64,000 bases of DNA from Anolis carolinensis. Its lineage: Eukaryota. Shown here piece after piece: positions 1 to 64,000 of this stretch. The DNA is taken from the NCBI RefSeq assembly GCF_035594765.1, contig NC_085842.1, forward strand, positions 43,500,782 through 43,564,781. Reading direction: 5' to 3'. The first letter of the stretch is position 1; every line of letters starts with the position of its first letter. The notes under the pieces were generated by a model. It saw only the letters and a program-made list of their open reading frames with translations. It did not search any database and had not been told where the DNA came from. The translations under genes were made by a program, and so were the position numbers.

Positions 1-7
1 AAAAGTT

Positions 8-50
<43 letters not shown>
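8..50. repeat. (GTT)n microsatellite
   Basis: About 14 perfect GTT units. Confidence 0.97.
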
Positions 51-1703
51 GCAATTGTCAGAACACAAAAGCTATGCCTTTGTGAAGGCAGTTTTGCGAG
101 TCAAAAACAGGTGCTTGTATTCAGGGTACACTTTGTCACGTCCAACACAAGGCAGCCTCATTTACCTTGCAAGCTGAAAGAAATATTTACTTCTCTGTTT
201 TGGAGATAATCAGGAGAATTTACTGAGGAACAAAATGGCCTGCTTCCCAGGTAGGTGAGTTATGTCCTTTTATTAAATGCTTGTTTTCCATTTGCGGCAA
301 CATTGAAAGAGCCCTAAATCACCCAAACACATGTTATTGAGCTACTTTTCAAGCATAGAACACCACTGAATGGGGAAGAAAGCCTTCTGTACTTTGGAGA
401 AATGTTGTGCTCTGGATGGAAATAGCAAATTCTCCTTTTTGAAAAATGTGTTGCATAGTTTGAGAATAGCTTCAGATATACAAGTGGACCACAAGACGTG
501 GGAGACTACTACTGGGAGGATGCAGGGTCAGAGCAGGGCATAGGAGACAGAAGGGTAGGGAATTGGGGGCACAATCACAGGTCATTGAAGGTACAAGGAA
601 TTGAGAAGAACAAGTAGATAGATACATGATATAGAGAGAAAGGAAAGGCAGAAATAACAGGATGAAGAAGGAGAAAGATAGGATCATGAAGAGTTTGAGT
701 CAACAAAGCACAAATTCTGAGCAGATTTTAACAAAGATCTAGAGATGTTTAGAAGCCATGGTCATGTCTCAATGACCATTACAGATTGCTATATATCAGC
801 ATTGATAGATTCTTTTAAAATCTTATATCATGGTGGCTTATGTACACGGGGAGACTATTCAGAAGAGAACTACAAAGAACACAACTATATATATGCTCTC
901 TCTTTTTTGTTGAGCTAAGAATGCAACAATAAGGATACCTCTAGAAAGGATCTCTCTTGACAACCTTATCAATGAATGTTTTGTGATTGACTTTATTTTT
1001 GGTTGCAGAGTAGGGGGACAAATAATCTATGTGTTTTCACATACTACCCGCCTTCCCTTTTATCACACTGCTATAAAATCATTAGTAGTTGGAGATGCTG
1101 ATAACATACTGCATTACGGTGGGAGGGGATAAGTTATCACTTGCAATCCAAGATTTGTCTGAGCAAAAATAACTAATGTAACACTCAATAGTTTTAAAAG
1201 AGAAAGCAGTGTTAGTCAAATGGAGAAAGGGTGAAGAGAATGAAGGAATCAAGCAGCACCTTTGAGAATAACTGTTTTCATTTAGTATGGACTTTCATGG
1301 ATGCCAAGCTACTTCTTGAGCTGCACTGATAGAAATGGAAGTATAGCCACAGGCATATTGGAATATAATAGGATATAGAAGTATGTAAATTCTGACCTAG
1401 GTCATAAACCTTCAGAGTTGTCTGAGATGATACAGGTCTGTCAAGCAGCTGGTCTGTAGTCCTGAGGTGTGACAGCAATACTTAAAGCAATGCTAAGGAA
1501 GTTAATATTTAAAGTAATATTGGCGTTTGAGTGGTACTTAAGCAGCACCTGAGGCAATGCCCAAGAAAAATATCAAAACAACATTAATGCAAATCAGTTC
1601 CTTGGACCTTGAAAAAATTTTTGAGGAGAATTTCTATGTACATGAGCAACTGTGGGGGTCCTAATATTCATATATTAATTTCCAGTACAATGCAAGGGGT
1701 GAC

Positions 1704-1797
1704 TGGGTTGCTGTGAGGTTTTTGGGTTGTATGGCCATGTTCCAATAGCATTCTCTCCTGATGTTTCACCTGCATCTGTGGCTGGCATTTTCAGAGG
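1704..1797 (-). mobile_element. Penelope-like terminal-repeat fragment with degenerate hammerhead
   Basis: Homologous to 30832-30923. Reverse complement reads cctCTGAAAAtgccagccacagatgcaggtGAAAcatCagg, i.e. the CUGANGA core is mutated. Confidence 0.7.
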
Positions 1798-2916
1798 TCA
1801 AGGGATGTTTGGAAAGAGAAATTACAACCCATCAGGAGATATATCAATGAACAAAATGGTTTCTTGACATGCTAAATATATGCAATATACATTTTATATC
1901 TAGTGTGCCAAGAAATTGCTTGTCTACAGAGCAATTGGAATTAGTGGCTGGCTTTCCAAACTTCCCCTAAAGCTTCTTTGAAATGTAGAGAACAGCTTCT
2001 TGAAGGTCCTTGATATTATGTCCATGAAGATAAAAATATTCTGCCACAGATTTGTGTCTTTCACAGAGATTACCCTGTTTGTTCTTTTGAAGAGGAGCAC
2101 ATATCACATTGAAGGATAAGCAGTTAAAAGCATTCTTTATGTTATGGTTGAAATTATTAAGACCTGAAATGTTGCTTCCAGTGCAGATGGAGTTGGTGTC
2201 TGGTAGGAGAACATGCTGTCTGAGTGAATCAAGTTCCATTCCAAACAAGGACATTTTCCATGTTCTGTACCAGGCTCTGATAACATCTTCCGCAAATGTT
2301 CAAACCTGAGATATTGCAGATCTCTAGGGTAGGGTGATCAATTTAGATGTGCCTTTAGTAATTGCCATAGTTTTCTTCTCACTGCTGGATAAAATGAACA
2401 CAACATCCAGTTTCACTCAGTATTCACATATCCAAAGGGCTTCAATAAATTACTTTGCACAGAAATATGAGGGTATTTGAGTAAAAAAAGTGTTCCCTGT
2501 ATACATAATATTGCATATAAAACACGATTTTCAGAAACTCACATAACCTTTTTGTGCACAATATACATTTTTAATAGATAAAATAGCAATTTTGCACAAA
2601 TAATTTGAATGAACACCAGACAAAACTTGCATTTTAATCTCTGACTAGCTCCCCTGAGTGTCAGGAAACTCGTTTTTCACCCAGGAAATAAAATAAATAG
2701 TGGTTATTTTTTGAGTTCCCTGACCCTTAACAATGTTCTTCAGTGGAGACAACATTGTGAACATGATGGCAGTAGGTATGGAGAGAGGAACAGGTGAATT
2801 GAGATATTAGGTGAATTTGGAAACATATTTCATTACGTATGAAAATATCTAAAGCTCATTGGTTGATTTCATTTAATTATCCTGTGAGTCTTCTATAATG
2901 TATTCTCAGCTATTTG

Positions 2917-3064
2917 GGGCCCTTCCACACAGCCAAATAACCCAGAATATAAAGGCAAAATAACTCATAATATCTGCTTTGAACTGGAATTTCTGAGTAC
3001 ACACTGCCATATATCCCAGGTAAGCAGATAATGTGGGATTTGATTCAGCTGTGTGAAAGGGGCC
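2917..3064. mobile_element. PIF/Harbinger-type MITE
   Basis: TIRs gggcccttccacacagc / gctgtgtgaaaggggcc; same family as the MITEs at 25088-25545 and 33861-34008. Confidence 0.75.
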
Positions 3065-3445
3065 TCAGTCTTCCTTAATGTGAGATCTCAGATTTTGTCC
3101 AATATTAGCTGCTGTGCACAAATTTCAGTGAAATGCTGACATATGGTTTATTTTAAATACTGGTTGCTATTGTATGTGAGGTGTCAAGAAATCAAATGTG
3201 ACAAAATATATGTATGTTACAGAAGATAAAATATTAGTTGGAATTGTGGAGAATACATGAAACCTTAATGCTAATTTGGAATATAGTCAACGTAAGTATT
3301 AATGTATATAATTTGTTCATAGGGTTCTGTCATGGATTATGGCACTCCTCCTCTATGCAGCCGGTTTCATATTTTAGCTACTGTTATGTAGCCAAGGCAT
3401 TTTCCATTGTTGTTATGTGAATTCATTTGAATTCATTTCTGATTT

Positions 3446-3630
3446 ATGACAATCCTAAGACAAGTCTACTATGGGGTTTTCTTGACAAGATTTGTTCAGA
3501 GAGGGTTTGCCATTTGTTTCCTTTGACACTGAGAGAGTATGACTTGCCCAAAGTTTCTTTTGGGGTTTTCATGATTGAGTTGAGATTTGCACCCTGGTGT
3601 CTCAGAGTCTTAAACCAACATTTAAACAAT
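3446..3630 (-). mobile_element. Old tRNA-derived SINE (degenerate)
   Basis: Reverse complement resembles the SINEs at 14712-14903 and 15258-15490. Confidence 0.5.
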
Positions 3631-3787
3631 GTGGTTCTTGCGTTTCCATCAGCCAGAACAAATAAGCTGGAATAACTGTAGTACTTTGCAGTAGGAACAA
3701 GATTCCTTACAATGGTAAGTCTGAAAAACATGCAGCAATTTAACATGCTTCAATCATTCCTACTGGTAAAGCCATATGGTAGACCGA

Positions 3788-4140
3788 GTACTGTGTACAC
3801 TTGTGTTAAAGTTGACTTCACGTATAAGTTGAGGATAGCTTTTTGAACCAAAAGTATGGATTTTGATAGGACCTACATGTTACAAAGAATGTAAAGGATG
3901 AAACAAAGGAAGAAAATGCCAAAGAAATGGCCACTGATGTGCCATTTCCCCACTCAGGCATTCAAAAAAGCCAGAAGCAGAATCATGGTGGAAAGACTAG
4001 AGGGGATTGGTGCATCTTTTAGTTCTCCCAGGATAGAACAAGCTCTCCACTTTTGATATTCTACACAGAGAAAAGAAGAGTTGTCTAATCAGGATTTTTG
4101 ACTAACATTGATAGACTTATACATGAGTATATACAAGTAT
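3788..4140. mobile_element. Tc1/mariner-type non-autonomous DNA transposon (degenerate)
   Basis: Ends tactgtgtacacttgtgt / acttatacatgagtatataca; shares internal sequence with about 14030-14441. Confidence 0.5.
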
Positions 4141-4452
4141 TCTGTTAGAAAAGGAATGAGCAGGCTGTGGCCTTCAACCACTTCCACTGCAATCTCTGGG
4201 TTTGGTGGAACTCCCCACACAGAAATTTGACCCAGCAGCTCAGCTGATCATTTGGGCTCTTGAAGGGGAAAACTCATGCTAACTAGGGAGTCTGGGAGGT
4301 GTAATTACAAAAAAAAAATCCCCACATTCTACAGTTTTATAGATGTTTTAAATCTACTTCCCATTTTTACCAACTTAGATGCCCCAGATGTTTTGAGAAT
4401 CACATGGGATTTTTTAGTTAACAGATCTTTTTGTTCTGCTTGTTCTCTTGGG

Positions 4453-4717
4453 TTTTTTTTTTTCGTGTCAGGAGCAACCGGAGTTGCTTCTGGAGTGAGA
4501 GAATTGGCCGTCTGCAAAGACGTTGCCCAGGGGACGCCCGGATGTTTTGATGTTTTTACCATCCTTGTGGGAGGCTTCTCTCATATCCCCGCATGGAGCT
4601 GGAGCTGATAGAGGGAGCTCATCCACATTCTCCCCAGGTGGGATTTGAACCTGGCAGCTTTCAGGTCAGTAACCCAACCTTCAAGTCACTTAGTCCACTA
4701 CACCATCTGGGGGCTCC
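4453..4717 (-). mobile_element. AnolisSINE2-like tRNA-derived SINE (Vingi-type body and tail)
   Basis: tRNA-like head with A/B boxes, tail gttgctcctgacacg(A)n, 12-bp TSD gttctcttgggt (4442-4453 / 4718-4729); homologous to 55977-56248. Confidence 0.9.
4496..4591 (-). ncRNA. HDV/CPEB3-like ribozyme fold inside the SINE
   Basis: P1 (GGGGAT/GTCCCC), P2 (TGAGAGAA/TTCTCTCA), P3 (GCC/GGC), L3 TCCCAC, GG-GCAAC, P4 CGTCT/AGACG and J4/2 GCCAA occur in HDV order. Activity untested. Confidence 0.6.
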
Positions 4718-6757
4718 GTTCTCTTGGGTAATGAAGAGATATCCGCAAACACTAAAAATGGTACAGTGTCTTCTTTGAAAAATAGCTTCAACTTCTTAAT
4801 AACAATATTCAACAGCATTCCAAAAATATCCTCCGCAATGTCACCCCTTAGAATTCAGTTCTATTTTTGCCTTTTCTTACTTTTTTGCCTTTTGTTACTG
4901 GCCCATCATCACTGACCTCACTTAATTATCTGTTAATGAGACCATCTTTAAATCGAAAGGCTGTATCTTTGCTGGGACTTAAACCAGATCTCAAGGGAGA
5001 CAGCAAGCTAGCGCAAGTTTCTTCTTCTTTTTGTTGTTGTTGAAAGAAAAGAATCTACAAAGTATTTTCCACAATCAATATAGATGTGATCATTATTTAT
5101 TAATTGTTCAATTTCAGGAACTGCTTTATCACAGAAATTGGGGTGGAGACCCAGGAGGTAATTAGAACTCTCCAAGTGCATACTGATGTTGGAAATACTC
5201 TGAATCTATAGGGCAATGAACTGGTTTCCAAGAACCTTGAGAGAGAAACCCAAGAATAGTGAATGTACTCTTCTGTGCTGGGAAGAAGTCATAGAGTGAC
5301 CAGATCTTTGTGCTCAGCAAATTTAGCAAGCATCAAAAGACAATACCAGAGACACCTGTGGAAGCAGAAAGACTTTTAGTAACTCTAGTTCAGGTGTCGT
5401 AAATACAAATAGAATTCTAGCTCAAGAAGATAGACCCTCCTTCTCCAAGGATAAAGGGATGCTGCATTCCTGTATGTTTTGATTGTTGGGTGGTGTATTT
5501 GTTTTGTGCAGCTTGCTAACGTCAAAATGCAGACCGGCAATTTATAAATGTAATGGGAAACTTGCAACAAATGGTCACCAAACACGGTTAAGAAAGTAGA
5601 CTGATAGACAAAGGAGAGAATTTTTGGAATGTACACAATCATTCTTGCTGGTATGCTATTACACAGTAGTGTAATTCAGTAAATGCATTTCTTAGCTACT
5701 TTGTAACTAGGTATATGTAAAGTTGGGTAATGTAACAGCTTATGTTTTATTCCAGCATATTCCAGAAAGACAGCTTGTGATTTAAAAAGAATAATATATC
5801 CTAAAACATATAAAAGGTAAACATTAAAATGGAATTTAATTATTCACAGTATTAAACAAATAAATAAATACTTTAAAAAACAAAAGGTAATTGCAAAAAT
5901 AAAAAAAATTGTTAATGATTGCCCTCTTTAGAAAGAAGTTTCAGTGTCTAAGGAAAGCCCTTTCTTATATCCCCACCAACCATGACTGAGAGAAGGGCTT
6001 CTCCTGGTGGTTATCAGGGCTTGGCACCTTATACAGCAAGACGCAGACTTCCCTATAATTGGGACTTGAACCATATCGGAAACACATCTGCCATACTAGG
6101 TTTGTTTCTTGCGAAACAATTGCATAGAATAGTGGCTTCAGAGTTTGCCTTTCAACTTGGCTTCTACAAAGGTTATAGACATAGCTGCACTACACTGTTA
6201 TTGATTTCATGCTACTTCAGTTGTTTGGGCTCATTCCTAAGGGAATTTGTGATTCATAGCTTGGCAATGTATTTCAGTTCTCTGCTACAGAATAACAGTC
6301 CACCTTCCTGAACTATAGTTCCCCAGGTATTCTGAGTGGTTTGTCTTCACAACATAATAAAGCTGTTTTAACTTTCAATCCTACTTTTCTCAGGCTACCC
6401 AAGTACTTCACTAAACTACAAATCCAAGGATTCCTTAGGTTGAAGCTGTGACAATGGTGTCAAACAGATAACAAATAACACAGATATATGTTTACTTTTC
6501 TTTTTAAATGATAGCCTAGCTAATAACATACACAGACATAAGGTGGCATGGCTTTCTAGCCATTTAAAACTAGTATAGCTTCCACTCCTTTCCTTATCAA
6601 CAATTTCAGAATTGCTCTTCATCTACTGCTTATTCATTCTTCTCCCGGCATACCAGCCAGTAGGAATTTCTAGTGTTCCTTTGATAGAGACACCCAAATA
6701 CATACATGCACATTCTTGGCATCAGTAACAGGAAAGGTTACCAGTTAACTCAGTTAC

Positions 6758-7247
6758 TAGGCTTGTGCAATTCAGATAGAAGTTGATCCGTTTTTGGTAT
6801 CTGAATTTTGTTGGGTACCCAGGTCAATTTTCAGGAGCCTCCTAAAAATTAGCTAATAGAAAAATCTGTTTTTGGCTAGGCAGCCGAAAGATGCAGGAAG
6901 ATCCAGCCAATTGGCAGCAATGGGGAACTTACAAGGCTCCCCTTTCTATTCCTGGGATCCTTTTCTTTTTTTTCTTTCATGAGGGCCTGGGTTTGAGGAA
7001 TGGGGTTGAGGAAGCACCCTTCTTGGGACCCTTTCCTTTCTTCCTTTCAAGAGAGTCTGGGTTTGAGGAATGGGGTTAAGGAAGCATGCACTGCGTACTC
7101 CTGAATAGAGGGAAAGAAGCCATACCCGGTAGCCACATGGGCTGTTTCAGGTGAAAAAATGGCAGCTGAGTCCTTACCGTTATGGCCTTCTGGAGAAGCC
7201 GAACAAGCCGAAGGGAAGTGGTTAAAGTGGGTCCGTGAACAAGTCTA
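6758..7247. mobile_element. hAT-type MITE with internal ~70-bp tandem duplication
   Basis: TIRs taggcttgtgca / tgaacaagtcta; 8-bp TSD tcagttac / tccgttac; duplicated unit at about 6952-7090. Confidence 0.7.
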
Positions 7248-7729
7248 TCCGTTACTCAGAAATGAGATGGGTTCCTCAAACAATGAAGAAAGTCAGGAGC
7301 TGAAATAGCAATTTCTCAAATGATTCACCTTAAATCAGCTGCAGTCTCAAAACTCTTACTCCTGAAGACTCTGTATCTTAATAGTATACTAACTCAATAT
7401 CACCCAATAATTTACTGTGGTTCTCTGGCTACATACCGATTTTATTTGATTAAAAGTAATCAATCCATAAAAATGAGCTTAGGTTCCCCTTAATAAGTTT
7501 TAGCGGTCTGGGTTTCATTGTTTTGGAGCTATAATGGTGACAATCATATAAACACATTTGTATTATTATAAGCTGATATCTTGTACTGCACTTAGAATGT
7601 TGTTAGGCTTACACCTCACAACTGTTTGGTAGTCACATTTACAATGCTACTGCAAACCCATCTTAAAATCCAGATAGCTGTAACAAGGAATAGAGTTACA
7701 CACTGCTGGAACATGGGCGATGAAGAATG

Positions 7730-7890
7730 ATTTGTCTATCCCAAAATTATTAAAATACTGTATATAACATTGCCTCCAAGCTATATGTATAAGTTATATA
7801 TGAAACAAATAAATTTCATGTTTAGACATGTGTCCCAAGTCCAAAATATCTTATTCTGTATATACAGGTATTCCGAAAATCGGGGTCCCA
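7730..7890. mobile_element. Tigger/pogo-like MITE fragment
   Basis: Resembles Tigger4/MER46-type sequence (gaaacaaataaatttcatgtttagac...tctggtcccaagca). Confidence 0.5.
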
Positions 7891-8529
7891 AACATTTCTG
7901 GTCCCAAGCATGGCCTTGTGATACAAGATATAGAGGATGTGGGAACTGGATAGAAGGATTTTAAAGACTGAGAATTAAACAGGGAACAGAGAGAATTAAT
8001 CATATGCCACAATGTGCATTAGAGGCAATAAACAGAACCTGAAGGGTAATAGTTCTTGCATATATCAGGTGGGCATTGGTAAAAGAGGCACAATACCCAG
8101 AGTACAAATGTAGAGCTAAAATGTGGAAGTTATTATTAATGTTGTTTCATGATAGATGGGAGATTCTAACTGCCATAAACATCTGGAAGTTATAGTTGCT
8201 TTGTAAGTGAGTTTTCTTTGAATTGCTTTTGAATATTGAGATGAATGTGGAATGGGAAAGAGGTGGCTTGTCTCATAGAGGTCACTTTTAAGGAAGGAGC
8301 CTTTGTTTAAAATGTGCACTTTAACAAAAATAAATAGGTCCTTTTTTTGAAAAAGCTATGTCTCCCTTGGGTTGGTCTTCTTTTACAATTTGGAAACTCC
8401 CATTAATGCTCTTAAGTGGAACAAGGAAATACTGTATAGGTATATACACAAATAATTAAATGCACAATTAGTCACAACATTCATAGCAACTGTTGGTATC
8501 AGAAAAAATCTACCTTGTCCGTAGTGCAT

Positions 8530-8729
8530 TTGTGCTTGTGACTTCAGGTTTTTTGTTTACTTGTAGAGACTCCAAGAATTTCTTATGGTTTTCTTAGATT
8601 TTGCTGATTCTTTCCTCTGAAATATAGCTTACCGCACCTGGAATTTGCTAATGGGCTCACAACCAAATTCTAACCAAGTCTGACTCTGCTTAGCTTTCAA
8701 GATTAAATAGAATCTGGTGCCTTTAGGGT
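8530..8729 (-). mobile_element. 5S rRNA-derived SINE (5S-Sauria/SINE3-like)
   Basis: Reverse complement 8729-8626 (ccctaaaggcaccagattc...aagctaagcagagtcagacttggttagaatttgg...ccaggtgcggtaagct) is a degenerate 5S rRNA, followed by a SINE tail. Confidence 0.7.
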
Positions 8730-9911
8730 CTTTAAACCCTTGTCTATCCTTTCATCTACTAAGTTTATTCTCTGCATTGATCAATGATGTACCATGCAGG
8801 GACCCAGTACAGGCACGGCAGGAACAGTTAATTTTGCCAAAGGACATAAAGAAGATGTAGCCAGTTGGCACAGATCAGCCCCCACATTAGTTCCACATCA
8901 TTGTTACATGTGGTGATTAAAGACAATGACCCCTATCATGGTTCAAAACCAACTCTAGAACTGAGGAAGAGAGAGAGAGATGAGGAGAGCATCCAATATA
9001 GCTCAGTCATTGCACTGTGTTTTCCCACTGCGAGTAATATTACAGTTACAAAAAGGAGCCAGCCAAAAGGCAGGACGTATGTTCCATGCAGAGCACCAAA
9101 GGGGTAGTAAACTTTGACGCGCAGCATATATCCACATTGCAGTAAAGAGGTTAAGAGTCTCTAGGTAGGGAACAGCAGACAAGAGCCTCAGGAACAGCAA
9201 TTTCTCTTCGCTGACTGCCCCCATAAGAGAACACTAGGAAATATTCTTTCTGCTTCAATAATTATCTTTCACCCAGAAAGTCCCAACTTCAGAGCTGAAA
9301 GGTGATGCCTTCTCCCTTTAGATCAGGAAGGGAACAGCAAAACAGTACATGCTTTTATGTACATGACACCCAAATGATACAGTTGTTTCGCTTAAAAGGC
9401 CAATAAGGTAATCATATTATTTTGCCTTCATGTGATATATTGCCTACCATATCGTGTTACATTTTTAAGAGTTTTTCTCTCTTTTTTGCTGAGGTTGTTT
9501 TATTGGATCATCTAAAGACTGGTAAAATCAAAATCTATCAGACCATATAATGGTAGGCTTAATAGGAATTTTAATGTCTGATCCCCAGGGGATCTGGCTA
9601 AGAAAGTCTTTTATGTCTTCGACTATGTGGCCACACACAATTTGTGTGTTTATGTAGACTACAGGCTTTATCCAGACCTTCAGCAGGCAACTACACCGGA
9701 GTTCAGGCTAATCTTCTACTCCTAATGCCAACCCCTTCCCCCAAATACGTTGTATCTCCTTTGACCAAAATTCCTTCCTTTTTTCTGGTTCTTTTCCCAT
9801 AATAGCAAACAGAAGTGATATTATGTCACCCCCAAAATAAATATCAGGGAGATTCAGAAGAGTGGTGGATGACTTTGGAATCAGCAAATGTGAGGCTGTC
9901 TGGTTGCTATT

Positions 9912-10182
9912 TTGGCCCCAGAGCGTTCTAACTGGAGGTCAGCTGTTACCAACAGTGCTGTGGATTTTGAAGAGGCATGGATAGAGGGGAAAAAGAAGAA
10001 ATGTGCCAAGGGGAAAGTGCATCATGAAAACCTTTATTGGGACCGCCTTCCAACTGGAAATCAATGTCCCCATTGTGAAAGTCTATGCGGATCCAGAATA
10101 GGTCTCTACAGCCACCTCCAAGAGACTACACTTGGAAATCATCATACTCAGCCACGAGTGATCACCTATGATGATGATGACT
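9912..10182 (+). mobile_element. RTE-clade LINE 3' end
   Basis: Encodes a CPHCESLCGSRIGLYSHL zinc-finger-like C-terminus; (GAT)n tail; homologous to 29070-29340. Confidence 0.8.
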
Positions 10183-10362
10183 AGGTGAAGAAAGCCCTCA
10201 TTAGGACCTAAAAGAGTTGGAACAGGGCTTGAAATATGATAAAATTACCCCATACACAACCCAAGGACATTTGAACCCCTCTTTAGCCAAAATGTTAGAA
10301 GTTAAGTGTTGTGGGCATCATGGCCCTCCAAGTTCCCGTTCAGTGCAAAAGAGCAAGTATGG

Positions 10363-10403
<41 letters not shown>
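10363..10403. repeat. (ATA)n microsatellite, tail of the adjacent SINE
   Basis: Perfect ATA run. Confidence 0.95.
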
Positions 10404-10405
<2 letters not shown>

Positions 10406-10870
10406 ACTTTATTTATATTCTGACTTTCTCCCCTAGGGGACTCAGAGCAGATTACAGCATTTACATAGGCAAACATTCAATGCCTTTACAGTCAAATACA
10501 ATGAAACATAGAAACAAAGGCAAAGGTTTCTCATTTCATTTTCGGCTTCTGGAGGTGGTGATCATCTCTGGCTCCAGGGAGGTGCTTTTTTCTCCATTTC
10601 AAACCGAGGAGCCTGTGTTGTCACCTCTTAGTCATGTGGTCAGAAAGATTGCTTGGGCCGTCTCTTTGCCTTTACTTTCTGAAGCAGTACTTATTTATCT
10701 ACTTACATTTGCATATTTTTGAACTGCTAGGTTGACAGGAGCTAGGGCTTGATAGACAGGAGCTCACCCCATCTCGTGTATTTGAATGGCCAACCTTCTG
10801 GTCAGCAGTTCAGCGACACAAGGAATTAACCCATTGCACCACTGTGGCCACCCACTGTGCCACTGTGGCC
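10404..10870 (-). mobile_element. Divergent Sauria-SINE-like element ending in an L2-type 3' tail
   Basis: 10515-10870 aligns by eye to the Sauria SINE; 10404-10515 matches the L2 3' end at 12470-12570. Confidence 0.7.
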
Positions 10871-10959
10871 CCTCTGTTATAAAGGCAAGGCTACACAGAA
10901 TGTCTCAAAATGAGGGACCCAATTTCAAAGGAGTAAATTTCAAAGGAGTAAAGGCCTAA

Positions 10960-12570
10960 CAGGTTATAGGGTTACAGCCTGTATTGGACGGGGTTACACT
11001 CCCCCTGAAAGTGCAGGTTCACAGCTTGGGAGTTCTCCTGGACTCATCGCTGAGCCTGGAACCCTAGGTTTTGGCAGTGAGCAGGGGAGCATTTGCACAA
11101 TTAAAACTTGTGCAGCAGTTGCGCCCATACTTTGGGAAGTCAGACTTAGCCACCATAGTCCATGCTCTGGTTACATCCCGTATAGACTACTGCAATGCAC
11201 TCTACATGGGGTTGCCTTTGAAGATTCTTCAGAAGCTTCAATTGGTCCAATGGGTGGCAGCCAGACTGCTCACCGAGTGGCATACAGGGAGCATACAACT
11301 TTCCTGTTACATCAGCTCCAATGCCTGCCGGTCTACTACCAAGCGCAATTCAAAGTGCTGGCTTTAGCCTGTAAAGCCCTAGATGGTTGTGGCCCAACTT
11401 ACCTTTCCAAACGTATCTCCCTTTAAGAACCATCTCAGAGTTTAAGATCATCTGAGGAGGCCCTGCCCTTGATCCCACTTCCTTTGCAGGTGCAATTGGC
11501 AGGTGTAATGGCACGCCCGAACCTTTGGGAAAAACTATAGTGTTTGGCTTTACTCGAGGGCTATCTATATACCTTCTGTTAAGATCAAGACCCTTAACAT
11601 ACAGAGGCACTTTTGGCAAGGTGAAAAGATAAGCAAAATGAGTTTACTAAAAACAAGATGAATAAAGAGTTAACTCCACCCGGGACTATTGTAAAATAGC
11701 TTAAAACAATACATTACAAAGGGAAATTTTTCTGGTTGCAGTCATCTCTCTGAAATTCTTGAAAGCCCCCGGCCTCTGGTGCAAAGCAATGGCTCACAAT
11801 GCTGGAGCCCAAAAGCTGTCTCAATCTTCTTTCTTTGTGAAGCCTAAGCTGGTCAAAGGCTTCTGTTGTCTCTGGGACTGATGGTATAAGAATACTGCTG
11901 AATGCAGTATTAGGTACTAAGGATGCCTGTTTTGGATTGCTTGGGCCTAGGATTACCAGACAATGCCCAAGCCTCTAATGACTGTAGCTCTGCTGCAGAA
12001 ATGGAGGAGTCTAGCAAGAGAATTCTGAACAGGCAAATGGACTAAACCAACTAAGGCTGGTCTCTAGGGGTTTTTTATGCTCCACCCAAAAACTAATACA
12101 AAGGGAGCTATCTACACTATTGGGAAAGCTTATGAACAGGGAGAACTAAAGCAAAGGAGAGGAAAAGGCAAAGCCAAGACTTCACAGGCAAGATGCAAGG
12201 CTTTCTCAGTGGTGGCCCCTCAGCTGTGGAATTCCCTCCCCAGGGATATTAAATCAGCCCCCTCCTTATTGATCTTCCATAAGAAAATGAAAACATGGCT
12301 TTGTGACCAAGCCCTTGGAGAACTTATGCAATAGATAGATAGAATGATGTGAAATGACTATTGGAACCGTCTGGAATATGCTTGAGAATTATGAGATTAA
12401 TGATGAATGTATTGTTTTAATTGCTTTTCATTGTTTTAATGTATTCTATAATTCTATTTATATGGTTTACTTTTAAGGCATTGAATAGTTGCCTGCGTGT
12501 AAAGCCGCCTTGAGTCCCCTCTGGGGTGGAGAAAGGTGGGGTAGAAATATCGTAAACAAATAAATAAATA
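10960..12570 (+). mobile_element. L2 LINE 3' part, interrupted by a solo LTR
   Basis: ORF2 remnant with HALVTSRIDYCNALYMGLP motif (11071-11367); resumes after about 12189; (AAAT)n tail at about 12555-12570. Confidence 0.85.
11504..12184. mobile_element. Solo LTR (~680 bp) inserted in L2
   Basis: TG...CA termini (tgtaatgg...gacttca) with 4-bp TSD cagg (11500-11503 / 12185-12188); L2 sequence is collinear on both sides. Confidence 0.7.
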
Positions 12571-12712
12571 CATTTTCAGCTGCTTTCAAACTGCTCCTGC
12601 TCTAGCCTTACATCTATGCTTTCACCAAGTAATTGCAATCTTATTGTGAACAGATAAATGTAGCTTACATTTAGAAAATGTAACCATTATTGCACAACAT
12701 TGAACACAATAC

Positions 12713-12938
12713 AATACAACCCCCATATCCACAGAGGGTATATTCCAAGATCCCCTGTGGATACCTGAAACAATGGATAATAGCAAACCCCATCTTTTGG
12801 GTTGGAAACATACTATAAAATCACCTAGAGGGGCCCACAAACACTTCTGAAAAGGAATATTTTTTGGAGTGTGTGTAAGTGAAACTGCGGATGTCAAATC
12901 AATGGAAAAGGGTGGAGGTGAGGTGGAGTGTTGTACAG
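12713..12938. mobile_element. Tigger-like MITE
   Basis: Tigger-type motifs (ttccaagatcccctgtggatacctgaaac...gaaactgcggat) with TA-flanked ends. Confidence 0.55.
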
Positions 12939-13708
12939 TATATACATGTGCATACAATATATATTCTTGCCATTTTTCTTACTTGACAATTCCACCAGTA
13001 TTGATGAAAAATCTTGCTAAAATAATAGTGTGGGAATTAAAATGAGTTCTCTTTGACTACCACATACATTTTTAAACACAGCTGTCACTATGTATTAGTG
13101 TTGCAAAACCCAGCAAGTATGCCGCCCAGTTCTCTTGCCTTTCCCCACAGTATTAGCCAAGGAAGTTAGAGACGCCCAACTATTTTTTTACTCCTTTCCC
13201 ATTTCATATTAGTCATTATAGTTATAGTTGCTATTGGAATCACATCCAAAATGAATTGCTATCATTTATGTGATAAAACAAAGCTGACAGGTCTTAAGGG
13301 GGAGACAAAACTTTGGTCTTAAATACAGCTACTGAAAGGGGGGAAAATGGAAAAAACTGATTTTTCCCTCCAGTGTAATTTTGGTCCATTCTTGAAATTG
13401 TCAAAGAGTAGTTGCCATAATTTTGTCAATTGTGTTTTCTCCCAGGGATCTACCATTAGGCAGGATAGCACGGGTGCCTCAGGCATTAGGTGCTTGAGTG
13501 GTGAGAAAATGTCACAGGACAGAAATGTGTGTGTCTGCCCCATGGCTTTCAGTTTTCCTTGGTTTTGCTTTGATTCCACACTTACATTGAGAGAGTAATT
13601 CACTGCCGTATATAGTCATATATAAATCATATATGTCAAAAGCAGGTCTTGTGAGCAAAATGATGGATTTTGATATGGCTCTTGGATATGTCATGGACCA
13701 CTCTGCAG

Positions 13709-13895
13709 AATCATATAATCAAAGAGCTGGAAGAGACCACAAGGGTCATCCAGTTCAACTCCCTGCTATGCAGGAACACACAATCAAAGCATTCCTGACA
13801 GATGGCCATCCAACACCTGTTTAAAAACCTCTAGAGAAGGAGACTCCACCACACTCACAGGCAGTATATTCCACTGTTGAATAATTTTTACCATC
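13709..13895 (-). mobile_element. CR1 LINE 3' fragment
   Basis: Homologous to the 3' end of the CR1 at 18556-18780. Confidence 0.8.
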
Positions 13896-14199
13896 AGCTA
13901 CCATTCCCTCCCCTCTGAGGGCATTCAAAAAAGCACCTATCCACCCTGCTCAGAGAGAAGCTTATAATTAACCATCTCTGAGCAGAGTGATAAAAGGTTC
14001 AATCTAGAAGAACCCACCCTCTATTCTCTCACTGTTCCTTTGAGGAGAAGTGTCAAAGAGCCACTGCCATTTTCCTACCCAAACATTCAAAAAGCTCAGA
14101 GAATAGAAAGGACTGTATTTAGGTTCTCCTTGAATGGACTAAGATGAACACAGTGACATGTGTGGTTATCTGGTAAGAGTTATGGAGCAGTTCTGACTT

Positions 14200-14351
14200 T
14201 AAAAAAAAGGTAAAGGTTTCCCCTGACGTGAAGTCCAGTCATGTCTGACTCTGGGGGTTGGTGCTCATCTCCATTTCTAAGCCGAAGAGCCAGCGTTGTC
14301 CATAGACACCTCCAATGTCATGTGGCTGGCATGACTGCATGGAGCGCCGTT
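14200..14351 (-). mobile_element. 5'-truncated Sauria SINE inside a Tc1/mariner-like element (about 13900-14441)
   Basis: (ACCTTT)n tail; TSD gttctgac (14190-14197 / 14349-14356). Confidence 0.85.
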
Positions 14352-14711
14352 CTGACGTAGACCCATGAATAAGTCAACCCAGGTTTTATAGGGTCAATTT
14401 TTGACTAATATTTCTAGACTTATGTGTCTGTATATACAGTAATTTTACAAGATAATTTTAGCTTTAAAATGTATGATGGGTGCTGTGAGGTATTAATAAA
14501 TTTCCATGATAATTTAAAATTGCTCAGGCATGAAGACATGTTAATATGAAATTATAGTTATCATATAGTGCTCAAGAAGAGTATCAGAATTTGTGAAAGG
14601 TAGGAAGCTATACTATAATGGTATTGGTTCTTTGACTGGATAGTTTGGGAATACTTAAGATACATCATTAATGGTGGGTTTTCTTTTCAGTGGCTAGAGA
14701 AGATCTTGCAG

Positions 14712-14903
14712 CACTAGCATGGTGTAATGCTTTGAGTGTGGGATTACAGCTCAGGATACCAGATTTCAAATCCCCACTGAGTGACCTCGGGTAAGTCAGA
14801 CCCCCTGAGTCTCAGAGGAAGGCAGTAACAAATCTTCTCCACACATATTCTGCTAGTGTCACCTTAGGGTCAACATAAATGGAAATGGCTTGAAGACACA
14901 ACC
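14712..14903 (+). mobile_element. Old tRNA-derived SINE
   Basis: tggtgtaatg A box, ttcaaatccc B box, tail ccttagggtc...ttgaagacacaac. Confidence 0.6.
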
Positions 14904-15257
14904 ACTGTCATCACCACAGAGAAGATCTTCACATTTACACTGAAATGCAAAAATCTAGGTTCTAAACTCCATATTGAAATGTGGTTTTACTGAAAGAGAA
15001 AGGTAAAGACATTACTGTGTGCTTCTGGTCTGAAATGCAGATGGGGTGGGGCAGGAATTCAATGAACCCAGCCAGAGCCACTAATACTTAGACACTGGTT
15101 TCAATATAGGCATACTATTTCTGCCTGGATGTTAGCCATACCAATGGGGTGTTCATGAACTAACACAATCATATTCTTTCTCTTAGCTTCCAGTTATAAT
15201 GTCTATCCAAAACTATGCTTGATGGCTCCTGATGGTAGGATCTAAGGTCAGGATTAG

Positions 15258-15490
15258 AGAGCCAGTGTGGTGTTGTGGTTTAAGCATTGGACTATGATTT
15301 TGAAGGCCAGGGTTTGAATCACCTACTTCACTATGGAAACCCAGTGTGTGACCTTGGGCAAATCACAATCTTAGAGGGTGACAAAAGCATATCCACTCTG
15401 AAGAAATTTTGGCTGGAAAACCAAGTGTTATATTATGCCTTAGAGTCATTATAAATCAGAAACAACTTGAAGGCATACAGCAGCAACAAA
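15258..15490 (+). mobile_element. Old tRNA-derived SINE
   Basis: tggtgttgtggtt A box, ggtttgaatcc-like B box, tail ttgaaggcatacagcagcaac. Confidence 0.65.
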
Positions 15491-16594
15491 TTCTGAATAT
15501 ATGACTACCCCTTGCCCTCTCGATTCCTTGTAAATAGATCAATTTCTTTATGGGTATGTTTTATTTGGGGGATATCCTGGTCCCCAAATAAGTCCTGGTC
15601 ATTTGGTTAATATTTTTAATTGTTTAATGTGTTATCAAAGGCTGTTTGTTTGTTTAATTGTTTGTTTATTCACAGGATCAGAGTGTACTTTTTCCCTTCA
15701 TTCTGAAACACTTAGGTCTTCAAATTGAGCTTGAGCTTTGAACCCAGACAGAATATTAGGATAGATGACCTGAGAATCCTGAAGCTGCAAACTTCATCTG
15801 TCTCTTACAATACTGGACTAGATGTTCCATAAATTCAGTGAATCACAGGGGCTTTTTCATTTGTTTTTGCAGGTGCTGGGAAGTTTGAGTAGACTCAAGG
15901 CTGTGGAGATAGTGGCATAGTTTACTCTGTCTACTGCCATGTGGAAACTAAAAAGGAATATTCAATTTGTACTCAGTTCACACAAGAATTGGCATGTGGA
16001 ACAGCCAAATCTGGTTGGGTTTTGGAAATGATTATTTATTAAAGATTTGTCCCTCTTGGCAAAAAAAACTAAATAGGAATAGTTGAAAGACTATTGCTGG
16101 CTGTATTAAGTGCATAAAAGGGGGAAAGAAGCATTTCTCATAGACTTTGCAAAGGTTTTCTTGGTTGATCGATGTTTACATTTGTGCAATTTCTTTTGGG
16201 AAATGGTTTCTTGTGTTAGGTCAGAGAGGAAAGTTTACTACATGCTTTTCACTTGTAGTAGCATAACATTCTTGCAGGCTTAAAAGAAAATCATTTTAAA
16301 GTCCTTGTTAGGTTATAGAGTTCATAAGGCTGTTCTTTGGGTATAGTCAATAGCAGTCTCTGTTGACGAACTTCAAGAGAAATTGGAAAGGGAATGTACA
16401 AAACAGGGTTTGAGTGACTGATTGTCAAAGAGATCCTGGGAAAGGACTGAACACCAAATTTGGGACCATCCATGTTGAATTAGAAGTAGATTCTTGGGGT
16501 GTTACCACCTTTTCTGGGGAAGATAGAGACTGATTTAATTACAATTCAGTCTCCTTTAGCAGAGTTCATAAGTGGAAGTGCTGAATCTTTTGGG

Positions 16595-16803
16595 ACTTTG
16601 GTGTCAGCTGGGGTTTTGGTTCCAGGACCCCCAGTGGATACCAAAATCTGTGGATACTGTAGTGTAGCACAATGGTTTCCCCTCATATAAAATGGTAAAA
16701 TCAAGGTTTATGTTGGGTTATTTTTTATTTTAAAAAATATTTTCAAGACATGGGTGGTGAAATCCATGGATGCAGAATCTGTGGATATAGAGGGACAACT
16801 GTA
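16595..16803. mobile_element. Tigger-like MITE
   Basis: ttccaggacccccagtggataccaaaatctgtggat...ggatatagagggacaactgta terminus. Confidence 0.6.
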
Positions 16804-18112
16804 AATAGGTCTCATAGCTAAAGACATTACTAATTATGTGCCTAAGACCTGGGTCACTACAGAAATGTTTCAAGAAAGGAAGTAACTTAGCAGAGTCTGT
16901 GTACAACAGTTTGAAAGAGGAAGGGGAGCGAGGGGGGGGGGAGAGAGAGAGAGATGAGGGAGGGAGAGTTTTCTAATGTGCTTACAAACACACCTACGTT
17001 ATTAATTGAGTAACTACACCATGGGATGGCATCTTCAGGTGAGTAAATACATGTGACTCTCAGATTAATCCATATCTTTGAAATGTTAGGTGAGAACTAA
17101 CCATAGCGTATCTACATTACGATCACTTGTAATTTTGGGACTGCAGATGGAAAGTCCTTAAAAACAACATGTTCAACCCAAAGAGGCTTTTGGTAATTCA
17201 TTGAAAACATTCATATAGTAGAGAATAAATAATGCAAGATATGGAATCCTGTGGGGAAAGCAGATTGGTACACAGCTCAGACTTTGTCAGGAAGGAAGAT
17301 GGTCAGACTCTTGCCAACAAATGAAAATATCTAATTAATGGATTCGGCAGTTGGGAGAGAGCTTTTACTAGCTACTGGAGTAAAAAAAAAAACCTCTCCA
17401 TTTGAGAATGACCTGATAATGGCATGGATCAAAAACAACCGCAAATAACAACTCAAATATATAGCCTCTGTATTCCTTGTCAGCTGTTCAGAGCTTAATT
17501 GGATCCTTTCTGATGCAGGCTTGCTATGCAGGCTTCTCTTTCAAAAGGTCATAGATTTAATGTTAATCTGCCCCATTACGTTATCATTTCCACAAGTGCT
17601 TCGAAGAGGGTGTCATTAATTGCCTGTGACTGTAATTGGCTTTATGAGGCCAGTCAAGCCAATAGCTGGGAAAACAGCGCCCAGAACAGCTGTCAAACAT
17701 GTAACCTGGCAGAAAGTTACCAAGTATCAGGAGGACAAGTTGAACAGAAATGGGCATTTCTATGCCCAGAAAAGGCGGGTCGATCAAGAGAACCCTCAGT
17801 CTGCAAGCCACTCCCCAAAGGCACCATTTGGAAATAGCTTCAAGTTGAGAAAAGTGACCCCTCTTCAGAATGGCAGGTTTGTGAGAAAAGGTAATCATTC
17901 TATGGGGTCACTTATTGAGTTCTTAGCAATCTAAAGGTGATTGAATTTTTTGAAAAATTACATTATGGGCAGATGTTGTTGAATTTCCAATTCTCCCCAG
18001 TTCTCTAGCATCCGACTGTTACTCAAATACTGTCAAATATCAGTGATTGGCCAAAAGTGATGCTAGCTGGGGAAAGGTCCCTCAAGTGTCATCTACTCTA
18101 TCCTTCCTCACA

Positions 18113-18262
18113 CTCTGAATCTACACGGTCCTATATTCCAGAATCTGATCCTAGATTTGCTGCTTATCCCTGATTCTCTGGCAGTGTAGACTCATATAAT
18201 CCAGTTCCAAGCAGATAATCTGGGATCAGATCCTGGAATATAGGGTCATGTAGATCCAGTCT
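18113..18262. mobile_element. Harbinger-type MITE
   Basis: Palindromic ctgaatctacac...tgtagatccag with the shared tataatccagttc core. Confidence 0.6.
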
Positions 18263-18555
18263 AAGACAAAACACACATGCTTCCTCACAGATTAATTACC
18301 CTCCAGTTACACCAGTGGTTCCCAACCTTTTTTTGACCAGGGCCCACTTTGACCAGGGACCACTTGAACAGAGACCACTCTCCAACATTGGTATCATTGG
18401 TTTTTGGTCAACCTTAGATTTGGTTTGGTTATTGGAGGTGCTGATTCAGAAAACTGCATTGGATAGACCACATCAGCTCTAGTTTCTGATGCAGGACATA
18501 TGCCATCCAGTAGTCACCATCCGCTCACCCACAAAAAACATATTTAATAATCTAG

Positions 18556-20114
18556 AATCATAGAATCATAGAATCATAGAATAGTAGAGTTGGAAGAGAC
18601 CTCAAGGGCCATCTAGTCCAACCCCCCGCTAAGAAGCAGGAAATCGCATTCAAAGCACCCCCGACAGATGGCCATCTAGCCTCTGCTTAAAAGCCTCCAA
18701 AGAAGGAGCCTCCACCACGGCCCGGGGGAGAGAGTTCCACTGCCGAACAGCCCTCACAGTGAGGAAGTTCTTCCTGATGTTCAGGTGGAATCTCCTTTCC
18801 TGTAGTTTGAAGCCATTGTTCCGTGTCCTAGTCTGCAGGGCAGCAGAAAATAAGCTTGCTCCCTCCTCCCTATGACTTCCCCTCACATATTTGTACATGG
18901 CTATCATGTCTCCTCTCAGCCTTCTCTTCTGCAGGCTAAACATGCCCAGCTCTTTAAGCCTCTCCTCATAGGGCTTGTTCTCCAGACCCTTAATCATTTT
19001 AGTTGCCCTCCTCTGGACGCTTTCCAGCTTGTCAGCATCTCCCTTCATCTGCGGTGCCCAAAACTGGACACAGTATTCCAGGTGTGGTCTGACCAAGGCA
19101 GAATAGAGGGGGAGCATGACTTCCCTGGATCTAGACGTTATTCCCCTATTGATGCAGGCCAAAATCCCATTGGCTTTTTTAGCTGCCGCATCACATTGTA
19201 GGCTCATGTTTAACTTGTTGTCCACGAGGACTCCAAGATCTTTTTCGCACACACTGCTGTCAAGCCAGGCGTCCCCCATTCTGTATCTTTGATTTCCATT
19301 TTTTCTGCCGAAGTGAAGTATCTTGCATTTGTCCCTGTTGAACTTCATTTTGTTAGTTTCGGCCCATCTCTCTAGTCTGTCAAGATCGTTTTGAATTCTG
19401 CTCCTGTCTTCTGGAGTGTTAGCTATCCCTCCGAGTTTGGTGTCATCTGCAAACTTGATGATCGTGCCTTCTAACCCTTCGTCTAAGTCGTTAATAAAGA
19501 TGTTGAACAGAACCGGGCCCAGGACGGAGCCCTGCGGCACTCCACTTGTCACTTCTTTCCATGATGAAGACGACGCATTGGTGAGCACCCTTTGGGTTCG
19601 TTCGCTTAGCCAATTACAGATCCACCTAACCGTAGTTTTGTCTAGCCCACATTTTACTAGTTTGTTTGCCAGAAGGTCGTGGGGGACTTTGTCGAAGGCC
19701 TTACTGAAATCTAGATATGCTACATCCACGGCATTCCCTGTATCGACCCAACTCGTAACTCTATCGAAAAAAGAGATCAGATTAGTCTGGCATGACTTGT
19801 TTTTGGTAAATCCGTGTTGACTATTAGCAATGACCGCATTTGTTTCTAAGTGTTTGCAGACCACTTCCTTAATGATCTTTTCCAGAATCTTGCCTGGTAT
19901 TGATGTGAGGCTGACCGGACGGTAATTGTTTGGGTCGTTCTTTTTTCCCTTCTTGAAGATAGGGACCACATTCGCCCTCCTCCAATCTGCTGGGACTTCT
20001 CCTGTTCTCCAAGAACTCTCGAAGATGATTGCCAGTGGTTCTGAAATAACTTCCGCTAGTTCCTTCAATACTCTTGGATGTAGCTGATCTGGCCCTGGGG
20101 ACTTGAATTCGTTT
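18556..20114 (-). mobile_element. Young 5'-truncated CR1 LINE
   Basis: (TTCTATGA)n tail, open RT frame, CpGs retained, atctaga target duplication. Confidence 0.95.
18650..20068 (-). CDS. CR1 ORF2 reverse transcriptase (C-terminal 472 aa, 5'-truncated)
   Basis: [29 protein letters not shown] and KFADD motifs; no stops. Confidence 0.93.
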
Positions 20115-22440
20115 ATATCTAGATTCGACTATATCTAGAGCTGATATAGTCTATCCAATGCAATCATCAGCTCTGCAGAAAGGAGCAGAAATAAAATAAA
20201 TAAAATAAAGAGGAAGGAGGTTCGCAGACTGGATTTTCATTCTCATGGCCCACTCCTGGGTTGCGAATCACTGGGTTACACAACACCACTATGGAAAATG
20301 GATGAAAAGACTTCAGTACTTAAAGCAGGTGATTTTTCCTTATGCTGTATATCTGGGGCAGAGAGTTGTTGGTCTCTGTCCTGGTATATCTGGCTTTCTG
20401 CTAATGAAGAGGGGAAAATGAGAGCACCGTCTTCTAAACTTCTTCCTTCCTCCAAGAAATTGTCCTCCAGTTGCCAAATTTCTAGCTTTGCAGTAACACC
20501 AAGGAATGTATTATATTTTATTTTATTAATCCAACTAACCTCACTCAGCAAAAAAAAAAAAAAAAAAGGAAAAAAGCTATCTTGTGGTAATTAATTCCGT
20601 ATTCAGTATTTACTCCAATCTTTGGAGGGCCAGACCTCCCGCCACATTTACTCCTGAAAAGAAAAAAAAAATACTGTATTTTGACTCCAAAGTCTCCCAA
20701 ACACCCTCTAAACAACAGGAGGTCAGTTGAAATAATGTTCTGTTTCTCAAAAGAATTATCCTGGACCTAATTGTATTAATTGAGGGGGGAGGGGTAAATG
20801 AGATGAAAATGCCCCCAATCAAAAGAGGGCATGGGGAGGTAGAAATAAATTACACTTAGAGGCAGTAGACCTCTAAACATGGTAGAAATGCCCTCCACAC
20901 TTCCTAGAGGGCATTTGGGATTTTTTAAAAAACCTCCATGGGTCAAAACAACAACAACAACAACTCAACATGCCCTTCTGGTGCTCTGTAATGTTTTGGT
21001 GATATCAATGCCATCTGTAGTTCATCCTGGTATATTTCATTCAGTTCTTCACCAGATCAGTTCTGTTTGTTTCAAAAGGAAGATGGCTAACTAAAGATGG
21101 AAACACTACTGGAGCTGCTAATTTCCCTGGCTATAAACTGAAATTGATGAACCCTACATAAAACCCACCATCATGGTTATAATCATAGTTCTAAGAAAAA
21201 GATTTTCCCTTCTCACAGTCCTATAGGCTCTCCTTTATATGATTTCCAATACTCTATTTATTATAGCAGTGAGATACTGTAGTAAAAGAAACCCTCAATG
21301 GAGAATGAAAAAGATATTTCTTGAAACCTTAGGTGTGACCATCTACATTAAAAAAAAAACGTTCCAGTCTTTGTACACTGTTATTGTATCACATGCAAAT
21401 GACTTGAAGGATTTTAATCAAATTCAGAGGGGATATTTGAGAATTCTGGGCTTTGTCTTTTGGGGATTCACTAGAGTTCTCCAGCTGAAAATCCTAAGCT
21501 TCATTTGCCACAGAATGTCGCCATGACAACTAAAGGGGAATCACGGTGCTGTAAATGTATAATGTGAAAGAGTACCTGACCATCATCCCAGTAGATGCAT
21601 TAACTCTCTCTGTGTGTATCTTAAATCCTATTTACCAGTATTATTTCTAAATCTATGCATATTGGTTAGTACATGCAAAAATATGCTAATATGTTCCTTG
21701 TTCTTTCCTAGGCAACACATGAAAAACCTCCACTCATTATGGCGTCACAACATTGCTGCAAATGGAAAGCAATCTCTAGGAATGACTTCATGGCTAAGTT
21801 AATGTTCCTTAATCAGTCCTGTACTGTACTCCATTTTATAATTGCACCTCGTGGATTCCTTGTATCTCTGGTGCAGTTCAAGCAACCCTCACATTTGCCA
21901 TGGAAATGCTTGCAGCAAGGCGTGCTCCTTAGAGAGGCTACAGTTCAACAGCAGGGCAGAGCAGAGAGCGCTCTCAAACCACCCAACTGTGAATGATTAA
22001 TCTAAGGGAAGGATTGTAGCATTCTGCATCTTTTCTTTCCCATAGATAGACTCTAGGAATTACCTGCAGAAATGTGCTGGTCTTGACAGGTTCATTCCAT
22101 CATGGGATGTTGTTGATAGACACCAGAGAAGCAGTAATGGCATGAATGAGGAGAAAAACACACAAATCTTAACTGATGAGATTCAGGGACTAACAGCGGG
22201 ATCCTCTCAGCCACTCAGAGTATCTGACAGGGTGCAAACACACTTGCATCCAAAAAACCCAAAAGCACGTAGAATTGCATCAGCAATACAAAGTGACCCT
22301 TCCTATTGTTGTGGTCTGTGACCAAGGACTTACAGTACTCTGCCAGTAAATGTGGGTTAACATATACAATTCACTGGAAATGGTGGAAAACAAATGTGGA
22401 TGGGAAAGAAGATTGAACCTGCAATAAAGGGAGACTATGT

Positions 22441-22464
22441 AACAACAACAGCAGCAGCAGCAGC

Positions 22465-22504
<40 letters not shown>

Positions 22505-22517
22505 TAATAATAATAAT
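22441..22517. repeat. Compound (CAA)/(CAG)/(TAA) microsatellite
   Basis: Direct inspection. Confidence 0.95.
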
Positions 22518-24924
22518 AGGGTTGTGTAATTGTATACAGTATCTATTGTGATTGTATATATATATAGAAGCATAGAGTTGAAAGAGAACACAGGGGCCAT
22601 CTAGTTTGTTCCCCTACATGTAAGGACACATAATCAATGCACATGCATATTTACATTTCACCTTTATGTTTATCTGCCTACACTGTGATGGCATTTATAG
22701 GCTTCAGAAGTCAGTCCTGTCAATCCTGCAGTAGATTAGGGATATATGCAGACGTAAGTCAATTCTGGGGCCTTTGTGTGCCTTTTTAAAGTCATTATGG
22801 AGGTTGAGATTCCTTATCTCCTTCCACGATGACTAATATCTGCTCTATAGGAACTGAAAGTAAGTATGTTCACTGTTTGTATTAAAATGTGGTTCAATTG
22901 TACAGCATTAAGTAAAACATACACCTTTTCAGCCCTTCTGAAGAAAAGGCAATATAAGTATAATAACCTTAAGCATTGCTTTCCAAAGAATAGATTGTCA
23001 TAGTTTCCCCAATCTGCTGGAGATTGGTCTCATATTTGTGCCATATTCTTAGAATATCTGCATAATTTCTTTAAAATGTGCAAAAGATCGTCTACCAATG
23101 GTTTGTGGCCTGGCACTGCCTGTGTGGACCAGCACTGGCATAAAGAGGGAAAAAGGTTGACAACAAAATTGTACACTTCTCTACAAGGCAGGAAGCCTTC
23201 TTGAGCTCAACAGGATTACTTGTCAGATAAGTGTACCCTCAGGTGCCTACAAGAAATGCTGGAACACAGTTAAACATACTATGTTAAATATGTAACATCT
23301 AACTGAGCTCTGATTTTTTTTTCTTTCATTCAAAGCAAGTGTCTACAAACCTGCAAATTGGGATCACTATGCATGAATGAAAAAGGCTTGGGTTGTTTCT
23401 TTTAGCCTAAACAGCATCATAATCATAGTAGCATTGCAAGGAACAGTGTCACTTTCAACAATTGACTTTTTCTGGATTCATCTACTCCTGGACTGGCCTT
23501 AAATAACCTTAGTTCTGGCCCATATACATGCCAAGACTTGGCAGGTCACACCAAAATGCTTTAATCCTGGCATCTATTCATAGAAGTTATCAAATATCCC
23601 CCTTACCTACAGCACTAAGTAATCATGTGGTCTCGGGAGCATATTGATGGCCAGCCATCAAATACAGATGCAGAATATTGGGTTCAACAATAGTGGGTTC
23701 ACTTTATTTGACATTTTAAGTGAGTTGTGACTGAGAAAACAAATGGAGGAAGCAACATAATGAGTCCGGTTGTCAAATTGTGATTATCTCCTTTGTTTAT
23801 TATGCCAAGGGCAGCCCGCTTCAGGGCCTCCCGGTTTCCAAGACCTAAAGAGGTCATTCCACAGTCCCACCCTTACTTACAAGGGTAATGCCAAGTTGTA
23901 CACCAATTAGAATGGCTGTATTATCATTGTGCTATTGCAATCAAATGCCTTCCTCAACACACACAGCAAAACAACACACCCATCCCTCCACACCCTAACC
24001 AAACTCTTATATTTCCCCTTTGATATCTGAAAAACAACACCCACTAGCTATTGTAATGTTCCATATATCCAAAACTGATTATAAAAATTATACAACAAAT
24101 TTTCTAAAACCTTTCACATTATTATTGTTTTGGAAGAAGGGAGTTTTTCACACACACACCCTCCCACAAAAAGAAAAACCAGAATTGTCAGGAGGAGAAT
24201 TAAGACATGAAATATGCAGGCTAATACTTTTATTTATGGAAAACCCAGTTCTAATTAATTTTGTATGAATGAGAAAGCAAAACACTTCATACGAAGAGAA
24301 ACATTGTTACTGTAGTGTGCTTGGCTACTTCAAGTTGCTTTACTTTGTAAACCAGCCCACAGGTTATGTTACTGCGTGTAACTTGATTGTGATTATACAC
24401 AGTTTCCCTTGTCTTGACGTCTCCCATCTGAAAACCAGGCAGCATTGAACCATGTGCTTTCAAATTGGTTCCTATGAGAACAGGAAAATCTTTCTGTCTC
24501 TGATTCGTGATCTTTCTTGAAATTCATCCAGCCTCCTTATTCTATACTGGTTCTCTACTGGCTTGTGAGAATCCACTCCCCTTTCCAGATGGGTCTTGTG
24601 TGCTTGCATTTTCAAAGGCAAGCAGTTTGTTGTACATATTTTTAAGAGGAAGAGGAAGCATCTTAGCTCAAGATAGGCCTGGTCTTTTAGAGTGCACTAG
24701 AAAGCTGAGTGTGTGTTTGCTTGTCTCTTCTTGTTTAAAGGCTTGGTACTTGTCTATAAGGTAGTGAGTGGGTTGCTAAGGTTTTGTGGACAAAGAGGAC
24801 TGAGCTATTTTATTCTGACTTCAGTTATGAGCTGCATGAGCTTTTTCCCTGTGCACATTTGGAGAAAAGGGCCTGTGGCCAGCCATGCCCAAGCTGAAAA
24901 GTGTCCACTATCCAGGGGAGGGCA

Positions 24925-25745
24925 ATTAAAATGACCAAAGGTCTGGAGACCATGCCCTATGAGGAGCTGCTTAAAGAGCTGGGGATTTTTAGCCTGCAGA
25001 AGAGAAGGTTGTGAGCCATGTATAAATATTTGAGAGGATGTCATAAGGAGGAGGGAGCAAGCTTGTTTTCTGCTGCCATGGAGACAAGGACCGCTTCTAC
25101 ATAGCCATATAATCCAGATTATCAAAACATATCATCCACATTATCTGCTTTGAACTGGATTATACAAGGCCCCATGTACACTACCATATAAATTCCAAAT
25201 TGTCTCCTTTGAACTGCATTATATGTCAGTGGGAACTCATATAATCCAGTTCAAAACCGATAATGTGGATTATCTGATTTGATAATGTGGATTATATAGC
25301 AGTGTAAAAGGGCCCAAAATCTAGACTGCCATATAACCCAGTTCAAAGCAGATACAATAGATTTTATATGGAAGTGTAGAAGGGGGCTAGGACTCGGGTC
25401 CCTTCCACACAGCTGAATAAAATCCCACATTATCCGTTTTGAACTGGAATAAATGGCAGTGTGGACTCATAGGCCAATTCAAAACTGATATTGTGGAATT
25501 TTCTGCCTTGATATTTTGGGTTGTATGGTTGTGTGGAAGAGTGCTCTGAGCAATGGGTTCCAATTACAGGATAGGAGATTTCACCTGAATTTTAAGAAGG
25601 GCTCCTTTACTGCAAGAGATGTTCAACAGCAGAACTCTCTGCCTCAGAGTATGGTGAAAGCTCCTTCTTTGGAGACTTTTAAACAGAGCCTGGATGGCCA
25701 TCTGTCAGGGGTAATTTGAATGTGCTTTCCCTGCATGGCAGAGGG
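24925..25745 (+). mobile_element. Old CR1 3' fragment interrupted by three MITEs
   Basis: [19 protein letters not shown] before and NGFQLQDRRFHLNF...LDGHLSGVI after the MITE cluster. Confidence 0.8.
25088..25545. mobile_element. Cluster of three Harbinger-type MITEs (one nested, one adjacent)
   Basis: A about 25088-25387 contains B about 25167-25315; C about 25396-25545; ggcccc(t/a)tc(t/c)acac-type TIRs. Confidence 0.7.
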
Positions 25746-25965
25746 TTGTGACCTTGTCACATGGTCACCAGAATGGCCACGCTTTGTGGCAAATCCGACA
25801 ACCACTACATCCCACTAGAGTATGGATCCACTTTCAAATCCAGTTTCTGTCTCCTGCAGATTTCTAGGGTTTGTAGTTTAGGGAGGGGCTTTTAAACTGC
25901 TCAGCTAGCCTGGTCTTGGGATTTACTAAACGAACAACCCAAAGTTAGTCTCTAGTGTGATGAGG

Positions 25966-26148
25966 CTAATAATAGTTGGATTCCATTGCTCCATGTCTAA
26001 AGCAGTAAAAAAACAAACTTGCTCCATCTTCAATTTGACATCCTTTCAAAGAGTTAAGCATGGCTACTATGGTCGTTTTTACTCTTCTATTCTCTAGGCA
26101 AAACATACCCAATTCCTTCAAATGCATTTCATAGGGCTTTGTTTCCAC
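25966..26148 (-). mobile_element. Old CR1 fragment
   Basis: ETKPYEMHLKELGMFCLENRR. Confidence 0.75.
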
Positions 26149-27114
26149 ACCAGTAGTATGTTAATACGGGGCTTGAAATGAAACAGAAAAACTCAGCTCC
26201 AGATTAAGCCTGTATCTGTCTCAAAAGCAGAACAAAATTATATTCGAAGCAACTATTGTCTCCTAGATATCTTTGGACCATAGTTCCCATCAGCCTTTCC
26301 TTAGAAGAGTCAATGGCAAGGGAGTATGGGAGGTAACTCTCTAGAAACATCTGAAGGTTCCCTATTCAATTTTTAAATAATAATCCAGGCAAATATTTGT
26401 GAACATTCTGCTTTTGATTTATGTTTTATTTGATGTATTCAGAGAAGGCAGATGTCTCTGAAAAGACAGCATCATACAATCTAGTTATCATAAATCTGAA
26501 CTGATCCCCATTATTTCCTAAAACACATAATGTAAATATTTTACAGGTGATATTATACAAAATGCCTGTAAGATATTAACCTTTCTGAGGAAACCAAAAC
26601 CACGCATTGAATCTTTCTTTGTGTTATTCCTTATTAATATTAAATTAGCCAGCTTATGTCTAGTAACTGAGGTTGCTATGTATAATTAAAATGTCTGTAT
26701 TACTTCACTGTGCTTTGCTGCAAGGAAAGCACATTCATGCAAGAGTAATTTGCAAGCTCTACCCCTTCTTTACTGCAAAAATATGACTTGATTTTTTTTA
26801 AAAAAAGTTTATATATGTTTTGATGTGTATTTTGTTTGAAGAACTGGAAACATATTTTTCATCTGCAAAAAAACTCAAGAGTTTCTATAATGGAAAATAC
26901 GGCGAGGCTTCCAGATTTGTGTGCTTAACTTTTGCAGATTTGATTAATACATTCTCTCTAGGAACTTCAAGATCCTCTACTGCAATGTTATGGCCAACTT
27001 CAACTGGATACTTCAGTTAGGACAACTACATTTTAAGTGTAACTCCAGCCAAAGATCTATAGATGATGGATAGCTAGACATACACATACATATACATACA
27101 TACTTTGGATAGCA

Positions 27115-27404
27115 TAGAGAAGACTTAACACCCCTGTGGTGTTTTTTGCGGTCTGTGCCCCATCCAGAAGATTTCACCTCACTTTCTGTCCCTGTGATAA
27201 TTGGATTTTAAAAAAATTGGCTTGTTGTTAAAACAGGAATTGTGATAAAGCTTTGGCAGAGACATCTTTCTCCCATGATAACTCTTTCAGGGGTAAATTT
27301 TAACTTCTGAGGAGTAGATGTCTCTCGCTTCCTATTGTCTCACTTCCGTTCTTAATAATGAGTCATTTGTAAGTCAGATGTTTGTAACTTGTGGACTGCC
27401 TGTA
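27115..27404. mobile_element. Tc1/mariner-type MITE (partial)
   Basis: Terminus tttgtaacttgtggactgcctgta. Confidence 0.55.
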
Positions 27405-28031
27405 CATGGTTTTTCTGCTATTTCAGATATCTTGCACTCCTAGCCCATGCAAAAGTGCAAGGCCCACTGCATAGTATAATCCAGGGTTTGGAAACATTTC
27501 TGTAATTACAAGCATAATCCTTCATCCTGTTGCTACTGGTATGATGCCTGGGAATTCTGATAAGTATGATCTGCAAGCTATGATCCCCCCCCCCAAGCTC
27601 TAATATAATTTACCTCACTGGTTTGATACAGAAATCTTGTAGGTAGTTATATGGATTGGAGACAAATGAATGCCCATTTGTGATATTTTTAAAGGAATAT
27701 AACTGAAAAAAGATTAAGCTTGTTGAAAATCTAGGGTCTAGTTCCAACTAGACTGAACACATTGATTCAATGGAATTTCCACAAGTGTTGACTTCGCATT
27801 AATCAACTTACTTAATGATTTTGCCTTAATTCAGACTACCAATTGAGTTTAGACTCAATCATAACAGTTTCAACTCCGTGTTCAGCTCTGAAGCTAGTTT
27901 GAAATGGGTCAAAGAAGTGTGTGTCATCCAAGTCCGCCTGGAGTTGGATGGCAACATTTGCATATACCTTGGCCTTATGGTAGAAAGCTCAAGGGAACTT
28001 GTATGGTTTTCATGTGTATTTTAGGGTGTGT

Positions 28032-28166
28032 CAGACATGGGCAAAACTTGGCGCTTCATGTGTTTTGGCCTTCAATTCCCAGAAATGCCAGCCAGTTTAC
28101 TAGCTGTTGGGAATTGTGGGAGTTGAAGTTCAAAACACCTAGAGGGCCAAATTTTGCCCATGCCTG
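28032..28166. mobile_element. hAT-type MITE
   Basis: TIRs cagacatgggcaaaa / ttttgcccatgcctg; TSD not evident. Confidence 0.65.
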
Positions 28167-28227
28167 ATCTGATCTGTATAATAGATGCTATTGGACATCA
28201 CTTTACTATCCATGGCTTTATGCTATG

Positions 28228-29345
28228 GAGTGGCTTGTAGGTCTTCTTTTAAATGTGAACAGACTAGGTTATCACCAGCATATTAGAGTTCTATAACCGA
28301 TGTTGTTGTGACCTTGGTTTTGGCTTTCAGTCTGCTGAGGTTAAATAGCTTGCAATCTGTCCAATAGATGATTTTCACTTTGGTGGGAAGCTTCCCATCA
28401 GCAAGTTGACAGGAAGCATACGAGAAGCTCGGCCTCTCATTGAACACTGAGAAAACCAAAGTGCTCTTCCAGCAGTCACCAGCCAATCCCTCTGCAATGC
28501 GAGAAATACATCTTAATGGTATAACATTAGAAAAAGTTGACCATTTCTGCTACCTTAGCAGCCAGCTTTCCACAAAAGTCAACATTGAAACTGAAATACA
28601 ACACTGCCTGAGTTCTGTGAGTGCAGCATTTTTCCGAATGAAGCAGAGAGTGTTGAGGACCCGGACATCCATAGGGACACCAAGGTGCTTGTTTAGAAAG
28701 CTATTGTCCACCTAACCCTGTTATACGCTTGTGAAATATGGACAGTCTACAGATGTCACACTCAACTCCTGGAACGATTCCATCAGTGTAGCCTCCAAAA
28801 TATCATGCAAATCTCTTGGGAAGACAGGTGGACTGTCTTCCCAAGTATGCTGGAAGAAGCAAAGACCACCAGCATTGAAGCGATGCTCCTAACCCATCAA
28901 CTCCACTGGACTGGCCACATTGTCCGAATGCCTGACATTGTCTCCCAAAGCAGTTACTATACTCCTAACTCAAGAATGGAAAACGGAATGTTGGTGGACA
29001 GTAAAAGAAATTTAAAGATGGGCTTAAAGCTAACCTTAAAACCTGTGGCATATAAACTGAGAACAGGGAAGCCCTGGCCTTTAACGCTCTAACTGGAGTT
29101 CAGCTGTGACCGTGGAATTCAAAGAGGTACAAATGAAGGGCAAATGGGAGAAATGTGCCAAGAGGAAGGGACATCAAGTCAACCCTGACTGGGACTGCCT
29201 TCTACCTGGAAACCGGTGCCCTTACTGTAGAAGAACAGGTGGGTCAAGAATAGGGCTCCACAGTCATTTACGTATCCACCACCAAGACACTACACTTAGA
29301 AGGCCATCATACTGGGACAACGAGGGATCGCCTAAGTAAGTAATT
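28228..29345 (+). mobile_element. RTE-clade LINE, 5'-truncated with inverted 5' segment
   Basis: 28228-28405 (minus) encodes GKLPT...LFNLSRLKAKTKV...*YAGDNLV...DLQAT; from 28413 (plus) EAYEKLGLSLNTEKTKV...; (TAAG)n tail; tatggagt at both flanks. Confidence 0.88.
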
Positions 29346-30394
29346 AAGAAATTATGGAGTCTTGGCATTTGAGGTTTGATGAGGAACTGGCTTTCTTTGG
29401 AAGAGAAGACCAAAGACTTTATAAAGCTACAAATCCTATGATTCCATAATACTGAGCCACGGCAATTAAAATAGTATCAAACTGCATTGGTTCTACAGTA
29501 TAGATCCACCCATAGCCTCATCCGACAGAAAGGTCATGTGATGTATCTGATGTCTCTTTTGGAAACTGTTAAAGCTGGTGGTATTCATTGCATCTTGTAG
29601 CAACAAAACTGCAAGACAAAACTGAAGACAAAAACAACAGACAACCTTGTGATGCTTTGAAGATTACACATATATCTGATGGATGTGATGCAGTTCACAT
29701 AAGCTTATGCCACAGAAAACTAGTTTGCTTTTAAGATCTCACAAGTTTTCTGTGTGTTTTTGATGTAACAGACATGTACAGCTACTGCTGACAAATTAAT
29801 GATATATTCTTTGAAGAACTTAGTTTACTGCAAGTATTGCTCATCACTCGCAATTGAGAAAAAATAAATTGGATCAGTTAAACTGGTATAAGAAGAATTC
29901 ATATCGGTGGGAGATGTCACCTGAAAATTCAATGATTAATCGAGGTATTCTCTGTGATCCCCATTATAGCCTTACTGGATATGAAACAACTGGGTTGTGA
30001 TAGCTGGAAATAGCGCTATTTCTTTCTGTCTATGACACCAGTTTATGATGCTACAGTGTAGTCATGGCTGTCAAGGAAGGATAAATAGTAGCCCAGGAGA
30101 CGGACAAAGAGACCAGATAGTTGGTGTGTATATGAGTGATGGTTGAAGTAAAGACAAAATAGTGCTTATATCATTAGGATGGGATGTGTACTGCTTCAGT
30201 TCAGTTCAGTTCAGTTCCCAAAGCAATGTGAAAATTCTGGAATTTGGCTTTCATGCTGGAAGTTAATGCTACTGTTATTTTTTGTATGTCATAGCATTGG
30301 GTTCATCTAGCTCCAGTCCAAGAGATCAATATTGATGTGGCTGATTAAGACTGATGCTGTTTGGAAGCAATTGGCACTAAGTGAAAAGTGGAAT

Positions 30395-30750
30395 GATTGA
30401 AGTCGCTGGCCATGTTTAGCTTCAAGAGAAGACTGAAATATGATCACCTTAAAATATCGGAAGGGGTATTATTCAGAAGATGGATCAAGCTTGGTTTCTG
30501 TTGTTCCAGAGGATCGAACTTGAACCAATGGATTCAAATTACAATAAATGAGATTTTGACTAGAACTTAGAAAGAACCTTCTGATGGGAAAAGCTGTTTG
30601 AAATTAGAACAGAGCAACACGGAAAGAAGTTAACCACCTTTATTGAGGTTAGGTGGTTGCCTCTCAAGAGTGTTTTAGTTGTGGATTTCTGCACGGCAGA
30701 GATTTGAGTAGTTGGCTCTTGGGAACCTCTCCAACTCTATGATTCTGTGA
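30395..30750 (+). mobile_element. Old CR1 3' fragment
   Basis: ccaatggattcaaattacaa...ctccaactctatgattctgtga tail. Confidence 0.7.
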
Positions 30751-30831
30751 CATGAACAGAGGACATGAGTCATCTTGTACAATGGTCTTCGTTAAGGGTG
30801 ACAAAACCTTCCAGTTAAAGAACTACAGTTT

Positions 30832-31046
30832 CAGGGTTGTATGTTTTCTGGACTGTATGACCATGTTCCAGAAGTATTCTCTCCTGACGTTTCGCCCACA
30901 TCTACGGCAGGCATCCTCAGAGGTTGTGAGGATGCCTGCCATAGATGTGGGCAAAACGTTAGGAGAGAATACTTCTGGAACATTGCCATACAGCCCGGAA
31001 AACATACAACAACCCTGTGATCCCGGCCATGAAAGCCTTTGACAAC
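30832..31046. mobile_element. Penelope-like element: inverted terminal-repeat pair
   Basis: About 90-bp inverted arms (30832-30920 / 30927-31017) plus gtgatcccggccatgaaagcc extension; homologues at 1704, 52333 and 53666. Confidence 0.8.
30883..30923 (-). ncRNA. Minimal type I hammerhead ribozyme motif
   Basis: CCT-CTGAGGA-T-GCCTGC(cgtagat)GTGGGC-GAAA-CGTC^AGG: intact CUGANGA/GAAA core, GUC cleavage triplet, palindromic ACGT stem III. Confidence 0.75.
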
Positions 31047-31712
31047 AAACTAGTTTCCATCATACATAATCTGGAGGAGTTAAAATTGAAATCTAACATC
31101 AGCTTTCCCACTCATGGGCAAATGAAACCAAGATACATTTCATGAGTGGTCTTCGTGTACTAAATACTGGAATTCAACCCCACACTGCTGAAGTCTCCAG
31201 TCCTCAATGAGGATAAGTTAGTTAAGCTGAGGAATTCCCTTTCCCCATGACTTCTGTATGACATTTGGAATGTAACTATTTGCTTTCTCCTCTCTGTTTC
31301 TGTTCTCAATTCTGATTGGTTGTGTAGAATTTATTATTTACAGCATTTACAGCATTTATATTCTTGTAGAATGGATACTTTTCTACTGCAACCCTTTACT
31401 TCTGACTTCAACTTTTGCATCTGTGTGTGCTGTGTGCTGTGTGTTTTGAGATCTCTCTCTGCCTGTGTGTCGGGAGAGATTTAGTGATTGGTGTTTTTCC
31501 CCCCTCTTTGAAACCTTAGAAGAAATGGGTGTTAGAGTAGTTCAGATCCAGTTCTTAACTATTAAGAAGTGTACTTATTATTACTGTAAATAATCCTTTT
31601 GTGATGTTTAAGATTAGATTCTTTACTTGCCTAAGCTCTAAATTCTTTACAGAAGAAGGCAAAGGCACCTGCCTGAATAAATCTTATTGTGATCTTATTG
31701 TGTGCCTTAGGG

Positions 31713-32365
31713 CAGTGGTTCTCATTCTTCCTAATGCCGTGACCCCTTAATACAGTTCCTCATGTTGTGGTGACCCACAACCATAAAATTATTACTTCTT
31801 AACTGTTAGCTGTCATTTTGCTACTGTTATGAATCGTAATGTAAATATCTGATATACAGAATGTATATTCATTCACTGGACTAAATTTGGCATGAATACC
31901 CGATACACTCATATTTGAATATTGATGGGGTTGGGGGAGGGTTGATTTTGTCATTTGGGAGTTGTCGTTGCTGAGATTTATAGTTCACCTATGCTCAAAG
32001 AGCATTCTGAACCCTGCCAACAATGGAATCGAACCAATCCTGGCACACAGAACTCCCATGACCAACAGGAAATACTGGAAGGTTTGGTGGGCATTGACCT
32101 TGAGTTTGGAAGTTGTAGTTCACCTACATCCAGAGAGAACTGTGAACTCAAGCAATGATGGATCTGGACCAAACTTGGCACAAATACTTGACATTTGAGA
32201 GTTGTAGTTGCTGGGATTTATAGTTCACCTACAATCAAAGAGCCCCTTGAACCCCACCAATTAGATTTGGGCCAAACTTCCCACACAGAACCCCCATAAC
32301 TACCAGAAAATACTGGTCATTGGCGACCCCCCCAGGGGTCCCGACCCCCAAATTGAGAAACACTG
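31713..32365. mobile_element. SPIN (Space Invader) hAT MITE inserted in an older SINE
   Basis: Starts cagtggttctc...cctaatgccgtgaccccttaatacagttcctcatgttgtggtgacc (SPIN/URR1 end); TIR ttgagaaacactg; 8-bp TSD ccttaggg / tcttaggg. Confidence 0.85.
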
Positions 32366-33529
32366 TCTTAGGGTCTCCATAAGTTGGAAATGACTAGAAG
32401 GGACACAACAACAATATGCACTTACAATTACTCCTACAAATAAGTACTGGAAACCTTCTTCAGCATTACAATTAAGTGTGATCCTGTAAACTAAGTTCTG
32501 GAAAGGTGAGATGGCTAGCAATTCTATACATTGTATCTGCTGAGTGTATTTTAAATGTTAGCCTCTTGTTTATGAGATGGTAACAATTAAGAGTGCTCCT
32601 TCCATGTGAATAATTGAAGCCCAGCATGCACTCTGCATAAGTGGAATCTATGGTGGTGTTTATTCTCCGCACATATTGTATAACTGATAAATAATCCCAA
32701 GTTGTAATTTAAATGCCTTAGTTGTTTTTATTTTTTTTTTAAACCAGTGAATTATGAATTTTGTAAATGGGGAAGTAAGTATCCTGGGATGCTTACTAGC
32801 TATGAATAACTGAACATCTTTTCTTGCTCTCTCACCCTCTCCTCTCTTCCTTACAAGATAAACACTGCTTCATATTTCAAAAGAAAACTTCACACCCAAA
32901 CAGGCAGTGCACTACCAAGCTAGTTTCATTGTGGATGCTAAATACTTCTCTGCACGTTATCTCTGTAGCTCAGAAAATGTGCCCAAGGTAATTTGGTAGA
33001 AACAGGTTTCTAATGGGCAAAGCAAGCCTCAAGAGCCATCTAGAGGTTGCAGTTTGTCTCTCCCTGAAAGAAGACAGCTGGCTTGACAGATTTACAAGGA
33101 ATTAATGCTTGCAACGTCCCTCCTCCCTTCTGTAACAAAACAAATGGACATTTTTATTTTAGATCTTAAAAATTGTAATAACAACTGGAGAACAATGTAA
33201 AGATTATGGAACAATCAACAGCTCTGTTCAAATAATCTGTGTTTTTCTGAACACTGGGCTATCCATTTCAATATCCCAGGACATTCTTACCAAGGCTGAA
33301 AAAGATCCTAGGATGAAGCTGCTAAATTGGGATTTATTTTACAGCAAAGAACTTGGTCTTCCCTGCCCTTCTATGATGGCGGGGTCCAGTGCTCCTGTGA
33401 GGCAAGAGGCTTTACTGATAGACTAATTGTGAGAGCCATTGTGATGAAGTGGTTAGGATATTGAATTAGGACTTTCGAGACCAGAGTTACGATCTCTCAG
33501 ACTCAAAGGAAGGCAGTGGCAAATTATTG

Positions 33530-34080
33530 TTATATTATTATTCACCCTGCTTTTCTCCTGATAATGGGACACAAGGCAGCTAACAGCATATTAAAAACAA
33601 CACAAAAACCAGAATAAAAGTATAAATATACAATAACTGTACAAACAATTAAACTATTTGTAAATTAACATATTTAAAATTAAAAATGCAAACACATAAA
33701 ACCCTTTTATTAATCATAATAACAATACTTTACAGCATTAAGAGCCCAATAGTCATGGTGGACCAGCATTGTTTTTACCTGCTGCATGAAAGAGATCATG
33801 GATGAGCCTGTCCTGGCTTCTCTAGGGAGGAAGTTCCAAAGGTCTAGGAACAGTCACCGAGGCCCCATCTTCATTGCCATATAATCCAGATTATCAAAGT
33901 AGATAATCCACAGTATCTGATTTGAACTGGATTATATGAGTCTACACTGCCATATAATCCAGTTCAAAGTAGATATGATGGTTTTTATCTGGCAGGGTAG
34001 ATGGGGCCCAAGGAGACTGTCCCCCTTGATCCTATCAAACAAGACTGGGAAGGTGGTGGGATAGAGACAAGATGATTTTA
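33530..34080 (-). mobile_element. Old L2 3' end containing a Harbinger-type MITE
   Basis: L2-type tail (ttattcaccctgcttttctcc...caaggcagctaac) and tctagggaggaagttcca motif. Confidence 0.55.
33861..34008. mobile_element. Harbinger-type MITE
   Basis: Perfect 10-bp TIR ggccccatct / agatggggcc. Confidence 0.8.
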
Positions 34081-34685
34081 GAGCCCCAATTGAATCACAC
34101 CTGATTTTGCTGTCTAGGCTCTTCTGAAGCCCTGAGATATTCAGCAGTTTCTAGAGTTTATCCCAACTTTGCTAAAGTTTTAAGTTAAAAATCCCATTAT
34201 ACTTATTGAAAGCCACTGTGCATCATGTGTGCAACCAGTAATTCATTTGCAGTGAATATAGGTACGCAAATAGAATGAGTCAACATTTGGCACCTGGAGC
34301 AACAGTAGCCTGAGCAATGAGGTATTTGGAGACGGGAGGGATGAAAGAGGATCAATTTACCTCTCCCTCTCCCTTTCCTGCATGATTTCTTAACTCTGGC
34401 TATCATCATTACAGGCACCAAACAGTGAACACCATCATTTTCATGCCCAGTTGGCACCACAAAGCCAAGAATGATGGTTAAAGATTAGTGGTGCTGAACC
34501 ACTTCCGGAACCGCTGCATTGTGTGGATGTCATCCAGCACTCTGGATAACTCAGGAACATACATTGTGGCTGACTGTGCAGATCATGCCCCACTCTGGAT
34601 CAGTATTGCCATTTATGGCTCATGCAGATGTACCATCAGTCTTAATAGTAACTTGTGACATTAAATATTTTCTATATATTGGCAG

Positions 34686-34982
34686 GGAGACCTCGGTGGC
34701 ACAGCGGGTTGGTAATTCGAATCCAGGGAGCAGGGTGAGCTCCCACTGTTAGCCCCAGCTTCTGCCAACCTAGCACTTCGAAAACATGCAAATGTGAGTA
34801 GATCAATAGGTACTGCTTCGGTGGGAAGGTAACGGTGCTCCATGCAGTCATGCCGGCCACATGACCTTGGAGGTGTTTGCGGACAACGCTGGCTCTTTGG
34901 CTTAGAAATGGGGATGAGCAACAACCCCCAGAGTCGGACACGACTAGACTTAATGTCAGGGGGAAACTTTACCTTTACCTTT
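34686..34982 (+). mobile_element. Sauria SINE
   Basis: tRNA-like head with small deletion, (ACCTTT)n tail, 12-bp TSD tatatattggca. Confidence 0.92.
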
Positions 34983-36238
34983 ATATATTGGCAACTTAAA
35001 AAACCCATAAAGCTACCTTGAAGATAAGCATTATTATACTGCTCACAGTTTAGATGGGGGATGACTGGGGAGAGCAGCTTACCTATGACCACTGAGTGTG
35101 TTCATGACACAGGAAAGATGTGACACAGGATTGTGGATCAATCACTCAGTCTCTCTGCTTTCTAAGCATTTGGTATGCATGTATATGCTTGGCCTGGCCT
35201 TGCAATTTAGTCCGACAGCTGATCCTAAAACAGATCAAGCCAATTTACCTGCCTTTATAAAATTAGAAATGTATTTAAGAAAACTGATATGAAGAAATAA
35301 AAAATAATACATGCATAATTTGTAAGTTCTAACCTTGTAAGTGCATGCAGACACCAGGAAACACAGGAAATAATTATCAGTAACGGGTTTTTTTTTTTCA
35401 CAATCTGCAATTTTCTAAGTATCAGTAATCAGTGAAGTTTTCATTTGCATTGATTATAACTGTTTTTCCCATGCCTTTATAAATGGTAAGCCCTCACATC
35501 TGGCCAGCAGATTCCCTTGTGGCTCCTGCCTTTAGTTCTGCAGGTGCACTTTTAGAATCTTTGATTGGTAAGGAGGCAGAAGAAAGAAAGAATGAAAAAA
35601 GGCCCATCTAGAAACCGACATCCTTCTGCATTATGCATGCACCTTCTGATCATTGCTGCCAGATGTTGGAGGGGAGGTCTACTGGTACAGATGCTGCGAG
35701 AACAACAGCAAAGGGCTTTTAGAATCCTTTGAGAGGAGAATTTTTATACGTATTCAAAATGAACAGAGTTGGAATTCTTATGTGAGGGATTTGGGACCTT
35801 GAGCGGTAAAACTTTGCTTGATCTTGATGCCAAAAGTAAAAAAGAAACAACAACAAAAAGTAACACCCAGACTCCAGAGGGTGGGTGCAGTTTGCTTGCA
35901 GATGTCTTTCCTTTGTCTTCACGAAGACTAGGAGCCACTGGAAACTTAACACAAACACACACCCATGTCATTATCCCATAGTGGAAGGATATGTTTGAAA
36001 ACTCCCCAAACCTAGAAATATAGGAAAGAAATAAAGAAATAAAATCTGATACATTTGATTATTGCATAAATAATGACGACTGGGGTCTAATCCTTCACCT
36101 TTCTTTTTCTATTTTTAGGCATGCATGCATCTCTTTTTCTTTCTTTCTCTCTCTCTCTCTGAAAAATCCATCCCATTCTTCCTTTGTTAGGATTAATTTT
36201 TTATTTTCTCAAATAAATAAGTAAAATATAGCTCCTTA

Positions 36239-36535
36239 GGTAAAGGTAAAGGTTTTCCCCTGACATTAAGTCTAGTCGTGTCCAGCTCTGGGGGTTGGTT
36301 CTCATCTCCATTTCTAAGACGAAGACCTGGTGTTATCCATAGATGCCCCCAAGGTCATGTGGCTGGTATGACTGCATGGAGCGCCATCACATTTGCATGT
36401 TTTCAAACTGCTAGGTTGGCAGAAGCTGGGGCTAAAAGCAGGAGCTCACCACGCTCCCCGGATTTGAACCGTCAATCTTTCTGTCAGCAAGTTCAGCAGC
36501 TCAGCGGTTTAATCCGCTGCGCCACCGAGGGCTCC
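36239..36535 (-). mobile_element. Sauria SINE
   Basis: Homologous to other copies; gctccttag at both ends. Confidence 0.9.
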
Positions 36536-37941
36536 TTAGAACCTTATAAGTGAAGCAGTAGATTTCCATTCAACTACACATTGATCAGTTTCAATGTGCA
36601 TTGTATCTGCATGGCTGGGAAACAAAAGCGGAGATGTCCTTCTAAACATTTTCCCACTTTTTTCAGGTTAACTAGTGCTGTGTCAAGGGAAACAAAGATG
36701 AAAGAAAAAGTTGGTATGATGAGAGGATAATGTAATGTACGTAATAAAATAATGAGTTTTAGTTGGATGGACAAAACAAAAGGCAGTATTTTGTAAAGTC
36801 AATTTTTGTATTCTGTTCATCTCACTTAGCTGGACAGCCTGCCACACTGGGGCCCCTGAATCTCAGGCTAGAGTCCTGTCTGCACCCTCCTCTTGTGAGG
36901 GCCATGGCTACCATCATGGAAAACACCATCCATCTTTCTTCTTTAGTGACAAAAGTGGATCATGGCAATCTATAGTCAAGATGAAAAACTGATATTCAGT
37001 TCTGGACCTAATGAAGATAATACAATGCAAGGTCAGACTGGTTTTACCTTATTAGTTTAACAATGAAATTGCAAGACACACGCACGGGTGAAGAAGAAAA
37101 GGACAACGGGAAAAATCAACACAAAGAATAAGCTTTAGGACATATTTATATCCATTTGGAGCCAGGCTGATTTTCTTTTGTTGCTGAGATTGAAGCGGGT
37201 AGATTGATGCTTGGAGCCCTCCAACATTAGTGAACTCTATGGCAGGAATGGAACATGATAGGGACAAATGGTTTTGTTTTGTTGAAGGAAAGTTCATCCC
37301 AAACTCTGGACAGTCACGAGCAGAAAAATAACCCAATTGTCTATTTGACTATGGGCACCTCCTGGAAATTTCTTGTGAACAAGATACTATGAGTTGTATA
37401 TGGTGAAGAACAACAGAATCTGATCCTTAACCGAAGTATAGTGCCTGGATTCAGGGAGAAGTGCATGGGTCATTCATCCTTCAGATCCCATAATATTGTT
37501 CTGAATGGAGCACTGCTTTTTCAAATGAGAAAACATCACAGTCCAAAGCACCCTCTCATAACCAATCTACATTTCTTTACCTTAGTTCACTGATGTTTGA
37601 TATTTAGAACTTATTATGCCGGCACTAAAATTGTGCCCTCTGTCAGAAACAATCAGATTATGCGCAGCTTTAAGCAAGTTCATTTTTCTGGTTGGCCCAA
37701 GAGATCTCAACCATGCCTTTAAAGCCTGTGCTTTAAAACACACAATTATAGTTTGTACTCAATAATTCATAATCATGTTTTTTCAATTTTTCCTCAGTGA
37801 AAATGGTCACATATTAATTCTGAGGAAATGGACATTTAGCATACAATTTTCATGGGGAGAAAAAAGAAATAAAGAATTATGGACCAGTACATCCATCTGA
37901 GTCTTTAAAAAATTATGTCTGAGATCTCATATCACAGTTTA

Positions 37942-38660
37942 TGTGCCGTCCGCCAGACAATAAAAAAACTATAAAGCTGAAACGTGCCGTCCTTTATCCG
38001 GGCGAACTGCAAATCCCTATAAGCTGTCCTAAAAATATTGAACGACTGAGTCTGGAAAACTTCAAAAAAAAGGATGTTTATTCATACAAGGTTGTAAACC
38101 TGGCACAGATCTTAAAGTTACAGAAAATGAAACAAATTTCTATAGGTTTTAGTTACAGAATTATCCCTGGTTCCAGAAGGCAAAGGTGATTATAAAACCA
38201 CTATACCCTAATCACGCTGTCTATGTTAGAAGGAGAAACTCTTTCCTTCCCTATCTTTACAGCAAAGATTAGTTCTAGAAGCGACGGAATAACCCTGCTC
38301 CTCTAACTAGATTTCCTATTCCAGATCAGTATAATTCAATACTTATCTAATTTGGATAGGCTTAGATTGGCCTGGTTTTGAGGATGATTTGTCCCAGTTA
38401 GCTTGCACAGCTGCAGCACGTTGGAAGACTATAGCCAAAATGAGGCTCCAAAATGGAGACTAGACCCTGGTAAAAAAGGGCGGTCCTAAGATGTTGTACT
38501 CTTTGACCAATCGTTGCAAAGAAAACTGCAGCCAGCTCTTGCAGACTCCAAGCCACTTTTCCTGGGCTTTTGCAGCCAGAGGCTGAAACAAAATGCAAAG
38601 GAGGGAAAACAAACAAACGACCAATAGGTAAGGCAAACCATCGTCCTGGGGGACGGAACA
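37942..38660 (-). repeat. 3' LTR
   Basis: Near-identical to 43515-44233; terminal inverted repeat TGT(T/G)CCGTCC. Confidence 0.97.
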
Positions 38661-38678
38661 CTCCCCGCTTAAATTCCC
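38661..38678 (-). other. Polypurine tract
   Basis: Minus-strand gggaatttaagcggggag directly abuts the 3' LTR. Confidence 0.75.
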
Positions 38679-38749
38679 AGGATGTGGGAATTTACCACTC
38701 AAAAACATACAAACACCTTTGTATACACAACAATAAAACAGTATAAAAC

Positions 38750-39045
38750 TTACACACTTTGGACAAGCAACACGAGATTGCTGGTTGGCCTGTCTAGGAC
38801 AGACATTTTGTCCTTACTATGAGTCTTTACCTGAACTTTTCTAACCTTACCGTCAGGGCAAGGAAAGGTCTTTAGTATAATGCCCATAGGCCAGGTATAG
38901 CGGGGCAAGTCTTTGTCCTTTAGCAACACAAGGTTTCCCACCTTGACATTGTCCTTTGGGGTTTGCCAGAGTCTTCTGGTTGGAAGCTGGCTTAAGTATT
39001 CGGCCTTCCACCTCTTCCAGAAGTGGTTGGCTAAGGTCTGCACAT
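38750..39045 (-). pseudogene. BEL integrase C-terminal region (DUF5641-like), out of frame with the main ORF
   Basis: VQTLANHFWKRWKAEYL...VKVGNLVLLKD...WPMGII...DGKVRKVQVK. Confidence 0.85.
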
Positions 39046-42000
39046 GCAAAATTGGTGCCACAGTCCGACCAAATTGACTTAATTGGCCCTCTGAGGGCTA
39101 TAAACTTTTTCAAGGCATTTATGAATGATGAAGTGTCCATTCCCTCTACATCCTCAATATAGACAGTTCGTTTTGACAAACAAGTAAACAAAACCGCCCA
39201 TCTTTTATTATTTACAACACCACCCCTGGTTTTTCTGGTAACAATTTCCCAAGGACCAAACACATTAATTCCCACGTGGGAAAAAGGGGGGTCTGTCAAA
39301 GTCCTATCCTGAGGTAGTTCTGCTATTAACCGGTTTTGACAGTTTCGCCTAAGGTACCTGCATTTAACACATTTGAAAATACAACTGTTGACCAACCTTT
39401 TGGCATTAACTACCCACAGACCCTCGTTTCTAAGGGCTGCCTCAGTTAGAGTTCTACCCTGATGATGGATTCTTTTCTTTAGGGACCAGAGTCTTTTCCC
39501 TGCCGTGTGTCTATTGTTTGGCGAAGTGGGCTTATCTGACTTAAAGGGCAAAGGAGCTACCCAATTTCCCTCTGCACTTCGTGAGACTTGAGCATTCATA
39601 CTGTCCAAGAACCTTTGCTCATCTTTCGAGAGCGCTATGGCTTCGTCTCTCTCAGAGACTTTGAAGGTGGAGGAATACTCTGGAGTTATTCCTTGGCAGT
39701 AGACTGAGATGTGACTTAGGCAACTGCGCACAAGTGTAGGACGTCCACCTTTAAGCACCTGTGCTTGATTGGAGTCCAACGACGATGGTGAGTGCATCTT
39801 GTTTATGCACACTGGGCCTATGACTGTCCAGCCTAATGGCAATTGTTGTGCGATAGGTGCACCTGGAGGTCCTTTAACTTGATCGTTCACACAAAACAAG
39901 CTCGGGCAGTCCGAACCAAGCCAAAGGGCAATGTCCACATCTGGCTGAAATGCTGGTATAGCATTCTTCAATCGTCGCAAATGTGGATGAGCCTCCACAA
40001 CTTCTTTAGTTACAATTTGCTTTTTGTTCCGAGGGATGGAGGAACACTCAATCAGGTCTGGCAGCTTGAACTGTCTCTTCTGGTCGCAAGAGGAGACAAC
40101 AAAGCCAGATGCTATGCGACCCTGCAACTTCTTTTTTCCTGCACACGTAGTCATAGTGTAGTCGACCATCTTGGTTTTAAGGTCAAACATGCGGAAGAAC
40201 TCTGGAGTAGCCAGGGAGGCATCACTCTGTGAATCCAGGGCCACATAGAGTCTCTTTCTAAGCCAAGGGCTCTTGGCTGGATATACATCCGCTAGGCAGA
40301 TAGGATGACAAACTCTTAACTGTTGCGAGTCAGAACACAGCTCTGTACAGGCGACTGCTGAAACTTCCACCTGCATCTCTGGTGCGGCTGGCTTGTCGGT
40401 GTCTTCGACTGCTGACTTTTCTTTTGGTGTGGAGTTGTGCATTGCGGTGCAATGCTTGAGGCTGTTGCATTTCTCACACTTGACGATTTCATTGCAGTTA
40501 GATGCAAAGTGCGGAGTTGCTCCACAGCATCTAAAGCAGATTCCCTGCTTTTGAATTAGCTGTTGCCTTTCTTTGTATGTCTTCCTGCTAAACTCCCTGC
40601 AGTTGGCCAAGCTGTGAGGCTTTTGGTGAATAGGGCAAAGCAACTCTTTTACCTCTGACCTGGGTTCGTCAGTCTTGTGTTGAGTTTCGACTGCCTTTAC
40701 GCTGACAGGTCTATTGGCCTCTCTAGGTGGTTTCTTGTCCACTTCAGGTGCCTTCCCTGGATGGATCCCCTGATATAAGGTGGGCAGGCCCGTCTGTGGA
40801 TCATTCCTTTCCCTGGCCGCTCTGGTGATGAACTGTACCAGATGGGAAAACGGTGGGTACGCCTGAGAATGGGCCTCCTTGTAGTTAAAAACCTGTTTTC
40901 CCCAGTCTTCCTGCAGGGTGAAGGGAAGTTTGCCCAGAATCTGCCACTGGGACAGATGCTGATCGAGGCACTGCAGTCCAGGCAACTCTGGATTCTCCTT
41001 GGCCGACTCTAACTCTGCAAGAAGATCACTGAGGTCCCACAGGAGCTTGCAGTCCTTGAGCTTTAAGGTTGGGAACCTTTGCAGCTTGTCCATTAGAGAT
41101 GCTTCAATCTCCGTGCTAGCTCCATACCGCTGATGTAATCTGTCCCAAGCCTTTTCCAAGGCTTTGTCGGGGTCAGCTACATGGGCTGAATATATTCTCT
41201 TAACTTGAGAAGATGATGCTGGACCCAACCAGGCGCCTAGCAGGGTCAGCTCTTCTTCAGGCAACAACTTTAAGTCTCTAATTGCCCTCTTGAAGGTAAC
41301 CTTCCAGAGAAGGAACTCTTCAGGCTTGTCTGAAAACTTTTCAACTCCCTTGTCCTTGAGGTCTCTTTTGGGACTCCTAAGGATCGAGATGAGCTGGGAT
41401 TCTGGTGTCGATGGGAACAAGTGTGGCGTTGGCTGCTGTGGGGAGAAATCCCGTGCTCCTGGTGTCGACCTTTGACCCTTTGGAGGGAAGGCATCGTCTG
41501 TAGACGGACAGATGGTTCCTTTTGGACTTGCTTGTAGGGCCCAATTGGTGATAGGCTTTGATGGTTTGGCTGACTGCTCGGGAATCTTAGTAGGAGGCAC
41601 AGGCAAACTGAGCAAAGATGAGCTCCCCGCTATAACGCTCTGAACTTTAGCCAACCCGAAGGCAACTTTAGGGCCCTGCTCTGACCGCAGAGAGAAGTCT
41701 TCATGTTCCTCGTCAGAAAGCTGGCTGTTTAAACTATTAAGGTGCACAAGCACCTTGGAAGAAGGGTCCTGCCTCGGCAACTGACTTACATTTTCTTCTG
41801 TGAGTTGCCCACTTAGGACCTTGGCCAAAGTCTCAGCCTTTACCTTTTTGGCAGTAGCATCCATCCTTATTCTAAGCATTTCTATTTCACATTGCCTTTG
41901 GGCCTGTTCTATTTGGAGTCGCTGTTCCTCCTCTTTAAGGTGGAAAGTGTGGTCAGCTGCTTTTGCATCAGCTTCCGCCTCCGCAACCTTGCTCTGTAGC

Positions 42001-42581
42001 TCCAGACGTGCAGCCTCCTTAATGTGCAAGGCAGCTAGGGAAGAGATGGCACTCCCAGCAGCAGAAGACTTGCTAGAGTGGCTGTGTTTAGATGATGCAC
42101 GCTCCCTTAGTTTAGATACCTGGCTAGAGCGGTTGGACTTAAGACTAAGTGCCACAGCAGGTGATTTTAAAAGATTGGTCTCATGGCTGCATAAGGAAGC
42201 TAGGATTTCCCTCACCCTATTTTCTTTCTCATTAGTGTCAGCTAAAACACTCACTATTTCTAACTCTGAATCCTTGGCGTTAATGCGCTCGAGGACCTGG
42301 ACTATCTTAGACACCAAACCCCTCCAAAGACCGAAGGTCTCTTCAAGGTCTGTCTGTAATATGGATGGCACCCTTGTAATACCCAAGCTCTCTATTCTGC
42401 CCATTAATGTTACAATGCGCTCCCATGCCGAACCTAACCTCACATGGAGGAGCTCCTTTTCATCTATTAGATGGGCTAGCATCTTGGCTGAAGGGTGGTT
42501 TATCCTTTGGGGCCTTTCATTCCTAATTTCAGCCTCAGAAGGAGATATACCATTTATATCATCTTGAAAATGCATAGACAT
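38853..42581 (-). CDS. BEL/Pao Gag-protease-partial integrase polyprotein lacking RT and RNase H
   Basis: 1242-aa open frame: coiled coil, DUF1759-like KFSDKPEEFLLWK, knuckles CPIH..H..C / CFRC..H..C / CEKC..H..H, protease LDSQS, then direct jump to the integrase Zn finger HHQGR...CVKC and SDCGTNF. Confidence 0.9.
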   Translation of the reverse strand: MSMHFQDDINGISPSEAEIRNERPQRINHPSAKMLAHLIDEKELLHVRLGSAWERIVTLMGRIESLGITRVPSILQTDLEETFGLWRGLVSKIVQVLERINAKDSELEIVSVLADTNEKENRVREILASLCSHETNLLKSPAVALSLKSNRSSQVSKLRERASSKHSHSSKSSAAGSAISSLAALHIKEAARLELQSKVAEAEADAKAADHTFHLKEEEQRLQIEQAQRQCEIEMLRIRMDATAKKVKAETLAKVLSGQLTEENVSQLPRQDPSSKVLVHLNSLNSQLSDEEHEDFSLRSEQGPKVAFGLAKVQSVIAGSSSLLSLPVPPTKIPEQSAKPSKPITNWALQASPKGTICPSTDDAFPPKGQRSTPGARDFSPQQPTPHLFPSTPESQLISILRSPKRDLKDKGVEKFSDKPEEFLLWKVTFKRAIRDLKLLPEEELTLLGAWLGPASSSQVKRIYSAHVADPDKALEKAWDRLHQRYGASTEIEASLMDKLQRFPTLKLKDCKLLWDLSDLLAELESAKENPELPGLQCLDQHLSQWQILGKLPFTLQEDWGKQVFNYKEAHSQAYPPFSHLVQFITRAARERNDPQTGLPTLYQGIHPGKAPEVDKKPPREANRPVSVKAVETQHKTDEPRSEVKELLCPIHQKPHSLANCREFSRKTYKERQQLIQKQGICFRCCGATPHFASNCNEIVKCEKCNSLKHCTAMHNSTPKEKSAVEDTDKPAAPEMQVEVSAVACTELCSDSQQLRVCHPICLADVYPAKSPWLRKRLYVALDSQSDASLATPEFFRMFDLKTKMVDYTMTTCAGKKKLQGRIASGFVVSSCDQKRQFKLPDLIECSSIPRNKKQIVTKEVVEAHPHLRRLKNAIPAFQPDVDIALWLGSDCPSLFCVNDQVKGPPGAPIAQQLPLGWTVIGPVCINKMHSPSSLDSNQAQVLKGGRPTLVRSCLSHISVYCQGITPEYSSTFKVSERDEAIALSKDEQRFLDSMNAQVSRSAEGNWVAPLPFKSDKPTSPNNRHTAGKRLWSLKKRIHHQGRTLTEAALRNEGLWVVNAKRLVNSCIFKCVKCRYLRRNCQNRLIAELPQDRTLTDPPFSHVGINVFGPWEIVTRKTRGGVVNNKRWAVLFTCLSKRTVYIEDVEGMDTSSFINALKKFIALRGPIKSIWSDCGTNFACADLSQPLLEEVEGRILKPASNQKTLANPKGQCQGGKPCVAKGQRLAPLYLAYGHYTKDLSLP

Positions 42582-42961
42582 TATATATTCTTAGTAGCAA
42601 GTAAATTTACAACAAAGGCAAATGCAATATACCTGCAAGTAAATTTACAATAAAAGCAAATGCAATATATAATACAATGCACAGCACTTAACCATAGCAA
42701 TATATATCACTAAGTAACTATACTTTACAAAGATTGTGACCTTTGGCGCCAGACTTTGGTGGGCAAGCTGCAAAATGCCAACTGACAGCAACTTGCCACT
42801 TGATACCTCCCTTGCCCGAGTGACGTAAACTGCCAAAATGGCGACTTCGCCAAATTTTCAAGCACCTTGTGCTCTGCGGCTCGAGGCCTGCCGCCGAAGG
42901 AGCACCGAGGCTGGCTTTGGAAAGGAGGAGAGAAGAGACGCCTCCTCCCCGCTGTGAAGGG

Positions 42962-43110
42962 AGGTCACCACCGCAGGACGATGAGACAGGTCACCGCCGC
43001 AGGTCGATGAAACAGGTCACCACCGCAGGTCGATGAAACGGGTCACCACCGCAGGACGATGAGGCAGGTCACCACTGCCGGACGATGAGGCAGGTCACCA
43101 CCGCCAGGCG
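42962..43110. repeat. 26-bp GC-rich tandem repeat (~5.5 copies) in the BEL leader
   Basis: Unit aggtcaccaccgcaggacgatgagac with substitutions; no spacers. Confidence 0.9.
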
Positions 43111-43514
43111 ACTGTCCCGGCCGAGATCCTAGCCACTGTGAAGACTCAGCCAGAACTTTCTTTTGGAGTTGCCAGGCTTATCTGGGTCCCGGCCTGGTGC
43201 TTCTGGACTCACCACTTCCGTGTGAGCCCAAAGACTGCTGCTGGAACTCCGCGGCTCGATACCTGCCACCGAAGGAGCTCGGGGTAGATTGCTGGGTTTT
43301 GCACAGCCGTGCAATTGCAGAAACAGCCGCAGGGCTACGCGCACACACGCGAGCTGAAGAGCAGGATACTGCAGAGGCTGAAGGAATGGAGCCCCACTCT
43401 CTCACTTGCCTTTTGGCCTGGCAGCAAGCTTCACTGCAACAGACCAATGAAATCAAAGTCTCTATGGCCGTGCAGGCTAGCTCAAGCGGAAAAACCGCTG
43501 ATCGACCTCAAAAC

Positions 43515-44233
43515 TGTGCCGTCCGCCAGACAATAAAAAAACTATAAAGCTGAAACGTGCCATCCTTTATCCGGGCGAACTGCAAATCCCTATAAGCTGT
43601 CCTAAAAATATTGAACGACTGAGTCTGGAAAACTTCAAAAAAAAGGATGTTTATTCATACAAGGTTGTAAACCTGGCACAGATCTTAAAGTTACAGAAAA
43701 TGAAACAAATTTCTATAGGTTTTAGTTACAGAATTATCCCTGGTTCCAGAAGGCAAAGGTGATTATAAAACCACTATACCCTAATCACGCTGTCTATGTT
43801 AGAAGGAGAAACTCTTTCCTTCCCTATCTTTACAGCAAAGATTAGTTCTAGAAGCGACGGAATAACCCTGCTCCTCTAACTAGATTTCCTATTCCAGATC
43901 AGTATAATTCAATACTTATCTAATTTGGATAGGCTTAGATTGGCCTGGTTTTGAGGATGATTTGTCCCAGTTAGCTTGCACAGCTGCAGCACGTTGGAAG
44001 ACTATAGCCAAAATGAGGCTCCAAAATGGAGACTAGACCCTGGTAAAAAAGGGCGGTCCTAAGATGTTGTACTCTTTGACCAATCGTTGCAAAGAAAACT
44101 GCAGCCAGCTCTTGCAGACTCCAAGCCACTTTTCCTGGGCTTTTGCAGCCAGAGGCTGAAACAAAATGCAAAGGAGGGAAAACAAACAAACGACCAATAG
44201 GTAAGGCAAACCATCGTCCTGGGGGACGGAACA
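43515..44233 (-). repeat. 5' LTR
   Basis: Upstream of gag on the minus strand; I see one substitution versus the 3' LTR (gtgccAtcc vs gtgccGtcc). Confidence 0.97.
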
Positions 44234-44524
44234 GTTTAAATTTTGTATATTGAAAATGTATATTGAAAGTGTTTTGTATTTGTACATAATTGATGTTCTA
44301 CATTTTGGTGGAAAGGGTGAAATAAATCATCATTGTTGCTTTACAAATCCATAGCTACTCTGCAGAAAGGCAACAAATTCCTATTAATGAATTTCACAGA
44401 TGCATTTTTGGGTCAAAGTAATCCAGTGTGTATTGGGCAGTTCTGATATACATTGCATGCTTCTGTTGTGCTCAGAAAAGTTAACTGACAGTATCGTTTA
44501 TCAGTGGTAAAGTTCATCTATAAA

Positions 44525-44845
44525 GTAAAGGTAAAGGTTTTTCCCAGACATTAAGTCTAGTTGTGTCCGACTCTGGGGGTTGGTGTTCATCTCGATTTCT
44601 AAGCTGAAGAGCTGATGTAGTCCATAGATGCCTCCTTGGTCATGCGGCCAGCATGACTGCATGGAGCGCTGTTACTTTCCCAGCAGAGTGTTACCTATTG
44701 ACCTAATTACATTTGCATGTTTTCGAACTGCTAGGTTGGCAGAAGCTGGGGCAAACAGCGGGAACTCATCCTGCTCCCTGGATTCGAACCATCGACCTTT
44801 CGGTCAGCAAGTTCAGCAGCTCAGTGGCTTAACCTGCTGTGCCAC
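44525..44845 (-). mobile_element. Sauria SINE
   Basis: TSD catctataaa (44515-44524 / 44845-44854). Confidence 0.92.
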
Positions 44846-46110
44846 ATCTATAAAAAAGATTCAATAAAATTCATCAAATAATTAATAAATCAACAACATG
44901 TGGATGCAAGCAATTATTGAGAAGAAAGAAGATGCAATATAGAGAAGGGCCTGATACCTCACTGATCAAACCATGGATGGATAATCTTGCAGTGCATCTC
45001 TCCATGGTCTCAAGTGATGCACCGGTGATGTGAGCCATTCTGAATATGGACATTGAGTAACTACCCACTCAAATTTGTACACTTGCAGACCATTTACAAG
45101 GATGCAAGTCCCAAGCAGAATGGCAGCCAATAATTATGTTTAACACTGTGCATCACTCTCAACCCATGAAAATGAGGATGCATAGATTTCAGGCAAGGGA
45201 GATCAAATTTATTTTCCAGGAGAGTTGTATTAAATCCATATCATGTAAATGAAGCTCTTAAATGTCCTTATATGGCCATATGAAACAGCATGTCCTTTGG
45301 CAGGATACAGGTTGAGTATAAAAAATTTACCACAGAGATTTGAAATTGTATCAGAGAAGCACTAAGTATATCAAAGAAATGAGGACTGGGAAGGAATGTG
45401 AGGTAACTATTCCAATATGAATGTTTACCATCATTTCTGGGCAGATGTTCAAGATGGTTTATTTAGGTTTGTTCATTATTTACCCACTAATGTTATTTTT
45501 AAACAACCACCATCATTTTTGAAAGAGACATTTAAAAGGTAAAAAAGCACTGTATGTACCAGCTTGTGGTACAAGATTATTTCTTCTCCCATGCTTATCA
45601 TCATTTTCTGAACCCTTATGAAAAGGTGAACAGTACAATCCATCACTTGAGTTTACTACTGAGAAACTAAACTAATCAAAACAATTCAATATTTATTGCT
45701 AGTTATTTACAATCACTGCATAACTTGGATAGCCTGCACAATCTGTTTACACCTCCAAAAACATCCTCTTCCGTTTACAAACATCCCTCTTCTAGCCAAA
45801 ATTGATATCAATATTGTGTGAGTCATCTGTTTTACAGATGCTTTGTAGGTCATTGAACAGACTTTGGTTCATCCAAACCAATAATTTGTCCTGTTATATC
45901 ACAATGCCTAATACACTGAAGGGCAACATGTGCTTGCTTTTATATGTGTCTAAAGAAAACCAATCACTTTTTGATTTTAAGCTCAAATTAGCAGGCACAA
46001 AAACATGGTACAGTGTCTTTCAGCTTTGTCAGCACAGGCTTACGTAGCTGTACAAGGCAAAATGAATTCTTTACAATGGGCACACAGTTTATTTTGACCA
46101 TGACATGGGT

Positions 46111-46443
46111 GAGCCCTCAGTGGCACAGCAGGTTAAACCTCTGAGCTGCTGAATTTGCTGACCAAAAGGTCAGTGGTTCAAATCCCGGGAGCGGAATGAG
46201 CACCGGCTGTTAGCCCCAGCTCCTGCCAACCTAGCAGTTCGAAAAAATGCAAATGTGAGTAGATCAATAGGTACCGCATCAGCGGGAAGGTAATGGCGCT
46301 CCATGCAGTCATGCCAGTCACATGACCTTGGAGATGTTCATGGACAATGCCGGCTCTTTGGCCTAGAAATGGAGATGAGCACCAATCCCCAGAGTCAGGC
46401 ACGACTGGACTTACCGTCAGGGGAAACCTTTACCTTTGCCTTA
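46111..46443 (+). mobile_element. Sauria SINE (full length)
   Basis: Complete head with A/B boxes and acctttacctttg tail. Confidence 0.92.
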
Positions 46444-47906
46444 CTACAGTCTCATATTTTGGACTTTTTATGAAGAATGCAGGCATGATTAGCCATTCGA
46501 ACCACTTGCTTGCCTTTTTGGAAGTCCAAACTATCCAGGGCACTGTCCTTCAGTCCCACATTTCAAATGAGTTGATTCTCTTCTTGTTTGGTTTTCATAA
46601 CTATACCTAGAAATCAGACAGTAGGGTGAAGACAGTAGGGTGAAGTACCTCATATTTTTGGACTGTGGGGACGGGAAAGCTTAACAGAAAATTTTCTGAG
46701 TATGGCTTATGGGAAGCTGTAGACTGAACAAGCCTCATGCAATTTTATAGAAAAACTCAACTGACATATTTTAGAAAAGCTTAAAGGCAATACATTCTCC
46801 CCCATGCTGGTCCTTGGGCACATAACCATATGTTATGAAAACCGTGTATTTATGCATTCAGCAACTGAAGTTGGAAAGGCATTGCAATACATACATTCTG
46901 TTTTTCTTCTTTATAAGCTCTGTACAGAGATGACAAACAATAAAGAAATATGTGAATTAGAATTCTGTTGAGCAGATAGGGGAAAGAGCCATGCTAAGAG
47001 CATAAGTCACTGGAAATTTCAGAGTCTGTCAATGTTTAAAGAGAAGGAATCATGAATCACTCTGTGGAGTATCCTCTATGTAACCTCTTGACTTTCAGGT
47101 GTGAACTACCAAAATGGTACATTTTGTCATTCCTAGTACAGCGTATCTATTTATCCATATTGAAAAATCTTTAACTACTCCCAGCATTGCCAGGTGTGTG
47201 TACCTCTTTGACAGCTATGACCAATACCATATATTGGTACAAATGCAATGCAAATGTTTCACATAATGCAACTGCTAATAAAAATGTGGTATATGTGGCC
47301 ATTCTAAAATACATAGAGAAGAAGAGCTGTCATTTTTCCTATTAGCTTTGCACTTTTTTCAAAGCAAATATGAGTCATAAGACAGACATTTTCCTAGTGT
47401 TATTGGATCACCTTTAGATCTGATTTCCAAAGATATCATACTTTAAGAGGGTAAGCTTTAGTATCCTGAATCTTCATAAAAGGTTTTTATTTTATTTTTG
47501 GCCTAGTCCTGTCTTAAGGCATAGTGAAGAAACATTTATAGGAAATACATTCTTCCTTCCCTCTTTTTATTTTACCATTTTTCATTAATTTAGTTTGCCA
47601 TAGAGCACAGTTTGCTGTTTAAATTCAGGCATCAGTGGACTAAATTCAAACATATGTAGAAATGGGAAATATGGTGGCATGGATCTGCCTGACTTTAGCA
47701 TTCAATTATTTACCTTAGCACTTTAGGATTTTGTCTAGTTCCTTTGTAGGTCCTCCAAGTCCTAGTCTTCTGATTTCTTGGGTGCAGTCTGCATTCTGAT
47801 TTATGACTGTATGGGAAATCTTGAATTGTTTCAATGTCTTCATCATTTACTTTAAAATTGTGTTAGTCATCTATGGTCATTATTTTTCTTTTCTTAATGT
47901 TTCAAT

Positions 47907-48214
47907 GGAGCCCTGGTGGTGTAGCGGGTTAAACCGCTGACCCAAAGGTTGGGGTGTGAATCCAGGGAGCAGGGTGAGCTCCCACTATTAGCCCCAGCTT
48001 CTGCCAAACTAGGAGTTCAGAGACATATAAATGTGAGTAGATCAATAGGTACTGCTCCGGGAAGGTAACAGAACTACATGCAGTCATGCCAGCTACATGA
48101 CCTTGGAGGTGTTTATAGACAACACCGGTTCTTCGGCCTAGAAATGGAGATGTGCACCAACCCCCACAGTTGGGAACGACTAGACCTAATGTCAGGGGAA
48201 AACCTTTACCCTTA
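47907..48214 (+). mobile_element. Sauria SINE
   Basis: Head, body and tail; taatgttt on both flanks. Confidence 0.9.
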
Positions 48215-49964
48215 CTAATGTTTAACTGTAAACCTACCTTTGTACTTTCTGCCTTACCTTTCTTCAGTAATTGTTCTGAGTCTTTTCATTTTCTGCTAGT
48301 AGTATGGTTATCTGTACATCTGGCACATTGGGAAATAATATTTCCCACTGGTCCCCACATCAGAAAACCCAAGAAACCCTATTCTAAAGAATAGCTAATT
48401 AGAATTGATCAGCAGTGGCTGAATCTGCTCCATGTTTCTGTTCAGACTAGCCAATGAGCTAATTCTGTCTCCAAATAAATTCAGTATCTTAGATAGCTTT
48501 TTAAAAGCTCCAGAATAAAGTTCAGAGTGGCCATGTCAGCTCAACATGCTCAAAGTTACCCCATATTGAGACCATGATTTCTTATTTTTTTCCATTTTGT
48601 ACTAGTCTTATGCCTGAGACTAAAATGTACAGATAATCAAAATATTAAGAGGATAGGGACTATGCCTGATGATGTTGATCTCCCTTTTTCTAGACGCAAA
48701 GCATACACATATGCACCTGGCTCTATCCATAACAGCTGATCAAGAAATGAAACTAGTCCAGAACATATGATCTTGCTCCTTTTCTCCATGCAGTAAGTAT
48801 AATTACATTTCAGTTGTCAATGTGTGATTAATGCGGCAACAATCAGGAAACAAGAATGGACCAGAGGGACACTAGATACATTATTTTCATAAGAAACTTT
48901 ATTGTTACATTGGGAAGAACTAGATTTAAGGCTGTGGAGGAGGATTTTGCCCTTCATTAATTTCTGCTGGCAATGTGAATGAGTTGGGAAAAACAACAAA
49001 TACATATGGAAGGATGCCACATGTGGTCTGTCTCAAGTGGTATCTGGCCTCACTAGATAATATGGCATCCTCTGGACCTCATTTTTGGGCTTCATGGGAT
49101 GATAGTGATCCTGGGATAGAGGAACTTTCTGTAGTTCTCTTGTCATAGACAGATTACCACCACTCTGTTGACAGTATGTCCCAGGTCATTGAAAAACATT
49201 CAGTATTCCTTTCTGTTGGGTAAGTTGGATCCAATTGTGGTCACTTTGTGGATACCAAATATCAAATGGTGGACCCATTTTTGGTTATTGTACCCCATCC
49301 TGTCCCAGGCCAAATCCTTTCTGTAGAGTCTGGAAGCATTTAGAGTAAATGCGGGAGGGGAGACAATGGCGAGGGGGGGGCAGAAACTATACAAAAAAGG
49401 GGGGGGGAATCCCTCCAAATTGCTGCCTCGCTATTTGGCTTGTGTATACCTTCCTACAGACATTTTGTAATACAACCTGTAATTTTTCTAGCATTATAGT
49501 ATCAGTGTTTTAGCTAGCCTGTTATCCCTTCTTTGCCTACTGTTGCAGAAAATTCAATTTGTTTCCTCAACTTCCTGAGAATCAACCCAAATAACACATT
49601 TTAGAGGTATACCTTTGTTTTGTCAGCAAGGTTCTTTAGTGGTTTTCAGTTTCAGAAGTGCATGCAACCACATGGCTGAGTTTTTTTTTCTCTTCTTTAG
49701 ATATTCCATTTCTATTCTAGGTTTTGAACTATACCTCGTTCTTATAATTCCATTTGTTCACTAGGTAGGTGATGCTGCAAGAAACTTCTAATGTTGAATT
49801 ACAAAAGCCTCAACTGTTCTTAGAAATTTGTGGCATACACAAAAGGCAATGCTTGCTTCTAACCAACTTAACACTTATCTGACACTACAAACATAAAGTG
49901 GCTACATCTATGGACTTCCTTATTTCAGTGTGTGCAGCCAGTGTGTTTATACTTCAGAAGGTGG

Positions 49965-50335
49965 TCCACGCCACGGTGGTCCATGCCTTAGTTACATCTC
50001 GAATGGACTATTGTAATGCACTCTATGTGGGGCTACATGGGGCTGCTTCTGAAAACAATCCAGAAGCTTCAATTAATACAAAGATCAGCAACAATACTGC
50101 TTATACTTACAGGGGCAGAACATACTGCCCCCCCCCCCCCACCTTAAAGCAGCTCCATTGGCTACCAATTTGCTTCCGGGTCCAATTCAAAGCTATATAT
50201 GCCTCAGATCCTGACTATTTACGTGACCACATCTCTCCCTATGAACCTGGACTTTAAGATCAGTAGGGGAGACCCTCTTCTCTATCCCACGTCCCTCAAA
50301 AGTGAGGTTGGAGGGGATGAGGGAGAGGGCCTTTT
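49965..50335 (+). mobile_element. L2 LINE fragment
   Basis: VVHALVTSRMDYCNALYVGL...LKQLHWLPI. Confidence 0.8.
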
Positions 50336-50357
50336 AAGTCTCATGTGGAAAACATAA

Positions 50358-50402
<45 letters not shown>

Positions 50403-50404
<2 letters not shown>

Positions 50405-51039
50405 CACAAATACCATCTGCCTGCGACAAAGAACTGGTAGGATCACAAGCCGGAAAAACTTACAGAGAATGAACTTGTCAAGCTACTCTGGGACTTCCGA
50501 ATTCAGACAGACAGAGTTTTGGAGCACAATACTCCTGACCTCATAATCGTGTTAAAAAACAAAGCATGGATTGTCGATGTTGCAATCCCAGGGGACAGCA
50601 GGATTGAAGAGAAACAACTAGAAAAGCTGACACAATGAGGATTTAAAGATCAAATTGCAAAGACTGTGGCACAAGCCAGTCAAGGTGGTCCCAGTGGTGA
50701 TCGGCACACTGGGTGCAGTGCCTAAAGACCTTGGCCTGCACTTAAACACAATCGGCGCTGACAAAATTACCATCTGCCAGCTGCAGAAGGCCGCCTTACT
50801 GGGATCTGCATGCATTATTCGCCGATACATCACACAACCCTAGACACTTGGGAAGTGTCCGGCGTGTGATCCAGTACAACAGCCAGCAGAGTGTCTGCTG
50901 TGGGCTCATCTTGTTATGTTTCAAATAATAATAATAATCACACAGTCTTATACACTTGGAAAGTGTTTGACTTGTTATTTTGTGATATGAAATCCAGCAT
51001 ATATATTTCATTTGCTGTGTCATACTATGTCTTTGTATC

Positions 51040-51040
<1 letters not shown>
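50403..51040 (+). mobile_element. Dong/R4-clade LINE 3' end plus a second 3' tail, in a (TAA)n array
   Basis: LLWDFRIQTDR..HNTPDL..IVDVAIPGD..LQRLWHKPVKVVPVVIGTLG restriction-like endonuclease remnant; flanked by (AAT)n at 50360-50402 and (CAA)n at 51038-51083. Confidence 0.85.
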
Positions 51041-51083
<43 letters not shown>

Positions 51084-52332
51084 CTTTATTTTTGTACCCC
51101 ATTTCCATCTCCCTGACGGGGCTCAGGGCAGGTTACATATGGCACAAAATACCTAAAACAACACATAAAATAAATGCACTGTTCAATAAAAAAGTAAAAC
51201 CAATAGCATATAAAACAACAATTTAAACTCAGAACAGCGCCCAATAACCTATGATGACAACAGTGGTAAAATATGGTCAACTGCAAAGAAGAACAAGAGA
51301 ATGGAATAGTGCAGATTGTAGCTAAGGAACAAGGGCATGGGATGAAAGTGCTGGTGCCATTTGCTGCTCTATCTCAGGAAGAAGAATGTCTTATGTTGGT
51401 TCTGTGGAGGATGTTATTCCATCACCCATTGTGAATTCAGCTGTTGGTCCAGTTGCTTTCAATAGGTGGGATGGGAAAGAGTTTGTCATCTTGCCTATCA
51501 CTTCAAGCAGAAAAATGTCTTGCCCCAGCCCTGGCTGGCTGGGGAATAAAAGGCTACAGCAGAACTGTAAAAGCACAGCAGCTAATATATTTTTAAATGA
51601 GCAAAAATTGTCAAGGGATTGTCCCTGAGATCAATAGACTGATTCAGCCTTGGGTGTTTCACAACAGTCGTACTTCTCCCTTCCCCAATAAAACTTTTGT
51701 ACCTCACCCAAGTTTTTTTTTTTATTACCAGACCCAAGACGCTGAGATAACAGTACAATGCGCTATGGGGGCAAGTGGCTAAGAGGGTGGGGGAGGGTAA
51801 AATTTGGTTGGAAAAAATGTTGTAATAACTTATTATGGAAGTGAAATGCCAATGCATCTAATGTGCATCCGCCCACTCCTTTTAGTACCAGTTAGTTTTT
51901 TTTTCAGGTTTCACATTGCATTGCATCCTGCTGCCTCTGCAATCTTGATAGGTTTTGGCCTATTTTTCTGCCAGCATCAGGACAATAAAGCTGTCAGCAT
52001 CATTACTGGTCCATCTTTCATGGCTGGCAAGTTATCTAGTGAGGACTATAACCTCCTGTCTGCTCCTTTGTATAACATAAGTATCCTGTCTTAACCCAAC
52101 AGAATTTAAATACTCTTTAAATACAAAGCATGTGCCAACATATGTCCATGATCCAACAAAAATAACATATTTCTCAAATATATCAATCTTCTATTTGTGA
52201 CAATAGGGGAGAAACATCTATATTAAAGCTGAATATGTATTGGCAGATTGTGAGGAATGCCATATAGCTGTAGAATTCAAATATGCCAAGGTGAAAGAAA
52301 AATGACTCCTGCTTTTAAGCCCAGAGAAGTGC

Positions 52333-52458
52333 TTTGAGGATGCCTGCCATAGATGTGGGCAAAACCTCAGGAGAGAATGCTTCTGGAACATGGCCATACA
52401 GCCTGGAAAACACACAACAACCCTGTGATTCTGGCCATGAAAGCCTTTGACAACACAT
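52333..52458 (+). mobile_element. Penelope-like terminal-repeat fragment (hammerhead core mutated)
   Basis: Homologous to 30927-31046. Confidence 0.8.
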
Positions 52459-53665
52459 AATGGAGGGGTTTTAGACATAAAGATGGTATGGTCTATAGAG
52501 AAAGTGGGTGGAGAACCTCCGTTCTATAACACTGGTGAGAAACCATCCCAAGTTAATAACATTATACCATTATTATTGAAAAAAGGAATCAGTTATAAAG
52601 AACTTGTTATCTGTTACTAGATGGGGTCACAGGGGTTTGTTTGTTTGGTAGGTTTAAGACTTAATTAACAGAGAATCTTTTAGGCAATTTAGACCATCAT
52701 GATGTGTTCATATGGAAGATGCTACATATACAGCCGAAAACATCATATATGAGTGTGTGTGTGTTTGTGTATCCCTGATATTTCACACTTCCCTGTTTGG
52801 AAATCTTGACAAATGGAAATCAGTATTGGAATATGCCTATGTTAAGGACACCAGGGATATTATTCTGTATGACTTGTGCAAATTTGTTGAGGTTTGTCCT
52901 AACGCTTGAGTGGCTCAGTCCTTCAAAAATAAGGGCAATGGAAGAACTAGCCACCACATTGCCGAGCATGAAAATAGCCACCCCATTGCAATGGACTATT
53001 GATAACTACCTGTGGTATTTAATGCACTAAATCTCTGGTATCTCATTTTCCTGACAAAGATAGTAATGGGATCCTAATATCCTACCATATTTTTCTAAAG
53101 GATTGACAAATGGTATAACTCAGATGTTGAGTGATGGGAGTTTAAAGATTGGATTTCATACTGGCAATATAACTGAATGGGTTATTGCAATTTTCGGCCA
53201 AATAAATTGTTCTTTCTGAAGCAAACAAATGCACGGTGCAGAACACTGAGGCTTTGATGTAGAGCTCTGTAAACAAAAATAAAACACGGCGGCTGGTTTG
53301 AATGTATTCTGCTTCTTCAGCTAATGGGATTCCATAATCGTCCGAGGTTTAGGCAGGCTGGCTTTATCAGCCCAAAGCATCTTTGATCGAGGAATGGCGG
53401 AAGCCAATCAAATGCTAACACAATATCCAGACAGATAAATTGCAGTGTAAAAGACATTTGGGCTACATATTCTTCTCAAAATAATTTATTCTTGAAATAA
53501 AATGGGCAGCCAATACATTTGTGGCTCCAAAGTTGCAATTGTTTGTTTGGGATTTTATTTAGCAGACCACAAAGGGAAAAACACAGTATGGGGAAATTTG
53601 TCAGTTCCATAAAAAGAGAAGCAGTTTTTTTCCATGACCATCAGAATATTTAATCACATTTCTGT

Positions 53666-53949
53666 GTTGTCGAAGGCTTTCATGGCCGGAATTACAGGGT
53701 TGTTGTATGTTTTCTGGGCTGTATGGCCATGTTCCAGAAGCTTTCTTTGGGAAAACTAAGAACAGAAGGTTTATATATCTATGGAAGGTCCAGGATGGGA
53801 GAAGAACTCTCATCAGTTGGAGGCCAGTGTGAATTTTCCCATATACCTCACAACCTTTGAGGATGCCTGCCATAGATGTGGGTGAAACGTCAGGAGAGAA
53901 TACTTCTGGAACATAGCCATACAGCCTGGAAAACATACAACAACCCTGC
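53666..53949. mobile_element. Penelope-like element with inverted terminal repeats
   Basis: Inverted arms; 14-bp TSD aatcacatttctgt (53652-53665 / 53950-53963); near-intact hammerhead ttgaggatgcctgccatagatgtgggtgaaacgtcagg. Confidence 0.82.
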
Positions 53950-55976
53950 AATCACATTTCTGTTTGGTTTTTTAAATGCACTGTCTCTGACATGGCAAGA
54001 ATGACTAAAAGAAAATGCTGAAATGGTAAAGGATTATTCACTTAGAGTTTGAATTTTTTCCTCCAAATCCTCAGGGACAATGTATACATATATATCTCAT
54101 CAATTTTCTCTAAGATTGACAGTCCTCAGGGCCTGGACCTGAGTTTCCAGTTTTTGTGGATCATCTCCAGTTTTGGTGAGCTCTGCTCCAGGCAAAGACA
54201 TGCATTCAGAAACTTTTTACTATTTCCAAACTTTTTGTGACCCCAACATTGAGCAAAGGGGTCAAGACCCCATTTGGGTTCAGGACCCACAGATTAAGAA
54301 GCAGTTAGCACCAGAGATCAACAATTCTCAAGGCTCAGTGGATGGATTGAAGAAACTTGGAATACTCAGGAGGTCCATGCATTTTTGTAGTCTGCGTCCT
54401 CTTTCCTCTGTAGTTCCATTGTGGTACCAGGGATCACCCTCTACTCTGCGCAACTCTGCATGAATTTTCTGCCTAGATGCAAATATGATAGATTAAATGT
54501 TCCTTATTATGTCTCCCTAAATAAGTGAGAAGGAATAATATCCTCATTTCGCCTTGATTTTGGAACAGCTTCTCTAGTTAATTGTTCTGCCTAAATTTCT
54601 AAGCAGAAAAGATATTGTATTTGTATACATGTATGTAAGCAACAATGGTTGATATTTAATGTGTAATGTTTAGTTTTACTGTGTTAGATTTAGTGTTAGA
54701 TTAACATTATGTATGTACAACAATTAAAAATGCATATATAATTAAGTAGCTGATGTAAAATATTGGTGCTGTGGGTGCAAAGATAAATCTAACTTCATAT
54801 AATCTTCAAACATGGAGACTTGAAAAAGGCCATAAACAATTGCTCACATGTCGACCAGTGCTCTGACCAAAGGGGCAAAATCCTAATTGTTCATCCCACC
54901 AAATTGCAAATTTCAAAACAACAATAACAACACTATTTTTTAATTGGCCACCTGTCCTTATGGCTCAAGGTAGGGCAAAACATAGTTAAAATTCATCATA
55001 CTAAAATACATTCCTTAAAAGTACATATTTAAACATACATAGGTTAAAATACATAGAACAAAATTAAAACTATAAATATAGAATGTGATTTTTAAATCCA
55101 TAGTTAAAAATGATGTTTCTTTAGCACAGCATTTATGGAGAAACATGTGAAGTTGTAGACAACCAGATGTCGCTCCCATCACAGTAAGCAAATGTATCCC
55201 CAAAATCATGAATGATGGTCTGACAAAACATCTGAAGGGTCACAAGGGCTTTGCCCATAGTTGAATAGCTAATTTTAGTTAAGGTAGGATATAAATACAT
55301 TTTCCAGGTTTCCATCCAGTCAAGACTAAGACCATCTGCAAAGAGGATAGACAAGATTTTATCCTATTATTTTATTTTACAGTGATGGTATCTTGAGTTG
55401 AAATCGGTGGTGATAAATCGCCTGCCCTTTATACTTGGAGCATTCATTGGGGTGTTTGGTTGTTTTTCTCCCTTCAGGCCTTGTTTATGTTCAACTGATT
55501 TCATCTAATCTCTCGCCCCATTCCTGCACCTACACTGCCACTTGCAGATCCTAATCACAGCTTTGATCTCAGAGGAAATGTTATCATTTAGAAACAGAGG
55601 AAAGAGGGTGAAGGTCAAGAGGGAGAAGAGAAATATTTATTTATGGCAATTAACCCATTGTTAGTCCACCTGTAATGAGGGACCATCATTTCAAAGGAAA
55701 GAACAATGTCCTAAATTATATTACAAATCCCAGTTATGATAGAAATGGAATTCTATAGATGGTTTAATGAGTCTACCTTAGCTAGGATTGTCCAATATAG
55801 GATTCCATATTCACCCACTGTCTTGATTTGGCAGAGACAGTTCAGATTACAGTCAGCCTTCCATTCACTGGGGTTAAGGAAATTTTCACTGGGGTGAAAG
55901 TGAAAAATGACAAATAAATAATACATCTCTAGGAATTTCTAGTTTTTTCAGAACATCTTTACGATCAACCTTCAAT

Positions 55977-56248
55977 GGAGCCCCTGATGGCGTAGTGGAC
56001 TAAAGCCTCATGACTTGAAGGTTGGGTTGCTGACCTGAAAGCTGCCAGGTTCGAATCCCACTCGGGGAGAGCGCGGGGTCCCTCCATGCAGGGACCCATG
56101 CAGGGACATGAGAGAAGCCTCCCACAAGGATGGTAAAAACATCAAAACATCCGGGCGTCCCCTGGGCAACGTTCTTGCAGACAGCCAATTCTCTCACTCC
56201 AGAAGCGACTCAAGTTGCTCCTGACACAAAAAAAACAAACAAAAAAAA
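55977..56248 (+). mobile_element. AnolisSINE2-like SINE
   Basis: tggcgtagtgg A box, ggttcgaatcc B box, gttgctcctgacac(A)n tail. Confidence 0.9.
56101..56196 (+). ncRNA. HDV/CPEB3-like ribozyme fold inside the SINE (more decayed copy)
   Basis: P2 56109-56116 / 56189-56196, P3 56117-56119 / 56154-56156, P1 3' strand 56157-56163, GGGCAAC 56164-56170, GCCAA 56184-56188. Confidence 0.55.
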
Positions 56249-57969
56249 CCCCCTGGAAACTGACCATAGAATCACATTAGAGGACCTCGAGATTCCTAGA
56301 GAGCTGTTCTCTCTAGGAATCTCTATGTTCACCAGCATGACTGGGGGAACTTACATATAGCCAATGGAAGAACCTAGAGGTGACATTTTCATTCAAATCT
56401 GTGTCTAATCAAATCTACAAAAGTCAAATCTGGAGCTCTGGAAGGTTGACTGTAATTCACACTTTAGCAACTTAGAGGAGAGAAGGGAAAGGCTAGAATC
56501 TCTTTTCATAGTAGGCGCAGGCGAAAGCAAATTGCTGCAGTCTCTTCTAGTTTGTATCTTGTCCCTCATTAACACATTTTGACACCTTGACTATGCTGTG
56601 ATGTAACTTGGCCATGGCATGGGATGGAGAAATTTTCCTATGTCTCCATCTTGCGAAAGGAAACCTTCACTGGCTCATTGATACTTCTGCCAGTAAAGTG
56701 ACCCCATTATTTATGTATTACTTATGCTTAAAAATAGGGAAGCAATTCTGCAAGACAATGGTATAGCTCTTCTATGAACCCCTTATTTTCTTTTCCAATA
56801 AAAGAGGGGAGAGAAGTCACTATGAAAATGGATCCAAGTGATTTCCTGCCCTTGGTGCAGTTACTGCTGGGTGTTGCTGACTGAGTTATGAGTTCTTAAA
56901 AGATGAATGCCCCATTAATCTGCCACCAGTTACTGTTAAAAAGTCTGGTAACCTTCCAACATTAATAACCTTTGCTGTTTCAACCACACTCTGATGATAC
57001 CTCCACATATGCCCGAATATTCATCTGTGAAATGTTGGAGGTTATAGGATTCAGTTTCTCTCTCCCCAAATGGTAAAAGTGAAGGTCCATTCTCATATAA
57101 ATTTGTTTATTGAATAAGGAGCAACAAGGCTGAAATGGATCTGGAATACCATTTCTGCTTCAAAAAACATGCAGGTGGAACAGCTCTATGTGCTATGAGA
57201 AGACTTTGTGGTGTAAGCCACTTCAGGTCATAACACATTGCCAGGTGGATGAAACTTAGGCTGGCTTAAAGTATGCACAAGACTTAAATTAGGTAAGATT
57301 CAAAGCATTCTATAGCATTAGCAATTTGCTTCTTCTCTGTTCCACATGGCACGGAGTATTTAGATGCTTGTGTGCATGTTTGCTTATTTATTTATTTGAT
57401 TGAATTAGGGCACTAGTAGAGTTCTGAGTAGGTTCAGGTCAAGGCACTTATATAATACATCTGCATTAGACCTCAGATAAATTACTATTTGGACTATAAG
57501 AAACCCCTCACCAACATGACTACTGACCAAGCCTCTCATTTTATTGAAGGCAATGGTACATGGTACATCAACCTCCATGGCAAATCGGCAGGGCATGTGG
57601 GGAAGCATTGTCACATGTGGGAAAACATCACCACATGGCTTCACCATACTAGCCCCATTGTTCCTAATAGAACACAGAAAGACTCCTGTGTTGCCGGTGC
57701 AGCATCATAGGATGCTTCTGCCCCAGTTGAGTCAAGGAGCTCCTCTGGAAGTGAGGCTACATCATCTGATGGGCAGCGTGGGGGTCCATAGGTCAACTGG
57801 GACAGAAAAATACTATGATGCTGAAAATCAGTTGTTTGATGAAGTCCTTAGTTTACCTCGCCTTTCAGTTTCTTGCTTTCCAAGGTCTTGGCCTTTTGAC
57901 AAATCTAAATGATAGCCATGTATCTCACTTTCAATCTCTAACCATCTCTCATCTGTTTGTAGTCTGGTA

Positions 57970-59005
57970 CGTGCCTTTCCCTCCTCTCTTGCCCCGCGCA
58001 TGCCTTTCCTGCCTCCACCCTCGCCCGGTACGCACCTTCCAAAGCTTTGCTTGTTTATAATAGGTTTTTTTAATTATTAGTTAATTAATAATTAATTATT
58101 AAAGGGTGCTTTGCTAGTACTTTTGGTGCACAAAGGCAGAAGGGGGTTGGACTAAATGGCCCAAGGGGTCTCTTCCAACCCTTATTATTATTATTATTTA
58201 CTGACACAACAACATAGTATGACACAGCAAACAAGATAGATATGCTGGATTTCGTATCACAAAATCACAAGTTGAACACTTCCCAAGCATTTAGGACTGT
58301 GTGATGTATTTTCGGATGATGCGCGCAGATCCCAGTAAGGTGGCCTTTTGCAGTTGACAGATCGTAATTTTGTCAATGTTTATTGTTTTCAAATGTCGGC
58401 TGAGATCTTTTGGCACAGCACACAGTGTGCCAATTACCACTGGGACCACCTGTACTGGTTTCTACCAGAGTCTTTGCAGTTCGATTTTGAGGTCCTGATA
58501 GTAGCTGAGTTTTTCCTGTTGTTTTTCATCAATCCAACTGTCACCTGGGATGGCGACATCAATAATCCAAATCTTTTTCTTTTCCATGACTGTGAGGTCT
58601 GGTGTGTTGTGTTCCAGAACTTTGTCAGTCTGGATTCAGAAGTCCCACAGTATCTTTGCATGTTCATTTTCCATTACCTTTGCAGGTTTGTGATCCCACC
58701 AGTTCTTTTCTACTGGGAGGTGGCACTTGTGGCATACATTCCAATGAATCATTTGGGCCACATAGTTGTGCCTCTGTTTGTAGTCTGTCTGTGTGATTTT
58801 CTTACAGCAGTTGAAGATATGATCAATGGTTTCGTCACCTTCCTTGCACAGTCTGCATTTTGGGTCATCAGCTGATTTTTCTATCTTGGCCTTAATTGCA
58901 TTTGTTCTGATGGCTTGCTCCTGGGCTGCAAGGATCAGGCCTTCTGTCTCCTTCTTCAGTGTCCCATTTGTGAGCCATAGCCAGGTCTTCTTCTTATCAG
59001 CTTCA

Positions 59006-59062
<57 letters not shown>

Positions 59063-59378
59063 ATTGAGGCTGGGGGGGCATTTGTCAGGGGTGCTTTGCT
59101 TCAGCTTTTGGTGAACAAAGGCAGAAGGGGGTTGGACTAAATGGCCCAAGGGGTCTCTCCCAACCCTCTTTATTATTTTTATTATGATTATTATGATTAT
59201 TAACATTGTAGCTGTATTTGTTCCCATTTTGTTTTTTGTTGTTTTGCTTCAAAATAAGATATGTGCAGTGTGTATAGGAATTTTGTTTTTGTTTTTTTAA
59301 AAAAACCTATAGTCCGGCCCTCCAATGGTCTGAGGGACCGTGAACTGGCCCCCTGTTTAAAAAGGTTGGGGACCCCTG
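57970..59378. mobile_element. hAT-Charlie (OC1-like) non-autonomous element, split by a Dong/R4 insertion
   Basis: Right end ...gtgaactggccccctgtttaaaaaggttggggacccctg; repeated CR1-tail-like module at about 58103-58185 and 59088-59170; left end not identified. Confidence 0.6.
58200..59004 (-). mobile_element. Dong/R4-clade LINE 3' part in a (TAA)n array
   Basis: ETEGLILAAQEQAIRT, CRLC...H..C knuckle, RHN and ILWDF motifs; (TTA)n on both sides. Confidence 0.88.
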
Positions 59379-61544
59379 TGCAAGACTAATGGCAGAGGTA
59401 GCAATGCCTTTATTCCACCAATCTCAGTGACTTACAAGTAAGATATAATATTAAAATGAAACATATAAAATTATCATTAAAATGTAATATTACTGTTCAT
59501 ACATTACATATTGAAAGCAACTAACAGCATTTTAAAAATAAAAAGCAGTTTTAAGATTAGACATATCCAAGAATGGTAATGTAATGCAAAGCTTCTAATG
59601 GCCACACTTTAGAAAAGGGAACAGATGTTCATTCTTTCTATAATCAGCACCTGAGCGTGTTTTTAGCATGCTAATCTCATCACAACTACCTATGTGGCAA
59701 ATAATTTGTGTGTGTGGGTGTGTATGTTGGCTAGAAATGGAATTTAGACATGGCTGGACTGCAATTAGATTTACTGTTGGTCTTGTGGAAGGAATGGCCA
59801 CTAGAGACTTATCTATAACTTGGAAAGGTAGTTTGGTCCAAAGGGGCAATATTGCAGACTAACTCCAGGTGTGACTACATTGCCCATCTTCATCCTGGTT
59901 CGGTCCTGCTGGATGGTCACTCTTGCCTGTGTTGTTTTCTGTTATCACGGTGGTGATTCTGGAGCTCGAGCTCCTAGCTGTCATTCATCATCTTTACTGA
60001 ATGAGAGCAGATGGGGAAGAGTGGATGGGGAAAATGAGTGAAGCCATCCCCTTCCCCTCACCAAGTTGTGCAGGCCACTTTGCTGACATTCAGTACTCCA
60101 TGGCTACCTCTGTGGTAACTGAAGACAAACAGGTAAATGCCATCCCATTTTCCCCATGGCATGGAGTGGGGGAAAGTGGGATGGTGGCACTGGTCCATGT
60201 CAGTAGTGGGGCCAGTTCCAAATTAGAACCACTTCAACTGTTTGCACCACCCGAAGAGTGGGGCAGATTTGAAGCTTCAAGGACTGTTCAGAAAATTCTT
60301 CAATTTTTCCTAATATGGGACAAAACCATGTTAACTAGTTTTACCCCACATTGGGGGTTGGGAGGATTTCCAGAAGCAAAGTTTCATGCATTTTGAGCTT
60401 TGAGGTCCATATAGATGGACAAACACTCCCAGAATCTCCATCACCATGGCCTCCCATGAGGTAGTACAAAAAAGGAAACCTTTCCCATTTCTGGCCTCAT
60501 CTTTCATAAGTCAAAAACTACAACAATAACAGTGTAGATATCTAACCTAGGAATATTTCTTTAATATGATATCAATATTGAAACAGGTTACTTTTCCTTA
60601 CTTCATCTTCCCCAAAAAATTCAAAGAACCTGGACAAGGCAGAATATGCCCTGTTCAAATTCACAACATGTGCTACTAATAAAACACAAGAAAATGAAGC
60701 CCCTAGCTATTTATTTGCATGCAAAAGCTTCGACATAGCATATACTTTGGCTAAATTACTTTTTAATCTAGGTGACTGGATGGCAGTTTGACCCTGAACT
60801 GTTTTCAAATTGACCTGGGAGAATTTATTCAGTGAGGAGGCGGTAATGCTGATGTTCCAGGCTGGCATTGCTTGCTTTTTATTCATTAATTTTTGAACAT
60901 CTCTTGGGCACAAGAAAAATCATCCACCTCCCTTCCCGCACCTTTTTTTAAAAGCTCACCTTATGTGGATTTTCTTTTGATGAGACACAATAATAAAAAG
61001 AGCTGTTTGAAATCTTTGCAGGGATGTATTCTTTGCAAATTTGGACATTCAAAGAGGCAGAGACACCGATTCGGTACTCATTGCCCTAGCTTGACCTGCA
61101 TAAAAGAGAAATCTACAACTGTAGCCTTTTATGAATACATTAAAGGCACGGAGCTCGCCGGCGCATCAGCACTCTATTACACAGAATGATTGTTCTTCGC
61201 TTTTTAATAATAAATGATCCGACAAGTCCTTGACACACAAAAACAGCTTTTAAAACACCATTGCCCAGGGTGCTGTCAGAGAGAAAGAGGAAATAAACAT
61301 GATACCAATATTTCAAGTGGATTTCCAGGTGAAGGAATCTGCAGAGAAGGGGGCACAGGGCTCGGTGCATAGTTGCCTTTGGCTGTGGCATCATACATTT
61401 AAAGCATTTGGTGGATCTCTTATTTGGATAAGGGTTCAACTTGAGGTCAGGAGATGTGGAAGACTGCCTTCTCCCAAAATAAGTCTGCCTAGAATGTGAG
61501 GTCTTTGACAGAGGACATGTTATTTGTCCTACTTCTTTGAAAAT

Positions 61545-61728
61545 CAGAGTTGAAAGAGATCACACAAGTCATCCAGTCCAACCCCATTTTGCCATGCAGA
61601 AATACGCAGTCAAAGCACTCCCAATAGATAGCCATCCAGCCTCTGTTTAAAAACTTCCAAAGATTGAGAGTTCACTATGCTCTAAAACGGCATATTCCAC
61701 TGCCAAACAGCTCTTGCCACCAGGAAGT
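61545..61728 (-). mobile_element. Old CR1 3' fragment
   Basis: Homologous to CR1 3' ends in this window. Confidence 0.75.
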
Positions 61729-62019
61729 ACACAAAACAGGGCTTTCTCTTTAGCAGCATCACAATTTTGGCATTTTATCTCAAAGGAGGTCAGGCTGCAC
61801 CCATTCTTATCAAATCTCTGAAAGGCAGTGAAATCTGTATTGTCCCATCTTACCTTTCACAGGTATACCTCAGTTGGCAAATCTTCTTACAAGGAAGCAC
61901 TGAATTGCTCTCCCTTTTTACATGACCAGACCTCATTTCTTTCTGCCTAACTGAAAGTTGTTGAGAAATGCAGACTTTTGCTGCTGGGGTGCAGCGGTAT
62001 GTCGTAAACCTCACAAGCC

Positions 62020-62750
62020 ATCAAGTCCAACCCCCAGCCAAGAAGCAGGAAGATGACATTCAAAGCACCCCTGACAGATGGCCATCCAGCCTCTGCTTAA
62101 AGGACTCCAAAGAAGGAGCCTCAACCACACTCCGGGACAGAGAGTTCTGGTGCTGAACAGCTCTCACAGTTAGGAAGTTCTTCCTGATGTTCAGATGGAA
62201 TCTCTTTTCCTGTAGTTTGAAGCCATTGTTCCGCATCCTAGTCTCCAGGGCAGCAGAAAACAAGCTTTCCCCCTCCTCCCTATGACATCCCCTCACATAT
62301 TTATACGTGGTTATCATGTCTCCTCTCAGCCTTCTCTTTTGCAGGCTAAACATGCCCAGCTCTTTAAGCCGCTCCTCATAGGGCTTGTTCTCCAGACCCT
62401 TGATCATTTTAGTCACCCTCCTCTGAACACTTTCCAGCTTGTCAATGTCTCCTTTCAATTGCAGTGCCCAGAATTGGACACAGTATTCCAGATGTGGTTT
62501 GACCAAGGCAGAATAGAGGGGTAGCATGACTTTCCTGGATCTAAGCACTAGACTCCTGTTTATGCAAGCCAAAATCCCATTGGCTTTTTTAGCTGCCACA
62601 TCACATTGTTGGCTCATGTTTAACTTGTTGTCCACAAGGACTCCAAGGTCTTTTTCGCATGTACTGCTGTCGAGCCAGGCATTGACCCCCATTCTGTATC
62701 TTGCATTTGTCCCTGTTGAACTTCATTTTGTTAGTTTTGGCCCATCCTCT
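62020..62750 (-). mobile_element. 5'-truncated CR1 LINE (ORF2 C-terminus open at 62060-62692)
   Basis: 210-aa frame highly similar to the C-terminus of the 18650-20068 ORF. Confidence 0.92.
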
Positions 62751-62767
62751 CAATAGGATGACTGAAT

Positions 62768-62972
62768 CCATGGGCCCGCTGTATCCATGGATTCAACCAA
62801 CTACAGCTTGAATATTTATATCTATATCTCTCAAACTTTGACTTTGCAATTTTATATAAGGGACATCATTTTACTACACTACTGTATATCATGGTATTTT
62901 GGCACCAATAGTTTTTGGTATCCATTGTGGGTCCTGGAACCAAACTCCGCAGATTCTGAGGGCCACTATATT
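62768..62972. mobile_element. Tigger-like MITE
   Basis: gtatccatggattcaaccaac...gtcctggaaccaaactccgcagattctgagggccact. Confidence 0.55.
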
Positions 62973-63029
62973 TTATTTAAGGACTTTGATTTTTATGTAC
63001 TTGGAAATTAGGTATGTCCTAATTGTTAT

Positions 63030-63192
63030 TGCTTTGGTACAATTGGTCCGCCATATCAATTGAAGTAACCAACTGCATTTTTTTTAAAGTTTGATTTGTA
63101 TACCACTTTCATATACTTATGTACCCTGGGGTCACATAAACATTTATTGGGCAAAAAGGGGTCACAAGTTGAACAAGTTTAAGACGCCCTGT
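63030..63192. mobile_element. hAT-type MITE fragment
   Basis: Terminus aaaggggtcacaagttgaacaagtttaagacgccctg. Confidence 0.45.
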
Positions 63193-64000
63193 TCTAGATG
63201 ACTACATTTTCCCTATCTCTGATAAACCAGAGTCCCAGAGTGAGCAATGATGATATAGCCGAAAGATTTTGCAAGTCTAAGATGGCAATTCTTCATCTGA
63301 TAAATTTACCAGTCATTGTTTGTTCATTACTGGAACAATAATGATAAAACATAGGCATTTGTATTATTATCTCTGATCAGATTTGGGGCCTTCTCTCTTC
63401 CTTCATTGTTGTGCCTTATTTGCATTTTGTCCCTTTATTTGATTTTGTTTCATTTCCCTGTTTGATTCAGTGTCCCTATATTCCTTACTAAATTTTGTGA
63501 TATATATTTTTAATATTTTAAACATACCCAGTCCAACAACAATTGCTGCCTTATTGGTTAATAATTCAAGAACATGCCACATATGCTACCCGGAGATGTT
63601 ATCTTTATTAAATTTCAGCCCATTTGTTTCTAGGTGTCACTTCAAACAAATATGTGCCTTGTGTGTGTGATGCTCATTTAATTATGTTTTAAAAAGAAAA
63701 AGTACTGATGCTTTTTAAATTTTCTTCATGACACAGTGAAATTTTCAGGAGTTGCTATCCCTTCTGAAAGCCACCACAAAATCCACAGCAGCATATTGAT
63801 ACTGCAAACATAATACCTGAAGCAGAGCCATCAATAAAGAAATTATAAAACATTTGCCGCTTACTAGAAGAAGGGTTACCGAAACTGGGATAAAACCTTT
63901 GAACCAGTTGTAAACGGCGTAAACGGATATATAACCAGCTACTCAGGATCTACATCACCATTGATTCTGTCTCCTTGGCTTTACTATTGATTCTAAACCT

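Follow-up and report, generated by a model that had tools for sequence, protein, structure and literature searches.

A delta-type ribozyme-like module, probably disarmed, inside a high-copy SINE of Anolis carolinensis

In delta-type (HDV-like) ribozymes, P1 is a 7-bp helix whose pair at the cleavage site is a G.U wobble or, in some members, A-U or A.C. Their L3 is short, 7–8 nt long (UCCNNGN), and gives the CC for P1.1 plus the U20/G25 pair. The HDV genomic ribozyme, the Rfam family RF02682 and the ribozymes found at the 5′ end of LINEs (R2, RTE, L1Tc/Ingi) all follow the order P1-P2-P3-L3-P3′-P1′-P1.1-P4-J4/2-P2′. The same order is found in a module located within a SINE of Anolis carolinensis, together with the same core letters, i.e. 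GCC UCC, GGC, a P1′ ending in U, GGGCAAC and a GCNAA containing the candidate catalytic C. Minimal HDV-like members have a short P4 like that of the anole module, and the P4 of locus L098 is nearly identical to it (GUCU..AGAC). As in the LINE 5′ ribozymes, the anole module lies in sequence described as a LINE-derived 5′ end. However, it differs from HDV-like ribozymes by a 25-nt stem-loop in L3 and by a C.U in place of G.U or A-U, and whereas the LINE ribozymes stand at the 5′ end of their unit, the anole module is internal, ~125 nt downstream of a Pol III head. No precedent with tested activity was found for so large an L3 insertion beside the active site.

Other described systems combine some of these characters. 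In trypanosomatids, the non-autonomous NARTc, RIME and SIDER elements inherit and spread the 5′ HDV-like ribozyme of the Ingi group (PMC3383444, PMC4035085). They carry the L1Tc/Ingi Pr77 at their very 5′ end, where it is active and doubles as a promoter, in contrast to the anole module, which is placed behind a Pol III head and is devoid of the cleavage-site pair. The CPEB3 ribozyme is likewise vertebrate, intronic and delta-type, but it is a single-copy conserved locus whose cleavage site has a G.U, its L3 is short and its core differs, lacking GGGCAAC; in terms of letters, CPEB3 is much further from the anole module than HDV and RF02682 are. The B2 SINE is a case of a SINE transcript with a self-cleaving RNA, reported to be active, but its fold is unrelated, being neither LINE-derived nor delta-type. 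The hammerhead SINE Sm-alpha of Schistosoma, also reported to be active, is neither LINE-derived nor delta-type.

In A. carolinensis itself, the SINE2-1_ACar and SINE2-1B_ACar elements start with a head of tRNA type containing A and B boxes, reach a very high copy number and come in two tail subfamilies, as observed here for our SINE; their body and tail are described as corresponding to Vingi ends. Their middle part matches the 5′ end of the LINE Vingi-2_ACar, and their 3′ part its 3′ end (Kojima 2018, PMC5786205, citing Kojima 2011 for the origin of SINE2-1_ACar). A second study (PMC3747384) also describes SINE2-1_ACar-type elements as a tRNA-type head followed by Vingi-2_ACar-like middle and 3′ regions. 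The bipartite LINE origin of the SINE body, which the earlier note on this DNA had suspected to be already described, is indeed published. It is from this literature, and from it only (PMC5786205, PMC3747384), that we take the derivation of the body from a Vingi LINE 5′ end, and our SINE was matched to SINE2-1_ACar by published description. Bipartite non-autonomous Vingi elements are known to retain the 5′ and 3′ ends alone (PMC5786205). In the same work, Vingi is not listed among the ribozyme-bearing LINE clades, and it is pointed out that the head of a SINE would be truncated by a 5′ ribozyme (Kojima 2018, PMC5786205). Table 2 of that work gives Vingi-2_Gav 2–74 and SINE2-1_AMi 61–127. The published descriptions of SINE2-1_ACar make no mention of a ribozyme fold, and our literature search found no paper that ties Vingi, Anolis or lizards to delta-type ribozymes, nor any that proposes the ribozyme reading.

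The SINE copy bearing the module (copy A, 4453–4717, minus strand) was identified in a 64-kb window, i.e. the whole stretch of A. carolinensis DNA that was analysed. It is composed of a Pol III-type head (4624–4717), a linker of 32 nt between head and module (4592–4623), the HDV-like module (4496–4591), a LINE-type 3′ tail of 32 nt (4464–4495) and a tail of 11 A (4453–4463). The 3′ tail contains a stem-loop (AGCAAC / GTTGCT, 4473–4488, −10.6 kcal/mol). Box A (TGGTGTAGTGG, 4695–4705) and box B (GGTTCAAATCC, 4641–4651) could both be read in the head, in agreement with the earlier note, which placed the module in a SINE behind a Pol III head. Neither ARAGORN nor Rfam called a tRNA in the head, which is referred to as tRNA-derived because of its A and B boxes and of the literature. 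Copy A is bordered by 11-bp target-site duplications (CCCAAGAGAAC, upstream at 4718–4728 and identical downstream at 4442–4452, minus strand); these duplications and the A tail indicate a LINE-mediated insertion. It differs from the family majority at 5 of 265 positions (~2%). Copy A is a young and full-length product of retrotransposition, belonging to a high-copy A. carolinensis SINE, and the locus itself is ordinary, corresponding to one neutral SINE insertion.

A second copy in the window (copy B, 55974–56240, plus strand, with its module at 56101–56196) is older and 85% identical to copy A. Between the two copies, identity amounts to 94.8% in the module, 87.5% in the tail, 85% in the head and 52% in the linker. 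The module would be the best-conserved segment, but with two copies compared this conservation signal is only a hint. Another tRNA-headed SINE family is represented at 47905–48100 (plus strand), and its post-head linker (GAGCTCCC..CTAT.AGC.CCAGCT) matches positions 4596–4623 of copy A. Judging from this match, a head or linker module is common to the two families, whose bodies are different. Further copies of the SINE of copy A were found in two loci of assembly GCA_035594765.1, L139 (7031–7212, plus strand) and L140 (7411–7624, minus strand), where they lie in sense inside Raftlin-domain and bHLH-PAS genes. The L139 copy has a 41-nt internal deletion (7116–7169, plus strand) that begins right behind GGGGAC, reaches the 3′ strand of the L3 hairpin and removes P2, P3 and that hairpin. 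The SINE 3′ tail (4479–4494, minus strand) exists in two subfamilies, one with an extra TGCAGTTTCTCAAG-type insert; this variant gives a loose end at 4482 in 4/4 of the sequencing runs analysed below and is also present in the L140 copy.

No Vingi piece was found in the 64-kb window, where Vingi-type 3′ tails are present in the two SINE copies only, and 49 kb of further anole DNA, reached through relatives of the BEL/Pao ORF described below, yielded as SINE copies only the two decayed ones of L139 and L140, and the 5′ end of a LINE was absent from it. An RT ORF at 18650–20068, the only LINE ORF of some size in the window, was considered as a Vingi seed and rejected, its 3′ end being of CR1 type. 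It belongs to one of two CR1-type LINE remnants (18530–20128 and 62063–62722, both on the minus strand). The former includes a 472-aa RT ORF (RVT_1, E 3e-35) and has a 3′ end of the GGTTGGACTAGATGGCCC type, with a (ATTCTATG)n microsatellite behind it; the latter, at ~62 kb, includes a second RT fragment of the same CR1 kind. The window also contains, at 38853–42581 (minus strand), an intact 1242-aa BEL/Pao-like ORF with weak matches to DUF1759 and integrase. Its identity to A. carolinensis LOC134292487 is 92%, and its exact product has no record in the assembly collection.

The module itself is 96 bases long and located in the middle of the SINE. On the minus strand, from 4591 to 4496, P1, P2, P3, P1.1, P4, GGGCAAC and the GCCAA of J4/2 can all be read in HDV order. 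The base facing the U of P1 is a C (4591), where canonical ribozymes have a G (or an A). It is followed by the 5′ strand of P1 (GGGGAT, 4590–4585), the A of J1/2 (4584), the 5′ strand of P2 (TGAGAGAA, 4583–4576), the GCC of P3 (4575–4573) and the start of L3 (TCCCACAA, 4572–4565). An extra L3 hairpin of 25 nt comes next (4540–4564), made of a 5-bp stem (GGATG 4564–4560 / CATCC 4544–4540) and an A-rich loop of 15 nt (4559–4545), and a single G (4539) separates it from the GGC of P3′ (4538–4536). The 3′ part consists of P1′ (GTCCCCT, 4535–4529), the GG of P1.1 (4528–4527), whose partner is the CC of L3, a GCAA (4526–4523), P4 (CGTCT 4522–4518, loop TTGC, AGACG 4513–4509), J4/2 (GCCAA, 4508–4504, with the candidate catalytic C at 4507) and P2′ (TTCTCTCA, 4503–4496). 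Each of the HDV-like elements listed in the earlier note was thereby recovered on the minus strand, at the positions and in the order proposed. A script counting the pairs in register gave 6/7 for P1, 8/8 for P2, 3/3 for P3, 2/2 for P1.1, 5/5 for P4 and 5/5 for the L3 hairpin, the sole P1 mismatch being the C.U at the cleavage-site pair. The GCCAA of J4/2 is retained in copies A, B and L140, and is GCCAG in L139.

The organization of L3 departs from a closed loop of 7–8 nt. It totals 34 nt, including the 5-bp hairpin, and consists of a bulge of 7–8 nt on the 5′ side (UCCCACAA) followed by the extra stem-loop. It includes the U, the CC and the G adjoining P3′. The CC of the bulge pairs as P1.1, the extra stem coming after it, and U4572, opposite G4539, can extend the 3-bp P3 in what may be the equivalent of U20/G25, a pair that carries on the P3 stack in HDV (PMC1874588).

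We then examined the module at the level of the SINE family, using Logan contigs from four A. carolinensis runs aligned to positions 4420–4760 at 80% likeness. Between 19,000 and 48,000 contig pieces per run fell on the SINE, indicating that this family is very abundant. At position 4591, across the four runs (summed contig depth), C accounts for ~78% and T for ~22%, and G never reaches 5%. The T, also present at the equivalent position of the L139 and L140 copies, can be read as CpG decay of the C. Since C or T occupies 4591 family-wide, the missing G.U is to be ascribed to the SINE master, not to decay of copy A. The two oddities of the fold singled out in the earlier note, namely the C instead of G opposite the U of P1 and the L3 hairpin, are both real and family-wide in this pile-up.

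Within the module, copy A departs from the family majority at two positions only, 4585 and 4518. The majority has GGGGAC at 4585, so that the corresponding P1 pair is G-C and not G.U, and C at 4518, leaving a P4 of 4 bp with a 6-nt loop. The P1 strand GGGGAT and the 5-bp P4 initially described hold for this copy but do not extend to the family, in which C and not T prevails at 4518 and the T at 4585 is private to copy A. The other common variants of the module are mostly CpG transitions (4590/91, 4539/40, 4535/36, 4521/22, 4510), and the remaining ones are low-frequency non-CpG transitions (4514, 4517, 4559, 4588) and a one-base deletion (4553). No covariation was detected within the SINE family, with no compensatory variant among the common variants in the contigs; the family is too young and star-like to be informative in this respect. 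With nearly all variants being CpG transitions, the fold is backed by pattern and not by compensatory change. One family variant, revealed by a loose end at 4545, has the same L3 stem with a loop of 6 nt instead of 15 nt, which lends mild support to the L3 stem behaving as a unit.

The depth of the pile-up remains high up to 4623, without a drop at 4591, because the linker is common to the other SINE family (47905–48100). The possibility that the depth over 4592–4623 corresponds to LINE-derived sequence upstream of the cleavage site was ruled out, since this linker is shared with that other family. Among the best-supported loose ends listed, none is located at 4590/4591, which is weak evidence against residual cleavage.

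Searches with exact 24-mers had no match in viral and metagenome contigs, and the ORF running across the module shares words with no database protein. The core letters of the module were used as a search pattern (GCCUCC..GGC..(N6)U-GGGCAAC..GCNAA). In IMG/VR, this pattern matched 18 loci, all coding-sequence accidents, and the helices are present in 0/18. In JGI/ENA metagenome contigs it matched at least 120 loci, and among the matches listed 18 loci, representing 10 distinct sequences, combine a fully paired 7-bp P1 with a P2 of 6–7 bp. These ten ribozymes, among the matches listed, are of the classical delta type with a 7-nt L3 (UCCNNGN), and two of them pass the gathering score of Rfam RF02682. 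The L3 hairpin is absent from all the genuine delta ribozymes (bacterial or phage-type) among the metagenome matches listed, and in the ten distinct ones the closing pair is always G.U or A-U, never C.U. The A-U pair replaces the textbook G.U in six of the ten (L029, L030, L031, L068, L092 and L100). The sole listed pattern match with a long L3 (L116) was discarded as a chance match, its P1 being made nearly entirely of G.U pairs. One metagenome delta-type ribozyme (L022, 531–611, plus strand; RF02682, 50 bits) is located 4 nt upstream of a tRNA (616–688), on a contig carrying four tRNAs. Such a ribozyme-then-tRNA arrangement is that of the theta ribozymes of gut phages (PMC10879173).

The ten metagenome ribozymes served to build a covariance model of 68 positions, R1, using P1, P3 and P4. 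When the 64-kb window was searched (128 kb of strand), the two SINE copies ranked first, and the next match scored 7.6 bits. R1 aligned to copy B over all 68 positions (56102–56195, 25.7 bits, E 4e-4), with a 31-nt insertion in L3, and to copy A over the 3′ half only (23.6 bits, E 1e-3); these E-values are inflated, as the letters by which the training set was picked are, by design, also those of the lizard sequence, and the independent part is the helices. We also shuffled the letters of the module 200,000 times, leaving those of the core in place. A P1 of at least 6 bp was obtained in 0.8% of the shuffles, a P2 of 8 bp in 0.008% and a P4 of at least 4 bp in 0.8%; all three were obtained at once in 0/200,000.

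An ordinary SINE body that can merely be drawn as an HDV-like fold would account for several of our observations. No Rfam match reaches gathering anywhere in the window, the best score for the module being 10.9 bits with RF02682, for a cut-off of 44 and over the 3′ half only. For the module, the nested minimum-free-energy structure does not stand out (z = −0.87), and a loose helix-only descriptor returned 83 matches in the window, mostly spurious, and was dropped. However, such a z-score is to be expected of a pseudoknot. Taken as two nested halves, the delta fold has about −21 and −19 kcal/mol, compared with −29.5 kcal/mol for a rival nested fold. Furthermore, a chance resemblance would have to produce P1, P2 and P4 together, which the constrained shuffles never did, from core letters that are rare even without helices and that come without them in every IMG/VR match. 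It would also have to explain how R1 singles out exactly the two SINE copies in 128 kb of strand. We consider a chance origin of the resemblance highly improbable, and it is effectively refuted. The shuffles, the metagenome core matches and the ranking by R1 uphold the claim that the architecture goes beyond chance: the module is a genuine delta-type (HDV-like) double pseudoknot, which both the Rfam models and the classical descriptors miss.

Other explanations concern the activity and the role of this fold. The SINE module could still self-cleave, slowly or conditionally, either with a 6-bp P1 starting from the first G of GGGGAC or with a C.U pair. The family majority indeed retains the CC/GG of P1.1, the C of J4/2, GGGCAAC, and U20 with the G adjoining P3′, and in HDV, C ranks second among the bases at −1 (U > C > A > G, PMC1874588). 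The L139 and L140 copies, both sense and genic, suggest in addition that sense intronic copies are tolerated, though both are decayed. In HDV, however, the G1:U37 wobble is specifically required (PMC1874588), and +1 is paired in 10/10 of the distinct genuine ribozymes among the matches listed. Moreover, cleavage would sever the promoter from the body, preventing amplification to tens of thousands of headed copies (PMC5786205), and the lack of loose ends at 4590/4591 among the best-supported ones listed points, weakly, in the same direction. Persistent self-cleavage is, in our opinion, quite unlikely. It would imply that SINE or intronic transcripts are cut just downstream of the head, yielding head-less RNAs, and that thousands of introns harbour a latent RNA-processing site. 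We are just as doubtful that the module is not dead in the broader sense, with tens of thousands of SINE copies, many of them sense-intronic, carrying a delta-type ribozyme. Such a module would either cleave slowly despite its C.U or stand one transversion short of the canonical G.U. Combined with the Vingi 5′ end, it would constitute a new subclass of delta ribozymes, with an L3 opened by an extra stem beside the active site.

Alternatively, the module may never have been catalytic in this lineage, the delta-like pseudoknot and its hairpin being a protein-binding or 5′-protecting element with an architectural likeness only. A role in cis of the 5′ end is suggested by the bipartite Vingi elements, which keep just both ends (PMC5786205), and ribozyme folds have been reported to protect the 5′ ends in R2-derived vectors (PMC13708176). 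The whole module is kept although the SINE needs neither promoter nor processing, and it is the best-conserved part between copies A and B. Nevertheless, the retained letters are those of the catalytic core, including the C of J4/2 and the P1.1 pairs, which a mere scaffold would not need, and L1Tc, of the related Ingi clade, bears an active 5′ HDV-like ribozyme (PMC3185411). A purely structural origin is accordingly given a low probability.

We favour the explanation that the module derives from a ribozyme and was disarmed in the SINE master, and is probably a disabled relic of the ribozyme of the partner LINE. In this same explanation, and with the same confidence as the whole, the host SINE is of the SINE2-1_ACar type, with a Pol III head, a linker, a Vingi 5′ end and a LINE 3′ tail. 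The derivation from a ribozyme is indicated by the retained letters, which are those of the catalytic core in proven delta-type ribozymes. Cleavage should be crippled by a C.U pair as well as by a 6-bp P1 whose U stays unpaired. Our data establish the anatomy, a fold beyond chance, the C throughout the family, the copy number and the target-site duplications; we infer that catalysis was lost in the SINE module, that the ribozyme would be active in the LINE and that the disarming had a selective reason.

In the proposed scenario, the LINE ribozyme would cut off the upstream transcript, so that the LINE RNA begins at +1, whereas a Pol III-driven SINE would stay a heritable unit only with its head joined to its body. 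As the head must stay attached, only a fusion in which the +1 G had been lost or replaced could have founded a SINE family. The module would thus have been born disarmed, the first base of the LINE having been lost or replaced. Since then, it would ride along as a passenger that cleaves very poorly or not at all; its retention may be due to a use of the fold by the LINE machinery, as suggested by the bipartite Vingi derivatives, which retain both ends. Two alternatives had been envisaged in the earlier note, a ribozyme disabled so that the head stays on and a latent ribozyme spread by the SINE. The fixed C/T at 4591 fits the former, and nothing in our data supports the latter.

A possible self-cleavage of Vingi 5′ ends is also of practical interest, since a Vingi element of the same lizard is under development as a gene-writing vector that retains its native 5′ UTR (PMC13708176). 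A 2026 review of Vingi-1-based gene writers describes the native 5′ UTR as retained and leaves a ribozyme unmentioned. If our explanation is correct, the L3 loop beside the active site would tolerate a whole extra helix, which would bear on the design of ribozyme searches. Vingi would join the LINE clades with delta-type ribozymes. The SINE would represent a natural case of the principle put forward by Kojima (2018), in which a SINE borrows the 5′ ribozyme of a LINE only once it does not cut, with nearly the whole ribozyme retained and the cleavage-site pair alone missing.
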